Source: a virus
DNA length: 30,856 bases
Direction: 5' to 3' (one strand)
IMG/VR virus record: IMGVR_UViG_3300045988_111723
Location: 1-30,856 of that record
The notes under the pieces were generated by a model that made no database searches, was not told the DNA's origin, and saw only the letters and a list, made by a program, of their open reading frames with translations. This document shows, one piece after another, positions 1 through 30,856 of the stretch. How positions within the stretch are numbered: the stretch's first letter is position 1; each line of letters begins with the position of its first letter. The position numbers were made by a program, and so were the translations under genes.

Positions 1-23
1 AGGTTCGACTCCTGCTGGCGCAA
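1..23 (+). repeat. attL core, resembling a tRNA 3' end (T-loop TTCGACT, T-stem CCTGC, acceptor TGGCGCA, discriminator A)
   Basis: aggttcgactcctgctggcgcaa is identical to 30834-30856. The GGTTCGAnTCC-type T-arm motif is present. The body of the tRNA would lie upstream of the window. Confidence 0.8.
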
Positions 24-30
24 TTATAAG

Positions 31-76
31 AAAAAGCGCATGATTGATGGATTTTTTAGCAGTCATGCGCTTTTTT
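31..76. terminator. Bidirectional intrinsic terminator next to the att core
   Basis: AAAAAGCGCATGA (31-43) pairs with TCATGCGCTTTTT (63-75), with a 19-nt loop. There is an A-run before and a T-run after, so it is U-tailed on both strands. Confidence 0.55.
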
Positions 77-93
77 GCATTGATTTTAAATTG

Positions 94-113
94 CAGATAC
101 TAACAGATACTAA
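94..113 (+). repeat. Tandem 10-bp repeat CAGATACTAA x2 in the att arm
   Basis: Exact tandem duplication at 94-103 and 104-113. Possible accessory (Xis/IHF-type) site; function unknown. Confidence 0.6.
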
Positions 114-141
114 CGTATAGTTACGGCTTTTAACGTGCAAA

Positions 142-161
142 AAGTAGTCAAAAAGTAGTCA
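142..161 (+). promoter_or_regulatory. Putative integrase arm-type sites, AAGTAGTCA x2 spaced 11 bp (P' arm)
   Basis: AAGTAGTCA at 142-150 and 153-161. The same 9-mer pair with the same spacing and orientation sits at 30778-30797 next to the integrase stop. Confidence 0.5.
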
Positions 162-168
162 GAGCGCT

Positions 169-678
169 TCAGCCGCCCGCGATAGTCTCCCAGTACTCCA
201 CGATCTTGCCGGGCACGGCGTCCTTGTCCGTCAGAAAGGCGGCGGCAAGGTCTGCGTAAAAGTTCGCGGTGTCGATGCCGTAGGACTTAGCGACCATGCA
301 GTAATCGGAGTACATCATGTTCATGGCTGCATAAAAATCGGCCTTATCATAGGACAAGCCGCGCTGAGACATCACGGCGCTGGTCTGATCCGGCGTCCAG
401 TGGGAGCCGGTGGTGCCGTCGGCGTTTTGCATTTTGGACGTCCAGCGCTTCGCGTCCTCTAAGGTGAGGTGCGCCGGATGGGCGGCGTGCTCAACGTGGG
501 CGGCTTCGTGCTTGTCTGCCTTGTGGTGCTCTTCAGCGGGGGCAGACATAACGTCGAGGCCGCAGATGCTCTCGATCAGCTTATGGACATCATCAAGATC
601 ACAGCGGCAGAATGTACCCCGCTCCTCGATATCATGGAGCTCCTTGCACATGCGTGCACGCAGATCATCGTAACACAT
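169..678 (-). CDS. Hypothetical cargo protein: Cys-rich N-terminus, His-rich linker, conserved-looking C-terminal domain
   Basis: 169-aa ORF with SD GAGGAGG 8 nt upstream of the ATG. Contains an HHKADKHEAAHVEHAAHPAH linker. No family recognised with certainty. Confidence 0.65.
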   Translation of the reverse strand: MCYDDLRARMCKELHDIEERGTFCRCDLDDVHKLIESICGLDVMSAPAEEHHKADKHEAAHVEHAAHPAHLTLEDAKRWTSKMQNADGTTGSHWTPDQTSAVMSQRGLSYDKADFYAAMNMMYSDYCMVAKSYGIDTANFYADLAAAFLTDKDAVPGKIVEYWETIAGG

Positions 679-691
679 GGCAGTTACCTCC

Positions 692-1090
692 TCACAGCTT
701 GGTGACGGTCACGGCCAGATTAGAGACCGTAGATTCAGCGCCGCCCAGCGCAAAGGACAGGATGGAGCTGCCACAGCCGACATTGAGGACGATGAAATCC
801 AGCGACAGGTTCGCCGATGCGGCTGCTGCGGCCGTAGTGGCGGACGCAGTGGCACCGATCACAGCGACGCTGTCCTTCTGGCCGGTGATGGATACCGTAC
901 CGGCTGCCGTCGGTGCGACGGTGGCCGATGCGTTGACCAGATAGTAGCCGGGCCCGGACAGCGTGATGGTGTTGCCGTCCTGATTGATGCACTTGCCGAA
1001 ACGGCGCACCGTGGTGCCCACAGGGATGATGTTGCCGGCCGCAAGCGCGGTGGGCGTAGTGTTAGCGGTATAGATAGCAGACCTAGACAT
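692..1090 (-). CDS. BclA C-terminal-domain-like (C1q/TNF-type jelly-roll) protein, no collagen stalk
   Basis: The by-eye sequence pattern (NTITLSGPGYYLVNASATV...SVSITGQ...NLAVTVTKL) resembles the exosporium BclA C-terminal domain. The start is set at the second ATG (1090), which is 8 nt from the GGAGG; the ORF track starts at 1096. Confidence 0.6.
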   Translation of the reverse strand: MSRSAIYTANTTPTALAAGNIIPVGTTVRRFGKCINQDGNTITLSGPGYYLVNASATVAPTAAGTVSITGQKDSVAVIGATASATTAAAAASANLSLDFIVLNVGCGSSILSFALGGAESTVSNLAVTVTKL

Positions 1091-1105
1091 AGTCATATCC
1101 TCCTT

Positions 1106-1138
1106 AAAAAATAAGCGGGGCAGCTTTTGCCGCCCCGC
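1106..1138 (-). terminator. Intrinsic terminator between the membrane-protein gene and the BclA-like gene
   Basis: Minus strand reads GCGGGGCGGC-AAAA-GCTGCCCCGC followed by TTATTTTTT. The U-tract runs directly into the AAGGAGG RBS of the next gene. Confidence 0.65.
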
Positions 1139-1165
1139 ATGTCCTCGCCGATAGGGCGTCAGATG

Positions 1166-1816
1166 TTAGATGTTGCCACAGCCATTGCAGCCGCAGAAGG
1201 GCGACGGCCCGGCGTTGTAGGTGTACCCGTTGGGATACCGCACAACGTTGGTCATCTGGCTCTGGAACTCCAACTGGTTGATGCGCTGGGCCTGTGCCGC
1301 GATGGTCTGCTCAAGCTGGTTCTTCTGGAGCTCGGCAAACTTCGCATTGATGTTGGAGTTGATCTCGCAGGTCTGCTTGTCCATCTGGGCGGCCAGATTA
1401 GCCGCTGCCAGCCGGTTGTCGCAGCCGCACTGTGCGAGCTGGTTCTGGATGCTGTTGCCGGTCTGGAGGATGGTGGTGTTGGTACCAGCCTGTGCCAGAG
1501 CAACTTCCTTGCCGAGCTGGCCGATGTTGCCCTGCATCTCGTAGCCGAGATTGCAGATGCCGTTGCCGATGTTGGTCAGGCGGTCGTTGATCTGGCCGAA
1601 CTGCTGGCCGAAGAGGATCTCCTGCTGGCTGGCAGCAGTGGCGTACTGGCCGAACTCGCCCTGACGGTTGCCAAACAAACCGCCGCCGCCCATCATGGCA
1701 AAGAAGAAGAACAGGATGGCGAGGAAGAAAATACCGCCGCCGGAACCAATGCCGAAGCTGTTATCGTCATTGTTGCGGGTCGCAGCGGCGATATCTGCCA
1801 AAGAATAGTTATCCAT
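1166..1816 (-). CDS. Single-pass membrane protein with Q/N-rich coiled-coil region and Cys-rich C-terminal tail (FCGCNGCGNI)
   Basis: 216-aa ORF. Gly-flanked hydrophobic segment GGGIFFLAILFFFFAMMGGGG. No family assigned. Confidence 0.7.
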   Translation of the reverse strand: MDNYSLADIAAATRNNDDNSFGIGSGGGIFFLAILFFFFAMMGGGGLFGNRQGEFGQYATAASQQEILFGQQFGQINDRLTNIGNGICNLGYEMQGNIGQLGKEVALAQAGTNTTILQTGNSIQNQLAQCGCDNRLAAANLAAQMDKQTCEINSNINAKFAELQKNQLEQTIAAQAQRINQLEFQSQMTNVVRYPNGYTYNAGPSPFCGCNGCGNI

Positions 1817-1874
1817 GGTTATTGTCCTTTCATGTGATTGGTTAATATTTCAAATCGTGGCCACGATTTTCCGG

Positions 1875-2114
1875 TTATTTAAGGTAAGGCTTGATGTACG
1901 GCAAGAGCTGCTTCACAACTGTTTCGAGCTGCTTATATTGCTCTTGCGTCATTTGCCCGGATTTCAAGAGTTCCTGTACTTTTTTCTTCGGGTCACCCTG
2001 AAATTTAGAGCAGAATTCCGTGAACTGTTGCAAAATCTGCATCATGTTGCCCAGAGGGCCGGGAAAGCCGGACGGCGCACCGCCGCCCATGAACTGCATC
2101 AGCGGGTTGCTCAT
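1875..2114 (-). CDS. Small hypothetical protein (79 aa)
   Basis: ORF with a strong AAGGAGG 7 nt upstream of the ATG at 2114. The ORF-track start at 2120 is only 1 nt from the SD. Confidence 0.6.
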   Translation of the reverse strand: MSNPLMQFMGGGAPSGFPGPLGNMMQILQQFTEFCSKFQGDPKKKVQELLKSGQMTQEQYKQLETVVKQLLPYIKPYLK

Positions 2115-2116
2115 CG

Positions 2117-2521
2117 TCATGCCTCCTTAGTCCGGGTGGATTTTGCGGCAGGGGCGGGCTGTAACTGACTCATCGCCTGAGAGATCGCGGCGTTGATCCG
2201 CTCTTCCATCTGCTGCTCGGTCACATAATTGCAGCCCGGTGCCGGTGTCTGCATGGCTGCCGGGTCGAACTTTGACAGCCGGTAGTACTCCGTGGTCGCG
2301 TAGCCCACCGCACTGGCCGTTTTGACCGCGATGACCGCATCGTTCTGCACCATGATCCAGCGGGTCTCCCCTGCTTGAGCAACCACCTTGTCCACGTCTG
2401 CGATGGTCGGAACCATCAAAAACGGGTTTTGTGCCACCTGCGGCTGCTGCATCTGGCCGTATCCGTTGTATGGCTGGCGGTTGTACTGGTTCGACTGGCC
2501 CCAGTTGTCATATACACCCAT
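2117..2521 (-). CDS. Hypothetical protein with Q/N/Y-rich N-terminus
   Basis: 134-aa ORF with a GGGAGG RBS. First gene after the tandem terminators. Confidence 0.65.
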   Translation of the reverse strand: MGVYDNWGQSNQYNRQPYNGYGQMQQPQVAQNPFLMVPTIADVDKVVAQAGETRWIMVQNDAVIAVKTASAVGYATTEYYRLSKFDPAAMQTPAPGCNYVTEQQMEERINAAISQAMSQLQPAPAAKSTRTKEA

Positions 2522-2612
2522 ATCGCAATCCTCCCTTGCTTTTGTGGCCTAAGTGTATCGCATTGGAGAAAATTGAAAGACAACGAAGGCACAACGAACG
2601 CCAAACAAAGGA

Positions 2613-2656
2613 CAAAAAAGAAAAAGCGCCCACACGGAAAAATCCGCATGAGCGCT
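2613..2656 (-). terminator. Intrinsic terminator (second of a tandem pair)
   Basis: 13-bp stem AGCGCUCAUGCGG/CCGUGUGGGCGCU with three G.U pairs that exist only in the minus-strand RNA, followed by UUUUUCUUUUUUG. Confidence 0.7.
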
Positions 2657-2674
2657 TGAAGATTCACCTATAAA

Positions 2675-2745
2675 GCAAAAAATCCCCCGCTTTGCCTACA
2701 AAGCACCTCGCGTGGAACGCAAGGCTTCGACAAAGCAGGGGATTT
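2675..2745 (-). terminator. Long branched hairpin terminator ending the lysis/sigma-like transcription unit
   Basis: 15-bp outer stem (2680-2694 with 2731-2745) and an inner 7-bp hairpin, each with a wobble pair valid only in minus-strand RNA. Followed by a U6 tract. Confidence 0.6.
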
Positions 2746-2805
2746 CAGACATCCACCATAATGCGCTTCTTCGAGAGGCCGGGTGGATTTGTTGGTATTA
2801 TTTTA

Positions 2806-3262
2806 TCACGCATCCAGTATTTTATCAATGATTTTCAACCTATTGCCAATTGATGTACGGCAATAAGGCACACGCGCTGCAATATCAGCTTGGCATAGCT
2901 GGTCAACGTACCGCAACCGGGCGATTTTCCGGTCATACCTCCCAAGCGGCGAACGTTTTATTACAACCTTTATCTGTTCTGCGTCAAGCCCTTGCAACGC
3001 TGGCGGGAAAACTACACGAGCCGCCGCCACAGGCAGCACCGAGCCAGAAGGGTTGCGGGAGCTGTCCGGCGTTGCGCTTAGACACGCCAAAAGCGATATT
3101 AAGAGCCAAAATGATAGATTTTTTAGCAAAAACAGGCTTTAAGCACCCGATTTTGTTGGCCTTAACAAAATCGCAGACCATTTTCGTGACGTGACGAAAT
3201 TGCTCTCGTGCGGCGTACATTTTGTTGACGTCAACAAAATGCTTGTATGTAGTGTTGCTCAT
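2806..3262 (-). pseudogene. Sigma-70 region-4 / DUF1492-ArpU-like regulator, split over two overlapping frames (frameshifted or recoded)
   Basis: ORF 3262-2984 has a strong RBS (TAAGGAG repeated three times). ORF 3129-2806 carries the HTH-like C-terminus (RKIARLRYVDQLCQADIAARVPYCRTSIGNRL) but has no RBS of its own. The two overlap by 146 nt, offset by +1. Confidence 0.45.
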
Positions 3263-3279
3263 AGTATGCTCCTTACTCC

Positions 3280-3531
3280 TTACTCCTTACCCTGCATCTG
3301 ATTGAGCAGATGGTCGGCGCGGATAGCCTCCTGCGTGAAACTGTTGTTCTGCCACCACGCGATCAGCGCGGTGATGGTGGTGATGCCAGCCGTGACAAGC
3401 TGCTCCACGGTGGCGCTCTCAATGGGCAGGACGGGCTTGCCCAGTGCGGACAGCACCTGATTGGTCAGAGCCAGCAGCAGACAGACGGTGCGGGCGATGG
3501 TGGCGGCGGAAATCTTCTCTTTCTGGATCAT
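3280..3531 (-). CDS. Holin, SPP1/XhlB-like family
   Basis: 83 aa. TIARTVCLLLALTNQVL...GKPVLPI...AWWQNNSFTQEA matches the XhlB/SPP1 holin pattern. Confidence 0.85.
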   Translation of the reverse strand: MIQKEKISAATIARTVCLLLALTNQVLSALGKPVLPIESATVEQLVTAGITTITALIAWWQNNSFTQEAIRADHLLNQMQGKE

Positions 3532-3533
3532 TA

Positions 3534-3821
3534 CTAGTCCTCCTTGATGGGTAATGCCTTGGCGCGGTTGTACAGCTCTGTGCCGGTGCCGTTGCCGCCA
3601 AGGGTATGATAGCTCTTATATAGGTACTCAATATTTTTGAGTCCTGCCGTGTCGATGCAGCCCTGCTTGATGTAATACTGACACGCCTGATAGATACGAT
3701 CATGCAGGATGGCCAGCACGCCGTCCAGCAGGGCCTTGTACTTGATGACCACCGCGATGACGGCGGTGCCCAGCAGACCGAAAGCCCACTCTGCCCAGTA
3801 TTGGGCAATCCATTGCCACAT
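3534..3821 (-). CDS. Small N-terminally anchored membrane protein in the lysis cassette
   Basis: 95-aa ORF with one TM segment (FGLLGTAVIAVVI), located between endolysin and holin. Confidence 0.6.
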   Translation of the reverse strand: MWQWIAQYWAEWAFGLLGTAVIAVVIKYKALLDGVLAILHDRIYQACQYYIKQGCIDTAGLKNIEYLYKSYHTLGGNGTGTELYNRAKALPIKED

Positions 3822-3826
3822 AGGCG

Positions 3827-4483
3827 TTACACCTCCCGGAGCCGGTCAAGCCCCTTTTTCGCGATGATCGCGGCGTAATCCTTATACGCATGGCTCAGGT
3901 CAACACCCTTGCTCACGCCGGGAACCTTGCCCTCAGCGGTGTACTGCCACATCCCAAAGGGCCAGCCGGGTGCGGGCTTGTCCTTGCGGTAGGCGGCGAG
4001 CCATACGTCATAAGGCTTCAGCGCTGCGCCGCCCATGTAGAGGTTATTCTGCGCAAAATACAGGCCGGTGTAGAGCATGGCATAGACGCCCCAGCTCTCC
4101 ACCGTGCTCAGGCAGTAGGCCACAAGGTCGGTGAGCTTGCTCTTGCCGAGGGCGGTCAGGCCCGCGTCCTCAATGTCCACGGCCACGGGGAGCTGGAACG
4201 TTCTGCCGCCCAGCGCGGCGCGGAAGAACGCCAGCTCCTTGTCGGCCTCGGCGCGGGTGACGGCCTTGAAATAGCCGTACACGCCCACCGGCAGTCCTAC
4301 GCGGGCACACTCGGCGTAGTTGCGTGCAAAATAGGGGTCGAGGTACGGCTTGCTGGCCTTGCCCGCCGCGCTGTTGCCCAGAACCCGCAGCATCACGCCA
4401 TCTACTTTGCTGCTGCGCTTCACTGCGTCCCAGTCGATGCGGCCCTGCCAGCGGGATACGTCCATGATGGTCTTGTCAGCCAT
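3827..4483 (-). CDS. Endolysin, GH25 muramidase
   Basis: MDVSRWQGRIDWDAVK...DGVMLRV... is a typical GH25 pattern. The ATG at 4483 has AGGAGG 8 nt upstream, so the longer ORF-track start at 4594 is rejected. Confidence 0.9.
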   Translation of the reverse strand: MADKTIMDVSRWQGRIDWDAVKRSSKVDGVMLRVLGNSAAGKASKPYLDPYFARNYAECARVGLPVGVYGYFKAVTRAEADKELAFFRAALGGRTFQLPVAVDIEDAGLTALGKSKLTDLVAYCLSTVESWGVYAMLYTGLYFAQNNLYMGGAALKPYDVWLAAYRKDKPAPGWPFGMWQYTAEGKVPGVSKGVDLSHAYKDYAAIIAKKGLDRLREV

Positions 4484-4607
4484 TGCCCTGCGCCTCCTTG
4501 TCCAGCTCGGCTTGTACGCGGGCCCGCCAGCGGGTCGGGACGTCGTCAATGGTGAAGGTGCCTTCGAACTGGTGGAGCTTGATTTGGGTAACATAAAAAT
4601 CGATCAT
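4476..4607 (-). CDS. XkdX-like small phage protein (43 aa, below the ORF-track cutoff)
   Basis: Hand translation gives MIDFYVTQIKLHQFEGTFTIDDVPTRWRARVQAELDKEAQGNG. There is a GAGGAGG RBS. It overlaps the endolysin start by 8 nt. Position between fibre and lysis genes matches PBSX xkdX. Confidence 0.55.
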   Translation of the reverse strand: MIDFYVTQIKLHQFEGTFTIDDVPTRWRARVQAELDKEAQGNG

Positions 4608-4610
4608 ATT

Positions 4611-5036
4611 TTAGCCCTCCTCTGTGGCATATGCGGCCAGCAGGTCGCGCATGGCGGATTCTAGTGCGGCAAGCCGGGTCTCGGTGTTCGGCAGCTTTGC
4701 TTGCTGCTCTGCCTTTTCGCGGGCAGCGGCCTGTTCGGCCAGCTCCTCTTCCGTATACAGGATGTACCGCTGTACCTCCACCTCTTCGTCGTAGGCTTCC
4801 TGTGCGGCCACACCGGGCACGTCCACCACCTTGCGGACATCACGGCCTTTTTCACGACCATCTGCGTCATAGTAGATTGCAGGGGTCCCGTCCGGCAAGG
4901 TTTCGGTCTCGTAGTGGCTGACCTCTTCCACCGCTTCCACAGCATCGTGGTGGATGGTCTGGGTTTCCTGCTTGAGGTAGCCTTTTGTCAGGTCGGGGTT
5001 TTCAATCGGGATGCCGTGTTCGTCAATGATTTGCAT
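4611..5036 (-). CDS. Hypothetical tail-fibre-adjacent protein
   Basis: 141-aa acidic ORF with an AAAGAGGTGA RBS, immediately downstream of the fibre locus. Confidence 0.7.
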   Translation of the reverse strand: MQIIDEHGIPIENPDLTKGYLKQETQTIHHDAVEAVEEVSHYETETLPDGTPAIYYDADGREKGRDVRKVVDVPGVAAQEAYDEEVEVQRYILYTEEELAEQAAAREKAEQQAKLPNTETRLAALESAMRDLLAAYATEEG

Positions 5037-5069
5037 ATTGGTTCACCTCTTTCATGTTGTTTTGATTTC

Positions 5070-5117
5070 CCTCCCATCCTGCCGGGTCCACCGCCGAGGC
5101 GGGGCTGCCGAATGTGA
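5070..5117. repeat. Left 48-bp inverted repeat of the invertible tail-fibre segment
   Basis: Base-by-base reverse complement of 5579-5626 with no mismatch. Confidence 0.95.
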
Positions 5118-5356
5118 GCGGAGAAGTTTCTTTTGACAGCAATAGCGCGCTTATACGTGACACAAGTGTATTCAGTGGATGCTTTATGGCTGGCAAATCT
5201 AAATTTGCCAATACTCTAGGAGGTTTTGGCTTTAATGACTCAAAACCCGGACGTCCTTTGGCATTCGATGCTTCCCGTTCCAACTCCATCTACGGTAAGT
5301 CTTCCACTGTCCAGCCCCCGGCCTACTATGCGTACATCTGGCACAGAATCGAGTGA
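5114..5356 (+). other. Silent alternative tail-fibre C-terminal cassette (promoterless, no RBS/ATG; frame opens inside the left IR)
   Basis: Encodes ...SNSIYGKSSTVQPPAYYAYIWHRIE, homologous to the expressed fibre end SSSIYGKSSTVQPPAYYVNIWKRVV. The frame continues upstream through the IR as SHPAGSTAEAGLPNV. Confidence 0.8.
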
Positions 5357-5357
5357 G

Positions 5358-6734
5358 TCATACCACCCGCTTCCATATGTTGACGTAGTATGCAGGCGGC
5401 TGTACGGTTGAGCTTTTTCCGTAAATGCTTGAAGATAGTGAAGCATTGAAGCTGAAAGACCCAATTTTCACGTAATAATCATTTCCGTAAGGCAGGCGAC
5501 TGTCACTTAAATCTGTTACTCTTAATGCACCGTCTCCGGAAGGCCTTTGGGTATACCAAAAATTGCGAACGTTTCCCGTCACATTCGGCAGCCCCGCCTC
5601 GGCGGTGGACCCGGCAGGATGGGAGGTGCTGGCGCCCATCAGGGCCTGGTCTTCTGCAATTTTCTCCCACGTCCCGCCGAACATCTCTGCCGGGCTGGTG
5701 GGATCATTGCTGACCCAGAATTTGATTTTTGCGTATTCTTTCTCACGATAGGCAGCAAGGCTGTCCTCAATCAGCTTTTGGATTTCCTTTTTGGTGTACC
5801 TCACCGCCAGCTCATCACCCACCTGCTTTGCATCCGCCGGAGCATCGGGAATGCTCAGAGTCTTGTCCGTCCCCGCCTTGGCCCCGGCTTCCTCAGAGTA
5901 CTTCTTGGCGGCTTCCTCATGTTTGGCCGCGTTGCTCTCCGACGTCGCCGCTGCCGTTTTGGACTTTTCTGCCGCGCTGGCCGAACCGGATGCTTCCGTG
6001 GCACTTCCCGCCGCAGCGCTCTGGCTCCGGGCGGCTGCGGCGGCGGAATTGGCAGAGGCAGAGGCGCTGCCCGCAGCTTTGCTCTCCGACGTCGCCGCTG
6101 CCTCCTTGTAGGCCTTGGCATTAACCTCCGACTGTGCTGCTGCGGTCTTGCTGGCATTGGCCTCTTTGGCGGCGGCGCTGGCCGTCTCTTCCAGCGCGTT
6201 GATGTGCTCCCGTGCGGAGGCCAGCAGCTCCTCCGTCGGGATGCCCGTCACGCCGTCCCGCATGACGCCGCAGAGGGCGGGGTCCAGCCGGGTGTCGATG
6301 ATGTTGCCCGCGACGATGGTGGTGGAGCCAGCAGGGCGGGTGATCTGGGCGAGGCACAGGTCGTACAGCAGCGCCGTGCGGGAGATGTCCGGTGCGGTGG
6401 GCTGGGTGTCGGGGGTGCCCTGCAGCACCAGCAGGGAGGACTTGCGGGCCGCTGCGTCGTAGCGCAGCACGATGCGGTCGATGCGGGGGCGCTGGCCGTC
6501 CGCAAGGGCGAGGGTCAGGGTCTCGGCCTCCCGCAGGATGACGCTGTAGCCCTCGAATCGGGCCGGGTGAATCCAGCCCACACCGGCGCTGACGGTCACG
6601 GACAAGCCGCCCGCCGCCGTGACCGCGAAATCCTCCTCGCTGCTGTACACGCCCGACGTGCGGGTGGCGGTGTACCCGGCAGCGTCGCGGGCGTCGTAGT
6701 CGATGCCGTTGAGGGGGTAAGTAGTAATAGCCAA
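5358..6734 (-). CDS. Tail fibre / receptor-binding protein (Ala/Ser-rich coiled stalk, tail-collar-like C-terminus)
   Basis: 458 aa. TTG start with GGAGG 8 nt upstream. C-terminal pattern FGGTWEKIAEDQALMGA...VQPPAYY. Position is after Dit and the Gp37-like gene. Confidence 0.9.
   Translation of the reverse strand: MAITTYPLNGIDYDARDAAGYTATRTSGVYSSEEDFAVTAAGGLSVTVSAGVGWIHPARFEGYSVILREAETLTLALADGQRPRIDRIVLRYDAAARKSSLLVLQGTPDTQPTAPDISRTALLYDLCLAQITRPAGSTTIVAGNIIDTRLDPALCGVMRDGVTGIPTEELLASAREHINALEETASAAAKEANASKTAAAQSEVNAKAYKEAAATSESKAAGSASASANSAAAAARSQSAAAGSATEASGSASAAEKSKTAAATSESNAAKHEEAAKKYSEEAGAKAGTDKTLSIPDAPADAKQVGDELAVRYTKKEIQKLIEDSLAAYREKEYAKIKFWVSNDPTSPAEMFGGTWEKIAEDQALMGASTSHPAGSTAEAGLPNVTGNVRNFWYTQRPSGDGALRVTDLSDSRLPYGNDYYVKIGSFSFNASLSSSIYGKSSTVQPPAYYVNIWKRVV
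5579..5626. repeat. Right 48-bp inverted repeat (inside the expressed fibre gene)
   Basis: Perfect reverse complement of 5070-5117. Confidence 0.95.
5932..6102. repeat. 24-bp direct repeat 147 bp apart inside the fibre stalk
   Basis: ttgctctccgacgtcgccgctgcc at 5932-5955 and 6079-6102, in frame (49 codons apart). Confidence 0.85.
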
Positions 6735-6736
6735 AA

Positions 6737-7753
6737 TTATCGCCTCCTGATAACGGGCGTGCCGACCGTGATTTTCCGGCTGACCGCGCCTTTTTTGCTT
6801 GTGGTCTCGATCTCGGTGATGCGGGCTTCAGACGACAGCCGCACCCCATCGACAATGCAAGTGACAATATCGCCCAGCTCTGCCCTGCCATCGTCGGAAA
6901 TCTGGAAACTCAGACTGTCGATTTTCTGCTTTTCCAGCAGTTTCTCGTATCCGCGCATGGCAAGGCGGTTGATATAGCTCTGGCTTGCGGTGGTCTCTCC
7001 GTCCTGCGGCTGGATGTCGCGGGCGTCGATCACGATCTCCCGCCGGGCGTTTCCGGTGCTGGCAATGTCGCCGACGATGCACTTTGTGCGGGTGTCACCC
7101 TCGCCGGAGCCCAGAACCAGCGCCACATTGGCATAGTCGGTATCAGAGATTTTGAGCTGGACTTGTTCGAGGTTGCCGTAGAGCTTGCGATATTTGAGGT
7201 TTTGGTTTCGCGGCGGCTGGTAGAGTCCGAACAACAGCTTTTTTTCGTCGTTGCTGCCCACCATCCGCACCCGGAACCCGATATCAAGCGCCTGACAGAT
7301 GGTCTCCGCATACTCATAGTAGCTTTTTCCGCTGAGCTGCTGCGCATATGTGACCGTCAGCCCCGCCGGGTCGTCGAGACTCAGCCGGGGCAGTGCCCGC
7401 CCACCGGAAAAGCATTCCTCAAAGAGTGCCCGCAGGGCGGGCTCTGCCGTCTGCTGACTGATAACGGTGGTGCTGACCCGTCTGCGGAGCAGATTGGTCA
7501 GCGGGTAGCCAGTTGCGACCCATGTGTGGCCGCCGGGTTCGTTGTACCCGGCAGTCAGGACAACGGCGTTTTCGGTGCCGTGTTCGCGCAGATACCGACC
7601 GGGTGAAAGCAATTGCGCGTTTTCAGCGGTGTTGTCCACCTCGATCAAAAACTTTCCCTCGGTGTTATACCCGCGTTTCCACGTCATACTGCGCCATGTG
7701 TTGACCTGCCGGATCGTCGCAAAGGTCTCCGGGTCGATCACATCAAAAATCAT
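6737..7753 (-). CDS. Siphovirus Gp37-like tail/baseplate protein
   Basis: The N-terminus MIFDVIDPETFATIRQVNTWRSMTWKRGYNTEGKFLIEV resembles the ReqiPepy6 Gp37-like family. The start at 7753 overlaps the upstream gene by 11 nt. Confidence 0.75.
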   Translation of the reverse strand: MIFDVIDPETFATIRQVNTWRSMTWKRGYNTEGKFLIEVDNTAENAQLLSPGRYLREHGTENAVVLTAGYNEPGGHTWVATGYPLTNLLRRRVSTTVISQQTAEPALRALFEECFSGGRALPRLSLDDPAGLTVTYAQQLSGKSYYEYAETICQALDIGFRVRMVGSNDEKKLLFGLYQPPRNQNLKYRKLYGNLEQVQLKISDTDYANVALVLGSGEGDTRTKCIVGDIASTGNARREIVIDARDIQPQDGETTASQSYINRLAMRGYEKLLEKQKIDSLSFQISDDGRAELGDIVTCIVDGVRLSSEARITEIETTSKKGAVSRKITVGTPVIRRR

Positions 7754-8615
7754 CCGGGTACACCCCCATATAAGCCGCATTAAAAGAGACCATACACTGC
7801 AAACTTTCTTCGCCGGAGTCTGCACCGGCTCTGAGGATGTTATCCCCTGCCGCAAACTCAAAAAGGCTGCTGTCATCATCCAGCGCGGCAAACGCATCAG
7901 TTTCGGTCTGATGTTCCACCCGGACAACGGCCAGATGGTCGTTGTCGTGATAGACGCGCAGGGTCTGGCCCGCCTCCAGTGTCGTCAAAAAGCGGAGCTT
8001 TTTCAACGTTATCACATTCAGCAGCACCGGATTTTCCACATTCCCGCCGACTGCCGTAAACTCGGCCAGAAAGGTGGTGGGAAAATCGCCGTCATTCCGA
8101 ACGTTCACAAATGCGCTTGCATTTTTGACGCCGAAACGGTGGGGCGTGGAATAATTGACCGGGAACCGGAACGCGGGAGAAAATCCGCCTAAAACAGCTT
8201 GCGTTGCGTCCAGCCGCTGCCAATATGGTTTTCGGCAGTAGAGCATGAGCGAAAAGGTGCGCCCGTTCCGGCTGCCCGCTGTGCGGACGACGTAGGGCGA
8301 TTTTTTGACCACATACTCCGTAAAATAGAGATCGTTCAGGATCAGACGTCCTTCCGTGAGCGGCGGCAGTGCGGATAGAAGCAGCTTCGCCGCTGCGGTG
8401 CTCAGGCACTCGCCGCTGATCGTCCGCAGAACCCCGCCGACGGTCTGCGAGTCAATGCTTTCGCCCACCTGATTGACGCTCTGACTTGTGGAGATATCCA
8501 CATCCACGCCGCTGATCGGGTCAAGATTTCCTTTCAGGCCGGAGTCGGGCACATTGATGAGCGCCTCGCGGCCATTGGCGGTCTGGATATCGATCTTATA
8601 AGCCAACGAGAACAC
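7743..8615 (-). CDS. Distal tail protein (Dit-like, siphovirus tail component)
   Basis: 290-aa ORF directly after the tape measure gene, with a GTG start. Assignment rests on synteny. Confidence 0.75.
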   Translation of the reverse strand: MFSLAYKIDIQTANGREALINVPDSGLKGNLDPISGVDVDISTSQSVNQVGESIDSQTVGGVLRTISGECLSTAAAKLLLSALPPLTEGRLILNDLYFTEYVVKKSPYVVRTAGSRNGRTFSLMLYCRKPYWQRLDATQAVLGGFSPAFRFPVNYSTPHRFGVKNASAFVNVRNDGDFPTTFLAEFTAVGGNVENPVLLNVITLKKLRFLTTLEAGQTLRVYHDNDHLAVVRVEHQTETDAFAALDDDSSLFEFAAGDNILRAGADSGEESLQCMVSFNAAYMGVYPDDF

Positions 8616-10845
8616 CCCTTTCCGCTTCCCAAATCGCCTCGCGCATCAAATCCGATGCGGTGGCATCGGTGTTGGTATAAATATACTGCACCACAGTGAC
8701 GCCCGGCGTCGGTTCATCGTCGTCAGAAGGTTGGGGGTTGTTGTCCGACTTTCCGCCAGAGCCGCCCGGATCAGTAGATGGCGTGGGGGTACTCGGCGCA
8801 TCTGCGCTTGGCGACGGCGTTGTGGTGCTGGGAGTGGATACCGTCGTTGATGCTCCCCGGCTGTTTAGGTCGGATTGTGTCTTTGCCAGTGTTACCAGCA
8901 GCGCTACCAGACCTGCAGCCGCAACGGCAGCAAGTGCCCATCCAGCAGCAGGGATTGCAGACAGCGTTGCAATCACCGCAGAGATCACGCCGGAAAGAGC
9001 TGTGCCAATGGTGCCGACTACACTGCCGATAGCCGCAAAAAGCTGCGGGAAAAACGCGGTGATGCCAGAAAACAGACTTTTGCCCAACAAAGATGCCATA
9101 TCGCCCAAAACAGGCAGATAGGCCGAAATCTTTCCGCCGATCCCGGTCAGCCATTGACTGCCAGCGGCCAGAATGCTGTCGGAGTGCTGAGAAAGCGTTG
9201 CGCTCAACGTGCTGGCAATACTTGAGCCCAACTGATACACGCTCTGCCATCCGCCGGTTGCATAGGCATCGTTCAGGGCCGTCAGCCATCCAGTAATGGT
9301 TTTCCCGGTCCATGCTTTTTGGTCGGCACTCATGCCGTTATAGACCGATTCCGCAACAAATTTTCCGATGCCCTTCCAGTCTCCGTTTTTTACGGCCTTG
9401 AAAAGATTTTGCACCGACCCGACGGGGCCGTCGGAAATCAGTTTGGAGATACTGCTGGAGAGGTCCGAGAAGGGGGTTGCAATGCTTTCCGCCGCTTTTT
9501 CGGCAGCGGTTTTGAGAGCCGGAATGCCTTGCGTGATGCCGTCCACAAACTGCTGCATCATCTCAGGCATCCACTTGTCATCCCCGGCCAGCGGTCCATC
9601 GTCCGGGGTCGTGTGGTGCAAAAATTTAGCAACCGCACCCGCCACGTCTTTTGCTGCATCGGCCACAGAGCTGATCTTGTCTCGGATGCCCTTGACAATA
9701 TTGGCTACAAAATCAGCGCCCCAGCTAAGCGCTTTTTGGGCCAAATCGGCCATCTCTTTGGCCAACGTTTCCACGATCTGCACACCAGCGCGGCCCATAT
9801 CGGGCAAATGCTCGATAATGCCCTTGATGATCGCGGCAATTAACTTAACACCCGCCTCCAGCAATTTGGGGGCATTTTGGATGAGCGCCGATGCGAGATT
9901 GACGACCAGCGTACCGCCGACCGCCAGCATCTCGTCCATGTGGCTCTCAATGTAGCCAGTCAATCCTGTTATCAGCTGCGTTGCGCTGGAGGCCAGTTTA
10001 GGTATCTCCGTTACGATCTTGCCCGCAAAATCAGAGACGATCTCGACGGCAGCGGTCGCCATGCCCGCAATGCCGTCCTGCCGAAAGCCGTCAGTGATCG
10101 CGGTCATGGCCTCGGTGACATAGGGGATGACCATGGAGCCAACGGAATTTTTGAAACCGGTGCCGATGGTGGTCAGGTCCTGCAATGCGTCCTTGAACGA
10201 GGCCGACGCAGCCACGGCATCGTCGCTCATGACTCCGCCCAGCTCGTTGACCGCCTTACGCATTGCCTCGGTGTCCTCAGCACTGGTATTGAGCAGCGGG
10301 CCAAGCTCCTGCCCGGCTTTGCCAAGCAGAGTTGTCGCGATTTGAGCGCGTTCTGCGCCCTCCTCCATGCCCTGCAGACCAGTGACGACCGCCGAAAACA
10401 CATCCTCGGTGGACATCGACTTGACTTGGTCGATACTCAGGCCAACCGCATTAAAAGCAGCAACCTGATCATCGGAGCCATCCGCAATAGCTTTTGTCAG
10501 GGTTTTCATTCCGCCCTTGAGCGAGTCGATGGAGGCACCGCAGTGGCCTAAAATCGCATTCCACTCCTGATAAGCCTTTGCGCTGATACCGAGCTTTTGG
10601 CTCTGTTTGTCGATATTGTCACCCACCGAGGCCACACTGTCCGCAAACTTAAAAACCGCCGCACCGGCTGCCGACATTGCGGCAGCAGCACCGGCGGCAA
10701 ATTTTGCGGCACCTGTAACAGCCTTGCCGAGCGTTTCTTGCACCTTTTTCGCGCCGGAATCGGTCTTGCTCAGGCTCTTATCGGCCTCTGTGCTGTCAAT
10801 CAGGATGGAGCCAAACAGCCTAAAAATCTCAGTGCCACTAGCCAT
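8596..10845 (-). CDS. Tape measure protein
   Basis: 749 aa, Ala/Gly-rich helical repeats, hydrophobic C-terminal segments, located downstream of the G/GT chaperones. Confidence 0.92.
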   Translation of the reverse strand: MASGTEIFRLFGSILIDSTEADKSLSKTDSGAKKVQETLGKAVTGAAKFAAGAAAAMSAAGAAVFKFADSVASVGDNIDKQSQKLGISAKAYQEWNAILGHCGASIDSLKGGMKTLTKAIADGSDDQVAAFNAVGLSIDQVKSMSTEDVFSAVVTGLQGMEEGAERAQIATTLLGKAGQELGPLLNTSAEDTEAMRKAVNELGGVMSDDAVAASASFKDALQDLTTIGTGFKNSVGSMVIPYVTEAMTAITDGFRQDGIAGMATAAVEIVSDFAGKIVTEIPKLASSATQLITGLTGYIESHMDEMLAVGGTLVVNLASALIQNAPKLLEAGVKLIAAIIKGIIEHLPDMGRAGVQIVETLAKEMADLAQKALSWGADFVANIVKGIRDKISSVADAAKDVAGAVAKFLHHTTPDDGPLAGDDKWMPEMMQQFVDGITQGIPALKTAAEKAAESIATPFSDLSSSISKLISDGPVGSVQNLFKAVKNGDWKGIGKFVAESVYNGMSADQKAWTGKTITGWLTALNDAYATGGWQSVYQLGSSIASTLSATLSQHSDSILAAGSQWLTGIGGKISAYLPVLGDMASLLGKSLFSGITAFFPQLFAAIGSVVGTIGTALSGVISAVIATLSAIPAAGWALAAVAAAGLVALLVTLAKTQSDLNSRGASTTVSTPSTTTPSPSADAPSTPTPSTDPGGSGGKSDNNPQPSDDDEPTPGVTVVQYIYTNTDATASDLMREAIWEAERGVLVGL

Positions 10846-11116
10846 TCTCCGTCCTCCAATCCAGATTAAGCAGTTTCAGGGAGTCAGCAACGATAGATTC
10901 GACTTTTTCTTTTGGTGCGGGCTGCGCAGGGAGAAGCGCCGCCTTAAAATCCTCAAAGTGAGGGTAATCCTCCTCATAGCGGAGATACCACCGGAGCCGC
11001 AGTTGGTCCTCAGCCGCAAATTTGAGGATTTTGGGCAAAAACGCCACGGTCTCCTCCCACGTCCACGCATCAAAAAAGCGGATGTTTCCGCCGTAACGGT
11101 GCAAAACTGCATCCAT
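10838..11116 (-). CDS. Tail assembly chaperone, T-part (reached by -1 frameshift from the upstream gene)
   Basis: 92-aa ORF. The frame is open back to the slippery site at 11149-11155. Confidence 0.7.
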   Translation of the reverse strand: MDAVLHRYGGNIRFFDAWTWEETVAFLPKILKFAAEDQLRLRWYLRYEEDYPHFEDFKAALLPAQPAPKEKVESIVADSLKLLNLDWRTENG

Positions 11117-11466
11117 TACTTCGTCCGGATCAACCGCCGCACCTTGCCGAAAAAACCGACCAGATCATTTTCCTCCATCAACTCGCCGACTGCATCCGCC
11201 AGTTCGTTGATTTCCATTGCCTTTACCTCGGCACCGCTCTTTTTCTCAAACGGCCCGGCCAAAAAATTCCAGATAAGCTCTTCGGCCTTGAGGTCCACTA
11301 CATTTTCCAGCAGAGTGCCCAAAAACTGCAGTCCGGCCGCGCTTTTGTCGTCCTCAGTTTTTGCCTGATCCAGCTGTTTGCCGATGGCCTTGATGGGCTC
11401 CGTCAAGTCCAGAGCGCGCATCAGGCGCAACGCAGCAAAGACATCGCCGCCATTCAGTTTCCGCAT
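11116..11466 (-). CDS. Tail assembly chaperone (gpG-like)
   Basis: 116-aa acidic ORF between the major tail and tape measure genes. Confidence 0.75.
   Translation of the reverse strand: MRKLNGGDVFAALRLMRALDLTEPIKAIGKQLDQAKTEDDKSAAGLQFLGTLLENVVDLKAEELIWNFLAGPFEKKSGAEVKAMEINELADAVGELMEENDLVGFFGKVRRLIRTK
11149..11155 (-). promoter_or_regulatory. Slippery heptamer T_TTT_TTC for the G/GT -1 programmed frameshift
   Basis: In-frame codons are GGT TTT TTC. The -1 frame reads FFRQGAAVDPDEV and then enters the ATG of the downstream ORF with no stop. Confidence 0.55.
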
Positions 11467-11480
11467 TGTTTTATCCTCCC

Positions 11481-12092
11481 TTATTCGGCCTTAGTGGGGT
11501 AGTAGATCACATAGGGCTGCTTGTCCAGATCGTCGGCGTCATAGTTGGCGTCAAGCGTCAGGGCAATGGTCGTCTCCTTCTGATCCTGCGGGTTCATCGA
11601 CAGGTCGCCGGTGTTGAATGCGTTAAAAATGGTCAGCACGATGGGCAGAGAACTGCCGCTCAGCCGACCGATAAAAGACAGGCTGTCGATGTAATCCTCA
11701 TCATCCAGACTGTCTTTCGGGGTGATGATCTTGTAGCCCTCCAGACCGTCGCTTCCGGTGGTGATGGTTGCAGCGGCCATGCCCATCTGCAAAATTTCCG
11801 GCGTGATCTCCTGCATGGTGGTCTGGAGGCTGGCCTTCCAGTAGTCGAGAATCCAGTTGCCTTTCGTGTTTTCCGGGGTGCCGTCGATCTGGAGCCAGTG
11901 GCCGACCTTTGAGCCCGTGAACGTACCGCCGCCGGTCGTTGCACCCAGCAGCTTGGTAGGTTCAGAGCGGAGGCTCTCGTAGGTATCGGTTTTGGGGTTG
12001 AAATCGCGGACGAAAATGCCAGCACCCAACTGCAAACGGTCTTTGGTCTTGGTCGTCTGGCCGGTCATGCGCTTATGGTTAAAAAGTGCCAT
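11481..12092 (-). CDS. Major tail protein
   Basis: 203-aa ORF immediately upstream of the chaperone pair. Assignment by synteny. Confidence 0.8.
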   Translation of the reverse strand: MALFNHKRMTGQTTKTKDRLQLGAGIFVRDFNPKTDTYESLRSEPTKLLGATTGGGTFTGSKVGHWLQIDGTPENTKGNWILDYWKASLQTTMQEITPEILQMGMAAATITTGSDGLEGYKIITPKDSLDDEDYIDSLSFIGRLSGSSLPIVLTIFNAFNTGDLSMNPQDQKETTIALTLDANYDADDLDKQPYVIYYPTKAE

Positions 12093-12098
12093 AGATGG

Positions 12099-12476
12099 TT
12101 AACCTCCCATCGCTAAAAATTCAAACGTTAAAAGTCGGATGGTGACGCTCTTGTCACTATCCTCAACAGGGGCAGCTCTGCCGTTGTAGAGATAATAGGT
12201 CAGCTCGTCGGAGCAAGAGGAAAAAACATCCAGCTCATCCAGCAGGGTCTGCGCAATATGATCCACCTCAGAGGGCAGACCATTGCCGGAGATGGTGCAG
12301 GACAGCGTACCGCGAAGGGTGCTGTCGCTCGTCCACACCGTCGCGGTGTAGCAGATGCGCGGAAAACCCACCTCGCGGCTCCGCTCGTAGAAAACGGTGT
12401 CCACAGTGGACACTTCGCGGAGTTTTTCGCCAATGGCAGCGGTAAACCGCTCGAACGTGGTACTAGTCGGTGTCAT
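12099..12476 (-). CDS. Tail completion / tail terminator-type protein (putative)
   Basis: Assignment by synteny. Start chosen at 12476 (GGAG 6-9 nt upstream); the ORF track starts at 12500. Contains one copy of the 17-bp palindrome. Confidence 0.65.
   Translation of the reverse strand: MTPTSTTFERFTAAIGEKLREVSTVDTVFYERSREVGFPRICYTATVWTSDSTLRGTLSCTISGNGLPSEVDHIAQTLLDELDVFSSCSDELTYYLYNGRAAPVEDSDKSVTIRLLTFEFLAMGG
12397..12413. repeat. 17-bp perfect palindrome GTGTCCACAGTGGACAC, copy 1 (inside a CDS)
   Basis: Identical to 19221-19237 and 28564-28580. Confidence 0.95.
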
Positions 12477-12933
12477 TTGGCTCCATCTCCTCGTCATCAA
12501 TCAGGCCGAGGGCGCGGTTTTCGTCCTCGACGGCAGACAGATAGTGTCCCTCTATCCTGCGTATCTCGTCAATGTTTTCCTGTACGGCGGTCGTCAGGAT
12601 TTTCCTAGGTGGCTGGTTTCCGTCGCCGAGTTCCTGCAATACGCCGTACCATGTATCGTGTTTGATACCGACCTGAAGATCGGTCTCTTTTTTTCGCACC
12701 CACCAAGAAAAAGCCCCGCTTTTTCCATAAAAGCGGGACTTGATGGTGAGTCTGCCCATGTGCTTGCGGGCGCCGGATGCAGTACGGGCCTGTTTGACGA
12801 CGTACTTGCCAACATCGCGGAGGGCGGCGCGGCTGAGTTCCTGAATGGTGTACTTCGTTCGGTCGATGTTGGACTGGTAGGTGACGCCATTCTTGGTGAT
12901 CTTCATGCCGCTGGGCGGGTTAGCCATCTTCAT
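12463..12933 (-). CDS. HK97 gp10-family head-tail joining protein
   Basis: WYGVLQELGDGNQPPRKIL motif plus synteny. Start at 12933. Confidence 0.75.
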   Translation of the reverse strand: MKMANPPSGMKITKNGVTYQSNIDRTKYTIQELSRAALRDVGKYVVKQARTASGARKHMGRLTIKSRFYGKSGAFSWWVRKKETDLQVGIKHDTWYGVLQELGDGNQPPRKILTTAVQENIDEIRRIEGHYLSAVEDENRALGLIDDEEMEPNDTD

Positions 12934-13228
12934 CCGCCCCTTTCCGCTGGCAGTGCAGCTCGATATAGTCGCCGGAAAGGTAGGTGCGGATGACAGTATA
13001 GACAACACCGTTCACGCGGATGCGCCGCTGCTGGGCATATTCCTGCTCGTAGATCGTGACGACGATCTCCGGGCGATAGCCGGAGTTTGCCGCTTGGTAG
13101 AACTCGGACGCCGTGACGCCGGACAGTGTGCCGATCACAGAGGTTTCCGTCTGCACCGCCACCTGTTCAGAGCGCTCGTTCCGGGTCAGCTCCTCGCCGA
13201 TCAGCGTCACCTCAGCGTACTTTTTCAT
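12920..13228 (-). CDS. Head closure / head-tail adaptor protein
   Basis: About 100-aa ORF between the connector and gp10-like genes. Start at 13228 (MKKYAEV). Confidence 0.75.
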   Translation of the reverse strand: MKKYAEVTLIGEELTRNERSEQVAVQTETSVIGTLSGVTASEFYQAANSGYRPEIVVTIYEQEYAQQRRIRVNGVVYTVIRTYLSGDYIELHCQRKGADEDG

Positions 13229-13508
13229 CCACCACCACCCTCTCCGCGTAACCAAAGGCCGTCATGAGCTGGGATTTCTGCTCATCATAGGACTCCTTGA
13301 GCCGGTCATAATCGTCCGACTCGCCGAAATGGGCCTTGCAGTAAGTCGTGACGGCGCGGGCGATGAGCGGCTTGTCCGGGTTGTCACGTGCGGCCACGCC
13401 AGCGATCTCCAGATCATCCAGCGCTGCCTCAATGAGAGCAGAAAGCTCATCGTCAAACACTGCCGCCGTGATGCGCAGCGCCCGCTTGACCATTTCCAGC
13501 TGCGTCAT
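13212..13508 (-). CDS. Head-tail connector (gp6-like DNA packaging protein)
   Basis: 98-aa helical ORF right after the capsid gene. N-terminal pattern MTQLEMVKRALRI..DDELSALIEAA. Confidence 0.75.
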   Translation of the reverse strand: MTQLEMVKRALRITAAVFDDELSALIEAALDDLEIAGVAARDNPDKPLIARAVTTYCKAHFGESDDYDRLKESYDEQKSQLMTAFGYAERVVVDEKVR

Positions 13509-13524
13509 AGGTCACACCGCCTTA

Positions 13525-14724
13525 TCAGGTCTTAGCCGGGATTTCCAGCGCCACGAAGCCGCCCTTGACGACGACGTCAGCGCCCAGCTCCACATCGCCC
13601 AGAATGGTCTCCATCAGCTTGTTGAACGCGAAATCGGAAGAGACCGAGATTTCATAATCGCTGAACAGGTCAAGCTCCAGACAGGTCGGAATGCCGTAGA
13701 ACATGGTCTTCTTGGCGTCAGAGGTGTCCTCAGCAGTACCGGCGCAGGGCGTCAGGTTGTTGTTGAGGCAGTAGCGCACGCTCAGGCCGCCATCCTTGAT
13801 GATGCCGGTGTTGGGGTTGTCGGTGTCCGGGGTGATCTCATAGACCGGCTTCTTCTCGTTGGTGCCCCGCACGTCGCCGAATGCGATCAGGTCGCTCTTG
13901 TGCAGGAACAGCACAGCGCCGCCCACAACGCTCTCATCGCCGCCATAGGCCAGCGCCAGCTTGCGCAAGGTGGTCGCATCAACAACGCCCTTGCCGCCGG
14001 TCTTGGTGGCCGCGACGGTGGTGTTCAGGGTGCTGGCCACCATCTGCTTGGTGATGAGCGCAGCGGCATTTTTGCGCAGACTCACAAGGGCCTGTTCGCG
14101 CACCTTGGCTTCATACAGCAACGGAGACTGCTTTTTGACCTGCTTGCTGATATAGGAGAGCACCGCCACGGAGGTGGGGTTGATCGTCACAGTGTCGAAC
14201 TGTGCCTCTTTGACGGTAGCCTCGCCGCCCTCGGTCTGGTCAGCCGCAGCGTCAGCGTCCGCCTTGACATAGGCGACCACGTTGCTGCGCATACCCTCGC
14301 AGTTGACGACCTTGACCATGTCCACGATGCTGGAGACCTTGGAGCCGATAAGATCATTGATGCCGGACGCACCAGCGGGCGCGGCCAGCTTGCCGCTGCT
14401 CATCAGGGTGGCACGGACTTCCTTGGTGCTGATCTTCTCAGTGCGGGTCTCGACGAACTTCTGCGCACGGGTCTCGTTTTCGTCGGGGCCGGATGCCGGA
14501 TTTTCCACAGGGGTTCCGGTTGCGGTCATCTTTTCAGCAAGGGCGCGGCGGCGCTGCTCCTTGTCATACTGCGCAATGCGCTTAGACACGGCGTCAGCGT
14601 CCTTCTCCAGCTCGGCCAGCGCCGCGTCGTCGAGGGCAGGGTCTGCGGACTTGGTGCGGATTTCGGCAGCATAGGCGCGCAGCTCTTCGATGGTCATCTC
14701 TTCAATTTTCTTCATTTCTGTCAC
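13525..14724 (-). CDS. Major capsid protein, HK97 fold, with N-terminal delta domain
   Basis: 399 aa with a coiled N-terminal scaffold-like region, located directly after the prohead protease. Confidence 0.92.
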   Translation of the reverse strand: MTEMKKIEEMTIEELRAYAAEIRTKSADPALDDAALAELEKDADAVSKRIAQYDKEQRRRALAEKMTATGTPVENPASGPDENETRAQKFVETRTEKISTKEVRATLMSSGKLAAPAGASGINDLIGSKVSSIVDMVKVVNCEGMRSNVVAYVKADADAAADQTEGGEATVKEAQFDTVTINPTSVAVLSYISKQVKKQSPLLYEAKVREQALVSLRKNAAALITKQMVASTLNTTVAATKTGGKGVVDATTLRKLALAYGGDESVVGGAVLFLHKSDLIAFGDVRGTNEKKPVYEITPDTDNPNTGIIKDGGLSVRYCLNNNLTPCAGTAEDTSDAKKTMFYGIPTCLELDLFSDYEISVSSDFAFNKLMETILGDVELGADVVVKGGFVALEIPAKT

Positions 14725-15359
14725 ACTCCCAAAAGTTTCAGGTTGATTCTGCGGATGGTATTCGCCCTCTTGAGTCGCTCCGCTCTGATCTCTCCGATCA
14801 ATCCGTCCGAGAGATTTCGGGCACTGATCGACGTCGCGTCATTGGCCGGGAGGCTCACAGCGCTGACATCGTACAGCTTTTTGAATTTGGTGATCGTCCG
14901 GGTCAGGGTCACAAACCCGGTCTCGTGATCTTCGGTCGATTCGCGTTTGTCCTCGGCGACCGAAAAACCGAAAGACATCTTGTCGGTGTACCCGTCCCTG
15001 ATCTCGGCATACAACTGCCGCCCAATCTCGGTGCCGCTGAGGTCTGCCGTGATTTTCAGACCCGTCCCGTCCGGGGAACAGGTCAGGGTGTTGTTTTTGG
15101 TTCGGGCGAAGACACGCCCGGTGTGGTCGTACTGGAAAATGACATCGGACATGTCGCAGTCCTTGAACGCATTGGGGTCGATCTGCTCCATAACCTTGTA
15201 GTCCCGGCCCTCGAACAGTAAATAAGGCTGGTTGAAGGTGGCCGCGTAGCCCTCCACGATCATGGAGGAATCGGCACCCTCATCGGAGCGGACGGAAAGC
15301 TGCATGGCACGGTACTCCCGCCCATCCTCCAGCTTTTTCAAAAGCTTTTCATTTTGCAT
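14721..15359 (-). CDS. Prohead serine protease, HK97 family
   Basis: MIVEGYAATFN...DHTGRVFARTKNNTL pattern. Start at 15359 overlaps the portal stop. Confidence 0.88.
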   Translation of the reverse strand: MQNEKLLKKLEDGREYRAMQLSVRSDEGADSSMIVEGYAATFNQPYLLFEGRDYKVMEQIDPNAFKDCDMSDVIFQYDHTGRVFARTKNNTLTCSPDGTGLKITADLSGTEIGRQLYAEIRDGYTDKMSFGFSVAEDKRESTEDHETGFVTLTRTITKFKKLYDVSAVSLPANDATSISARNLSDGLIGEIRAERLKRANTIRRINLKLLGV

Positions 15360-16539
15360 CTGGTGTTTTTTCTCCTTTCTTGGGCGCTTCGCCGTTGTCG
15401 TTGAGAAGATAATACTCGCCGCGGATGGTATAGGCTTTTCCCTGTCCATTCGGGAGCGGGTCGAGGTTCCAGATTTCACGAATCTCATCCCGGTTCATGA
15501 TTCCCCGGTCAGCCATCTGGGCCGAAACGTTGAGCTTTTCGGTGTTGCTCATATATTGCAGCCGGTTGCTTGTGGCCATAACCTGAGAGCCCCGCGTCCG
15601 TTCGTTTTCGCTGAACAGCATCCCGCTCAGAGAGTCACCAAACTGGATCGCGAACGGTTTGATGCGGCCCTCATAGAACGCATTCCACGCATCGCCGTAG
15701 GCTTTATTCTGAAGGATATCTTCATTCACACCGAAATAATCGAATACATTGGTTCGGATTCGATCCATTTCCTCAGCGCTGACCACATAGGGCGTATTAT
15801 TCAATTGCTGAATGTTGGTGTAGGTGTTGGGGAAAAGCAGCATTCCGCCGCCCTCGCCCTGAAGATTTTCCTTGTTGAAATTTTCCCGCGCTTCTTTCAG
15901 GTCTTTCGATGTTGCGAAATTTTTGAGCTGGGCCATAAAACGGAAAGAAGCCGAATTTTTGACGGCTTCCTGAATACCCTGATTCTGGATGTTGATGAGG
16001 TCCATGGTCGGATTCAGGGCACGATTGCTTTCTCCGAAAATATCATTTTTGTACTGGAATTTTGTCATCACCGCGCAGTCTTTCAGCGCAATGCTGGCCT
16101 GTTTTCCACTTATGAATGTGTATTTCAGCCAATAAGCGTCGTCTTTCTTAAACAGTGCGCATTGCGATGGAAGCGCCGGAAAAATCCCACTGATTACGCC
16201 CCACTCGTCAAACACCGGAATGATATATGCGGTGTTTTGCATATCCAGAATCGTGGAGAGCCTATACAAAAACTGCCCCCATGTCTGCCATTCATTCGGC
16301 GCGTGGCGAAGTTTGGTTTGCAGCACCGGTTCCGCACTGCCTAAAATCTTAACGTCAAGTTTGCTGACATGGTTTGCAACTGCGTGCACAGAGGACCGGA
16401 TGATCTCCATTTCGTACAGCTCTCCGCCCCAGCTCGTAAAACTAGGCGTGTACCCATCAATCAGAGACCAAAATTTCCCATTGTAACGGATTGGACGGCG
16501 GGTAGAAAAGCCTTTGAAAATTTTGTCTAAAAATCCCAT
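15349..16539 (-). CDS. Portal protein, HK97 family
   Basis: 396-aa ORF between the terminase and protease genes, with an AAGGAG RBS. Confidence 0.92.
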   Translation of the reverse strand: MGFLDKIFKGFSTRRPIRYNGKFWSLIDGYTPSFTSWGGELYEMEIIRSSVHAVANHVSKLDVKILGSAEPVLQTKLRHAPNEWQTWGQFLYRLSTILDMQNTAYIIPVFDEWGVISGIFPALPSQCALFKKDDAYWLKYTFISGKQASIALKDCAVMTKFQYKNDIFGESNRALNPTMDLINIQNQGIQEAVKNSASFRFMAQLKNFATSKDLKEARENFNKENLQGEGGGMLLFPNTYTNIQQLNNTPYVVSAEEMDRIRTNVFDYFGVNEDILQNKAYGDAWNAFYEGRIKPFAIQFGDSLSGMLFSENERTRGSQVMATSNRLQYMSNTEKLNVSAQMADRGIMNRDEIREIWNLDPLPNGQGKAYTIRGEYYLLNDNGEAPKKGEKTPDAK

Positions 16540-16543
16540 CGGA

Positions 16544-18193
16544 TCACTCCTTATTTTTCAGTTGCTGGCCGATCTCTGCGCCCCACTTCTGCCGAACGGT
16601 CATAGCGTCCAGCAGAGCAGCGCCGCCGTCGATATGGTCGTTGACGCTGATCTTGACGGGGCGCATCCGCCCGCTCTCGACGTCCATCTTCATGCCCATG
16701 TTGAGGAGGTGGGCCTTGAGAAGGTCGTTGTCACCGATGTCAAAAACGCCGTCTTTCATCAAGCCCTCGGTCTCGCGGATGACCGGCGTCAAGTTGAAGC
16801 CCTGAAAGACGTCATCCATCTGAAAGCCGTAGTTTTCCATGTCCTGAACCAGATACTGCGCGGTATAGCGGTCATATCCGACCTTGAGCGGCAGAATCTG
16901 GTACTGCTCCACCAGCATTCGGAACCAGTCGAAGCAGTCGTGATAATCCACGAAATTCTCGCCGGACAGTTTCAGCAGACCGCGTTGGACATACAGCGGA
17001 TAAGGCAGACCGTCGCGGGCCGTGGCCTCTTCCAACTTTTCGCTGGGCAGGAAAAACTTTGCGAAAACTTTCAGCCGGTCGTTTTTCTCGACCACGGCGA
17101 CGCAAGCGGTCAGGTCTGTGGTGCGGGACAGGTCGATTCCGCCCACGCAGTAGCTGGAACGGAAGCTTTCGAAGTTCAGGTGCTCGCCGCTGCACTTCTC
17201 CACGGCGTCGGTCGGGAGCCATGCCTGTGAGCTGTTCTGCTTGATGTTGCAGTATTTTGTGATAAATTCCATCTTTTTGGAAAGGCTTCCCTCTGCCACG
17301 GCGATTTCTTCCAGCAGGTAGTCCACCGAGACCGAAACGCCGAGGTTTGGGTTGGATTTGCGCAGCTCGTTGATATCGTTCCACTTTCCGATGTCGTCGA
17401 TTATGTACAGAAACGGTGCAAGCCGTTTTTCGCGGGAATCGCCCAGCAAAAAGCGGGTGCTGCGCTTGATGAGCTCATCATAGATTCCCTCGTTGATGTA
17501 GCCCGCCGTGGAAATGCTCAGGATCAGCGGCTGACGCCGGGCACCGAGGGCCGATTTCATGACCTCGTACTGTTTCAGACCCTGATCGCCGGGCCATGAG
17601 CTGATTTCATCGCAGATGGTCAATGAAGGGTTGAAGCCATCGGATTTCTTTGCATTGAACGCAATCTTTTTGATGGAGCTGTTGCTCTCTGCTACGTACA
17701 AGTCAGACTTGCGCCGTTTGATGCGCCGGGCAAGTTCCGGCTCGTTGACAGTGCTCTGCCAAAACGCTTCATAGACAAGATCAGCCTGATCCAGCTTCGG
17801 AGCAACGCAAAAGGTCTTCGCGCCATACTCGCCATCAAGAAAAGTGCAGTAGGAAATGATCGCCGACGCAAACAGCGTTTTGCCGTTTTTGCGGGCCATA
17901 ATGAGCACAATCTCGCGAAACTGCCGGTTTCCATTGCCGTCCAGAATGCCGAACACCACCGAAACAAAAGCCTTCTGCCACAGCTCCAGCTTGATGACGT
18001 CAGAACGTCCTTCACTGTGGTGGCAGAAGGTCTCAATGTAGCGGATCGCTTTGGAGGCGCGTTTTTGGTCAAAGAAAAAGGACTGCTCTTGCAGTCCCTT
18101 CACAATATAGCGGTAGAATCGTTTGATCCACTGGCCCACAACAACGGAGCCGTCCTCAATGGCCTGATAGTAGGCGAAGATGTAGTTATCCAT
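16544..18193 (-). CDS. terL: Terminase large subunit
   Basis: 549 aa. Walker-A-like MARKNGKT. Terminase_1-type layout. Confidence 0.95.
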   Translation of the reverse strand: MDNYIFAYYQAIEDGSVVVGQWIKRFYRYIVKGLQEQSFFFDQKRASKAIRYIETFCHHSEGRSDVIKLELWQKAFVSVVFGILDGNGNRQFREIVLIMARKNGKTLFASAIISYCTFLDGEYGAKTFCVAPKLDQADLVYEAFWQSTVNEPELARRIKRRKSDLYVAESNSSIKKIAFNAKKSDGFNPSLTICDEISSWPGDQGLKQYEVMKSALGARRQPLILSISTAGYINEGIYDELIKRSTRFLLGDSREKRLAPFLYIIDDIGKWNDINELRKSNPNLGVSVSVDYLLEEIAVAEGSLSKKMEFITKYCNIKQNSSQAWLPTDAVEKCSGEHLNFESFRSSYCVGGIDLSRTTDLTACVAVVEKNDRLKVFAKFFLPSEKLEEATARDGLPYPLYVQRGLLKLSGENFVDYHDCFDWFRMLVEQYQILPLKVGYDRYTAQYLVQDMENYGFQMDDVFQGFNLTPVIRETEGLMKDGVFDIGDNDLLKAHLLNMGMKMDVESGRMRPVKISVNDHIDGGAALLDAMTVRQKWGAEIGQQLKNKE

Positions 18194-18491
18194 CTTTCTG
18201 CATCTCCGTCAGCCGGTCTTTTGGCTCCGGGGCCTTTCCCAGCTTTTCGATGATGGTCAGCATGGTCTGGAGCGTGCGGTTTGCCGCGTCGGCGTGCTTC
18301 GGCAGCTCCTTGACCAGTGGGTTCGCATAGATATTTTCACGGCCCTTGACATACTCCTTCGAGGTGACAAGGCGGCCGTCCTCTTCGTCCAGCGCGTTTT
18401 TGATGTTCTGGATCACCCGCGCCTGAACGTCGTACTGCTCCACGGCTTGCAGAAAGAGGGCGTTTTTTTCCACGCCGTAATCCTTTGCCAT
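18186..18491 (-). CDS. terS: Terminase small subunit, P27-like (start uncertain; ORF is open to a TTG at 18620)
   Basis: C-terminal pattern ...ENIYANPLVKELPKHADAANRTLQ... It overlaps the terL start. No clear RBS at either candidate start. Confidence 0.65.
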   Translation of the reverse strand: MAKDYGVEKNALFLQAVEQYDVQARVIQNIKNALDEEDGRLVTSKEYVKGRENIYANPLVKELPKHADAANRTLQTMLTIIEKLGKAPEPKDRLTEMQKDG

Positions 18492-18654
18492 TCGGAGCAA
18501 TTTGGAACAAGTCGTGCTTTTCTGCGCCAACTTCCTGCAACTCCTTTCTTTCCAAAAAAATTCCTGAGACCCTGAGAGCGGAAAGATTAACCTTGCCCCT
18601 CGGTCTCCTGTGGTCAGCAAAATATTTTTGACAGGGGGGAGTATGCGCAGAATT

Positions 18655-18948
18655 TCAGCGCGGAATCACACGCCCCGCCGGGTCAACCGAATACCTTTTC
18701 TGATTGCCATGTAATTTTAGATGACAACTCCGACAGACCAACTCCAGATTATCCCAATTTAACAGGACATCCGGGTTTTGTATGGTATCAGGCGACACAT
18801 GGATTTTGTGGTGGACGATCTCGCCCGCTGTGATGATACCATCCTTCAGGCACTCCTCGCACAACCCGCCTACACTGGCAGCATAAGCGTCCCGGCACTG
18901 CTGCCACGTCTTGCTTTTATAAAACGCTTGTGCATATTCCTTTGCCAT
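18655..18948 (-). CDS. HNH endonuclease (terminase-associated)
   Basis: CEECLKDG...EIVHHKIH...NLELVCRSCH. ATG at 18948 with a GAGGCGG RBS. The upstream ORF extension only covers the tRNA-like gene. Confidence 0.88.
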   Translation of the reverse strand: MAKEYAQAFYKSKTWQQCRDAYAASVGGLCEECLKDGIITAGEIVHHKIHVSPDTIQNPDVLLNWDNLELVCRSCHLKLHGNQKRYSVDPAGRVIPR

Positions 18949-18965
18949 GTGTCCGCCTCGTTTGC

Positions 18966-18999
18966 AAATAAAATAAGCGGCCCCTTGCGGAAGGGCCGC
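18966..18999 (-). terminator. Intrinsic terminator between the tRNA-like gene and HNH
   Basis: Minus strand reads GCGGCCCUU-CCGC-AAGGGGCCGC (one bulge) followed by UUAUUUUAUUU. Confidence 0.6.
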
Positions 19000-19064
19000 C
19001 GCATCCAGAACTATCGCGGCTGGATGCCCCGCTATTCGCGCCGCCCCCTCAAAGGGTGCGCGTC

Positions 19065-19210
19065 TGGTGCTGTCAGTTGGATTCGAACCAACGCCCACAC
19101 CGCATTAACTTCTGCGCTGGCTAAGCGCAGGGTCATGGGTGGTGTGTATCGCCAATGTTACCTTGCATGTATCAGATGCAAAGCGCTCTAGCCCGCTAAG
19201 CTATGGCAGC
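19065..19210 (-). tRNA. Atypical 146-nt tRNA-like gene (GAU-type loop on an 8-bp stem, 68-nt insert, encoded CCA)
   Basis: GCTGCCA-TA-GCTT-AGCGGGCTA-GAGC ... GTTGG-TTCGAAT-CCAAC-TGACAGC-A-CCA. Six of seven acceptor pairs form. The D and T arms are canonical. Confidence 0.5.
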
Positions 19211-19220
19211 ATATCGAAAA

Positions 19221-19237
19221 GTGTCCACAGTGGACAC
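19221..19237. repeat. 17-bp perfect palindrome GTGTCCACAGTGGACAC, copy 2
   Basis: Identical to 12397-12413 and 28564-28580. On the minus strand it is followed by TTTT. Confidence 0.95.
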
Positions 19238-19300
19238 CCGCCGGGAGTTATCGAATCCACAACGAACGGTCTGGGTGTCTCACCCAATAACCGCATTTTG

Positions 19301-19349
19301 ATTATAGCATACGAAAAACGAACATTCCGGTCATTCCGGTCGTTTCGGT
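19301..19349 (-). promoter_or_regulatory. Putative late promoter: three tandem 9-mers plus an extended -10
   Basis: Minus strand reads ACCGAAACG ACCGGAATG ACCGGAATG, a 16-nt spacer, then TGcTATAAT. No -35 match. Confidence 0.5.
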
Positions 19350-19351
19350 CG

Positions 19352-19807
19352 CTATTTTTCAACTTTTTTTTGAATCCACCGATTGACGCGGCACCGAATG
19401 GCCTCCGCCCCGATATCCACTCCCTGCTCCATAAGCTCCACGGCTACTTCCTGCGGCTTCTTGCCCTGCGAGCAGATCGCCGTCAGCAGGGCCCGGAGCT
19501 CGCAGTCGTCGCAGTTCTCAATGAGCCGCTGGCCGTATAGGTATTTTGCTTTTTGGTCGGCGTTGATCTGGCGGAGCCGCTTGATCTCATCCTCCCGCCG
19601 AGTATAGGAGACATCCGTACCCGTCACGGTCGCATGGCTCAAGATACAGGCGTTGCCCTCGCCGCTGGAAGACTTGACCACATCAGAAGCACTCTGCGGC
19701 CCATCGGATTGCAGCGCCTCCAACTGCTCGATGCGCCGCTGGCGCTTCTCGATGTCATATGGCATTGCATACAGCTTTCGCAGCTCTCTGGACTTCAGCG
19801 GCGTCAT
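19352..19807 (-). CDS. ArpU/DUF1492-like late transcriptional regulator (sigma region-4-like HTH)
   Basis: 151 aa starting at ATG 19807 (GGAGG RBS). Located just upstream of the packaging genes. C-terminal HTH-like CELRALLTAICSQGKKPQEVAVELMEQG. Confidence 0.65.
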   Translation of the reverse strand: MTPLKSRELRKLYAMPYDIEKRQRRIEQLEALQSDGPQSASDVVKSSSGEGNACILSHATVTGTDVSYTRREDEIKRLRQINADQKAKYLYGQRLIENCDDCELRALLTAICSQGKKPQEVAVELMEQGVDIGAEAIRCRVNRWIQKKVEK

Positions 19808-19838
19808 TGTGTGTTCCTCCTTCAAAAAATCAAAATGG

Positions 19839-20496
19839 TTATTGTTTGCTCCACTGTTCGGCCATCGCTTTTGCAATTCCGGGGAATGTTTTCGCTCGAT
19901 TTTTGGCACGGTCAGTGGTAAACATGCCTTTATGCTGCTCTCCATGTTTGTGAGAGTAAGATCCGGATGGGCACCACGTTGCAATGGGTTCAACAACGTC
20001 TGTTGATTGTAGCGGCTCAAGCTCTTTCAGCCAAAGGCAGGTTTTCTTTGTGTACGGATGCCCGAATTGGTACGGTTGGATGGTCTGCGTATATTCAGGC
20101 ATACAGAACACTTTGCTAGGTACTGGATTCTCTATGCAAATTTTCGGAATGTCTGCCCACCAAAATCGCATGAACAAATCTCTGCCTTGAATCCCAAGCA
20201 TCACACGGTCAGCTTGCAACTCGTGATTTTTCCACAGGTGACGTGCGCCAGCGTTAGATAGATAGGTACAAGGCGGATGAGCAATGAGCAGATCCCAGTT
20301 TCCAATTTCGTGCTCTACGCCATCCATTGTCACGATTCCCCCCCCCCTCAAGAACTTTCAGCGCATCGCCCAGAATGTGCCATTCAGGGTGTCCGCCGGA
20401 TGGCTCCTGAATATCGCAGGAATAGGCTTCGTGACCTCTCGCACGAAACGCTTTGCACACTTCCTGTGATTCTTCGCAAGCAACAAGCACTCTCAT
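19839..20496 (-). pseudogene. Phage cytosine-5 DNA methyltransferase-like gene interrupted at a G10 tract
   Basis: The N-terminal ORF (MRVLVACEESQEV...) and the C-terminal ORF (..DLLIAHPPCTYLS..CIENPVP..TFPGIAKAMAEQW) are offset by one base at 20338-20347. Confidence 0.75.
20338..20347 (-). repeat. Homopolymer G10 (C10 on plus strand)
   Basis: Counted directly. G9 or G12 would fuse the two methyltransferase ORFs. Confidence 0.95.
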
Positions 20497-20511
20497 CGTC
20501 AGTCCACCCCA

Positions 20512-21618
20512 TTATTTCAAAACAAAATATCTTACAAGTTCAGCTATCACGCTGATTTTCGGAATCCATCCGCAAGTAAAAAATTTGCCGTCCTGCAAAA
20601 TGATTGCGTAATCGTCGTAATTCATGATTCCGGCATGTTGGCGGTTTTGATCTATTCGTTTCCAAAACATTGCCCCGCCGGGAAGAGATTGTTTGTAATA
20701 TTCAAGCCCAAACTGTACATCTTCCCACGCCAGTTCCCACAGCACAGTTTCTTTTATCGTTTTTTCGGCCAGCATATGCAGCGTCTTCTTTCCGCGCTGC
20801 TGTTCTTCCTGCTTCTGTGCCGCTTCCCGGTGCGCCTTTTCTACGGCTGCCCGGCACTCCGGTGGAAGGTTCCACTCGTCAAAATCGGGGTTTTCCGGTA
20901 TCGTTTCCGCCGCTTTTGGCGGGCAGTCAAAAACAACAGGTTTCTCGTACACCGCTTTCCCCGGTTTGGGCGGCTCCACAGGCGGCTTTTTGGCTTCGAT
21001 GATTTCCTGCGCCCGCTTATAGGCCGCCATGAGGGAGATTTCCCCGGCCCGCAGTTCCCGCTTGGTATCATCCCCGCAGTTTTCCGCAATGGCATTCAGC
21101 CGGGCCACTGCACCCGCACTCAGGCCGAGGATTCTGCACAGCTCATCCCGCACCTTGCCTTCGAGCTGGCCGTTTTTCTTCCGGCGCGTCAGAATCTCCT
21201 TGAGGGCCTCATACTGTGCCAGACGTTCGCCGTCGGTCAACTCGCGAGCGGTGGCGTTGGCCGTGATGAGCGCGATCTTGTCGTCATCGTCCTGCTTGAG
21301 CCGGAGAATGACGCAGGGCAGCGCGTTGAATCGGGTATCGCCCTCTTTGGCCAGCTCCTCGCAAGCGGTCAAACGCCGTTCGCCGCCGATCAGCTTGTAA
21401 TCGCCATTCTCCAGATCGACCACTTCCAGCGGCTGCCGGATGCCATGAATCCGGATGTCCTCCTTGAGCCGGGAGACATCGCCGATGACGTAGATTTTGC
21501 GGTTGTCCGGGTTGACGATGATGTTTTTGCGGTCGATCATGACCACTTTCAGCGGCGGCTCCCCCGCCGGGGTGGACGGCTGGGCGTCCAAAAGGCTGTG
21601 TAATAATCCGGTGTTCAT
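20512..21618 (-). CDS. parB: ParB N-terminal-domain protein with an uncharacterised C-terminal extension
   Basis: IRQPLEVV...KLIGGERRLTACEEL motif. The start overlaps the parA stop (ATGA). Confidence 0.85.
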   Translation of the reverse strand: MNTGLLHSLLDAQPSTPAGEPPLKVVMIDRKNIIVNPDNRKIYVIGDVSRLKEDIRIHGIRQPLEVVDLENGDYKLIGGERRLTACEELAKEGDTRFNALPCVILRLKQDDDDKIALITANATARELTDGERLAQYEALKEILTRRKKNGQLEGKVRDELCRILGLSAGAVARLNAIAENCGDDTKRELRAGEISLMAAYKRAQEIIEAKKPPVEPPKPGKAVYEKPVVFDCPPKAAETIPENPDFDEWNLPPECRAAVEKAHREAAQKQEEQQRGKKTLHMLAEKTIKETVLWELAWEDVQFGLEYYKQSLPGGAMFWKRIDQNRQHAGIMNYDDYAIILQDGKFFTCGWIPKISVIAELVRYFVLK

Positions 21619-22415
21619 TTTTGTCCCTCCGCGATCTCCATCACTCTCTCCGCCAGCGTCCGATACTGCGCGGCGGGCTTGCATTTCGGCGCGTACTGGT
21701 ACAGAGGCCGGTGAGACGCCTTAGACTCCTTCACCCTCACGCTGCTGTCGATGTGCAGCACCGACCCATCAGCGGCCCGGAAGGTCGGGATGTCCAGACC
21801 AACGAGCTGGTTGATGGTCTTGGTGGAGTAGCGGCCCCGGTCGTACTTGGTGGCCAGCGTGCCCATGATCTCCAGACCCTCGTTGTACTCGGCCTTGACG
21901 TCCCTGATCTGCGTCATGATCTCGTCCAGCCCATCCAGCGCCCACTCGTCGCAGTCCACCGGGATGATGACCCAATCGGCGGCAACCAGCGCGTTGATGG
22001 TGGCCATGTCGATATCGGGCGGGCAGTCGAGAATGCAATAGTCGTACTCGCTGCGGTAGGGGTAGAGCGCCCGCCGGATGCGGTCTTCCCGCCGCCGGGC
22101 CAGATCAAACATCACGCTCTGGTTGGCGAGCAGCAACTGCATATTGCTGGGCGCGAGGTCGATGTCATCCCAGTCGGTGTGTACGATGACCTCGCTGAGC
22201 TTTGCGTCCAGCGTCAGCACGTCGGCGATGGTCTTCTGGTGTCCACTCTGGACACGTTCGAAGAATTTTGTGGTGTTCGCTTGCTTGTCCAGATCCATGA
22301 CCAGCACCCGCTGGGCGTAGATGCCGGACAGGATACAGGCCAGATTACAGGCGGTGACGGACTTGCCAACGCCGCCCTTGAGGTTGATGATCGCGATGGT
22401 AGCCATGTTTCTCAT
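21615..22415 (-). CDS. parA: ParA-family partition ATPase
   Basis: Deviant Walker A IAIINLKGGVGKS. 266 aa. GAGGAG RBS. Confidence 0.92.
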   Translation of the reverse strand: MRNMATIAIINLKGGVGKSVTACNLACILSGIYAQRVLVMDLDKQANTTKFFERVQSGHQKTIADVLTLDAKLSEVIVHTDWDDIDLAPSNMQLLLANQSVMFDLARRREDRIRRALYPYRSEYDYCILDCPPDIDMATINALVAADWVIIPVDCDEWALDGLDEIMTQIRDVKAEYNEGLEIMGTLATKYDRGRYSTKTINQLVGLDIPTFRAADGSVLHIDSSVRVKESKASHRPLYQYAPKCKPAAQYRTLAERVMEIAEGQK

Positions 22416-22443
22416 TGTGGGTTCTCCTCTGTGTGTTTATTTT

Positions 22444-23340
22444 TTAGCCGCACTTCCGGGCGAGAGGACGCCGGTGTGCTGCGTTTTGCAAAAAGTCGTT
22501 TCCGCTGGGCTCTGGCCGGTCTACGATCTTCCGGGCCGTGATCCGGTTGCCGGGCCCCCAGCTCTTTGGGTGGTCGAGGACGCTCCAACCAGCTTCGATG
22601 CTCTGCATGATGCTGGCGATCATGTACTCTGTGCGTTTTGTTGTTTTTGATTCATCCGCCAGATGGGTCAGCTTGTCGCAGACGGCCCGCGCCGCCTGAG
22701 CGTCCCAGACCTTGCCCCGCCGGGATGCCCGGTAGGCGTCGAACTTTGTCAGGGCTTCCAGCAGCGGCTTGTCCGTTCCGGCGTACTCCGCAAAAACATC
22801 CTTCGGGGTAGGCCCGCCCCCCTGTGCGCCTCGCGCGCACGAAGGAGTAGAATACCCAGTAGTATACCCAGTAGTATTACTGGGTGGCGTTTTGCCACTA
22901 CCCCCCGTGGCGTTTTGCCACTGGTTCCCGTCGCATTTTGCCACTAGTGGCGTTTTGCAACTAGTGGCGTTTTGCAACTGGTCAGGCGGGTGAGATTCCG
23001 CCGGATTTTCGGGTGCATCGGCCTTGCTCTCCGCCGTCTCCTTGACCTCTTCGGGCACCTCGGCAACGTACCGATTGACCATCTGACCGCCCACAAGTGC
23101 CTGCCGTTTGGAGATCAGGCCCTTGCTTTCCAGACGCTTGAGCACCCGGATTATTGTTGCACGGTCAGCGCCCAGCCAGCGGGTCAGATAGCTGAAACTG
23201 CCCTTGTACTCGCTGTCGCCGTCCTGCGAGAAGCCGTAGATCAGAGCGTAGGCCAGAAGCTCGTTGCCCTTGAGGTGGTACTTGTTCACCATCCAGTCGA
23301 GGACGAGGAGGTAGCTCTGTTTTTTCGTCGCATTTTTCAC
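22444..23340 (-). CDS. Replisome organiser / replication initiator (N-terminal winged-helix domain)
   Basis: Typical N-terminal pattern YLLVLDWMVNKYHLKGNELLAYALIYGFSQDG...RATIIRVLKRLESKGLI. GTG start with AGGAGAG. Iterons are embedded in the linker. Confidence 0.8.
   Translation of the reverse strand: MKNATKKQSYLLVLDWMVNKYHLKGNELLAYALIYGFSQDGDSEYKGSFSYLTRWLGADRATIIRVLKRLESKGLISKRQALVGGQMVNRYVAEVPEEVKETAESKADAPENPAESHPPDQLQNATSCKTPLVAKCDGNQWQNATGGSGKTPPSNTTGYTTGYSTPSCARGAQGGGPTPKDVFAEYAGTDKPLLEALTKFDAYRASRRGKVWDAQAARAVCDKLTHLADESKTTKRTEYMIASIMQSIEAGWSVLDHPKSWGPGNRITARKIVDRPEPSGNDFLQNAAHRRPLARKCG
22884..22979. repeat. Iteron array (putative ori): five 16-mers GTGGCGTTTTGC(C/A)ACT
   Basis: Copies start at 22884, 22907, 22930 (2 mismatches), 22947 and 22964, giving spacings of 23, 23, 17 and 17 bp. 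Preceded by ACCCAGTAGTAT x2 (22854-22877). Confidence 0.75.
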
Positions 23341-23358
23341 GTTTGTCTCTCCTGCGGG

Positions 23359-23811
23359 TTAAAACGGCAGATCGTCATCATCGGAGATCACCGCAAAGTC
23401 GTCCGCGCTGCCTTGCGAGTAAGCGGGAGCAGGTTCCCGGTAGTCCTTGGGCGGTGCTTCGCCGCCGTCGTCCACGGGCTGCCCGCCGGGCTTCTTAGGC
23501 CCCGCAAAATTGATCTGTCGCGCCACCACTTCCACCGCAGTGCGGTTGTTTCCGTTTTTGTCCTGATACTGGCGGCTTTGCAGGGAGCCTTCCACGGCAA
23601 CAAGACTGCCTTTCTGGAAGTACTTCGTCACGAACTCCGCCGACTGCCGCCACGCGACGACGTCGATAAAGTCCGCTTGCTGTTCCTGCCCCTGCTGGAC
23701 GAAATTCCGGTCGCACGCGATGCGGAAGCTGCACACATTGGTACCGTTCCCGGTGGTGCGCAGTTCCGGGTCTGCGACGAGCCGCCCCATAATTGCCACT
23801 ACATTGAGCAT
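23359..23811 (-). CDS. ssb: Single-stranded DNA-binding protein
   Basis: OB-fold pattern MLNVVAIMGRLVADPELR..., acidic tail DDDDLPF. Confidence 0.95.
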   Translation of the reverse strand: MLNVVAIMGRLVADPELRTTGNGTNVCSFRIACDRNFVQQGQEQQADFIDVVAWRQSAEFVTKYFQKGSLVAVEGSLQSRQYQDKNGNNRTAVEVVARQINFAGPKKPGGQPVDDGGEAPPKDYREPAPAYSQGSADDFAVISDDDDLPF

Positions 23812-24092
23812 TTCAGATAATCCTTTCCGGTTTCTTCCATCCAGCGGTCGTGCCCATACAACGCCTCAAAATCCCGCTGGGCCTGTTTCTTCAGGTCGAG
23901 CCGGAGGTGGTGGTCGAAATGGGCACTGTACCCCGGCTCGTTGTGGTGGCGGTGGCACAGCCAGACCTTCAGGCCGTACCGCTCCGCCATGGGCCGCAGC
24001 GGGCCGTTCAGCACATGGTGCTCTTCCAGCCCGGCCACCGTGGCCACGTTGTACTTCATCCGGCAGACGTAACACTCCCGCCGGGTCTGCAT
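23799..24092 (-). CDS. HNH-motif / zinc-finger protein (putative nuclease)
   Basis: CYVC...LEEHHVL...WLCHRHHN. Start chosen at 24092; the ORF track starts at a TTG at 24137. Confidence 0.55.
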   Translation of the reverse strand: MQTRRECYVCRMKYNVATVAGLEEHHVLNGPLRPMAERYGLKVWLCHRHHNEPGYSAHFDHHLRLDLKKQAQRDFEALYGHDRWMEETGKDYLKCSM

Positions 24093-24103
24093 GATGGACG
24101 CGC

Positions 24104-24661
24104 TCACTTTCTCGGCACCTCCTGCCATTCCTGCCAATATTGGGTTACATTCGGATCGTTGACGCCCATTTCGGCCAGCCGGTCGAAAATGCCGTCAATA
24201 AAGGCCGACATCTGGGCGCTGGTAAAGCTGCTGGAACCCATCGACGCCTTGACAGTGCAGCGGTCGTTGTCCAGCAGCTCCACAATATGCACAAGCCTGT
24301 AAGCATTGCGCAGGATGGGCACGGCGGCCACCGGAAGCTCCAGAAAGTCATATTCGAGGCCGTATTCTTCCAGCATCTCGATATAACAGTCTTCCGGGGT
24401 GGTGCCGCCCGCCTTTCCGGCGTTGTAGTGGTCGGCCATGATGGTGAGCAGCGCCCACATCATGCGGTTCTGCTCCAGACTGCGCTTTTTCCGCTGCCGC
24501 TCCACGGTAATGGTCAGCCGCAGCGGGGAGCCGTGGGCGAGGTCGTCTAATTTTTGGCGTATCTGCGTTTTAACAAATTCCGCCGAGTTTTCCACAATGA
24601 TTTTTTTCCTTGTGGGGTCGTAGACGACCGGGAGCTTGCCGATCACGTCGTTTCGGGCCAT
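24104..24661 (-). CDS. NinB/Orf-like recombination-associated protein
   Basis: KRSLEQNRMMWALL motif, typical of the NinB / HNHc_6 N-terminal region. 185 aa. Confidence 0.6.
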   Translation of the reverse strand: MARNDVIGKLPVVYDPTRKKIIVENSAEFVKTQIRQKLDDLAHGSPLRLTITVERQRKKRSLEQNRMMWALLTIMADHYNAGKAGGTTPEDCYIEMLEEYGLEYDFLELPVAAVPILRNAYRLVHIVELLDNDRCTVKASMGSSSFTSAQMSAFIDGIFDRLAEMGVNDPNVTQYWQEWQEVPRK

Positions 24662-25254
24662 AGGATTTTATTGCCCTCCGTTGTGGCGAACTGCACCATG
24701 GTGATCCTGCCGGTGTCGTCCCGCGCGAAGCGATCCACCCGGAGCGAAGTGCCGAGCATCCAGCGCTTCTTGTCTGCGCTCTCCACAATGGGCATCTGTG
24801 CAGTGGCCTTGAGCAGCAGCTTGCCGACATCCAGCACGTCCGCCCCGGCACCCCAGAGCGCCGCAGCGGCCAGAAAGCTCGTGATCTCCTGCATCTTTGC
24901 CGGGTTATTGGCCGGAATGGACATGGCCGCAGCATCCTTGTAGACGTACTCGCCGGTATCGGGCGAGTAAACGCCGACTTGGCACCAGAGCTGACTCCCG
25001 GCATAATACCGGCGCATACACCAGCCCGCCGGGCCGTAGGCGTCATCCAGCAGCTTGCGTACCGCAGCATCATCCGGGAGCAGCATCACGCGAGCCGCGT
25101 CCTTGTCTACCGCCAAAGTGATAACGTGACAGCCTTCCGGGGCCGTCTGCGCGGGCTTTGGCACGTTGACCGGGAACTTTACCGGCTCGACCGAAACGCC
25201 GCCAGAAACGCCCGCAGACGGCGCCCGCCGCCGGGAAGTGTTTTTAGTCGGCAT
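24643..25254 (-). CDS. Rad52/Sak-like single-strand annealing protein (putative)
   Basis: LLDDAYGPAGWCMRRYY...VGVY...YKDAAA...AAALWGAGADV pattern. Start at 25254 with a GAGGA RBS. Confidence 0.6.
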   Translation of the reverse strand: MPTKNTSRRRAPSAGVSGGVSVEPVKFPVNVPKPAQTAPEGCHVITLAVDKDAARVMLLPDDAAVRKLLDDAYGPAGWCMRRYYAGSQLWCQVGVYSPDTGEYVYKDAAAMSIPANNPAKMQEITSFLAAAALWGAGADVLDVGKLLLKATAQMPIVESADKKRWMLGTSLRVDRFARDDTGRITMVQFATTEGNKILWPETT

Positions 25255-25489
25255 CGTGGATATCCTCATAGTAAGCGTCATCGCGGGTTTTTTCGGCTTC
25301 GATATCGTCTTGGCCGCTATAGGTCGAGTCACTAACGTCACGTTCGAGCAGCTCACGGCAATAGGTCAACCCGTCGCGAGCTTCCTGCACAGTTACGGGC
25401 TGCTTGACGTTTCGCAGCGCCCAAAGCAGCATCGCCGCAACTTTTTTGGTGGTCTCATTGTATTCGCATTTCTTGTCACAGTCGCACAT
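25244..25489 (-). CDS. Hypothetical acidic protein (81 aa)
   Basis: ORF with an AAAGGAAAGG RBS in the early operon. Confidence 0.6.
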   Translation of the reverse strand: MCDCDKKCEYNETTKKVAAMLLWALRNVKQPVTVQEARDGLTYCRELLERDVSDSTYSGQDDIEAEKTRDDAYYEDIHDAD

Positions 25490-25583
25490 AAGCCTTTCCT
25501 TTCTTTTGCTAAAAAAATTTCGGTCTGAGCTTTCGCTCTGGCAGCGGCTCTTGTTTTACCACCTGCCGCCAGTGGTGGTGGAC

Positions 25584-25820
25584 TCAGTACGTCCCAAATT
25601 CCTGATCGAGGAGGGTATCCAGCCGGATGGTGTTGCCCCGGCCCTTGCCCTCATCGCCCGACATATTGGCCCAGCCGTCCGGGTAGCGCTTGCGCACATA
25701 CCGGGCCGGGATCCCCATGCACACGCTGACCTGTTCCAGCGTCAGCCGGATGCAGCCGGTTTTTTCAAAAATGGCTTTATAACTGTCATGCCACGCATCG
25801 CCACGGTTAGATTTCGCCAC
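25584..25820 (-). CDS. Hypothetical HTH-like small protein
   Basis: 78-aa ORF with a GTG start. LTLEQVSVCMGIPARYVRKRY is HTH-like. Confidence 0.55.
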   Translation of the reverse strand: MAKSNRGDAWHDSYKAIFEKTGCIRLTLEQVSVCMGIPARYVRKRYPDGWANMSGDEGKGRGNTIRLDTLLDQEFGTY

Positions 25821-25826
25821 GATCTT

Positions 25827-26153
25827 TCAGCTCCTTCTGTCTTCGTTCAAATGCAACCTGCTGGCCGTAGGTGCGGCCGCGATAGCGCGGGCACATACCG
25901 CTCCAATGCTGTTGTCTTGGGTGGGCTTTTCCGGGTGCGGGAAGGCCTTGCGGGCTTCTTTTTCCAGCGCCTCCCGCTCCATCTTTTCTTTCAGCTTCTG
26001 TTGGTAGAGCCTCTTTTTCTTGAGGATCATCGCTTCCGCCGCACGCTTGCCGAGGCACGTCGGGCAGTATTGCCGCGTAGGGCCGACGTTGTGCATCTCT
26101 GCCCCGCAAGTCACACAGGTGCGGGTGTATTTCGCCGTCGTTGTCCGTGCCAT
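25827..26153 (-). CDS. Zinc-ribbon protein with basic coiled tail
   Basis: CVTCG...CPTC. ATG at 26153 (MARTTTAKY). Confidence 0.6.
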   Translation of the reverse strand: MARTTTAKYTRTCVTCGAEMHNVGPTRQYCPTCLGKRAAEAMILKKKRLYQQKLKEKMEREALEKEARKAFPHPEKPTQDNSIGAVCARAIAAAPTASRLHLNEDRRS

Positions 26154-26365
26154 CACCGCGCCGTCCTTTCCATGCGCCGCCGCTGGGCGGTACGCCGCCG
26201 GGCATTGTCTGCCCGCTTGAACTTGTCCCACTGGGCCAGCAGATACGGCCCGCCGATCACCAGCGGGGTCAGCAGGAACACCAGCAGCAGCGTCTCGGTC
26301 ATATGGGCGTGGTAGGCGTCCCGGCCAAACAGAACCATCAGATCGGCAAATATGTAACAGGTCAT
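26153..26365 (-). CDS. Small membrane protein (70 aa, start uncertain)
   Basis: TM segment LLLVFLLTPLVIGGPYLL plus a basic tail. ATGA coupling to the upstream small ORF. Confidence 0.45.
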   Translation of the reverse strand: MTCYIFADLMVLFGRDAYHAHMTETLLLVFLLTPLVIGGPYLLAQWDKFKRADNARRRTAQRRRMERTAR

Positions 26366-26538
26366 AAGATCAATGCACCTCCGATCTTGTACGCCAGCAT
26401 GAAAACGGCGAGCAGATAGGCCGCCCACAGCGAAAACACGTTGCGGCTTGGCCTCGATGCGGCGATAAACACCAACGTGCGCAGGCATCCGCCCGCCAGA
26501 AAGCACATCATACAGGCAAAAATTGCGCTTCTTGTCAT
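26362..26538 (-). CDS. Small two-TM membrane protein (58 aa, below the ORF-track cutoff)
   Basis: Hand translation gives MTRSAIFACMMCFLAGGCLRTLVFIAASRPSRNVFSLWAAYLLAVFMLAYKIGGALIL. Confidence 0.45.
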   Translation of the reverse strand: MTRSAIFACMMCFLAGGCLRTLVFIAASRPSRNVFSLWAAYLLAVFMLAYKIGGALIL

Positions 26539-26542
26539 CTGC

Positions 26543-26731
26543 TCACCCCATTCCCAAAGCCCGCTCGATCAGTGACCGGGGGTTGTCGTTGAAATAGTTG
26601 CCGCTCATATACCGGCTGATGACGCTTTTGCTGAGCCCGGTCTCGCGGGCAAGGTCGTTATATGTCCAGCCGCGCAAAGTAAGCTGCTTGACGGCCTCCG
26701 CCTTCCATGTAACGCTGAAACTTGTCTGCAA
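26543..26731 (-). CDS. Cro-like HTH regulator, first gene of the leftward early operon
   Basis: WTYNDLARETGLSKSVISRYMSG is an HTH motif. TTG start with GAGGTG 7 nt upstream. Confidence 0.7.
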   Translation of the reverse strand: MQTSFSVTWKAEAVKQLTLRGWTYNDLARETGLSKSVISRYMSGNYFNDNPRSLIERALGMG

Positions 26732-26782
26732 CGTTTTCCACCTCGCTTGTGTAAAATGTTTCCCAAAACGGCTAATAAAACA

Positions 26783-26811
26783 TTGCCAAGCGGGTGGAAA
26801 CGGACTATAAT
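26783..26811 (+). promoter_or_regulatory. Sigma-70-type promoter TTGCCA-17-TATAAT (rightward)
   Basis: The -35 is at 26783-26788, the -10 at 26806-26811, with exactly 17-bp spacing. Confidence 0.6.
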
Positions 26812-26817
26812 AGACTT

Positions 26818-26926
26818 GCGGTAATCTAATTATGTCTGTTTCGGCTTGGCAACGCTGTTTCCCTCTCCCACGGTCAAAATGGGAGGGGCTGCAAAAAGCG
26901 CTGTACGATAGCGCTTTTTGCTGGCC
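26818..26926 (+). ncRNA. Putative sRNA or attenuated leader of about 108 nt
   Basis: Starts about 7 nt after the -10. It has a 43-nt unstructured 5' part, a hairpin at 26862-26888 (its G.U pair is valid only on plus-strand RNA), then the terminator hairpin and U-tract. Confidence 0.4.
26891..26921. terminator. Bidirectional intrinsic terminator in the immunity region
   Basis: GCAAAAAGCGCT-gtacgat-AGCGCTTTTTGC, a perfect 12-bp stem that is U-tailed on both strands. Confidence 0.7.
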
Positions 26927-27058
26927 GGGCTCATGGCTGAAGCCCGCCCGCGCGGTAGGGTAATCCAGTATGTGTGCAAAGCAGCTTTCAAAAGGAAGAA
27001 CCCGTGCGTGTACCGCAAGAGGGTCTGAGATGGGGATCTCGCTCTTGAGTACGGTATT

Positions 27059-27087
27059 ATTATAATCTAGTTTTTTCTGGATTTCAA
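27059..27087 (-). promoter_or_regulatory. Sigma-70-type promoter TTGAAA-17-TATAAT (leftward, toward the Cro-like operon)
   Basis: On the minus strand the -35 is at 27087-27082 and the -10 at 27064-27059, with exactly 17-bp spacing. Confidence 0.6.
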
Positions 27088-27112
27088 TAATAAATCAAGA
27101 AAAAACTAGATT
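27064..27112. promoter_or_regulatory. Operator candidate: perfect 14-bp inverted repeat bracketing the leftward -35
   Basis: AATCTAGTTTTTTC (27064-27077) and GAAAAAACTAGATT (27099-27112). Confidence 0.55.
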
Positions 27113-27117
27113 TTGGC

Positions 27118-27471
27118 ATGTTCAACAAAAAGGGGGTGAAAAATTTGTTTTGGGAAAATTTCTTGGTAGAGTGTGCCAAGAAGCAGAAATCTCCAGCGGT
27201 CGTTGTGGAAGAGCTTGGTTTATCCAACTCAATGCCGACAAGCTGGAAAAACGGTGCTTTACCGCAAGTAAAAAACCGCAAGAAGATCGCCGACTATTTC
27301 GGCATCACCGTCGAGGAGCTGATGGGCACAAAAAAAGAGCCCGCCGGAGATGGCGGACTCAGAAAAGAATGGGCCGAGGTGGAATCGGCCTATAAAAATG
27401 CTTCGCCGGAAGCGCGTGCAGCGGCTTTGGCCGCCGCGCTTGCGGTGCTGAACAGCAACAACAAGGGCTGA
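27118..27471 (+). CDS. XRE-family HTH regulator (repressor candidate)
   Basis: HTH pattern SPAVVVEELGLSNSMPTSWKNG...KIADYFGITVEELMG. An alternative TTG start at 27145 has a much better SD (GGGGGTG, 6-nt spacer). Confidence 0.8.
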   Translation: MFNKKGVKNLFWENFLVECAKKQKSPAVVVEELGLSNSMPTSWKNGALPQVKNRKKIADYFGITVEELMGTKKEPAGDGGLRKEWAEVESAYKNASPEARAAALAAALAVLNSNNKG

Positions 27472-27473
27472 AG

Positions 27474-27572
27474 TCAGACAGCGACCTTTTCGGCCTCTTG
27501 CAGGGTGCGCAGCACGGTTTCCCAAAGCTCCGGGTGCTCCCGCAGCAGGGCCAAAAATTCGTCGTCGGACAT
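27474..27572 (-). CDS. Possible 32-aa ORF convergent on the XRE gene
   Basis: AAAGGAG RBS. Hand translation gives MSDDEFLALLREHPELWETVLRTLQEAEKVAV. No other support. Confidence 0.3.
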   Translation of the reverse strand: MSDDEFLALLREHPELWETVLRTLQEAEKVAV

Positions 27573-27714
27573 TCTTAACACTCCTTTCTGTTGTATTTCA
27601 CGACTCTATATTACAACCATATTTGAGAAAAAGCAAGAGCCTGAAAGAGACCTTGTAAAAAATGGCAAATCAGCCCTTGCCGTTTTGTGCATATTTGTGA
27701 AAGAAGGGATTTCA

Positions 27715-27912
27715 ATGGGGTTCAGTTTTCGCAAATCGCTCCGTTTGGGCAAGCATGGGCGCGTAAACGTCAGCAAGTTCGGCGTGGGCTTTAGCTGGGG
27801 CATCCCCGGCTTGCGTTTTACAAAAACCGCGAAGGGACAGGATCGCGTAACGTTTTCCATCCCCGGCACCGGCCTCCGCTGGACGAAAACCAGCGGCAAA
27901 AAGAAAAGATAA
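27715..27912 (+). CDS. DUF4236-like small basic protein
   Basis: MGFSFRKSLRLGKHGRVNVSKFGVGFSWG matches the DUF4236 N-terminal pattern. ATG at 27715 with an AAGAAGGGA RBS. Confidence 0.7.
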   Translation: MGFSFRKSLRLGKHGRVNVSKFGVGFSWGIPGLRFTKTAKGQDRVTFSIPGTGLRWTKTSGKKKR

Positions 27913-27927
27913 AGGAGTCGAATTGCT

Positions 27928-28557
27928 ATGAGAATCCAAAAAATCCGCGTTGCCGCCGCCGCTCTGGCGCTGGCCCTCACCGTCATGTCCTGCCCGATCG
28001 CGATGGCTGCCACCGACGTCAAGACTTATCAGACCGTCGCTTATGCTCAGGCCAATGAGCAGCCCGCCGGGCAAAAGATCACCATTACCGGCAAGCCCAA
28101 CTATACCGCCGTTACCACGACCAAAGAAGGCAACTTATATGGTTTTGACACTGCTGACGGCGTGTATTACATCCAGATCGGCAAAACGACTGTTGCCGCT
28201 ATGCAAGCAGCAGCTCCCTCCCAGCAGATGACCCTATACGGCACATACTCCGGCAAGCTGGCCGGGAACGGTATGCCAATCCTCGACATCCAGTCTGGTG
28301 CCGTCAAGATCGGCGACAAGCTCAACGGGTTTTCTGATCTGAGCGCCGCCGGGCAGAAAGCGCTTGCTGCATCCAGCTCCGCTCAGACTGCCGCCGCCCC
28401 TGCCGCACCGACGACCAGCGAAAAGGTTTGGATTCCCACCAATGGCGGCAAGAAATACCACAGCAATTCCTCTTGCAGCGGCATGAAGGACCCGAAAGAG
28501 GTCGATCTCGCGCAAGCAGAAGCAGAAGGATACACCCCCTGTAAAAAGTGCCATTGA
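27928..28557 (+). CDS. Secreted protein with a C-terminal Cys/His metal-binding-type motif (moron)
   Basis: Signal peptide MRIQKIRVAAAALALALTVMSCPIAMA. C-terminus GGKKYHSNSSCSGM...GYTPCKKCH. Confidence 0.8.
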   Translation: MRIQKIRVAAAALALALTVMSCPIAMAATDVKTYQTVAYAQANEQPAGQKITITGKPNYTAVTTTKEGNLYGFDTADGVYYIQIGKTTVAAMQAAAPSQQMTLYGTYSGKLAGNGMPILDIQSGAVKIGDKLNGFSDLSAAGQKALAASSSAQTAAAPAAPTTSEKVWIPTNGGKKYHSNSSCSGMKDPKEVDLAQAEAEGYTPCKKCH

Positions 28558-28563
28558 TGGAAC

Positions 28564-28580
28564 GTGTCCACAGTGGACAC
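28564..28580. repeat. 17-bp perfect palindrome GTGTCCACAGTGGACAC, copy 3
   Basis: Identical to 12397-12413 and 19221-19237. Lies between convergent genes. Confidence 0.95.
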
Positions 28581-28583
28581 ATG

Positions 28584-28611
28584 AAAACCCCGCCGCCGGG
28601 TGACAGCGGGG
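28584..28611 (-). terminator. Intrinsic terminator after the 66-aa minus-strand gene
   Basis: Minus strand reads CCCCGC-12 nt-GCGGGG followed by UUUU. Confidence 0.45.
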
Positions 28612-28617
28612 TGCAAG

Positions 28618-28818
28618 TCAGAGTTCGACGATCTGGCCGTTGATATCGGCCAGCCGATCCGCCGGATCACGTCCGGCATCGAGGTCGTCGCGGGCTTGTT
28701 GTGCAAGGCGCAAAATCTCATCGTAAGCCTCGGCGTCGGCTCCATAATTGGCCAGCGTATAGATGAGATTCAGGGTGCGGTTGCGGGTGTACCCCAGTAT
28801 CATGGTATCGGGCAGCAT
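28618..28818 (-). CDS. Hypothetical 66-aa protein
   Basis: ATG at 28818 lies 7 nt from a GGAGG. Translationally coupled to the upstream mini-ORF. Confidence 0.5.
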   Translation of the reverse strand: MLPDTMILGYTRNRTLNLIYTLANYGADAEAYDEILRLAQQARDDLDAGRDPADRLADINGQIVEL

Positions 28819-28820
28819 GG

Positions 28821-28925
28821 TCATTCCTCCCACGGGGCCCGGACGTGTGCCGGGTCTTTCGGCTTCGAAGCGGGCATCCCGTCGATGATCTCCATATCGT
28901 CGGGGCAAGTAAGGTCAACAGCCAT
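28821..28925 (-). CDS. Possible 34-aa ORF
   Basis: GGAGG 10 nt upstream. Hand translation gives MAVDLTCPDDMEIIDGMPASKPKDPAHVRAPWEE. Confidence 0.3.
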   Translation of the reverse strand: MAVDLTCPDDMEIIDGMPASKPKDPAHVRAPWEE

Positions 28926-29051
28926 TATTTTTTTACCTCCTATGTTGGTTATTTTTGACAACTTTGTTATAACATAGGTTGATGTAAAAAATCCATTACA
29001 GATTTTTGCAAAATCCTGTAAAGGAGAAATTGTCGAAAGGGGGCGGGAATT

Positions 29052-29654
29052 ATGAACGAATATGATAAACGAATCGCCAAAGCTCTGGAAATGGCGCGGT
29101 CAAAGGCAGGAATCAGTCAAGAAAGGCTTGCCAAGCGGATGGGCGTAAGCCGCCCGACCATTGCGGGCAGAGAGCAAGGGGCATCCCCTGTCACGCTGGC
29201 CGATATTATCGATTGGTGCGTTTCGTGCGGCGTCCCGGCAAAGCGGTACACGGACGCCTGTATCCATCCGGGCCTGTTGGAGTATCTGGAGGACGACATC
29301 ACCACCGAGGAAAAGCGCCAGATACTGCACACCGTTGTGGATGAGATGTCCAACTATGAGGTGGACGGCTGGTTGTACCTCTACTATGGGAATCATGGGT
29401 CTGACCCTCTGGGCGTCCTGACTGAGGTGCTTGCGAACTTGCACACGCCTCTGCGTGACCGCGTGACCATTGTCAACGCGATCATCGGCCATTACCGGAT
29501 GGCCCGCTCGACGGACACAGACCCAGACCCCAACGGGATACAGCCGGTCATGCCGATCGTGCAGCAAGCAAGTGACTGCGGCACCGAGGCAGCCCGCCGG
29601 GGCGATGATGCCTATTCTGTGAGGGAGGTGGATAGAGATGCCGAGAAAAAGTAA
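29052..29654 (+). CDS. XRE-family HTH regulator with an uncharacterised C-terminal domain of about 130 aa
   Basis: ISQERLAKRMGVSRPTIAGREQG is an HTH motif. GGGGGCGGG RBS. The stop overlaps the integrase start. Confidence 0.85.
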   Translation: MNEYDKRIAKALEMARSKAGISQERLAKRMGVSRPTIAGREQGASPVTLADIIDWCVSCGVPAKRYTDACIHPGLLEYLEDDITTEEKRQILHTVVDEMSNYEVDGWLYLYYGNHGSDPLGVLTEVLANLHTPLRDRVTIVNAIIGHYRMARSTDTDPDPNGIQPVMPIVQQASDCGTEAARRGDDAYSVREVDRDAEKK

Positions 29655-30777
29655 AGGGATGCGCCCAGATGGGCGCTGTCAGATCAAGCGAAAGATGCCG
29701 GATGGAAAATACCGGTTTTTTTACGGGAAAACAAAATCTGAAGCAGAGGCAAAATACAAAGAAGCACTAATCCAAAAAGCGGAGGCCGAAAGTAAGGCAG
29801 AGCTTTTTGAAATTGTTGCTGCTGATTATTGGGACAAGCTGCTCAAACGCATAAAAGACGGGACAGATTCAACATATAGGTCTAACTATGACCGTTGCGT
29901 CCAATTTTTTTCGGGCAAACGGATGGATGAAATTACGCCGGTCATGATCGTAAGTTTTGGGCAGTCTCTCAAAGATGAGGGGTTATCAACAAGCACGATT
30001 CAAAACGCAGTCAGCATATTGCGAGGGATTTTCAGGGGCTGGCGGCTTGCAAGCGGATCATCTTACAATCCGATGCAGGATATCAAGTCCCCCGCCGGGA
30101 AACCGGCTGTCATACGCGAGCCGCCGACAGACCGGGAACTCGCATTGTTTCGGGCCCACCCGGAAGGATTTGGGCTATGTGCATGGATGTTGATGTATAC
30201 AGGGTGCCGTTTGGGCGAGCTGATCGCACTCAGATGGGACGATATCGATTTTGAGACCAACAAAATATATATCAACAAAAAAGTATCATGGGCGGGTGGC
30301 GGCACCAGAATCCAATCGCCCAAAACAGCCAACGGCGTGCGCGTCGTGCCGCTTATGCCGAAACTCAAGCGGCAAATAGAACCCCGCAAGGGGACTCCGT
30401 TGGAGTATGTTATAGGAGGCCTGACAAGGCCGCTGACAGATGCAGAATATCACAGCCGGTGGCTTGCGTATTGCACGGAGCTGGGACTTGTTCAGCCGAG
30501 TGAGAGTAAGACAAGATACAGAGATAGCCGCCGAGGCCCAAAAGCGGCTAAAAATCCATTGCCGCCTGTAATGGAGCCCACCGTTACGGCTCACCAGTTC
30601 CGGCACTCGTTCGCGTCGGACTTATACGATGCCGGTGTTGGAGTGCTGGAGGCAAAAAAGATCATGGGTCACGCGGACATTTCGACAACATACAAAATAT
30701 ACACTCATATCCGAGAGCGCAAGCTAAAAGATGCCACCGAAAAGATGATTAAATTTTATGATGACGAGGATAAATAA
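29638..30777 (+). CDS. int: Tyrosine integrase
   Basis: C-terminal catalytic pattern RLGELIALRW...HQFRHSFASDL...MGHADISTTYKIYTH. Adjacent to attR. Confidence 0.95.
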   Translation: MPRKSKGMRPDGRCQIKRKMPDGKYRFFYGKTKSEAEAKYKEALIQKAEAESKAELFEIVAADYWDKLLKRIKDGTDSTYRSNYDRCVQFFSGKRMDEITPVMIVSFGQSLKDEGLSTSTIQNAVSILRGIFRGWRLASGSSYNPMQDIKSPAGKPAVIREPPTDRELALFRAHPEGFGLCAWMLMYTGCRLGELIALRWDDIDFETNKIYINKKVSWAGGGTRIQSPKTANGVRVVPLMPKLKRQIEPRKGTPLEYVIGGLTRPLTDAEYHSRWLAYCTELGLVQPSESKTRYRDSRRGPKAAKNPLPPVMEPTVTAHQFRHSFASDLYDAGVGVLEAKKIMGHADISTTYKIYTHIRERKLKDATEKMIKFYDDEDK

Positions 30778-30797
30778 AAGTAGTCAAGAAGTAGTCA
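30778..30797 (+). promoter_or_regulatory. Putative integrase arm-type sites, AAGTAGTCA x2 spaced 11 bp (P arm)
   Basis: AAGTAGTCA at 30778-30786 and 30789-30797, mirroring 142-161. Confidence 0.5.
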
Positions 30798-30833
30798 AAA
30801 ACAATAAAATAACGAAAAAGCGATGCGCGCAAA

Positions 30834-30856
30834 AGGTTCGACTCCTGCTGGCGCAA
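30834..30856 (+). repeat. attR core (tRNA 3'-end copy)
   Basis: Identical to positions 1-23. Confidence 0.8.

Follow-up and report, generated by a model that had tools for sequence, protein, structure and literature searches.

What is the role of the five small genes that lie at one end of a gut prophage, between its lysis genes and its attachment site? The window, by which we mean the whole stretch of 30,856 nucleotides analysed here (IMG/VR record IMGVR_UViG_3300045988_111723), is a Faecalibacterium-type prophage, and an initial annotation had taken these genes for a cargo or moron block, with envelope, spore-related and exclusion or defence functions all considered possible. The five genes are a real gene cassette common to thousands of gut phages. 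Most likely it builds a membrane-anchored protein complex that includes a protein with a BclA-type fold, and its role seems to serve the phage, in connection with host lysis, more than the host. No known system matches it, and its job is previously undescribed.

Gene content and conservation of the cassette

All five minus-strand ORFs were found at the positions first proposed, each with a good ribosome binding site (RBS): gA (2117-2521, 134 aa), gB (1875-2114, 79 aa), gC (1166-1816, 216 aa), gD (692-1090, 132 aa), and gE (169-678, 169 aa). The longest ORFs of gB and gD span 1875-2120 and 692-1096, and in both the second ATG is preferred by RBS spacing; the sizes originally given for gB and gD agree with this spacing and with metagenome gene calls. 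All five genes are under purifying selection (dN/dS 0.06–0.38 against eight relatives). The Q/N/Y-rich head reported for gA is indeed seen at its N-terminus, where it is predicted to be disordered, and is followed first by a small beta domain and then, at the C-terminus, by a helix that ends in a basic tail; its family is phrog_21718 (relatives at E 1e-18 to 1e-20). The small, helical and Q/M/P-rich gB (phrog_22984, E 1e-14) was detected by tblastn in 66 of 80 viral loci. The only membrane anchor belongs to gC (phrog_16490, E 6e-12), the other four proteins having neither a signal peptide nor a transmembrane segment, and gE is rich in Cys and His (6 and 10 residues), as initially described. 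The proteins gE, gC, gB, and gA are members of catalogued families without an assigned function (Pfam DUF7841 and PHROGs 16490, 22984, and 21718), and searches of Pfam, PHROGs, NCBIfam, and PADLOC matched no known virion, lysis or replication family, in line with the first reading. A full-text search returned no paper naming DUF7841, and none describes DUF7841, these three PHROGs and the Rfam RNA DUF3800-VIII (see below) as one module.

About 130 fetched loci keep the order A-(B)-C-D-E, even where gC is no more than about 30% identical, and this synteny spans Oscillospiraceae, Lachnospiraceae, Erysipelotrichaceae, and Bacilli bins. The initial annotation had named a lack of conserved linkage as one observation that would count against its reading; in the fetched loci linkage is very strong. 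The gC family alone comprises 3,364 clusters at 90% identity and 419 at 50% identity, and all module matches among those retrieved came from gut, faecal or rumen phages. Identical gC sequences occur in two prophage backbones, one of myovirus type and one different, 3′ of the lysin both times, and the cassette is shown to be an autonomous, freely recombining accessory unit of gut phages. FP_Lugh, the cultured phage nearest to the window, has the tail-fibre and lysis genes in common with it at 72%, and its DNA match ends at the holin; gC, gD, and gE had no match in the named Faecalibacterium phage records of the phage collection either. These absences indicate that the cassette is not needed for virions.

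Beyond these hosts, crAss-like phages carry gC (hhalign probability 99.1%) and DUF7841 (99.8%) directly after a holin and an Rz-like spanin candidate, in the order Rz-like candidate, DUF7841, gC. The gD and gA families were not detected in these modules (hhalign probability <1%), and only gC and DUF7841 are shared across phyla. Genes similar to gC were also found near a multi-pass membrane protein in viruses of Methanomassiliicoccales (gut archaea), and in Bacteroides phage C3_41T2LP, the one carrier in culture, the gC module adjoins recombination and replication genes, not lysis genes.

The membrane protein gC and its DUF7841 partner

The single hydrophobic segment (residues 29-47) and the tail FCGCNGCGNI that had been noted in gC were both recovered. 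An acidic N-terminal tail with a conserved SLxDIAAV motif leads into a Gly-rich segment and the one transmembrane segment, after which come a coiled coil rich in Q and N, whose CGC motif reads CCC in the family, and a Cys-rich C-terminal tail, GVVRYP..Y.AG..PFCGCNGCGNI. The 19-residue segment has a mean hydropathy of 2.26, is flanked by Gly runs and is conserved in the family, looking from its sequence like a typical transmembrane anchor. The charge bias weakly favours an N-out/C-in orientation.

This architecture recalls the i-spanins (lambda Rz/Rz1, P2 LysB/LysC), which share the N-terminal membrane segment, the long coiled coil and conserved cysteines; gC is moreover encoded beside a holin and an endolysin and, in crAss-like phages, near the Rz-like candidate. 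The differences are considerable: the cassette partners of gC lack a lipobox or signal peptide, so that no lipoprotein partner is present, the hosts of window-type phages have no outer membrane to fuse, and crAss-like phages have a separate Rz-like gene as well. Faecalibacterium, the host of the nearest named phages, is monoderm. With no match to spanin families in Pfam or PHROGs in addition, we do not place gC among the spanins. Its Gly-rich hydrophobic segment followed by heptad regions also resembles class I viral fusion proteins. A further possible likeness is to the class III holin T of phage T4 (about 218 aa, with a single transmembrane segment near the N-terminus and a large C-terminal domain that contains Cys) and its antiholin RIII, an 82-aa cytoplasmic helical partner, the other antiholin being RI. 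The pair gC and gB has similar outlines (216 and 79 aa) and also lies beside lysis genes; neither matches holin or antiholin families in Pfam or PHROGs, and the window has its own SPP1-type holin (3280-3531).

Could gC instead be part of the virion, as an accessory fibre or decoration in which a trimeric coiled-coil whisker carries gD as a knob that binds gut glycans or alternative receptors? Homologues of gC in crAss-like and Bacteroides phages are annotated as 'spike protein/glycoprotein' or 'outer capsid protein/viral fiber', and its best matches among PDB profiles, although non-significant, are trimeric coiled-coil fibres and needles. Virion assembly requires no signal peptides, TNF-like knobs are known on viral fibres (e.g., P5 of PRD1, a Foldseek match of gD), and the retrieved modules come only from gut, faecal and rumen phages. 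Such a role is nevertheless improbable, given that the anchor of gC is typical of transmembrane proteins and conserved in the family, that the genes lie 3′ of the lysis genes, behind a terminator and outside the structural operon, that the same cassette in myovirus-type and different backbones is not bound to one virion design, and that no structural PHROG was matched.

The last subunit of the cassette is exchangeable, being either a DUF7841 or a rubrerythrin-like protein. In gE, an N-terminal helical hairpin with four Cys and a disordered His-rich linker precede the C-terminal DUF7841 domain (PF25223; residues 67-163; E 3.4e-27 and 95.4 bits, with the cut-off at 25.2), a domain carried by 120 of 120 listed gE relatives. 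W, N-x-DG-x2-G-x-HW, and M-YSDY motifs are invariant. The helical model is confident (pLDDT about 96 across the domain) and found no fold match in the PDB.

The BclA-type fold of gD

The resemblance of gD to the C1q/TNF-like domain of BclA, first seen by eye, is borne out at the level of predicted structure. The AlphaFold model (pLDDT 90.3, pTM 0.81) is a ten-strand TNF-like jelly roll, which Foldseek aligned to the BclA C-terminal domain (1wck, 3tyj) with probability 1.00, E 5e-10, TM 0.79 and 20% identity, and to BxpB (8d02) with TM 0.85. Across the BclA/ExsF group (Pfam PF18573; PDB entries 1wck, 3tyj, 7r5i, 8d02, and 9h3d), E-values ranged from 5e-10 to 4e-8. The top structural neighbours are all Bacillus spore-surface proteins (BclA, F-BclA, and ExsFA/BxpB), with C1q, EDA, and APRIL next. 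At the sequence level, gD scored below the gathering score of PF18573 (BclA_C; 15.7 bits against 38, E 0.014), as did its relatives (19.8–22.8 bits); two database relatives have a precomputed PF18573 match, and one relative is named 'BclA protein' in nr. By its model, then, gD is a stand-alone BclA C-terminal domain, or ExsF-type TNF/C1q jelly roll. It has no collagen GXY repeats, exosporium leader or signal peptide, the jelly roll beginning at the start of its 132 residues, and so resembles ExsF, likewise a single domain of about 130–170 residues without a collagen stalk.

Does the fold imply a spore or exosporium function, with phage proteins joining or altering the host spore surface like BclA, ExsF or Cys-rich exosporium proteins? 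Besides the identity of the top neighbours, missing signal peptides would be compatible with assembly in the mother cell, Cys-rich and Tyr-rich partners and the rubrerythrin-like alternative subunit recall coat or exosporium components, and host DNA flanking related prophages contains genes for SpoIIGA, sigma factors, and SpoIIID. We nevertheless regard this function as highly improbable, and apart from the gD fold nothing supported the initial suggestion of it. The nearest named phages infect Faecalibacterium, not known to us as a spore-former; phages of Bacteroidota carry gC and DUF7841, archaeal viruses carry gC by itself, and we know of no sporulation in either host group. The gD of the window lacks both stalk and leader motif and lies under the BclA_C gathering score. 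In contrast to BclA and ExsF of the Bacillus cereus-group exosporium, gD is phage-encoded outside any sporulation regulon, is found in non-sporulating hosts too, and has partners (gC, gA, gB, and DUF7841) without exosporium counterparts.

Layout and regulation

In the window the unit runs from a small HTH gene through a structured RNA, a terminator and a putative promoter region of its own to gA-gB-gC, a hairpin, gD-gE, and a closing terminator. The five-gene block of the initial annotation therefore stands as a separate conserved unit, drawn too small, as the HTH gene, the structured RNA and the internal attenuator-like hairpin also belong to it. The HTH ORF (2806-3129, minus strand; sigma-70 region 4/LuxR-like) matches phrog_36 'transcriptional regulator' at E 0.004, and its true start is probably internal. 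Counterparts in relatives match Sigma70_r4_2 at 1e-6 and GerE at 6e-5, and 76 of 80 viral loci have an HTH gene on the same strand as gA and upstream of it; the HTH protein is the probable regulator of the block.

Two tandem terminators had been placed at 2613-2745. The proximal one is a strong intrinsic terminator (2612-2657, minus strand; hairpin at 2624-2657 plus a T-run, -25.3 kcal/mol, z -7.0), and a terminator is found 5′ of gA in 58 of 113 loci. The distal one is instead a full-length match (2681-2744, minus strand; covering all 64 model positions; 81.7 bits, with the gathering score at 40.2; E 2e-14) to the DUF3800-VIII RNA (Rfam RF03075), a candidate structured RNA catalogued without function, of a motif class described earlier (PMC5737381). 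This RNA also lies 3′ of the HTH gene in loci L005 and L017. A Pfam scan of 20 window ORFs gave no DUF3800 protein gene.

Between the terminator and gA, a putative block promoter (2552-2598, minus strand) has two direct repeats, TTCGTTGT, at 2591-2598 and 2580-2587, with a spacing of 11 nt, and a -10-like TACACT at 2552-2557. No sigma-70 promoter was found in this region by consensus scan, and the lack of a good -35 suggests dependence on an activator. These elements are conserved 3′ of the terminator in Faecalibacterium-group loci, whatever the more distal upstream content. Immediately beside the cassette there is an insertion hotspot, and some relatives carry genes of divergent orientation in the interval from the HTH gene to gA, so that there the block must have a promoter of its own. 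Within the unit, a GC-rich hairpin with a T-run (1105-1138, or 1115-1138 when delimited more narrowly; minus strand, -23.6 kcal/mol) separates gC from gD in the window and is retained in 79 of 111 loci as a putative internal terminator or attenuator. A terminator-like hairpin after gE (27-72, minus strand; GCGCAUGA...UCAUGCGC plus a U-run; -17.8 kcal/mol, z -3.5) closes the unit ahead of the att core.

Lysis neighbourhood and possible accessory roles

Pfam and PHROGs matches confirmed the lysis genes upstream of the block, all on the minus strand: an SPP1-type holin (PF04688, 3280-3531), a phrog_4105 membrane protein (3534-3821), and a GH25 endolysin (3827-4594). The position first described, between lysis genes and att, holds for the window. 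Hydrolase and tail-fibre/baseplate domains were counted in the same-strand genes up to 4.5 kb upstream of the cassette in 70 distinct loci. The cassette is almost always 3′ of tail-fibre and endolysin genes, and these endolysins belong to at least seven catalytic families (hydrolase ORFs: GH25 15, ELLD 5, Amidase_2 4, CHAP 4, M15 2, Amidase_3 2, and M23 1). The next gene after it is an integrase in about two-thirds of the loci (38 tyrosine and 8 serine). Because the endolysin family varies and the integrase follows in only about two-thirds, the constant partner is the lysis cassette, and adjacency to att may be a mere consequence of this partnership. In locus L095 the cassette lies upstream of a holin and an amidase, inside a string of late and lysis genes. 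In crAss-like phages gC has two in-frame TAG codons, like the adjacent late genes, within a TAG-recoded late block (cr52_1), and such recoding is, according to a review, a mark of late structural and lysis genes (PMC10136315).

Of the cargo claim, what survives is a separate unit between lysis genes and att that is missing from FP_Lugh; as a moron it is probably not best read, on account of its constant lysis partner, L095, and the crAss-like modules. The lysogenic-conversion version would have the genes expressed from the repressed prophage, with gC as a stalk (C-terminus outside) and gD as its BclA-like head remodelling the envelope and changing adhesion, aggregation or recognition of the lysogen. 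The morons of Hendrix and colleagues, such as lambda bor, lom, and attP-side toxin genes, are similar in being flanked by a terminator and promoter region (putative in the cassette) on one side and a terminator on the other. As they do, the cassette lies between lysis genes and attP or integrase (in about two-thirds of loci), is present in some related phages and absent from others, including the closest cultured one, and moves among backbones; the divergent genes in relatives again demand its own promoter, and the BclA/C1q fold serves surface display elsewhere. Disulfides commonly stabilise Cys-rich extracellular stalks. We still consider conversion rather unlikely, though a live rival. It is not evident how gD, gA, gB, and gE would reach the surface, as they lack signal peptides; a C-out orientation of gC is not what its charge bias favours, and gC and DUF7841 sit inside the late block of crAss-like phages, as the cassette of L095 does inside a late/lysis string. 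Where morons have one or two genes, this unit has five co-conserved genes and a regulator, and its slot has the same content in unrelated phages, unlike typical variable moron slots.

The same slot could house a superinfection-exclusion or anti-phage system, a membrane complex that blocks DNA entry by competitors or aborts their infection, either in the lysogen or at a late stage of infection. It would fit that the cassette is self-contained, has a small HTH regulator of its own and a gC membrane anchor, is shuffled among backbones in a classic accessory slot beside an insertion hotspot, and is very abundant in dense gut communities. We rate this rival as we do conversion, rather unlikely but live, as PADLOC found 0 families among the five proteins and both upstream ORFs, no NCBIfam defence family was matched (the sole NCBIfam match being ZorA noise at E 0.31), and Pfam, PHROGs and NCBIfam revealed none of the usual effector or sensor domains, such as a nuclease, NTPase or protease. 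The late-type recoding of cr52_1 suits lysis or structure better, and five co-conserved, structural-looking proteins exceed what known exclusion systems (Sie, Imm, Sp, and Ltp) need.

A possible role in lysis or egress

We tentatively favour, as a possibility still short of even chances, that the cassette works late and under its own regulation, as an accessory module that serves lysis or egress at the cell membrane, and is neither part of the virion nor cargo for the host. Lysogenic conversion and superinfection exclusion are its serious competitors. What argues for this are the synteny, the lysis neighbours, the arrangement in L095, the crAss-like and archaeal contexts, the gC anchor, the gD fold, the regulation, and the dispensability for virions. 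In such a model, gC would enter the cytoplasmic membrane through its Gly-rich hydrophobic segment and form a Q/N-zippered, probably trimeric coiled coil, with disulfides or bound metal at the conserved CCC motif and in the C/G/Y-rich tail holding it together. A gD trimer might serve as an ExsF/BclA-type hub that docks a partner through a conserved peptide, for which the invariant N-termini of gC and gA are candidates, by analogy with ExsF, whose trimers dock the N-terminal leader peptides of their partners in clefts at the trimer interfaces (PMC12357932). Adaptor or assembly roles could fall to the remaining proteins, gA, gB, and whichever last subunit is present (DUF7841 or rubrerythrin-like), and the hairpin 3′ of gC would keep gD and gE at a lower dose. 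The HTH protein, made from the tail of the late/lysis operon, would switch on the block, and the complex would control or assist membrane breakdown or release at the end of the lytic cycle.

Several observations speak against this role in lysis or egress. In the window, strong insulation from the lysis operon by a terminator, with a putative promoter region of its own and a closing terminator, is how a moron expressed from a repressed prophage is classically built, and an integrase comes next in about two-thirds of the loci. The holin and endolysin set of the window is already complete, and we know of no need for a third lysis step in monoderm hosts. The gC module of C3_41T2LP lies beside recombination and replication genes, the gD and gA families went undetected in crAss-like modules, and the charge bias of gC points only weakly to an N-out/C-in topology.

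Attachment site and other small elements

The att core (1-23) is a 23-nt direct repeat identical to 30834-30856, lies 146 nt from the gene block and, judged by its letters, resembles a tRNA gene at its 3′ end. Tandem AAAAGTAGTCA repeats at 140-161, with a second copy set at 30776-30808, are probably arm-type integrase-binding sites. At the other end of the unit, a 92-aa ORF (2984-3262, minus strand) overlaps the HTH ORF in a different frame and may be a gene or a regulatory region; within it lies a perfect 24-nt palindrome at 3218-3241.

Conservation and genomic setting of the cassette

The five close-packed minus-strand genes between the lysis genes and the att core, each preceded by a Shine-Dalgarno sequence, were found at the coordinates of the initial annotation: gA (2117–2521), gB (1875–2114), gC (1166–1816), gD (692–1090), and gE (169–678). 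RBS spacing and independent gene calls back the shorter versions of gB (79 aa) and gD (132 aa) chosen there, and the lysis genes placed upstream of the block are indeed a GH25 endolysin (3827–4594) and an SPP1-type holin (3280–3531), with a phrog_4105 membrane protein (3534–3821) between them. Against eight relatives the genes have dN/dS values of 0.06–0.38, showing purifying selection on every one of the five. Synonymous divergence from one and the same relative differs strongly between genes of the block, which indicates recombination within it.

A scan of viral contigs for gC found 262 loci, of which 80 were kept. Among these, tblastn detected gD in 74, gB in 66, gA in 36, and gE in 16, and by positional ORF calling all five slots (the positions matching gA to gE) are occupied in 70–79 of the 80. 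Using slot profile HMMs in genome bins, the order A-(B)-C-D-E was recovered down to ~30% gC identity in Oscillospiraceae, Lachnospiraceae, Acutalibacteraceae, Erysipelotrichaceae, and Bacilli. It is evident how the linkage of these genes is conserved across both viral loci and genome bins. The last slot is held either by a DUF7841 protein, like gE, or by a rubrerythrin/ferritin-like protein, with no relation between the two detectable by profile–profile comparison. The D slot of some distant cassettes contains a different protein of ~112–127 aa (L103, 7654–7992; L121, 7583–7966), without a Pfam match or detectable kinship to gD.

Within 4.5 kb upstream on the same strand, 70 distinct loci encode tail-fibre/baseplate proteins and peptidoglycan hydrolases, the latter from at least seven catalytic families, so that the cassette is constantly associated with lysis cassettes of many types. 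The first large downstream genes are tyrosine integrases (38) and serine recombinases (8), then HTH_3 repressors. Identical gC genes occur 3′ of the lysin in two different backbones, one of which is that of a myovirus-type prophage. Exceptions to the usual arrangement are one locus with the order HTH-A-C-D-E followed by holin, amidase, and integrase (L095), and two with helicase genes after the cassette (L100 and L109). No gC homologue was found in the plasmid collection, and the only matches to the gC of the window in the phage collection were three uncultured “Bacteriophage sp.” records. Host DNA beside two related prophages (L128 and L130; 13379–16247) encodes SpoIIID, two sporulation-type sigma factors, and SpoIIGA (Peptidase_U4), i.e., sporulation genes are present in hosts of a Faecalibacterium-type phage group.

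Protein families and folds

The cassette encodes one membrane-anchored coiled-coil protein (gC) and one ExsF/BclA-type jelly-roll protein (gD). The gC family is very large (3,364 clusters at 90% identity, 419 at 50%) and has a single architecture, all members being of ~200 aa. Its N-terminal tail has a mean of 22 residues and a net charge of -2.45 (82 representatives), and judging from composition, the slight enrichment in K/R on the C-terminal flank weakly favors an N-out/C-in orientation. No signal peptide or membrane segment was found in gA, gB, gD, or gE.

The resemblance of gD to BclA, initially noticed by eye, is borne out by its AlphaFold model (pLDDT 90.3), whose top PDB neighbors are all Bacillus spore-surface proteins: the BclA C-terminal domain (E 5e-10, TM 0.79, 20% identity), F-BclA, and ExsFA/BxpB (TM up to 0.85), followed by EDA, C1q, and APRIL. 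The sequence score of gD is below the BclA_C gathering score. A spore-related role, the reading that these neighbors would offer, seems to us very improbable. gE is a DUF7841 protein. In its model, a helical hairpin at the N-terminus is joined by a disordered, His-rich linker to a domain of five helices (pLDDT ~96). The polar motifs N-x-DG-x2-G-x-HW, YSDY, and D-x-D are invariant. Foldseek found nothing of matching fold in the PDB for this model (best E 1.5). gA and gB belong to phrog_21718 and phrog_22984, both of unknown function.

PDB chain searches with gC, gD, and gE singly, and with gD, gA, and gC profiles, retrieved noise or generic coiled coils only, and PADLOC and NCBIfam gave no match for the cassette proteins. 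The early view that none of the five resembles a virion, lysis, or replication function thus stands, as no such family was matched, and no defense family either. We regard a virion fiber as improbable. The literature on DUF7841, on BclA and prophages, on crAss lysis cassettes, and on phage C3_41T2LP yielded no description of the module.

Transcription signals and the upstream region

Two tandem terminators had been proposed upstream of gA. The proximal hairpin (2624–2657, plus T-run) is a strong terminator, whereas the distal one turned out to be a full-length DUF3800-VIII RNA followed by an intrinsic terminator (2681–2744, minus strand; Rfam RF03075, 81.7 bits), a candidate structured RNA of unknown function (Weinberg et al., 2017; PMC5737381). 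Of the window ORFs scanned, none encodes a DUF3800 protein. This RNA was considered as a part of the cassette and rejected: an exact 13-nt motif pattern, searched in 133 loci, was found in only four, two of them confirmed by Rfam (L005 and L017) and two matching the short pattern (L008 and L009). In the confirmed loci it also lies downstream of the small HTH gene that precedes gA, with other genes or RNAs intervening before gA, which ties it to the HTH gene or to the adjacent hotspot (see below) rather than to the block.

The cassette has transcription signals of its own. In Faecalibacterium-group loci the sequence 3′ of the terminator is constant regardless of what lies further upstream, and contains two TTCGTTGT direct repeats 11 nt apart plus a -10-like hexamer, a putative activator-dependent promoter (2552–2598 in the window). 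Between gC and gD there is a GC-rich hairpin with a T-run (1115–1138), with an equivalent in 79 of 111 loci, distant ones included, which probably keeps gD and gE at a lower level; a further hairpin, with a U-run, is found 3′ of gE. This terminator–promoter–terminator anatomy in the window keeps two readings well alive, namely that the cassette serves lysogenic conversion or that it acts in exclusion or defense. Both are, in our estimate, unlikely but far from negligible.

The small HTH gene (2806–3129 in the window), of the sigma-70 region 4/LuxR-like type, has a same-strand counterpart ahead of the cassette in 76 of the 80 viral loci, at distances of 8 to 2,800 nt. Many relatives have three or four minus-strand genes inserted between it and gA, and the block must therefore have its own promoter there. 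These inserted genes are small (L005, 3904–5030; L128, 7369–9080), one of them with a zinc-ribbon-like C-terminus, and the interval marks an insertion hotspot, unoccupied in the window. The region 2806–3262 (minus strand) contains overlapping ORFs in different frames, of 92 aa and up to 107 aa (the latter with the HTH), and a perfect 24-nt palindrome, CATTTTGTTGACGTCAACAAAATG, at 3218–3241 inside the 92-aa ORF. Both ORFs are conserved in relatives, and in one (L017, 4309–4557) their counterparts are fused into a single 82-aa ORF. The arrangement may reflect a frameshift or two genes, or the region may serve as an operator. A split or frameshifted sigma factor (2984–3262 plus 2806–3129) was also considered and dropped, the fused translation being without a Pfam match.

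Homologues in crAss-like and archaeal viruses

DUF7841 matches occur in many crAss-like phages. In cr52_1 (L132, 3668–7557) and cr10_1 (L133, 3623–6938) the order is a holin candidate, an Rz-like/FtsL-like membrane coiled-coil protein (phrog_739, E 1.3e-3), a DUF7841 protein, a gC homologue, a beta-rich protein, and a coiled-coil protein. By hhalign these match the window families with probabilities of 99.1% for gC and 99.8% for DUF7841, and no relation to gD or gA was detectable for the D- and A-slot proteins. The cr52_1 gC homologue has two in-frame TAG codons, as do its late neighbors; according to a review (PMC10136315), it is the late structural and lysis genes of crAss-like phages that are marked by recoding. 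Another gC homologue adjoins recombination genes in Bacteroides phage C3_41T2LP (L134, 4603–8494), whose host is B. uniformis and which is the only cultured carrier of the gC module identified in this analysis. There an HTH gene lies upstream, and one protein may be related to DUF7841 (hhalign probability 45%). Further gC homologues are found in viruses assigned to Methanomassiliicoccales (vir335; L135, 5650–6573). Existing labels of these gC homologues are ‘spike protein/glycoprotein’ or ‘outer capsid protein/viral fiber’, and that of DUF7841 is ‘RNA polymerase sigma factor/ubiquitin-like protein’.

Possible role of the cassette

The cassette is real, abundant, and cross-phylum, the databases list its parts only under families without an assigned function, and its own function we can only infer. 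We file it as an accessory transcription unit with a known fold at its center, located at the lysis–attP junction. Temperate Bacillota and crAss-like phages have a single neighbor of the cassette in common, the lysis genes, and for this reason we tentatively prefer a late, phage-serving, accessory envelope function tied to lysis or egress, at clearly less than even probability. A position downstream of lysis in a temperate phage makes adjacency to attP automatic. For this lysis or egress function, the HTH protein would turn the block on and the cassette proteins would assemble at the membrane, where a gD trimer might be the docking hub, by analogy with ExsF (PMC12357932). The probability left over by this and the readings discussed above goes to something else.

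It is possible, though less likely than not, that the cassette is a previously unrecognized membrane machine of gut viruses common to host phyla, with an ancient gC core often paired with DUF7841. Such a core would be shared by temperate Bacillota phages, Crassvirales of Bacteroidota, and Methanomassiliicoccales viruses, and would act in a membrane step independent of host envelope type, as a new device for egress or the control of lysis, or one for exclusion, reusing a BclA/ExsF-type trimer outside sporulation together with a DUF7841 fold without solved relatives.

Among gene sets that lack annotation in gut phages of humans and animals, the gC cassette is one of the common ones, and both crAss-like phages and Faecalibacterium-type prophages are among its carriers. 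A lysis or egress function, if true, would add a component to the holin–endolysin(–spanin) scheme across monoderm, diderm, and archaeal hosts; exclusion or lysogenic conversion would make it a new system shaping phage–phage or phage–host relations in the gut. Either way, the cassette offers a testable function for DUF7841, for three PHROGs without an assigned one, and for a BclA/ExsF-like protein found outside spores, and the cultured C3_41T2LP is a genetic entry point to the core.

Integration and other features of the prophage

The window spans exactly from att site to att site, with the 23-nt AGGTTCGACTCCTGCTGGCGCAA, which resembles a tRNA gene at its 3′ end, at 1–23 and 30834–30856. A tyrosine integrase is encoded at 29638–30777, and AAAAGTAGTCA repeats near both ends (140–161 and 30776–30808) resemble arm-type integrase sites. 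Metagenome contigs whose gC is exactly that of the window come in two forms, integrated (L136, with host genes downstream) and circular. In three gut metagenome contigs (L137–L139) gE is joined directly to the integrase across attP, and the phage is therefore also present in the samples as an excised circle. The closest named phage is Faecalibacterium phage FP_Lugh, with 72% DNA identity restricted to the tail-fibre and lysis genes.

This integrase-bearing prophage also has minus-strand genes for ParA (21615–22415) and ParB (20512–21684), and five 19-nt iterons, GTGGCGTTTTGCCACTGGT, at 22884–22982, inside the 5′ part of an HTH_36 initiator-like ORF (22444–23340, minus strand), a combination that hints at a plasmid-like maintenance option. 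ARAGORN found no tRNA anywhere in the window; an Rfam tRNA match at 19068–19210 (minus strand, 38.3 bits), spanning 143 nt against a 71-nt model, could reflect an interrupted tRNA or be spurious. Four copies of the palindrome GTGTCCACAGTGGACAC are scattered across the prophage, at 12394, 19218, 22236, and 28561, and may be operators or bidirectional terminators.

Follow-up and report, generated by a model that had tools for sequence, protein, structure and literature searches.

A temperate siphovirus of Faecalibacterium, integrated as a prophage in a tRNA-Gln gene, carries at the end of its tail-fibre gene what is very probably a switch that sets the receptor-binding tip to one of two states by DNA inversion. 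The initial annotation had proposed that inversion swaps the fibre tip and that no invertase is linked to the segment, and our analysis supports both points: the last 73-79 residues of the fibre would be exchanged. The evidence for the swap is indirect but strong, and comes from the layouts and orientations seen in related phages. These relatives carry the same tip pairs flipped, which argues for a genuine switch of host range, comparable to that of phage Mu.

The prophage and its fibre gene

The stretch of DNA analysed, 30,856 nucleotides in length and referred to here as the window, has a 23-bp direct repeat with one copy at each end, the att core of an attL/attR pair. In the longer contig L001 a tRNA-Gln overlaps the position of this core. 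The att pair, together with its match to the tRNA-Gln 3' end, shows that the window holds the entire prophage, from one att site to the other. The features of interest are the following.

1 to 23, plus strand: att core copy 1, AGGTTCGACTCCTGCTGGCGCAA, identical to the 3' end of tRNA-Gln
4611 to 5036, minus strand: conserved gene of 141 aa, just beyond the distal arm
5070 to 5117, plus strand: distal arm of the inverted repeat, heading the silent cassette; an in-frame TGA (5063-5065) lies two codons upstream
5118 to 5578, no strand assigned: invertible segment of 461 bp, holding a convergent, tail-to-tail pair of tip cassettes
5118 to 5356, plus strand: V2, the silent tip cassette, 79 aa and a stop; intact, with no start of its own
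5358 to 5578, minus strand: V1, the expressed tip cassette, 73 aa and a stop; C-terminus of the fibre protein P0001
5358 to 6734, minus strand: tail-fibre / receptor-binding protein gene, 458 aa; TTG start, 8 nt beyond AGGAGG
5579 to 5626, minus strand: proximal arm, within the expressed fibre gene, encoding SHPAGSTAEAGLPNV; reverse complement of 5070-5117
29638 to 30777, plus strand: tyrosine integrase (Pfam Phage_integrase 2.9e-19, PHROG_1 8e-62)
30834 to 30856, plus strand: att core copy 2, pairing with 1 to 23

The tape-measure, Dit-like and Sipho_Gp37 (Tal) genes lie upstream of the fibre gene, whose product matches PHROG tail-fibre families, is 29% identical to the 'putative antireceptor' of Lactobacillus phage Ld3, and consists of a constant part (residues 1-385) followed by a Gp10_C-like C-terminal domain. 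Against Pfam Gp10_C the tip of the window phage scored 21.8-23.1 bits, under the curated cut-off of 27, and relatives scored above that cut-off. The AlphaFold model of the tip had a pLDDT of 64.6; its comparison with the PDB by Foldseek gave no meaningful match, and a PDB sequence search came back empty.

Two tip cassettes between perfect inverted arms

The arrangement described in the initial annotation was confirmed in its details. The inverted repeat of 48 bp is perfect, 5070-5117 being the exact reverse complement of 5579-5626 at 48/48 positions, and a repeat search extends it to 59 nt at 93% (5070-5128 and 5568-5626). Its 18-nt core has no further copy in the window when three mismatches are allowed (0.06 expected by chance). 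As claimed, the right copy lies inside the fibre gene and the left copy is in the same frame, translating as (P)SHPAGSTAEAGLPNV. V2 indeed lacks a start, with the in-frame TGA just upstream and no credible start codon; it is promoter-less as well, and it ends in a TGA at 5354-5356, so that its stop is 1 nt away from that of the fibre (5358-5360). Both cassettes end in IYGKSSTVQPPAYYxxIWxR, written in different codons: where the amino acids agree only 5/18 codons are identical, compared with 15/15 in the repeat. Outside the framework motifs V1 and V2 are unrelated. The segment has a GC content of 46%, versus 56% for the window, and within its 461 bp there are tip cassettes only, with no tail-fibre assembly (U/U'-type) genes. 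No diversity-generating retroelement was seen either: the ORF scans gave no reverse-transcriptase match, and the repeat is inverted and perfect.

Recombination from arm to arm would invert the 461-bp segment, fuse residues 1-385 in frame to V2 and silence V1. Such a swap would alter the distal part of the Gp10_C-like adsorption domain, and the V1 and V2 tips may bind different receptors.

Related phages carry the cassettes in both orientations

The two-cassette inverted-repeat layout was found in at least 15 distinct contigs belonging to three or four phage lineages; the window and all 15 related contigs have two cassettes and one repeat pair. Comparison with homologous loci, the check suggested at the outset, revealed both orientations for three different cassette pairs, although not for the window's own phage. 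In the first pair, L045 and L046/L047 have the same cassettes, with interiors that are identical at 441/449 positions as reverse complements, compared with 54% in the same orientation, and their downstream 600 nt are 100% identical. In the second pair, the TGSLY tip is expressed and the RGTFAG tip silent in L065, L071 and L144, while the reverse is true of L100 and L239; here the interiors are 95.8-99.3% identical but inverted, and the colinear flanks 93-94% identical. The third pair is likewise present in both states (L079 and L173 versus L220). The search turned up no clonal pair in which the inversion is the sole difference, and the inversion rate could therefore be very low.

The initial annotation had reasoned that stops or frameshifts of V2 in close relatives would mark it as a decaying remnant. 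One relative, L048, does have a decayed silent cassette, with an internal deletion and a frameshift; the silent cassettes are otherwise intact, and are under purifying selection. In addition, the arms of L050 are degenerate, and there is no silent cassette in the close relatives P0007, P0010, P0013 and P0015, nor in FP_Lugh. With the fibre as query, the genome-collection scan returned only 3 distant loci, and the window-type arm had 0 matches in the IMG/VR scan. A loose inverted-repeat pattern applied to metagenome contigs gave mostly chance matches, with cassettes in only 5/120. We found no earlier description of this Faecalibacterium module in a literature search.

As for the window phage itself, its four public copies are all identical and in one orientation, with V1 expressed. 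V1 is the sole fibre-tip form of P0001 found in databases, the cluster members of P0001 being both V1 forms, and neither the public assemblies nor a set of 5.8 billion proteins contained a flipped copy of this exact phage. Searched against these 5.8 billion proteins, the fibre joined to V2, and V2 alone, had nothing closer than ~50%, the nearest database relative of V2 being only ~50% identical. Two short contigs that end in V2/arm (L002 and L003) were considered as a sign of mixed orientation, and rejected because the assembly runs through the proximal junction and the contig stops elsewhere than at the outer arm boundary. We consider it probable that this copy still flips.

Silent cassettes and arm sequences

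To judge from coding substitutions, the silent cassettes are under purifying selection and are being maintained: pN/pS was 0.20-0.34 at pS 0.36-0.72, silent-versus-silent comparisons included. One cassette, silent in L071 and L144 and expressed in L239, is 100% identical in the two settings, and in the alignment of the tip family V2 keeps all 19 invariant residues.

The arms show a different pattern from the C-terminal motif, which is equally conserved. Within one genome the codons of the two arms are identical at 15/15 positions in the window and at 14/14 in L045, L049 and L079, whereas only 5-6/18 codons of the motif are common to both cassettes. Between lineages the arms have many synonymous differences and range in extent from 21 to 48 nt, with no nucleotide core common to all instances. 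Certain changes affect both arms at once: GAG to AAG in L065, L071, L144 and L239, and GCT to GCC in L100. The silent cassette of L173 is a mosaic with breakpoints that map to the arm and to the conserved short motif at the C-terminus, showing that recombination at short homologies takes place at this locus. In L046, which is in the flipped state, the perfect arm core is only 18 nt, centred in the arm, and the repeat of L231 is only 21 nt. The dyad CCGCC-GA-GGCGG, which had been put forward as a crossover site, is present in the arm; we reject this role because 41% of synonymous recodings of the same peptide hold an equal or better dyad.

No recombinase gene accompanies the segment

Pfam, PHROG and NCBIfam scans of the ~45 ORFs of the att-to-att prophage gave a single recombinase, the tyrosine integrase, which sits at the far prophage end and has SAM-like N-terminal domains. 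There was no match to Hin or Gin by tblastn in the window, no resolvase-family domain in the ~45 ORFs, and no dedicated tyrosine invertase, of the kind without an arm-binding domain, beside the cassettes or elsewhere in the prophage. Family scans did show that the phage encodes a NinB/Orf-like mediator (phrog_72, 7e-16) and an SSB.

The inverton loci of the relatives were searched by tblastn with Hin, Gin, XerC and the window integrase (for L050, L065, L079 and L100 the probes were Hin, Gin and the integrase only). In a range of 5-10 kb around the module the sole match was a tyrosine recombinase in L129, ~6.7 kb away. Beside the module, L049, L065 and L079 have ORFs of invertase size (176-183 aa), but these have no Pfam match and run antisense to the conserved downstream gene, and were discarded. 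The 141-aa neighbour of the distal arm matched no family in the domain and family scans. The genes at the corresponding position in L137 and FP_Lugh are 78% and 45% identical to it, and because it is conserved in these phages, both of which lack the inversion module, we ruled it out as a novel recombinase. As an orphan inverton, then, the module combines both orientations in close relatives with no recombinase gene in or beside the segment.

How the segment could be inverted

We lean towards homology-dependent recombination, rather than a host invertase acting in trans, as the means of inversion. Stated in full, and as a tentative account to which we give somewhat less than an even chance, the module is a switch whose strand exchange depends on homology between identical arms, these being kept so by gene conversion, and which has no dedicated recombinase site. 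The exchange could be carried out by host RecA-type recombination, by the phage's own functions (the NinB/Orf-like mediator and the SSB), or by template switching during replication. We count in favour of homology the codon identity of the arms, their differences between lineages, the paired arm changes, the L173 mosaic, the non-significant dyad, and the presence of the NinB/Orf-like and SSB genes. The 18-nt core of the flipped L046 and the 21 nt of L231 count against it, as they are better suited to a short recombinase site. Moreover, RecA-type recombination over 42-48 bp is inefficient, and perfectly identical coding repeats occur also in recombinase-bearing systems. To our knowledge, all experimentally characterised tail-fibre inversion switches use a site-specific recombinase (Mu Gin, P1 Cin, p15B Min), and the bifidophage Rin is a predicted further tail-fibre inversion recombinase.

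It is possible, if less expected, that the flipping of this same switch is due to a site-specific invertase whose gene lies elsewhere in the Faecalibacterium chromosome, the enzyme acting in trans at a crossover site within the 48-bp arms. Mpi of B. fragilis and RecV of C. difficile offer parallels for such action in trans. Such an enzyme would suit the layout, which is stereotyped across lineages, as well as the short perfect repeats of L046 (retained mid-arm) and L231. Site-specific recombinases are the rule for programmed inversions, some invertible regions have no recombinase nearby (PMC9881135), and Mavrich et al. proposed a trans invertase for the ~500-bp inversion in the tail genes of bifidobacterial prophages (PMC6109161). 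However, a site-specific enzyme sits poorly with arms that vary synonymously between lineages and share no nucleotide core, and with a dyad that is not significant. The paired arm changes, and the identity along the whole homologous stretch, need gene conversion anyway, and a mobile phage that needs a host enzyme would presumably lose the switch in hosts without it. Returning to homology-dependent exchange, a broader proposal, which we advance with more reserve than the account given above, is that gut phages may vary the fibre tip with no dedicated recombinase, by homology over ~45-bp arms kept identical by gene conversion and perhaps with the help of phage functions, and that the framework motifs double as landing pads for cassette swaps between phages.

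We regard it as improbable that the module is a relic, its silent cassette and repeat surviving from an inverted duplication or from past recombination between phages, with no useful inversion rate now and with orientation differences among relatives that reflect rare ancient events or module exchange between co-infecting phages. A relic would not be expected to have perfect arms, as the window does, while its C-terminal motif has drifted synonymously, nor an intact V2 with every invariant family residue, silent cassettes under purifying selection, and three independent cassette pairs in both states. Still, some observations are consistent with it: the single orientation of the four identical public copies, the lack of a close relative of V2 anywhere searched, the damaged cassette of L048, the degenerate arms of L050 and the phages without a silent cassette. 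The flanks of the opposite-orientation pairs are also 4-7% diverged, and the inversion events need not, therefore, be recent.

The prophage's own tyrosine integrase is an unlikely catalyst, and we give very little credence to inversion as its second role. It is the only recombinase in the prophage, L129 also has a tyrosine recombinase ~6.7 kb from the module, and there is precedent in the literature for HK022 Int, which can invert DNA between att-like sites. As the initial annotation had held, however, the att core is unrelated to the repeat. The 23-bp core and the AAGTAGTCA arm repeats are unlike the inverted repeat, the core having only an 8/10 partial resemblance to the arm, within chance by estimate, and the AAGTAGTCA arm-type repeats are found only beside the att cores. 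In addition, the two lineages have barely related integrases (19.7% identity) and different arms, and no tyrosine recombinase was detected in the 23 kb covered of the circular relative 056142.

Finally, that the orientation differences are assembly artefacts at the inverted repeat is scarcely credible: an assembler k-mer no longer than the perfect repeat should in principle fit both orientations, but the final k of the SPAdes/MEGAHIT assemblies (contig names k119-k127) exceeds the length of the repeats (18-48 nt), L046/L047 have a perfect repeat of 18 nt only and the same orientation in two independent assemblies (ENA, Logan), and both states occur in many independent samples and for three cassette pairs.

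Comparison with known inversion systems

Mu G, P1 C and p15B Min are tail-fibre switches driven by Din-family serine invertases. As in these systems, the constant N-terminal part of the fibre lies outside the segment and the alternative C-terminal cassettes inside it, the repeat is within coding sequence and the new tip would be spliced in frame, and a change in host range is the expected outcome. Unlike them, the module has no Gin/Cin/Hin-type gene beside the segment or in the prophage, no co-inverted U/U' assembly gene, and a segment of only 461 bp with its cassettes tail to tail, and it belongs to a siphovirus of a Gram-positive-type gut anaerobe. Its arms are GC-rich and do not resemble the 26-bp gix/cix/hix crossover sites, in which A/T-rich half-sites surround a 2-bp core. 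In shufflons (R64 Rci, bifidophage Rin), too, cassette inversion changes the C-terminal end of an adhesin or receptor-binding protein. These, however, have several cassettes, sites of 11-19 bp and an adjacent dedicated tyrosine invertase, whereas the module has two cassettes, its arms are long and it lacks a gene of that type. A parallel to the homology reading may be the spnIII/ivr hsdS locus of S. pneumoniae, where inversion on longer repeats is reportedly not abolished by deleting the nearby recombinase. That locus is said to have repeats of tens of bp and no strict need for its dedicated recombinase, but it concerns another gene class and does contain a recombinase gene.

The module also resembles the gene-altering programmed inversions surveyed by Milman et al. 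(2023, PMC9881135), for which tail fibres are an enriched target class. In both, the repeats lie in two convergent coding sequences of the same family, one of them 5'-truncated up to the repeat, and orientation varies among relatives. The survey, however, covered bacterial genomes in which a recombinase is usually nearby, while the present case is a phage lineage without one. Inversion of phage tail genes without an invertase is already known from the bifidobacterial prophages 689b-1 and Bb423phi2, in which a ~500-bp tail-gene segment with no flanking recombinase is inverted between relatives, and for which a trans invertase was proposed (Mavrich et al. 2018, PMC6109161). Both segments are of ~500 bp and comprise a small gene and the 3' end of a neighbouring structural gene. 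The bifidobacterial repeat, however, is only 8 bp long (CAGGGTTA), and no function is assigned to the genes there. In the present module, perfectly homogenised arms extend over 42-48 bp, and the gene can be recognised as that of a fibre whose tip is Gp10_C-like; three two-state cassette pairs are documented along with selection on the silent cassettes.

Implications

Faecalibacterium ranks among the most abundant and health-associated bacteria of the gut; little work has been done on its phages. With a tip switch of its own, a temperate phage could hedge its bets between receptor variants, which would affect strain-level phage-host dynamics as well as how metagenomic predictions of host range are interpreted. 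The module is compact, with 461 bp, two cassettes and no helper genes, and recurs in several phage lineages, so that its orientations should be easy to count from the reads of existing gut datasets. If flipping needs no site-specific recombinase, phase-variation-like switches could be built from short homologous arms alone; the range of structures sought by inverton finders should then be widened, and 'orphan' invertons need not mean an undiscovered invertase. Should the homology-only reading be true, this would be a programmed-looking host-range switch made solely from sequence homology.

Anatomy of the tip cassettes

The silent tip cassette lies beside the 3' end of the fibre gene, and the two are organised around the following features.

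5070-5117 and 5579-5626: arms of the inverted repeat, 48/48 identical as reverse complements
5358-6734 (minus strand): fibre ORF, 458 aa, with a TTG start 8 nt after AGGAGG

The repeat finder stretches the arm pairing to 59 nt at 93% identity, and chance is excluded as the source of the repeat. The distal arm (5070-5117), read in the same frame as in the fibre, encodes (P)SHPAGSTAEAGLPNV and is followed by the 79 codons of the silent cassette V2 and a TGA (5354-5356). Another TGA (5063-5065) lies in frame two codons upstream of this arm, and V2 has no plausible start codon. Because the fibre stop occupies 5358-5360, the expressed cassette V1 and V2 abut tail to tail, 1 nt apart. The repeat, cassettes and stop codons described in the initial annotation are thus all present. 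Both cassettes carry the C-terminal motif IYGKSSTVQPPAYY, in different codons as that annotation had also stated: codons are identical at 5/18 same-residue sites in the motif, compared with 15/15 in the arms. This shared motif is the better control, being internal, and by comparison with it the nucleotide identity of the arms exceeds what the protein requires. The dyad proposed as a possible crossover site did not survive scrutiny, since a dyad at least as good turns up by chance in 41% of synonymous recodings, and the 18-nt repeat centre has no further copy in the window with up to 3 mismatches tolerated (0.06 expected). The feature is real and well formed.

The invertible interior (5118-5578) has a GC content of 46% versus 56% window-wide, which is consistent with horizontal exchange of tips. 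Separately, the Ala/Ser-rich middle of the fibre contains a 30-nt direct repeat (5926-5955 / 6073-6102) and shows indels among relatives; P0004, one relative's fibre protein, is shorter by 19 aa.

The tip domain starts ~45 residues upstream of the arm. Close fibre relatives share HPAG(S/T)TxEAGLPN(I/V), then 70-90 hypervariable residues, then IYGxSxTVQPPAYxxYIWRR. In relatives the domain matches Pfam Gp10_C above threshold, while V1 and V2 fall below it, and the nearest annotated phage protein is a 'putative antireceptor' of Lactobacillus phage Ld3 (29% identity). AlphaFold modelled the tip as a monomer with low confidence, and looking for similar structures yielded no meaningful match. From gene position, family matches and hypervariability, we infer that the tip is the receptor-binding part. 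Other gut viral contigs (L053, L055, L074, L081, L082, L086, L094, L103, L114, L118 and L125, around 4500-5800) carry two same-strand tandem genes of tip type, an arrangement in which both tips would be expressed instead of switched.

Related phages carry the segment in both orientations

The four public copies of the window's own phage are identical, all with V1 expressed, and no fibre carrying V2 was found among 5.8 billion proteins; this phage does not demonstrably invert. Its relatives settle the principle that such segments do. In the window's lineage, contig L045 expresses an SGNVHN... tip and keeps TGSITE... silent, whereas L046 and L047 show the opposite; their interiors are identical at 441/449 positions as reverse complements but only 54% identical in the same orientation, and the 600 nt past the distal arm are 100% identical. 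Searching IMG/VR with the tip alignment revealed a second lineage of the same layout, with different arm sequence and fibre body (L049, L065, L071, L079, L100 and circular contig 056142), and a metagenome scan added further carriers (L144, L173, L220, L231, L239). Among these contigs, TGSLY... is expressed and RGTFAG... silent in L065, L071 and L144, with the opposite in L100 and L239; their flanks are colinear at 93-94% identity, whereas the interiors they enclose, 95.8-99.3% identical, are inverted. A third cassette pair also occurs in both states (L079 and L173 versus L220). The tip swap proposed initially is therefore judged correct on these three pairs, seen in relatives and not in this phage. 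That assembly artefacts produced the orientation differences is very unlikely: the assemblers' final k exceeds the repeat length, and for L046, whose perfect repeat spans just 18 nt, two independent assemblies give the same orientation. As a side observation, the ends of the 31.6-kb contig IMGVR_UViG_3300045988_056142 (L134 1-260, L135 11780-12147) join seamlessly inside the silent cassette, which makes the contig a complete, circularly permuted genome whose cut falls in the module.

It is improbable that the module is a relic that no longer flips. The RGTFAG-type cassette has a pN/pS of 0.20-0.34 at pS 0.36-0.72 (deep divergence, silent-versus-silent pairs included), and its silent copies (L071, L144) match the expressed one (L239) at 100% identity. 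V2, which has no close relative, keeps all invariant family residues. L048 (7420-7650) is a decayed copy, its silent cassette carrying an internal deletion and a frameshift beside a truncated arm; the arms of L050 are degenerate, and the silent cassette is absent from several close relatives and from Faecalibacterium phage FP_Lugh. The module can be lost as well as kept.

The prophage encodes a single recombinase

The prophage context is defined by the following features.

1-23 and 30834-30856: att core, 23-bp direct repeat AGGTTCGACTCCTGCTGGCGCAA, at both window ends
142-161 and 30778-30797: paired AAGTAGTCA repeats beside both att cores, probably integrase arm sites
23359-25356 (minus strand): SSB, a NinB/Orf-like recombination mediator (phrog_72, 7e-16) and a function-unassigned 237-aa protein (phrog_14970)

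In the longer contig L001 (100% identical), a tRNA-Gln gene has AGGTTCGACTCCTGCTGGCGCAA as its 3' end, with host genes beyond; with the att core at both ends, the window is therefore a complete prophage. Its genes run terminase, portal, protease, capsid, tail, tape measure, Dit-like, Sipho_Gp37 (Tal-like), fibre, 141-aa gene, GH25 lysin and holins, and FP_Lugh has counterparts resembling the fibre and its neighbours. ParB-like and ParA (AAA_31) partition genes (20512-21684 and 21615-22415, minus strand) stand alongside the integrase in this tRNA-integrated prophage. ORFs 20254-20496 and 19839-20351 (minus strand; region 19839-20496) overlap by ~100 nt and look like one frameshift-split cytosine-methyltransferase-like gene (motif AHPPCTYLS); neither has a Pfam match.

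Family scans of the ~45 window ORFs gave a tyrosine integrase (29638-30777) as sole recombinase, and Hin and Gin as tblastn queries found no match. As these scans ran att to att, the absence of a linked invertase, claimed in the initial annotation, holds for the entire phage. Serine recombinases were likewise missing within 5-10 kb of the module in the inverton-bearing loci searched; the one tyrosine recombinase encountered there, only distantly related, lies 6.7 kb from the module in L129. The 141-aa gene adjoining the module is also conserved in phages without it.

Candidate catalysts and known switches

Tentatively, we favour homology-dependent recombination as the flipping mechanism. The two arms of any one genome are identical across the full homologous stretch, with many synonymous differences between lineages; substitutions are paired in both arms (GAG to AAG in four contigs, GCT to GCC in L100); and the arms range in length from 21 to 48 nt and have differing boundaries. 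The silent cassette of L173 (6541-7110) is a mosaic, L065-type from within the arm to the IYG...QPPAYY motif and then 100% L050-type. With breakpoints in the arm and the short C-terminal motif, it is a case of cassette replacement at short conserved stretches and shows that short-homology recombination acts at this locus. The phage also encodes the NinB/Orf-like mediator and SSB, and the adjoining 237-aa protein might be a single-strand annealing protein. Against homology, recombination across about 45 bp is inefficient, to our knowledge all experimentally characterised tail-fibre switches have a site-specific enzyme, and a short recombinase site would be the better fit for L046 with its 18-nt core and for L231, where the repeat is 21 nt. 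A host invertase acting in trans is the next most probable catalyst, somewhat behind homology. The phage's own integrase is a very unlikely catalyst, its core and the AAGTAGTCA repeats having no counterpart at the module, as the initial annotation held for the core.

The module shares the functional logic of Mu G and P1 C, a constant fibre body with alternative tips exchanged by inversion through a coding repeat, but lacks their serine invertase, gix-like site and co-inverted assembly genes; nor does it belong to the Rci/Rin shufflons. Its nearest precedent is a ~500-bp tail-gene inversion in two bifidobacterial prophages, also without a flanking recombinase and with a trans-acting invertase suggested as its cause (PMC6109161). 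According to Milman et al., gene-altering inversions are enriched in certain gene classes, tail fibres included, and some invertible regions have no recombinase close by (PMC9881135). Our literature search found no account of this module in Faecalibacterium phages. We read the module as a tip switch for the tail fibre in minimal, recombinase-less form, one that recurs in several lineages of gut phages, and the interesting point of the switch is the identity of its catalyst.

Follow-up and report, generated by a model that had tools for sequence, protein, structure and literature searches.

It has lately become recognised that phages use tRNAs as weapons against tRNA-cutting defences of bacteria. 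The PARIS nuclease AriB targets tRNA-Lys(UUU), tRNA-Thr, and tRNA-Asn and is neutralised by phage tRNA variants (PMC12409363, PMC11464382), and changes in the anticodon loop of phage tRNAs are predicted to permit escape from anticodon nucleases (PMC10264068). These anti-defence tRNAs, which include tRNA-Lys, tRNA-Thr, and tRNA-Asn of T5 acting against AriB and those of mycobacteriophages, are phage-borne and located in tRNA clusters (PMC11464382, PMC12409363, PMC10264068); they are of the Lys (UUU), Asn (GUU), and Thr types, carry anticodon-loop substitutions compared with canonical tRNAs, and are of ordinary size, with a role in translation shown or predicted. Oversized tRNA genes with a conserved insert of no known splicing mechanism have been reported as carrying "enigmatic introns" in Lak megaphages, which are gut Prevotella phages of about 540 kb (bioRxiv 10.1101/356790). 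Among cellular RNAs, class II tRNAs (Leu, Ser, bacterial Tyr, and Sec) carry a helix-closed extra structure from between positions 44/45 to 48 and retain the tRNA core, including the 15:48 pair, and their arms, placed right after position 45, are plain hairpins no longer than about 20–24 nt. In tmRNA and YrlA, a tRNA-like acceptor/T-arm module is joined to a non-tRNA domain, which replaces the anticodon arm, and tmRNA also has pseudoknots. It is also established that UGGN of the T-box antiterminator pairs with NCCA, with N:N covarying.

Here, we examined a locus in a virus sequence of 30,856 nucleotides (IMG/VR record IMGVR_UViG_3300045988_111723, positions 1 to 30,856; the window, hereafter). 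It is well supported that the window, from a temperate gut phage of the Clostridia type, carries a genuine gene whose product is a structured RNA derived from tRNA and that this RNA belongs to an undescribed family. The family is phage-borne and located in tRNA clusters, and it shares the Lys (UUU), Asn (GUU), and Thr types with the anti-defence tRNAs; its arms are Lys/Asn/Thr/Ile-like and include a U33A substitution relative to a phage tRNA-Lys arm. It has a large extra domain, however, and several of its classes probably cannot decode. Its inserts are in the variable loop of tRNA genes of 30–60-kb temperate phages and have a defined structure, whereas those of Lak phages were placed by eukaryote-mode tRNAscan at anticodon-loop-type positions. 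Unlike class II tRNAs, the family has an extra domain of 65–85 nt with a 14–16-nt linker and a pseudoknot, a 4-bp D stem as in class I, and an anticodon arm that is often non-canonical, and, unlike tmRNA and YrlA, it keeps the D and anticodon-type arms intact and has no tag reading frame. In contrast to the T-box, which serves here only as a lead, both pairing partners are in one RNA, the RNA's own 3' end mismatches UGGY at the discriminator, and there is no T-box architecture.

The tRNA body and its anticodon-type arm

The RNA is encoded on the minus strand with its 5' end at 19210 and an encoded CCA at 19067–19065, and its parts are as follows.

19065–19210, minus strand: 146-nt tRNA-like gene, class A of the family (Rfam RF00005 and covariance model R1)
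19204–19210, minus strand: 5' strand of the acceptor, GCUGCCA, pairing with UGACAGC at 19069–19075
19185–19201, minus strand: D arm, stem GCUU/GAGC (19201–19198 with 19188–19185; sequence and Rfam)
19161–19183, minus strand: anticodon-type arm, 8-bp stem CUUUGCAU/AUGCAAGG, loop CUGAUAC at 19175–19169 (sequence; the stem covaries in the family)
19147–19160, minus strand: 5' linker of the insert, U-AAC-A-U-UGGC-GAUA (motif conserved in the family)
19096–19146, minus strand: closing helix P1, CACA 19146–19143 with UGUG 19099–19096, and the part it encloses (covariation)
19112–19130, minus strand: hairpin P2, CUGCG 19130–19126 with CGCAG 19116–19112, loop CUUAGCCAG (covariation)
19093–19095, minus strand: GGC tail between P1 and the T stem, C19093 being position 48
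19076–19092, minus strand: T arm, GUUGG-UUCGAAU-CCAAC (sequence and Rfam)

Re-reading of the sequence reproduced exactly the minus-strand layout proposed in the preliminary description. The acceptor (GCTGCCA/TGACAGC in DNA) forms 6 of 7 pairs in the window copy, and its C5.A68 mismatch is private to this copy, as every other unique copy has all seven. U8 and A9 stand between the acceptor and the D stem, G18 and G19 are in the D loop (AGCGGGCTA in DNA, AGCGGGCUA as RNA), G26 follows the D arm, and the discriminator preceding the CCA is A. The gene accordingly has the 7-bp acceptor, 4-bp D stem with GG, 5-bp T stem, UUCRAAU loop, U8, and 15:48 pair of a tRNA core, the last formed by C19093 and its Levitt partner G15 (19196), and covariation of this pair across 55 distinct sequences of the family (A:U in 43, G:C in 9, 2 exceptions) bears out both the tRNA hallmarks and the variable-loop position of the insert that had been noticed at the outset.

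The Rfam tRNA model (RF00005) matched 19068–19210 on the minus strand with 38.3 bits (gathering score, 29; E = 8e-5 for the whole window), placing 84 nt where the model expects 15, and every other class was above the threshold as well, with 38.9–47.8 bits. Our own covariance model, R1, scored the window copy at 95.6 bits (E about 1e-24). ARAGORN called no tRNA and no tmRNA in the entire window, which can be ascribed to the 68 nt at the variable-loop position and the 8-bp anticodon-type stem, and neither program resolved an ordinary tRNA with other boundaries, an alternative considered beforehand. The single-sequence folding energy of the element was unexceptional (z = −1.37); that the element is more than a chance structure follows from the Rfam score and from the 55 distinct relatives with compensatory changes. 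The initial exclusion of group I introns, tmRNA, and YrlA-type RNAs was upheld by Rfam and ARAGORN. Group I introns in tRNA genes are about 200 nt or longer, with a P1–P9 core, and occupy the anticodon-loop position; the insert is of 68 nt and located 3' of the anticodon-type stem, and no intron family of Rfam matched even with the cutoff relaxed to E ≤ 10. No tmRNA family of Rfam matched, the D and anticodon-type arms being present, nor did YrlA/bacterial Y RNA (RF02553) in 19000–19300 at E ≤ 10, and the insert itself matched no Rfam family.

In the canonical anticodon arm, a 5-bp stem is capped by a 7-nt loop with U33 and purine 37. The loop of the window copy is of 7 nt with U33 and A37 but stands on an 8-bp stem (CTTTGCAT/ATGCAAGG with the loop CTGATAC in DNA). 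Its resemblance to an Ile(GAU) anticodon loop, pointed out at first, proved unstable, as near-identical copies (L062 and L070) have CUGGUAC, reading GGU, and the sister class A2 has a triloop, as does the type represented by L002. Classes F and J have 5-nt loops, and a short allele has an arm of the tri- or pentaloop type. A 5-bp stem, a 7-nt loop, and A37 with the anticodons UUU, GUU, GGU, or GCU were found in classes B–E, G, H, and I, and position 33 is a purine in classes B–I; the arms of the family are Lys/Asn/Thr/Ile-like, mostly with purine 33, or degenerate. The arm of the largest clade, B/G/H, equals a phage tRNA-Lys arm with U33A, which favours the mimic reading set out below. That the stem of this clade has the canonical 5 bp and that its 7-nt loop, CAUUUAA, is strongly conserved runs counter to that reading. 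The discriminator varies within classes, being A or U in A2, and differs between the sister classes G and H (C vs U). When the insert was deleted in silico, a tRNA of canonical size was left in most classes, and ARAGORN called the resulting sequences as ordinary Lys, Asn, or Thr tRNAs, a further point against the mimic reading. Its intron mode applied to full sequences gave inconsistent anticodons and intron positions and was uninformative.

The variable-loop domain and its gut-phage family

The insert of the window copy puts 68 nt in place of a variable loop of 4–5 nt, exceeding also the hairpin of up to ~24 nt of class II tRNAs. Its borders are sharp and constant in the family, the insert starting after position 44 and ending two or three nt short of the T stem, and the junctions J3 and J4 vary freely in sequence and length. 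The hairpin and the closing helix described earlier are both real and covary; of the latter, the register CACACC/GGTGTG was replaced by CACA/UGUG, which is the best-supported register among the relatives and can be extended to CACACC/GGUGUG in the window copy. P1, also present in the predicted centroid fold, showed changes on both sides in 8 of 9 aligned pairs and was 97.5% paired, and all seven aligned pairs of P2 were compensatory. The earlier account had missed a pseudoknot, in which UGGY of the 5' linker pairs with RCCA of the hairpin loop (family consensus, YUARCCA): in the window copy, UGGC 19154–19151 and GCCA 19121–19118 form 4 bp. Of the distinct sequences, 42 have U:A and 10 have C:G as the variable pair of UGGY:RCCA; no mismatch occurred, and the regex did not resolve the other 3. 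The linker motif C-R-Y-UGGY-GA-Y-A was present in all 55 distinct members, and its lone R:Y pair (A19156 with U19148 in the window copy) was Watson–Crick in 55/55 (42 G:C and 13 A:U), with one switch within a single class.

The window gene is no singleton: it belongs to a family that comprises at least ten sequence classes, which its own sequence could not reveal. The covariance-model search yielded 91 copies, 55 of them distinct, in 89 phage or gut-metagenome loci (human-gut phage contigs). In the hand and the model-based (A7) alignments, the helices were 97.1–98.7% paired, and 26/33 and 33/46 pairs, respectively, were compensatory; when the helix partner was slid as a control, pairing was only 28–46%. 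MAFFT on raw sequences misaligns the insert. The hand alignment, fixed with N-padding, leans towards the proposed structure, and A7 gave similar numbers for the nested helices. Across the 55 distinct relatives, the acceptor had compensatory changes in all seven pairs (98.7% of cells paired), and the D and T stems were 100% paired, the latter with compensatory changes at 3 of 5 pairs. The proposed stems, whose conservation and covariation had been named in advance as the check on the reading, passed it.

This covariation bears directly on whether the gene is a tRNA pseudogene in decay that has taken up junk sequence. The acceptor mismatch of the window copy and the rejection by ARAGORN would fit such decay, but it is contradicted by the compensatory changes that keep all helices, those of the insert included, in the 55 distinct sequences, which makes a pseudogene exceedingly improbable. 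About 55 distinct sequences and strong covariation suffice to found an Rfam-type family and to proceed to direct experiments, and the new RNA motif is well defined whichever of the functional readings below holds.

Several other foldings were tried and rejected. Pairing of the hairpin loop with the D loop (GGCUA/UAGCC) or with the segment 5' of P2 (UGGCU/AGCCA) was not conserved or was sterically impossible, and a UUAA/UUAA pairing between the anticodon loop and the hairpin loop was not conserved, a striking 7-nt match occurring in class I only. C/D-box-like and k-turn readings of class B (CUGA/UGAUG) showed no conservation inside the class.

Standard annotation overlooks the family: besides the ARAGORN result, the only GenBank record with a member has no annotation. 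BLAST against INPHARED found nothing with the window region and one member, unannotated, with a class B query. PLSDB gave no match, and no description of such a variable-loop insert was found in the literature. Among the matches listed (at least 120) for GGATTYGAACC N{45,65} TGTRTCRCCA in bacterial genome contigs, there was no family member; these matches were mostly promoter-like −10 boxes, TGGTGAYACA(AT), before ordinary tRNAs (Streptomyces, Saccharibacteria, and others).

Possible roles of the RNA

The family is a recurrent, fast-evolving, unannotated tRNA derivative that has kept the tRNA shape, lost normal decoding features, and gained a pseudoknotted domain. We tentatively favour the reading that it derives from tRNA, undergoes tRNA-type processing, does not decode, and acts as a mimic against host tRNA-targeting defences, a function we infer from sequence. 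The RNA would be transcribed at the early/late boundary, released, as are the neighbouring tRNAs with which it shares A-U at −2/−1, by RNase P and 3'-end processing, and provided with a CCA, either encoded or added, and would then persist as a stable L-shaped RNA without decoding. Loss of decoding is suggested by the stem of the window class, which is 3 bp too long, by the tri- and pentaloops of sister classes, and by purine 33 in the Lys/Asn/Thr-like classes. Such an RNA may serve as a decoy or competitive inhibitor of host factors that recognise tRNA-Lys/Asn/Thr/Ile types, most plausibly tRNA-cleaving defence nucleases; the folded-back domain might block both use by synthetases or the ribosome and cleavage, or might be the actual binding surface, and the tRNA body would provide a scaffold for processing and stability. 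If it is a true decoy or inhibitor, the RNA would represent a counter-defence made of RNA only and would show the "tRNA scaffold" idea at work in nature.

The same anticodon-type arms could instead belong to working, nuclease-resistant elongator tRNAs (Lys/Asn/Thr/Ile) that retain the domain, which together with purine 33 would shield them from anticodon nucleases. The 5-bp stems, 7-nt loops, A37, and anticodons (UUU, GUU, GGU, or GCU) of classes B–E, G, H, and I, the location in phage tRNA clusters, and the conservation of the main-clade loop while stems covary are consistent with decoding. Furthermore, insert-less phage tRNA-Lys genes with C33 exist, so that a nucleotide other than U33 is not by itself proof of non-decoding, and phage tRNAs with loop mutations have been proposed to be nuclease-resistant (PMC10264068). 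Against this stand the 8-bp stem of the window class, the tri- and pentaloops of A2, F, J, and the short allele, the varying discriminator, and the presence of an ordinary tRNA-Lys(UUU) already nearby in phages with a member of class D, class H (L273), or class I (L281), the class D and H members themselves having a Lys-type loop. In textbook terms, LysRS, AsnRS, and ThrRS are class II synthetases, which face the variable-loop side of tRNA, so that a bulky domain of 65–85 nt at this position should clash with them and hinder charging. We consider a decoding role unlikely; a true decoder would stretch the variable-arm tolerance of the translation machinery.

The canonical-size tRNAs left by in-silico removal in most classes, together with the sharp, constant boundaries of the insert, the conservation of its motifs in different tRNA bodies, and the report of "enigmatic introns" in phage tRNAs (bioRxiv 10.1101/356790), would also suit a precursor tRNA with a new variable-loop intron of 68 nt that either removes itself or is cut out by enzymes of the host or phage, after which the tRNA halves are rejoined. 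No splicing mechanism fits, however: the insert is too small for group I or II introns, and a bulge-helix-bulge (3-nt bulges flanking a 4-bp helix) cannot be drawn at its junctions, the 5' junction leading into a 14-nt single-stranded linker and the 3' junction being the end of P1. Small ribozymes of Rfam (hammerhead, twister, twister-sister, pistol, hatchet, and HDV-like) gave no match over the element at the gathering score or E ≤ 10, nor at E ≤ 1 in seven loci with other classes. Moreover, the variability of J3/J4 is unlike a catalytic core, a search for an allele with this tRNA body but without the insert found none, and excision would leave the 8-bp stem or the tri- or pentaloops in several classes, the window's included. 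An intron is distinctly unlikely on these grounds; a true one would represent a kind of splicing new to bacteria or phages.

The domain may, finally, matter more than the tRNA that carries it. It is possible, if doubtful, that the domain is a new autonomous RNA module on a tRNA chassis, either the active part of an anti-defence RNA that inhibits tRNA-targeting immune nucleases or a receptor or mimic of NCCA 3' ends, the latter idea arising from the covarying UGGY:RCCA pairing; if truly autonomous, it would make the RNA the first of a new non-coding class in phages and not a tRNA variant. A version unrelated to mimicry, to which we assign a low probability, takes the tRNA body as a means of processing and stability for an aptamer, a sponge, or an NCCA 3'-end receptor. 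This version is in line with UGGY:RCCA obeying the same rule as UGGN:NCCA of the T-box, with conservation across classes of the tRNA top half and the domain without the anticodon loop, and with the complementarity of the class I "anticodon" loop, UGGCUAA, to a second UUAGCCA in the domain. It is weakened by the conserved nucleotides, which are few and mostly used in the pseudoknot, by a context suggesting no ligand or partner, and by the conserved Lys-type loop of the main clade.

Genomic context and flanking signals

Family members are usually found among ordinary phage tRNAs, between early genes and terminase genes, with an ordinary tRNA within 1 kb in 68 of 89 loci. In the window, the gene is flanked by the following signals.

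19301–19309, minus strand: extended −10-like TGcTATAAT, ~90 nt upstream (sequence reading)
19221–19237, minus strand: 17-bp palindrome GTGTCCAC-N-GTGGACAC, then TTTT, ending 10 nt before the RNA 5' end
18966–19000, minus strand: intrinsic-terminator-like hairpin (19000–18976) and T-run (terminator scan)

The gene had been credited with its own promoter and terminator. The terminator was found by the scan, its hairpin of 10 bp (7 G-C) lying between the RNA and the HNH gene (18948–18655), whereas the promoter amounts to a −10 element: TGcTATAAT has no −35, a tandem ACCGGAATG (two copies, 19340–19323) being at the −35 place, and was not called by a two-hexamer sigma-70 scan. From its sequence, TGcTATAAT is plausible as a promoter. 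The palindrome, which is repeated in the window and also occurs in related phages, stands ahead of the RNA in classes A, A2, and D.

The position directly upstream of HNH and terminase genes was also correctly noted, but it reflects no specific partnership, as this is the usual tRNA/moron slot and three different, unrelated terminase types are downstream across classes; no conserved protein partner adjoining the gene was found. The same position could suggest a cis element of the late transcript, such as an RNase P site or an antitermination signal leading from a late promoter into the terminase operon. In all contexts examined, the element is between early genes (or a sigma-r4-like regulator gene) and terS/terL, and the hairpin with TTTT upstream of the window copy and the strong terminator downstream would agree with this. 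Ordinary phage tRNAs, however, commonly occupy this slot, a cis element needs neither full tRNA tertiary signatures nor an encoded CCA, the terminases are unrelated, and close relatives (L003–L005) are without the element, so a cis role is very unlikely. A packaging RNA with phi29 pRNA-like loop-loop pairing near the terminase found no support either, because of the unrelated terminase types and these element-free relatives, and the priming or structural role once suggested is likewise unsupported.

The locus is accessory and fast-turning. Contigs with identical TerL carry either the 146-nt allele or an allele of 109–111 nt, and identity between the alleles is 57% in the element compared with 90% in the next 1.5 kb downstream. 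The absence of a conserved protein neighbour and a possible mixture of functions within the family both weigh against the mimic reading. A mini-ORF, ATG-NNN-NNN-TAG, overlaps the 5' end in every class; it was rejected because the AT at −2/−1 is common to ordinary tRNAs (90 of 115 in the same loci) and the TAG corresponds to U8-A9-G10.

Anatomy and genomic setting of the RNA gene

Re-reading of the minus strand confirmed the layout that the preliminary description had given for the 146-nt tRNA-like gene, whose parts are as follows.

19065-19210 (-), RNA gene
Acceptor stem (-): GCUGCCA/UGACAGC, with a single C.A mismatch
D arm (-): U8 A9, then a 4-bp stem with the loop AGCGGGCUA, and G26 after it
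Anticodon-type arm (-): 8-bp stem CUUUGCAU/AUGCAAGG with the 7-nt loop CUGAUAC
Insert (-): 68 nt between the anticodon-type arm and the T arm
T arm and 3' end (-): GUUGG-UUCGAAU-CCAAC, discriminator A, encoded CCA

The segment 19068-19210(-) scored 38.3 bits against the Rfam tRNA model (gathering score 29), with 84 nt aligned where the model expects 15. The RNA gene thus passes the Rfam threshold and has a tRNA core, and it departs from a working tRNA in two features, the geometry of the anticodon arm and the size of the variable region. ARAGORN called no tRNA or tmRNA in the entire window, and no Rfam match other than the tRNA model was obtained at E <= 10 for this region on that strand. These results agree with the earlier view that the gene is not a group I intron, a tmRNA or a YrlA RNA, and a BHB-intron tRNA, a group I intron-bearing tRNA and a known small ribozyme were also rejected by them. 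The single-sequence folding stability was unexceptional (z = -1.37), and the centroid fold includes the anticodon-type stem, the closing helix of the insert (P1), the hairpin within it (P2) and the T arm.

The window represents a temperate phage or prophage of the siphovirus type, with the following genes.

29638-30777 (+), integrase
29052-29654 (+), cI-like HTH protein
(-) strand before the RNA gene, in order: NinB/Orf, SSB, replication initiator, ParA, ParB-N protein, split DNA methyltransferase
18948-18655 (-), HNH, after the RNA gene, followed by a small-terminase candidate
18193-16544 (-), TerL, followed by portal, S78 protease and capsid, with a GH25 lysin further on

The nearest cultured relatives by TerL were Butyrivibrio phages (56% identity), besides uncultured human-faecal phages, and identical TerL proteins were found only in metagenome contigs. 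The methyltransferase (phrog_757) lies in two overlapping frames, 19839-20351 and 20254-20496 (-), and is frameshifted, either as a pseudogene or by a sequencing or assembly error. The phage has a second structured non-coding RNA, a full-length DUF3800-VIII RNA at 2681-2744 (-) (Rfam RF03075; score 81.7 bits, threshold 40.2).

The terminator proposed 3' of the RNA gene was recovered by a scan at 19000-18976 plus the T-run. The proposed promoter stood in part: an extended -10 element, TGcTATAAT, is present at 19309-19301, whereas there is no -35 element and the promoter scan made no call. At the -35 position, a tandem direct repeat (ACCGGAATG, two copies, 19323-19340 (-)) was observed, which together with TGcTATAAT looks like an activator-dependent, perhaps late, promoter. 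A 17-bp palindrome, GTGTCCAC-N-GTGGACAC, occurs at 12397-12413, 19221-19237 and 28564-28580, with a variant at 22239-22255 within parA, and several times per locus in related phages (L051, L062, L054 and L095). It is mostly intergenic, just 5' of ribosome-binding sites or beside the tRNA cluster, and a T-run follows some copies. Candidate functions are an operator, a hairpin terminator and, given the ParA/ParB-N of this phage, a parS-like site. In contig L001 (about 2864-2955) and in L002, L051, L062, L076, L091, L230 and L234, the promoter-like element and the palindrome 5' of the RNA are separated by a conserved stretch of ~100 nt with flanking CCCGGCGGG repeats and the end ...GCGCCGTCCGCTCCA; the window lacks this stretch, which had no Rfam match.

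A family with a covarying variable-loop domain

Exact-pattern scans of IMG/VR retrieved near-identical copies of the window element, and a second copy in L054, with another acceptor stem and anticodon-type arm, had insert motifs in common with the window's. Further classes came from three more IMG/VR pattern scans plus one metagenome pattern scan, and the sequence classes were labelled A (window), A2, B, C, D, E, F, G, H, I and J. A covariance model trained on 14 representatives found, at a cut-off of E <= 1e-14, 91 copies (55 distinct) at 89 loci, with the window copy scoring 95.6 bits. The named sources, where given, are human-gut or faecal metagenomes. GenBank MT839005.1 holds one member without annotation and was the sole match of a class B query in the INPHARED phage collection, in which the window region had no match; the window element was not in PLSDB.

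All members have a 5' half consisting of the acceptor stem, U8-R9, a D arm (4-bp stem, GG in the loop) and N26, and then the anticodon-type arm, one nucleotide (position 44) and a conserved linker, ...C-R-Y-UGGY-GA-Y-A. P1, which always opens with C-G, encloses a variable junction, P2 with the loop ...YUA-RCCA... and a second variable junction. Its 3' strand leads through G(G)Y (2-3 nt) into the T arm, after which come the 3' strand of the acceptor stem and the discriminator. Only classes A, A2 and D encode CCA.

The proposed stems proved to be both conserved and covarying. In a hand alignment of the 14 representatives, fitted to the structure and fixed by N-padding, standard pairs filled 98.7% of 531 cells and both sides had changed in 33 of 46 pairs, values matched by 0 of 500 shuffles; when the 3' partner was slid 1-3 columns, 28-44% remained paired. 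Compensatory pairs included 8/9 in P1 and 7/7 in P2, which supports the closing helix and hairpin that had been read in the insert. In a model-made alignment of the 55 distinct sequences, which are related by kinship and represent about six to ten independent lineages, the nested helices were 97.1% paired (slid controls, 31-46%), with 26 of 33 pairs compensatory. This covariation excludes a pseudogene.

Tertiary contacts covary as well. D-loop position 15 and the base before the T stem, which form the Levitt pair of real tRNAs, were A:U in 43 and G:C in 9 sequences with two exceptions, and this covariation fixes the position of the insert as that of the variable loop. A lone R:Y pair around Y-UGGY-GA was G:C in 42 and A:U in 13 without exception, switching from G:C to A:U inside class G. 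The fourth UGGY:RCCA pair was U:A or C:G in all 52 regex-resolved sequences, with no mismatch, and the pairing is a pseudoknot because UGGY lies 5' of P1 and RCCA within the P2 loop. The RNA gene encodes a conserved, structured, tRNA-derived RNA with a new pseudoknotted variable-loop domain. The UGGN:NCCA rule is T-box-like, which suggests, as an alternative function, that the tRNA scaffolds a module directed at something else, such as a receptor or mimic of NCCA ends.

The nearest known systems are class II tRNAs, phage anti-defence tRNAs, chimeras of the tmRNA or Y-RNA type and the "enigmatic introns" in tRNAs of Lak phages. Full-text literature searches found no description of such a variable-loop insert, and we rate the product of the gene as a phage RNA that derives from tRNA and has a new RNA motif.

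The anticodon-type arm and possible roles

The family has no stable anticodon arm. The loop likened in the preliminary description to an Ile(GAU) anticodon loop, CUGAUAC, is CUGGUAC in otherwise almost identical class A copies, and that identity is not stable. The stem is 8 bp in class A and a bulged 8 bp with the triloop AAG in A2; in classes F and J a 6-bp stem carries a 5-nt loop, and in B, C, D, E, G, H and I a 5-bp stem carries a 7-nt loop in which position 33 is A or G (CAUUUAA, the commonest, GAGUUAA, AAUUUAA, CGUUUAA, CAGGUAA and UGGCUAA). In class I (L281 1292-1451), UGGCUAA exactly complements UUAGCCA, and the insert has two UAGCCAA motifs, which hints that this loop docks on the insert.

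The arm of classes B, G and H is an ordinary phage tRNA-Lys arm (Phass-1: CCGCC-CUUUUAA-GGCGG) with U33A. Among IMG/VR tRNA-Lys genes that share this stem but have no insert, three have C33 and one has U33, so that U33 is lost in normal-sized phage tRNA-Lys too; those with C33 (L287, L288 and L290) are tRNA-Lys(UUU) genes with the loop CCUUUAA. The near-universal U33 seems to be lost recurrently in phage tRNA-Lys.

When the insert was deleted in silico, ARAGORN called Ile, Thr, Lys, Asn and other tRNAs. This "splicing" result and the sharp insert borders agree with a new variable-loop intron, but such an intron has no mechanism, no catalytic-looking conserved junction and no insert-less allele. 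A decoding tRNA that resists nucleases and has a giant variable arm matches the canonical-looking classes but not the window's class, which would certainly not decode if the 8-bp stem forms; A2, F, J and a short allele of the locus (109-111 nt) are also likely not to decode.

We infer that selection retains the tRNA core together with the domain, to which the main clade adds a Lys/Asn/Thr-type loop with purine 33. The prime targets of PARIS AriB are Lys UUU and Thr UGU, with Asn GUU secondary (PMC12409363), and variant phage tRNAs are known or proposed to counter tRNA-cleaving defences (PMC11464382, PMC10264068). Because the retained isoacceptor types are targets of such defences, the best reading, put forward tentatively, is that the RNA may be a tRNA mimic that acts as a decoy or as an inhibitor. 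The RNA would be processed as a tRNA and accumulate as a stable L-shaped molecule, and the domain would either prevent both productive use and cleavage or form a binding surface. The structural statements are far more secure than this functional reading.

Neighbouring genes and allelic turnover

The RNA gene is positioned and flanked like phage tRNAs. An ordinary tRNA lies within 1 kb on the same strand at 68 of the 89 loci, the types being Met at 14, Lys(UUU) at 8 and, by far the commonest, Trp(CCA) at 57. A-U precedes every family member at -2/-1 and 90 of the 115 ordinary tRNAs of these loci, which points to the same 5' processing context; a mini-ORF idea was ruled out by the same count. 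tRNA-Lys(UUU) genes with U33 adjoin members of classes D (L230, L259, L284), H (L273) and I (L281), and a Lys-type loop is present in D and H.

The slot is 3' of RusA/RecU and a sigma-region-4-like regulator gene and 5' of terS/terL, with three terminase types 3' of the members: TerL_ATPase+HNH (window), Terminase_3 and Terminase_6N. No protein family specifically tied to the RNA gene was found among its neighbours. Of the functional alternatives, the weakest is a cis-acting element of the late operon.

The locus is accessory and variable. The element is missing from relatives L003-L005, and among the contigs read with the window's exact TerL protein, two have the 146-nt allele and three the short allele. 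The short allele was located at the following four places.

L002 2983-3091, short allele
L293 1289-1397, short allele
L294 1201-1309, short allele
L295 274-384, short allele

The short-allele phages are 99-100% identical in TerL, and the allele, itself a tRNA-like RNA, occupies the same site. One linker nucleotide replaces U8-A9, a 6-bp stem with a triloop replaces the anticodon arm, and the variable arm is a plain 9-bp hairpin still starting CAUUG(G/A)CG. Between the window and L002, identity was 57% in the element and 90% in the next 1.5 kb, and between the window and L103 it was 86% in the element and 57% in the flank. Such rapid allelic turnover fits an arms-race gene.

Four loci (L068, L075, L118 and L208) have 2-3 direct repeats GTGGCGATAC(A) directly 5' of a tRNA-Met 3' half, which resemble the arm-type sites of an integration junction; the TGGCGATACA decamer, common to these repeats and the insert, was a requirement of the search pattern and is shared for that reason alone. 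The phage contig L050, which holds a class A member, additionally has a RAGATH-5 RNA at 12739-12789 (67.2 bits), labelled a ribozyme in Rfam (RF02685).

Follow-up and report, generated by a model that had tools for sequence, protein, structure and literature searches.

The intergenic region between two oppositely oriented regulatory genes of a gut virus contig (IMG/VR record IMGVR_UViG_3300045988_111723; the whole stretch of 30,856 nt that was analysed is called here the window) raises a question: from which promoters are the two regulators expressed, when the two best promoters of the contig face each other across the space between these genes? The region is the lysis-lysogeny (immunity) switch of an integrase-bearing prophage from the gut belonging to the Oscillospiraceae (Faecalibacterium type). 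The order is a leftward cro, the rightward promoter P-right, the leftward promoter P-left and a rightward XRE gene (Table 1), so that the repressor gene is on the far side of the lytic promoter, and cro, as the first lytic gene, on the far side of the lysogenic one. The Cro-like gene, with a TTG start at 26731 and a Shine-Dalgarno GAGGTGG at 26738–26744, heads the leftward (lytic) operon: the replication and structural genes all follow behind it on the minus strand, and the genes downstream of it include those for ParA/ParB-like proteins, terminase, portal and capsid. Apart from the HTH_3 match, its product showed weak matches to TrpR-like or HipB chains, and homologous proteins of 59–68 aa are encoded at the same place in the relatives. 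The initial annotation had taken this stretch for an immunity region, which is supported. Sensitive blastn of positions 26500–27600 against deposited phage genomes gave no match, and ARAGORN detected no tRNA or tmRNA.

Table 1. Coordinates of the genes, promoters, repeats, hairpins and predicted operator boxes of the immunity region
Feature	Position	Strand	Remarks
Cro-like HTH gene, 62 aa	26543–26731	−	HTH_3, E = 4e-6; PHROG transcription regulators
P-right, TTGCCA-17-TATAAT	26783–26811	+	11/12 consensus match; proposed promoter of the XRE repressor gene
GCTTGGCAA, inverted copy of TTGCCAAGC (26783–26791)	26844–26852		Flanks the core and start site of P-right together with the first copy
Hairpin a, CCCTCTCCCA / loop CGGTCAAAA / TGGGAGGGG	26861–26888	+	Compensatory changes across clades
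Hairpin b, GCAAAAAGCGCT (26891–26902) / loop GTACGAT / AGCGCTTTTTGC (26910–26921)	26891–26921		Perfect 12-bp stem
Hairpin c, CGGGCT ... AGCCCG	26926–26946		CGGGTC ... GGCCCG in clade B
Stem-loop at +1 of the P-left transcript, GUACUCAAGAG ... CUCUUGCGGUAC	27010–27052	−	Inner hairpin GAGAU-CCCC-AUCUC
P-left, TTGAAA-17-TATAAT	27087–27059	−	11/12 consensus match; proposed early lytic promoter
Four 8-bp operator boxes related to the palindrome ATCTAGAT	27065–27111		Predicted from repeats and co-variation
Box ATCTAGTT	27065–27072		
Box TTCTGGAT	27075–27082		
Box ATCAAGAA	27094–27101		
Box AACTAGAT	27104–27111		
XRE-like HTH gene, 108 aa	27145–27471	+	Proposed immunity repressor; PHROG transcription regulator matches; box co-variation

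The two facing promoters were confirmed exactly where they had been annotated. No other sigma-70 match at 11/12 was present on either strand of the 30,856-base window, and the number of such sites expected by chance was low (a mean of 0.085 in 200 first-order Markov simulations, none of which produced two). P-right is directly preceded by an A-rich stretch (TAATAAAACA), and its form AAAACATTGCCAAGC-N-TRTAAW is kept in at least 105 distinct relatives. Transcription would start at ~26818 from P-right and at ~27052 from P-left, giving an overlap of ~233 nt. A conserved −10/−35 pair was found neither between the Cro Shine-Dalgarno and P-right nor between the operator boxes and the XRE Shine-Dalgarno, in the window as well as in the relatives, in agreement with the earlier failure to find a convincing promoter closer to cro or XRE; most likely, therefore, the transcripts of both regulators come from the far promoters and traverse the overlap. 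Two weaker matches count against such a reading: a 9/12 minus-strand match TTGCCA-18-TAGATT at 26852–26823, which could serve cro in clade A, and a 7/12 match TTCAAT-18-TAGATT upstream of XRE, which resembles lambda PRM and is possibly a weak activator-dependent promoter adjoining XRE in this operator type. Neither is kept in the other types, and the TAGATT of the latter belongs in the window to an operator box, the same position being occupied by TGGATT or GAGTTT in other types.

The facing layout is a property of the whole family. Both promoters stand face to face in at least 105 distinct relatives, found on viral and metagenome contigs from the gut, with an overlap of 190–235 nt, and the regions upstream of the XRE homologues in Clostridia contained facing plus- and minus-strand promoters in 101 of 116 distinct cases. 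The overlaps of the distant relatives are only 11–90 nt long, with both promoters often matching at 10–12 of the 12 consensus positions; since this leaves no room for other promoters, the far promoter must serve each gene in this family. The middle of the overlap is occupied, at the same place, by at least six unrelated sequence types that are shuffled independently of the operator types.

The function of the rightward gene was approached through its relatives, of which 226 were found in viral contigs and 79 in Clostridia genomes. The XRE protein itself had no match in Pfam-A and a weak PDB match to an XRE-type HTH domain (2kpj). From the two starts considered previously, TTG 27145 is retained, being preceded by a Shine-Dalgarno GGGGGTGA at 27132–27139, and ATG 27118, which is not conserved in the relatives, is abandoned. 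Of the predicted operator boxes, one pair is located between the −35 and −10 of P-left, in the spacer, and the other pair, in inverted orientation, upstream of the −35. The 14-bp inverted repeat reported around the −35 (27064–27077 and 27099–27112) is real and extends to arms of 21 nt with 95% complementarity. The distance from the P-left −10 to the XRE start is fixed at 86–88 or 97 nt across the relatives, with the four boxes laid out in a fixed geometry, and ~12 specificity types can be told apart in which the sequences of boxes and XRE recognition helix change together: ATCTAGAT is paired with the helix SNSMPTSW, ATCCAAC with N(K/R)SAVT(S/A)W, ACTCAAAT with DPSSCTGW and ACTCACA with TKSMASHW. 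Such co-variation points to XRE as the repressor of the lytic promoter, and it is proposed here as the immunity repressor acting at the P-left boxes. A search for further operator copies elsewhere in the window gave nothing above chance.

P-right is also surrounded by a repeat. The inverted copy of TTGCCAAGC expected from the initial annotation does exist, at a corrected position (it had been placed at 26842–26850). The pair is present in all sequence types with a spacing of ~50–71 bp; only T-to-C substitutions were seen in the right-hand copy (CTCGGCAA, CCCGGCAA), and in a single lineage (L038/L219) two changes in the left-hand copy (TTGTCATGC) break the repeat. The repeat is a candidate Cro operator, but it is invariant and does not co-vary with the variable recognition helix of Cro. 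Its function as an RNA terminator is doubtful: the equivalent repeats of distant relatives have no U tail, which makes it more likely that the inverted repeat around P-right is a DNA operator rather than an RNA element. The heptamer TAATCTA, noticed earlier at 26822–26828, is present there; as a candidate XRE operator it was rejected, being part of the clade-A module and not tracking the operator type, and it is probably not an operator.

A convergent-promoter toggle, in which each regulator is transcribed from the far promoter, appears reasonably probable. P-left would act as the early lytic promoter: its transcript would open with the stem-loop at +1, cross the ~233-nt overlap and then P-right, reach cro by way of a ~320-nt leader and carry on into the replication and structural genes. 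P-right would be the repressor promoter, whose transcript would cross the same DNA in the other sense and run through P-left and its operators to XRE at 27145. XRE bound to the four boxes, which extend over P-left from the −10 as far as about −60, would shut off lytic transcription; the removal of the oncoming polymerases would in turn raise the P-right output (relief of transcriptional interference), and the bound XRE may slow the polymerases coming from P-right, resulting in negative autoregulation. With P-left derepressed, the traffic over P-right would lower the repressor synthesis, to which the Cro-like protein probably adds by acting at P-right. Hairpin b would attenuate both leaders, leaving short 5' RNAs of ~107 nt (plus strand) and ~165 nt (minus strand) that may be incidental or may act as additional antisense regulators. 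For the phages 186 and lambda, the convergence of lytic and lysogenic promoters, interference relief and roadblocks are established (PMC5423467). Two further points stand against the toggle: it does not explain the ~230-nt overlap with its six or more unrelated types and conserved hairpin loops (CGGUCAAAA, GUACG), and, if hairpin b of the window terminated efficiently, neither regulator would be made from its far promoter.

A perfect stem with a 5' A tract and a 3' T tract can terminate transcription in both directions, and the 12 perfect base pairs of hairpin b, with five T residues behind the stem on either strand, were confirmed as described. With these T5 tails, the inner stem AGCGCT/AGCGCT has modest energies of −9.4 and −5.6 kcal/mol; in the window the hairpin probably terminates transcription only partially, with leakage in either direction, and would be an attenuator at most. 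The consensus terminator scan, which extended the stems to their maximum, missed it, while a scan allowing sub-maximal stems listed it on both strands. In the relatives it remains a hairpin through A-U to A.C/G.U to G-C and G-C to G.U substitutions, and the terminator-like tail is missing in types B, D and E. No terminator-like hairpin was present in the overlap of 82 among the 105 listed distinct relatives (78%); in the remainder it was found on the plus strand only (14), on the minus strand only (6) or on both (3), the last group consisting of the window and two type-F sequences. Judged by this comparison, the central bidirectional terminator is a local peculiarity that is not required for the design, and the proposal of the initial annotation that the two promoters share it was not supported as a feature of the conserved design. 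Similar limits apply to the two modes of expression that had been suggested with it: as the terminators are not conserved, an antitermination-gated switch is unlikely as a general mechanism, and a pair of dedicated sRNAs with terminated ends cannot be what the family generally produces.

Compensatory changes were also seen in other hairpins of the overlap. Hairpin a carries compensatory pairs (CCTTTCCCA/TGGGAAAGG; CCG(U)CCCCCA/TGGGGGCGG; GCGCCCCA/TGGGGCGC), and types A, B and E have its loop in common. The strand-specific G.U pair that had been remarked in the plus-strand hairpin is real, with a similar plus-only wobble in two further lineages, and the test of G.U against A.C pairs favored the plus strand for hairpin a (plus-only U.G wobbles in three lineages); hairpin b had both plus-only and minus-only intermediates. 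In clade B, hairpin c had one compensatory pair and one plus-only wobble. In the relatives, the stem that opens the P-left transcript keeps its 5' strand, which is paired there with another sequence and in a shifted register (CUCAAG/CUUGAG), and a 5'-terminal stem was predicted in 9 of the 11 minus-strand leaders folded, which represented all middle types (the exceptions were L254 and L321). The putative short RNAs of the window folded better than shuffled sequences, with z values of −3.5 (plus) and −4.25 (minus). A highly structured RNA extending over the whole overlap was rejected, its z values being only ~0 to −3.5 with no consistent strand bias, and such a bias was likewise absent from the alifold energies and the per-sequence MFEs. 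Searched with Rfam 15 at gathering and permissive thresholds, the intergenic region of the window gave only chance-level matches to the palindrome, and ten relatives had no Rfam match at E ≤ 0.01. The MFE folds of the leaders contained no alternative terminator/antiterminator pairing, and the minus-strand CCUCCU did not pair consistently with the cro Shine-Dalgarno in the eleven folded leaders. A scan of viral contigs with a 15-nt loop pattern was too unspecific. Coding potential was rejected for a 43-aa plus-strand and a 62-aa minus-strand ORF, which have no Shine-Dalgarno and whose frames are not kept between clades A and B, and for a micro-ORF (MSTQAV) behind a conserved AGGAGG, which occurs in clade B and a part of clade A and is absent from the window, type E and L008.

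These RNA features lead to the alternative of reciprocal antisense control resembling that of the plasmid pCF10, which can be entertained only tentatively. The short 5' RNA of each promoter would be complementary to the opposite read-through leader: the ~107-nt plus and ~165-nt minus RNAs would end at or near the central hairpin and act by loop-loop kissing, RNase III cleavage or enhanced termination, placing an RNA toggle on top of the protein toggle. Conserved loops in compensated hairpins are typical of kissing antisense pairs, and several hairpins of the overlap are kept by compensatory changes, while their loops recur in types that are otherwise unrelated. Depending on the lineage, the wobbles favor one strand or the other, as would be expected if both RNAs matter, the middle types are reshuffled independently of the operator types, and the window has terminator-like ends in both directions. 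However, the 78% of the listed relatives that have no terminator-like 3' end would need processing to form the short RNAs, the folding of the overlap exceeds that of shuffled sequences only modestly and without a consistent strand bias, the alternative terminator/antiterminator pairing was not found, and the hairpin is the only place where the two short RNAs overlap.

[quoted passage not shown] As in pCF10 and pAD1, the repressor from one operon is predicted to bind the promoter of the other, and the leader of the window holds a predicted terminator. The differences are considerable: pCF10 controls plasmid conjugation in Enterococcus, in contrast to a phage switch here; PrgX is a peptide-sensing (RRNPP-type) protein, in contrast to a protein of 108 aa in which only an XRE-like HTH was recognised; the IRS1 terminator of pCF10 is located outside the overlap; and its RNAs were shown experimentally, whereas those proposed here are predicted from sequence and their terminator-like ends are missing in most relatives. 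It is rather unlikely that the overlap encodes, as a phage counterpart of Anti-Q/Qs, reciprocal 5' antisense RNAs from the two promoters with the six or more shuffled middle modules forming a second, RNA-based immunity specificity; if true, a resident prophage could block an incoming phage sharing its module despite a different operator type.

We give little credence to two dedicated convergent sRNA genes, with Cro and XRE being expressed from their own unrecognised promoters. The T runs of the hairpin on both strands of the window, the layout of the plus RNA (an open 5' region, the hairpin with the plus-specific G.U pair, then a terminator) and the weak promoter-like matches nearer to the genes (9/12 at 26852–26823; TTCAAT-18-TAGATT upstream of XRE) would fit such genes, yet it is the promoters that are conserved and not the terminators, overlaps of 11–90 nt cannot encode such sRNAs while the promoters still face each other, the gene-proximal matches are not conserved in other types, and the XRE operators sit on P-left, as expected of the main lytic promoter. 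A cis-acting leader RNA, either a riboswitch-like sensor or a put-like processive antiterminator gating the leader terminator, has a very low likelihood: the long leader starting exactly at +1 with a conserved stem, the terminator-like minus-strand hairpin of clade A and a TTGCCAAG/CUUGGCAA stem with a U run just upstream of cro in the minus-strand folds speak for it, but no Rfam family matched the window or ten relatives, at least six unrelated sequence types occupy one place, the structure z-scores are weak, most listed relatives have no terminator, and the P-right inverted repeat, without a U tail in the distant relatives, is more likely a DNA operator. A type I toxin-antitoxin locus of the par/Fst kind is scarcely credible: pAD1 par (Fst/RNA II) has two facing promoters ~270 bp apart with one shared terminator, a geometry matched by the window with its bidirectional terminator-like stem between two facing promoters, but neither RNA has a small hydrophobic ORF with a Shine-Dalgarno that could encode a toxin (the ORFs rejected above included), the terminator character is not conserved, genes needing expression lie beyond the terminator-like stem on both sides, and the element is tied to the repressor operators at a fixed geometry.

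The convergent-promoter toggle has its closest counterparts in coliphages. The P4 CI and P1 c4 RNAs, to which the region had been compared at first, are weaker analogies than P2/186 and prgQ/prgX of pCF10. The overlaps of 11–90 nt in the distant relatives of the window are like those of P2 and 186, whose promoter overlaps fall within the same range. In 186 (pR/pL) and P2 (Pe/Pc), as here, the lytic and lysogenic promoters converge and each gene lies beyond the far promoter; the repressor operators are located on the lytic promoter, which for the window is indicated by co-variation, and relief of transcriptional interference would be the logic expected by analogy (PMC5423467). In contrast to the tens of nucleotides in 186 and P2, the window has an overlap of ~233 nt with several conserved hairpins, its host is a Gram-positive-type anaerobe, the predicted operator has four nested 8-bp boxes, and no CII-like establishment function was identified; the 108-aa XRE-type repressor, without a Pfam-A match, is likened to theirs by layout. 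With lambda PR/PRM the region shares a CI-like repressor and a small Cro-like HTH protein encoded divergently, with several operators over the lytic promoter. Unlike in lambda, the promoters are not back to back: each is located across the intergenic region and fires inward, and a search for a conserved promoter next to the repressor gene found none.

Among the bacteria of the human gut, Faecalibacterium and related Oscillospiraceae are dominant, and to our knowledge nothing is known experimentally about the lysogeny-lysis decision in their prophages. In the family described here, comprising well over a hundred gut contigs, the lytic and repressor promoters, the repressor and its four-box operator can be defined by prediction, with about a dozen immunity specificities readable directly from the sequence. 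Known from textbooks so far as a peculiarity of coliphages of the P2/186 type, the convergent-promoter switch appears to be common among Clostridia phages. The co-varying box/helix pairs are potential orthogonal repressor/operator parts for the engineering of anaerobes, and the series of overlaps from 11 to ~270 nt could serve as a natural test of the effects of length, interference and antisense RNA on bistability.

A scan of both strands of the whole window returned only two sites matching the promoter consensus at 11 of 12 positions, namely P-right, proposed for the XRE repressor gene, and P-left, proposed for early lytic transcription, the same pair that the initial annotation had placed face to face. 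The chance expectation in first-order Markov simulations was 0.085 sites at 11/12, and two sites occurred in 0 of 200 runs; the face-to-face arrangement is real and biologically meaningful. The inverted repeat described at P-left was recovered as well and proved longer than first described, with arms of 21 nt; the inverted copy of TTGCCAAGC was also present, albeit at another position. From the two starts proposed for the XRE gene, the TTG at 27145, behind GGGGGTGA, was retained; relatives do not conserve the ATG at 27118.

Positions of the switch elements and of other features in the window
Feature	Position	Strand	Sequence or remark
P-right	26783-26811	+	TTGCCA-17-TATAAT
P-left	27087-27059	-	TTGAAA-17-TATAAT
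Inverted copy of TTGCCAAGC	26844-26852		
Hairpin a	26861-26888		loop CGGUCAAAA
Central hairpin	26891-26921	both	GCAAAAAGCGCT-GTACGAT-AGCGCTTTTTGC; perfect 12-bp stem, T5 on each strand
Operator boxes	27065-27111		ATCTAGTT, TTCTGGAT, ATCAAGAA, AACTAGAT
Element before XRE Shine-Dalgarno	27113-27129		TTGGCA(A)-N-TTG(C/A)AC
Segment with small palindromes	26745-26782		AATGTTT / AAACATT
Second HTH_3 protein gene	29052-29654	+	200 aa
Integrase gene	29638-30777		
ParB_N-like and ParA-like (AAA_31/CbiA) genes	20512-22415	-	
DUF3800-VIII RNA motif (RF03075)	2681-2744	-	81.7 bits
Rfam tRNA match	19068-19210	-	38.3 bits

Relatives were collected with a search signature that combined the -35 of P-right and the A run preceding it, the P-right -10 and the downstream inverted-repeat copy; it matched 58 viral and at least 120 metagenome contigs, the latter all from human gut. 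Combined with protein-anchored loci, the matches listed contained 105 distinct sequences sharing one order: P-right, surrounded by the repeat TTGCCAAGC ... GCTTGGCAA; a middle segment; the P-left -10, reading TATTATAA on the plus strand; and a segment of fixed length (86–88 or 97 nt) ending at the XRE start. The middle segment belonged to at least six or seven sequence types without detectable mutual similarity (D, 47 sequences; A/B, 28, including the window; C1, 9; C3, 8; E, 6; C2, 5; F, 2), and the inferred overlap between the start sites was 189–235 nt long in these 105 sequences. Operator, middle and Cro types were combined independently, the joints being the P-left -10 and the P-right -35. 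One relative with a 272-nt overlap and facing promoters at 11–12/12 (locus L086, 5372–5739, minus strand) adjoins a tmRNA gene, which is likely its integration site.

No conserved promoter-like motif was present in the window and its relatives either between the Cro Shine-Dalgarno and P-right or between the operator boxes and the XRE Shine-Dalgarno, in agreement with the earlier view that no convincing promoter lies nearer to cro or XRE. Two candidates were rejected: TAGATT upstream of XRE as a -10, which is a box end and reads TGGATT, GAGTTT and so on in other types, and a 9/12 minus-strand match (26852–26823) as a conserved promoter, which is limited to clade A of the middle segment. Facing plus- and minus-strand promoter-like sites were found in 101 of 116 distinct regions upstream of XRE homologues. 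More distant relatives have inferred overlaps of 11–90 nt between the start sites, both promoters often matching at 10–12/12. Since no further promoter would fit into such loci, their sequences suggest that each regulator in the family is most likely transcribed from the far promoter, as it is in coliphages P2 and 186. The design is the same in the window's family, with about 200 extra nt between the start sites.

Two direct 8-bp boxes lie inside the P-left spacer directly after the -10 and two inverted copies past the -35; those of the window are variants of the palindrome ATCTAGAT, whose perfect form was found in relatives. About 12 box types were distinguished, each paired with its own XRE recognition helix, box and helix changing together: ATCTAG(A/T)T with SNSMPTSW, CTTAGA with SNSATT(C/Y)W, ATCCAAC with N(K/R)SAVT(S/A)W, ATC(G/T)AACT with KR(S/P)AVTSW, ACTCAAAT with DPSSCTGW, ACTC(T/C)C with TSKSVTGW, ACTCACA with TKSMASHW and ATTCAC with DKSTAAKW. 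Strong comparative evidence points to the XRE protein as the immunity repressor and to P-left as its target, and about twelve immunity specificities are readable from box type and helix (window boxes and loci L280–L444). Past the last box and ahead of the XRE Shine-Dalgarno lies a conserved element similar to the GCTTGGCAA copy close to P-right. The 45 nt from the Cro Shine-Dalgarno to the P-right -35 contain small palindromes varying with the Cro type (TTGAAAATCATTTCAA, ACAATTGT and GAATAATTGTTC in the equivalents of loci L002, L014 and L006), which are candidate Cro operators.

The bidirectional terminator is the most eye-catching element of the switch, yet the least conserved. The hairpin persists between clades A and B (clade B form CGCAAAAACG-AGGTACGG-CGTTTTTGCG), analogous A-rich/U-rich hairpins occupy the same place in types D and E, and the loop motif GUACG is common to A, B and D. 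In clade A the seventh pair is A-U in the window, A.C (plus) or G.U (minus) in most relatives and G-C in locus L381, and the eighth is a plus-strand G.U in L396 and L399; base pairing has thus been kept, through intermediates that either strand can tolerate. To act as a terminator a hairpin needs a U run immediately behind its stem, and the hairpins of types B, D and E have none there. When the 105 distinct overlaps were all scored alike, requiring a stem of 5 bp or more, 3 or more G-C pairs and 5 or more T in 8, terminator-like sites were absent from 82, confined to the plus strand in 14 and to the minus strand in 6, and present on both in 3 (two sequences of type F and the window itself). 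Thus, the two-way terminator look on which the initial annotation rested is, in the window, the local state of a variable element, and the hairpin is not a conserved terminator.

The window represents a prophage, in which genes for NinB-like, HTH_36, ParA-like and ParB-like proteins, terminase large subunit, portal and capsid lie behind the Cro-like gene on the minus strand; P-left is therefore directed into the lytic operon. To the right, on the plus strand, are the XRE-like gene, a gene for a product matched by nothing but a PHROG of unknown function, the gene for a second HTH protein and, at the right end, a tyrosine integrase gene; P-right is therefore directed toward the repressor/integrase side. 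Clostridial genomes, among them those of Faecalibacterium, encode homologues of the XRE protein, as do viral contigs from the human gut.

The best-supported reading, which we consider probable, is a convergent-promoter toggle. XRE bound at the four boxes would repress P-left, which would remove the oncoming polymerases and allow XRE expression from P-right across the overlap, while traffic from derepressed P-left would pass over P-right and on to cro and the lytic operon; the window hairpin probably stops some of the transcripts arriving from either side. These steps would follow from the behaviour of convergent promoters established in phages 186 and lambda (PMC5423467). The main alternative, that the short RNAs are functional as well, is drawn by analogy with the Enterococcus plasmid pCF10, where convergent transcription extends for 223 nt and the 5' RNA of each operon represses the other (PMC3181467). 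It would account for why the overlap is expanded, why loops are conserved and why the modules are diverse, but is weakened by 3' ends without conservation and appears unlikely. The convergent-promoter switch of the window belongs to a known kind of switch, of which it is a new and expanded form, and does not constitute a new kind.

In hairpin a, the stems of A, B and E differ by compensatory changes while the loop is kept, and three lineages have U.G pairs workable only in plus-strand RNA. The helix adjoining P-left forms a stem-loop at +1 of the P-left transcript; in relatives its 5' strand is kept and re-paired in another register, and a 5'-terminal stem was predicted in 9 of 11 folded leaders covering all middle types (absent in loci L254 and L321). 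Given how mRNA decays in Firmicutes, a stem of this kind would shield the P-left transcript from 5' exonuclease attack. On the plus strand of most types, a motif resembling AGGAGG recurs 60–90 nt before the P-left -10. Folding of the overlap was only modestly better than that of shuffled sequence, with inconsistent strand preference, and no Rfam family matched the overlap in the window and ten relatives.

Elsewhere in the window, the end of the second HTH_3 gene overlaps the integrase gene start. The ParA/ParB-like genes, in a prophage also having a tyrosine integrase, hint at partitioning or at a stage as an episome. The tRNA-like match just upstream of the terminase region, without an ARAGORN call, has intact arms and an 84-nt insertion in the anticodon region. 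The DUF3800-VIII motif matched at full length, well over its gathering score of 40.2.
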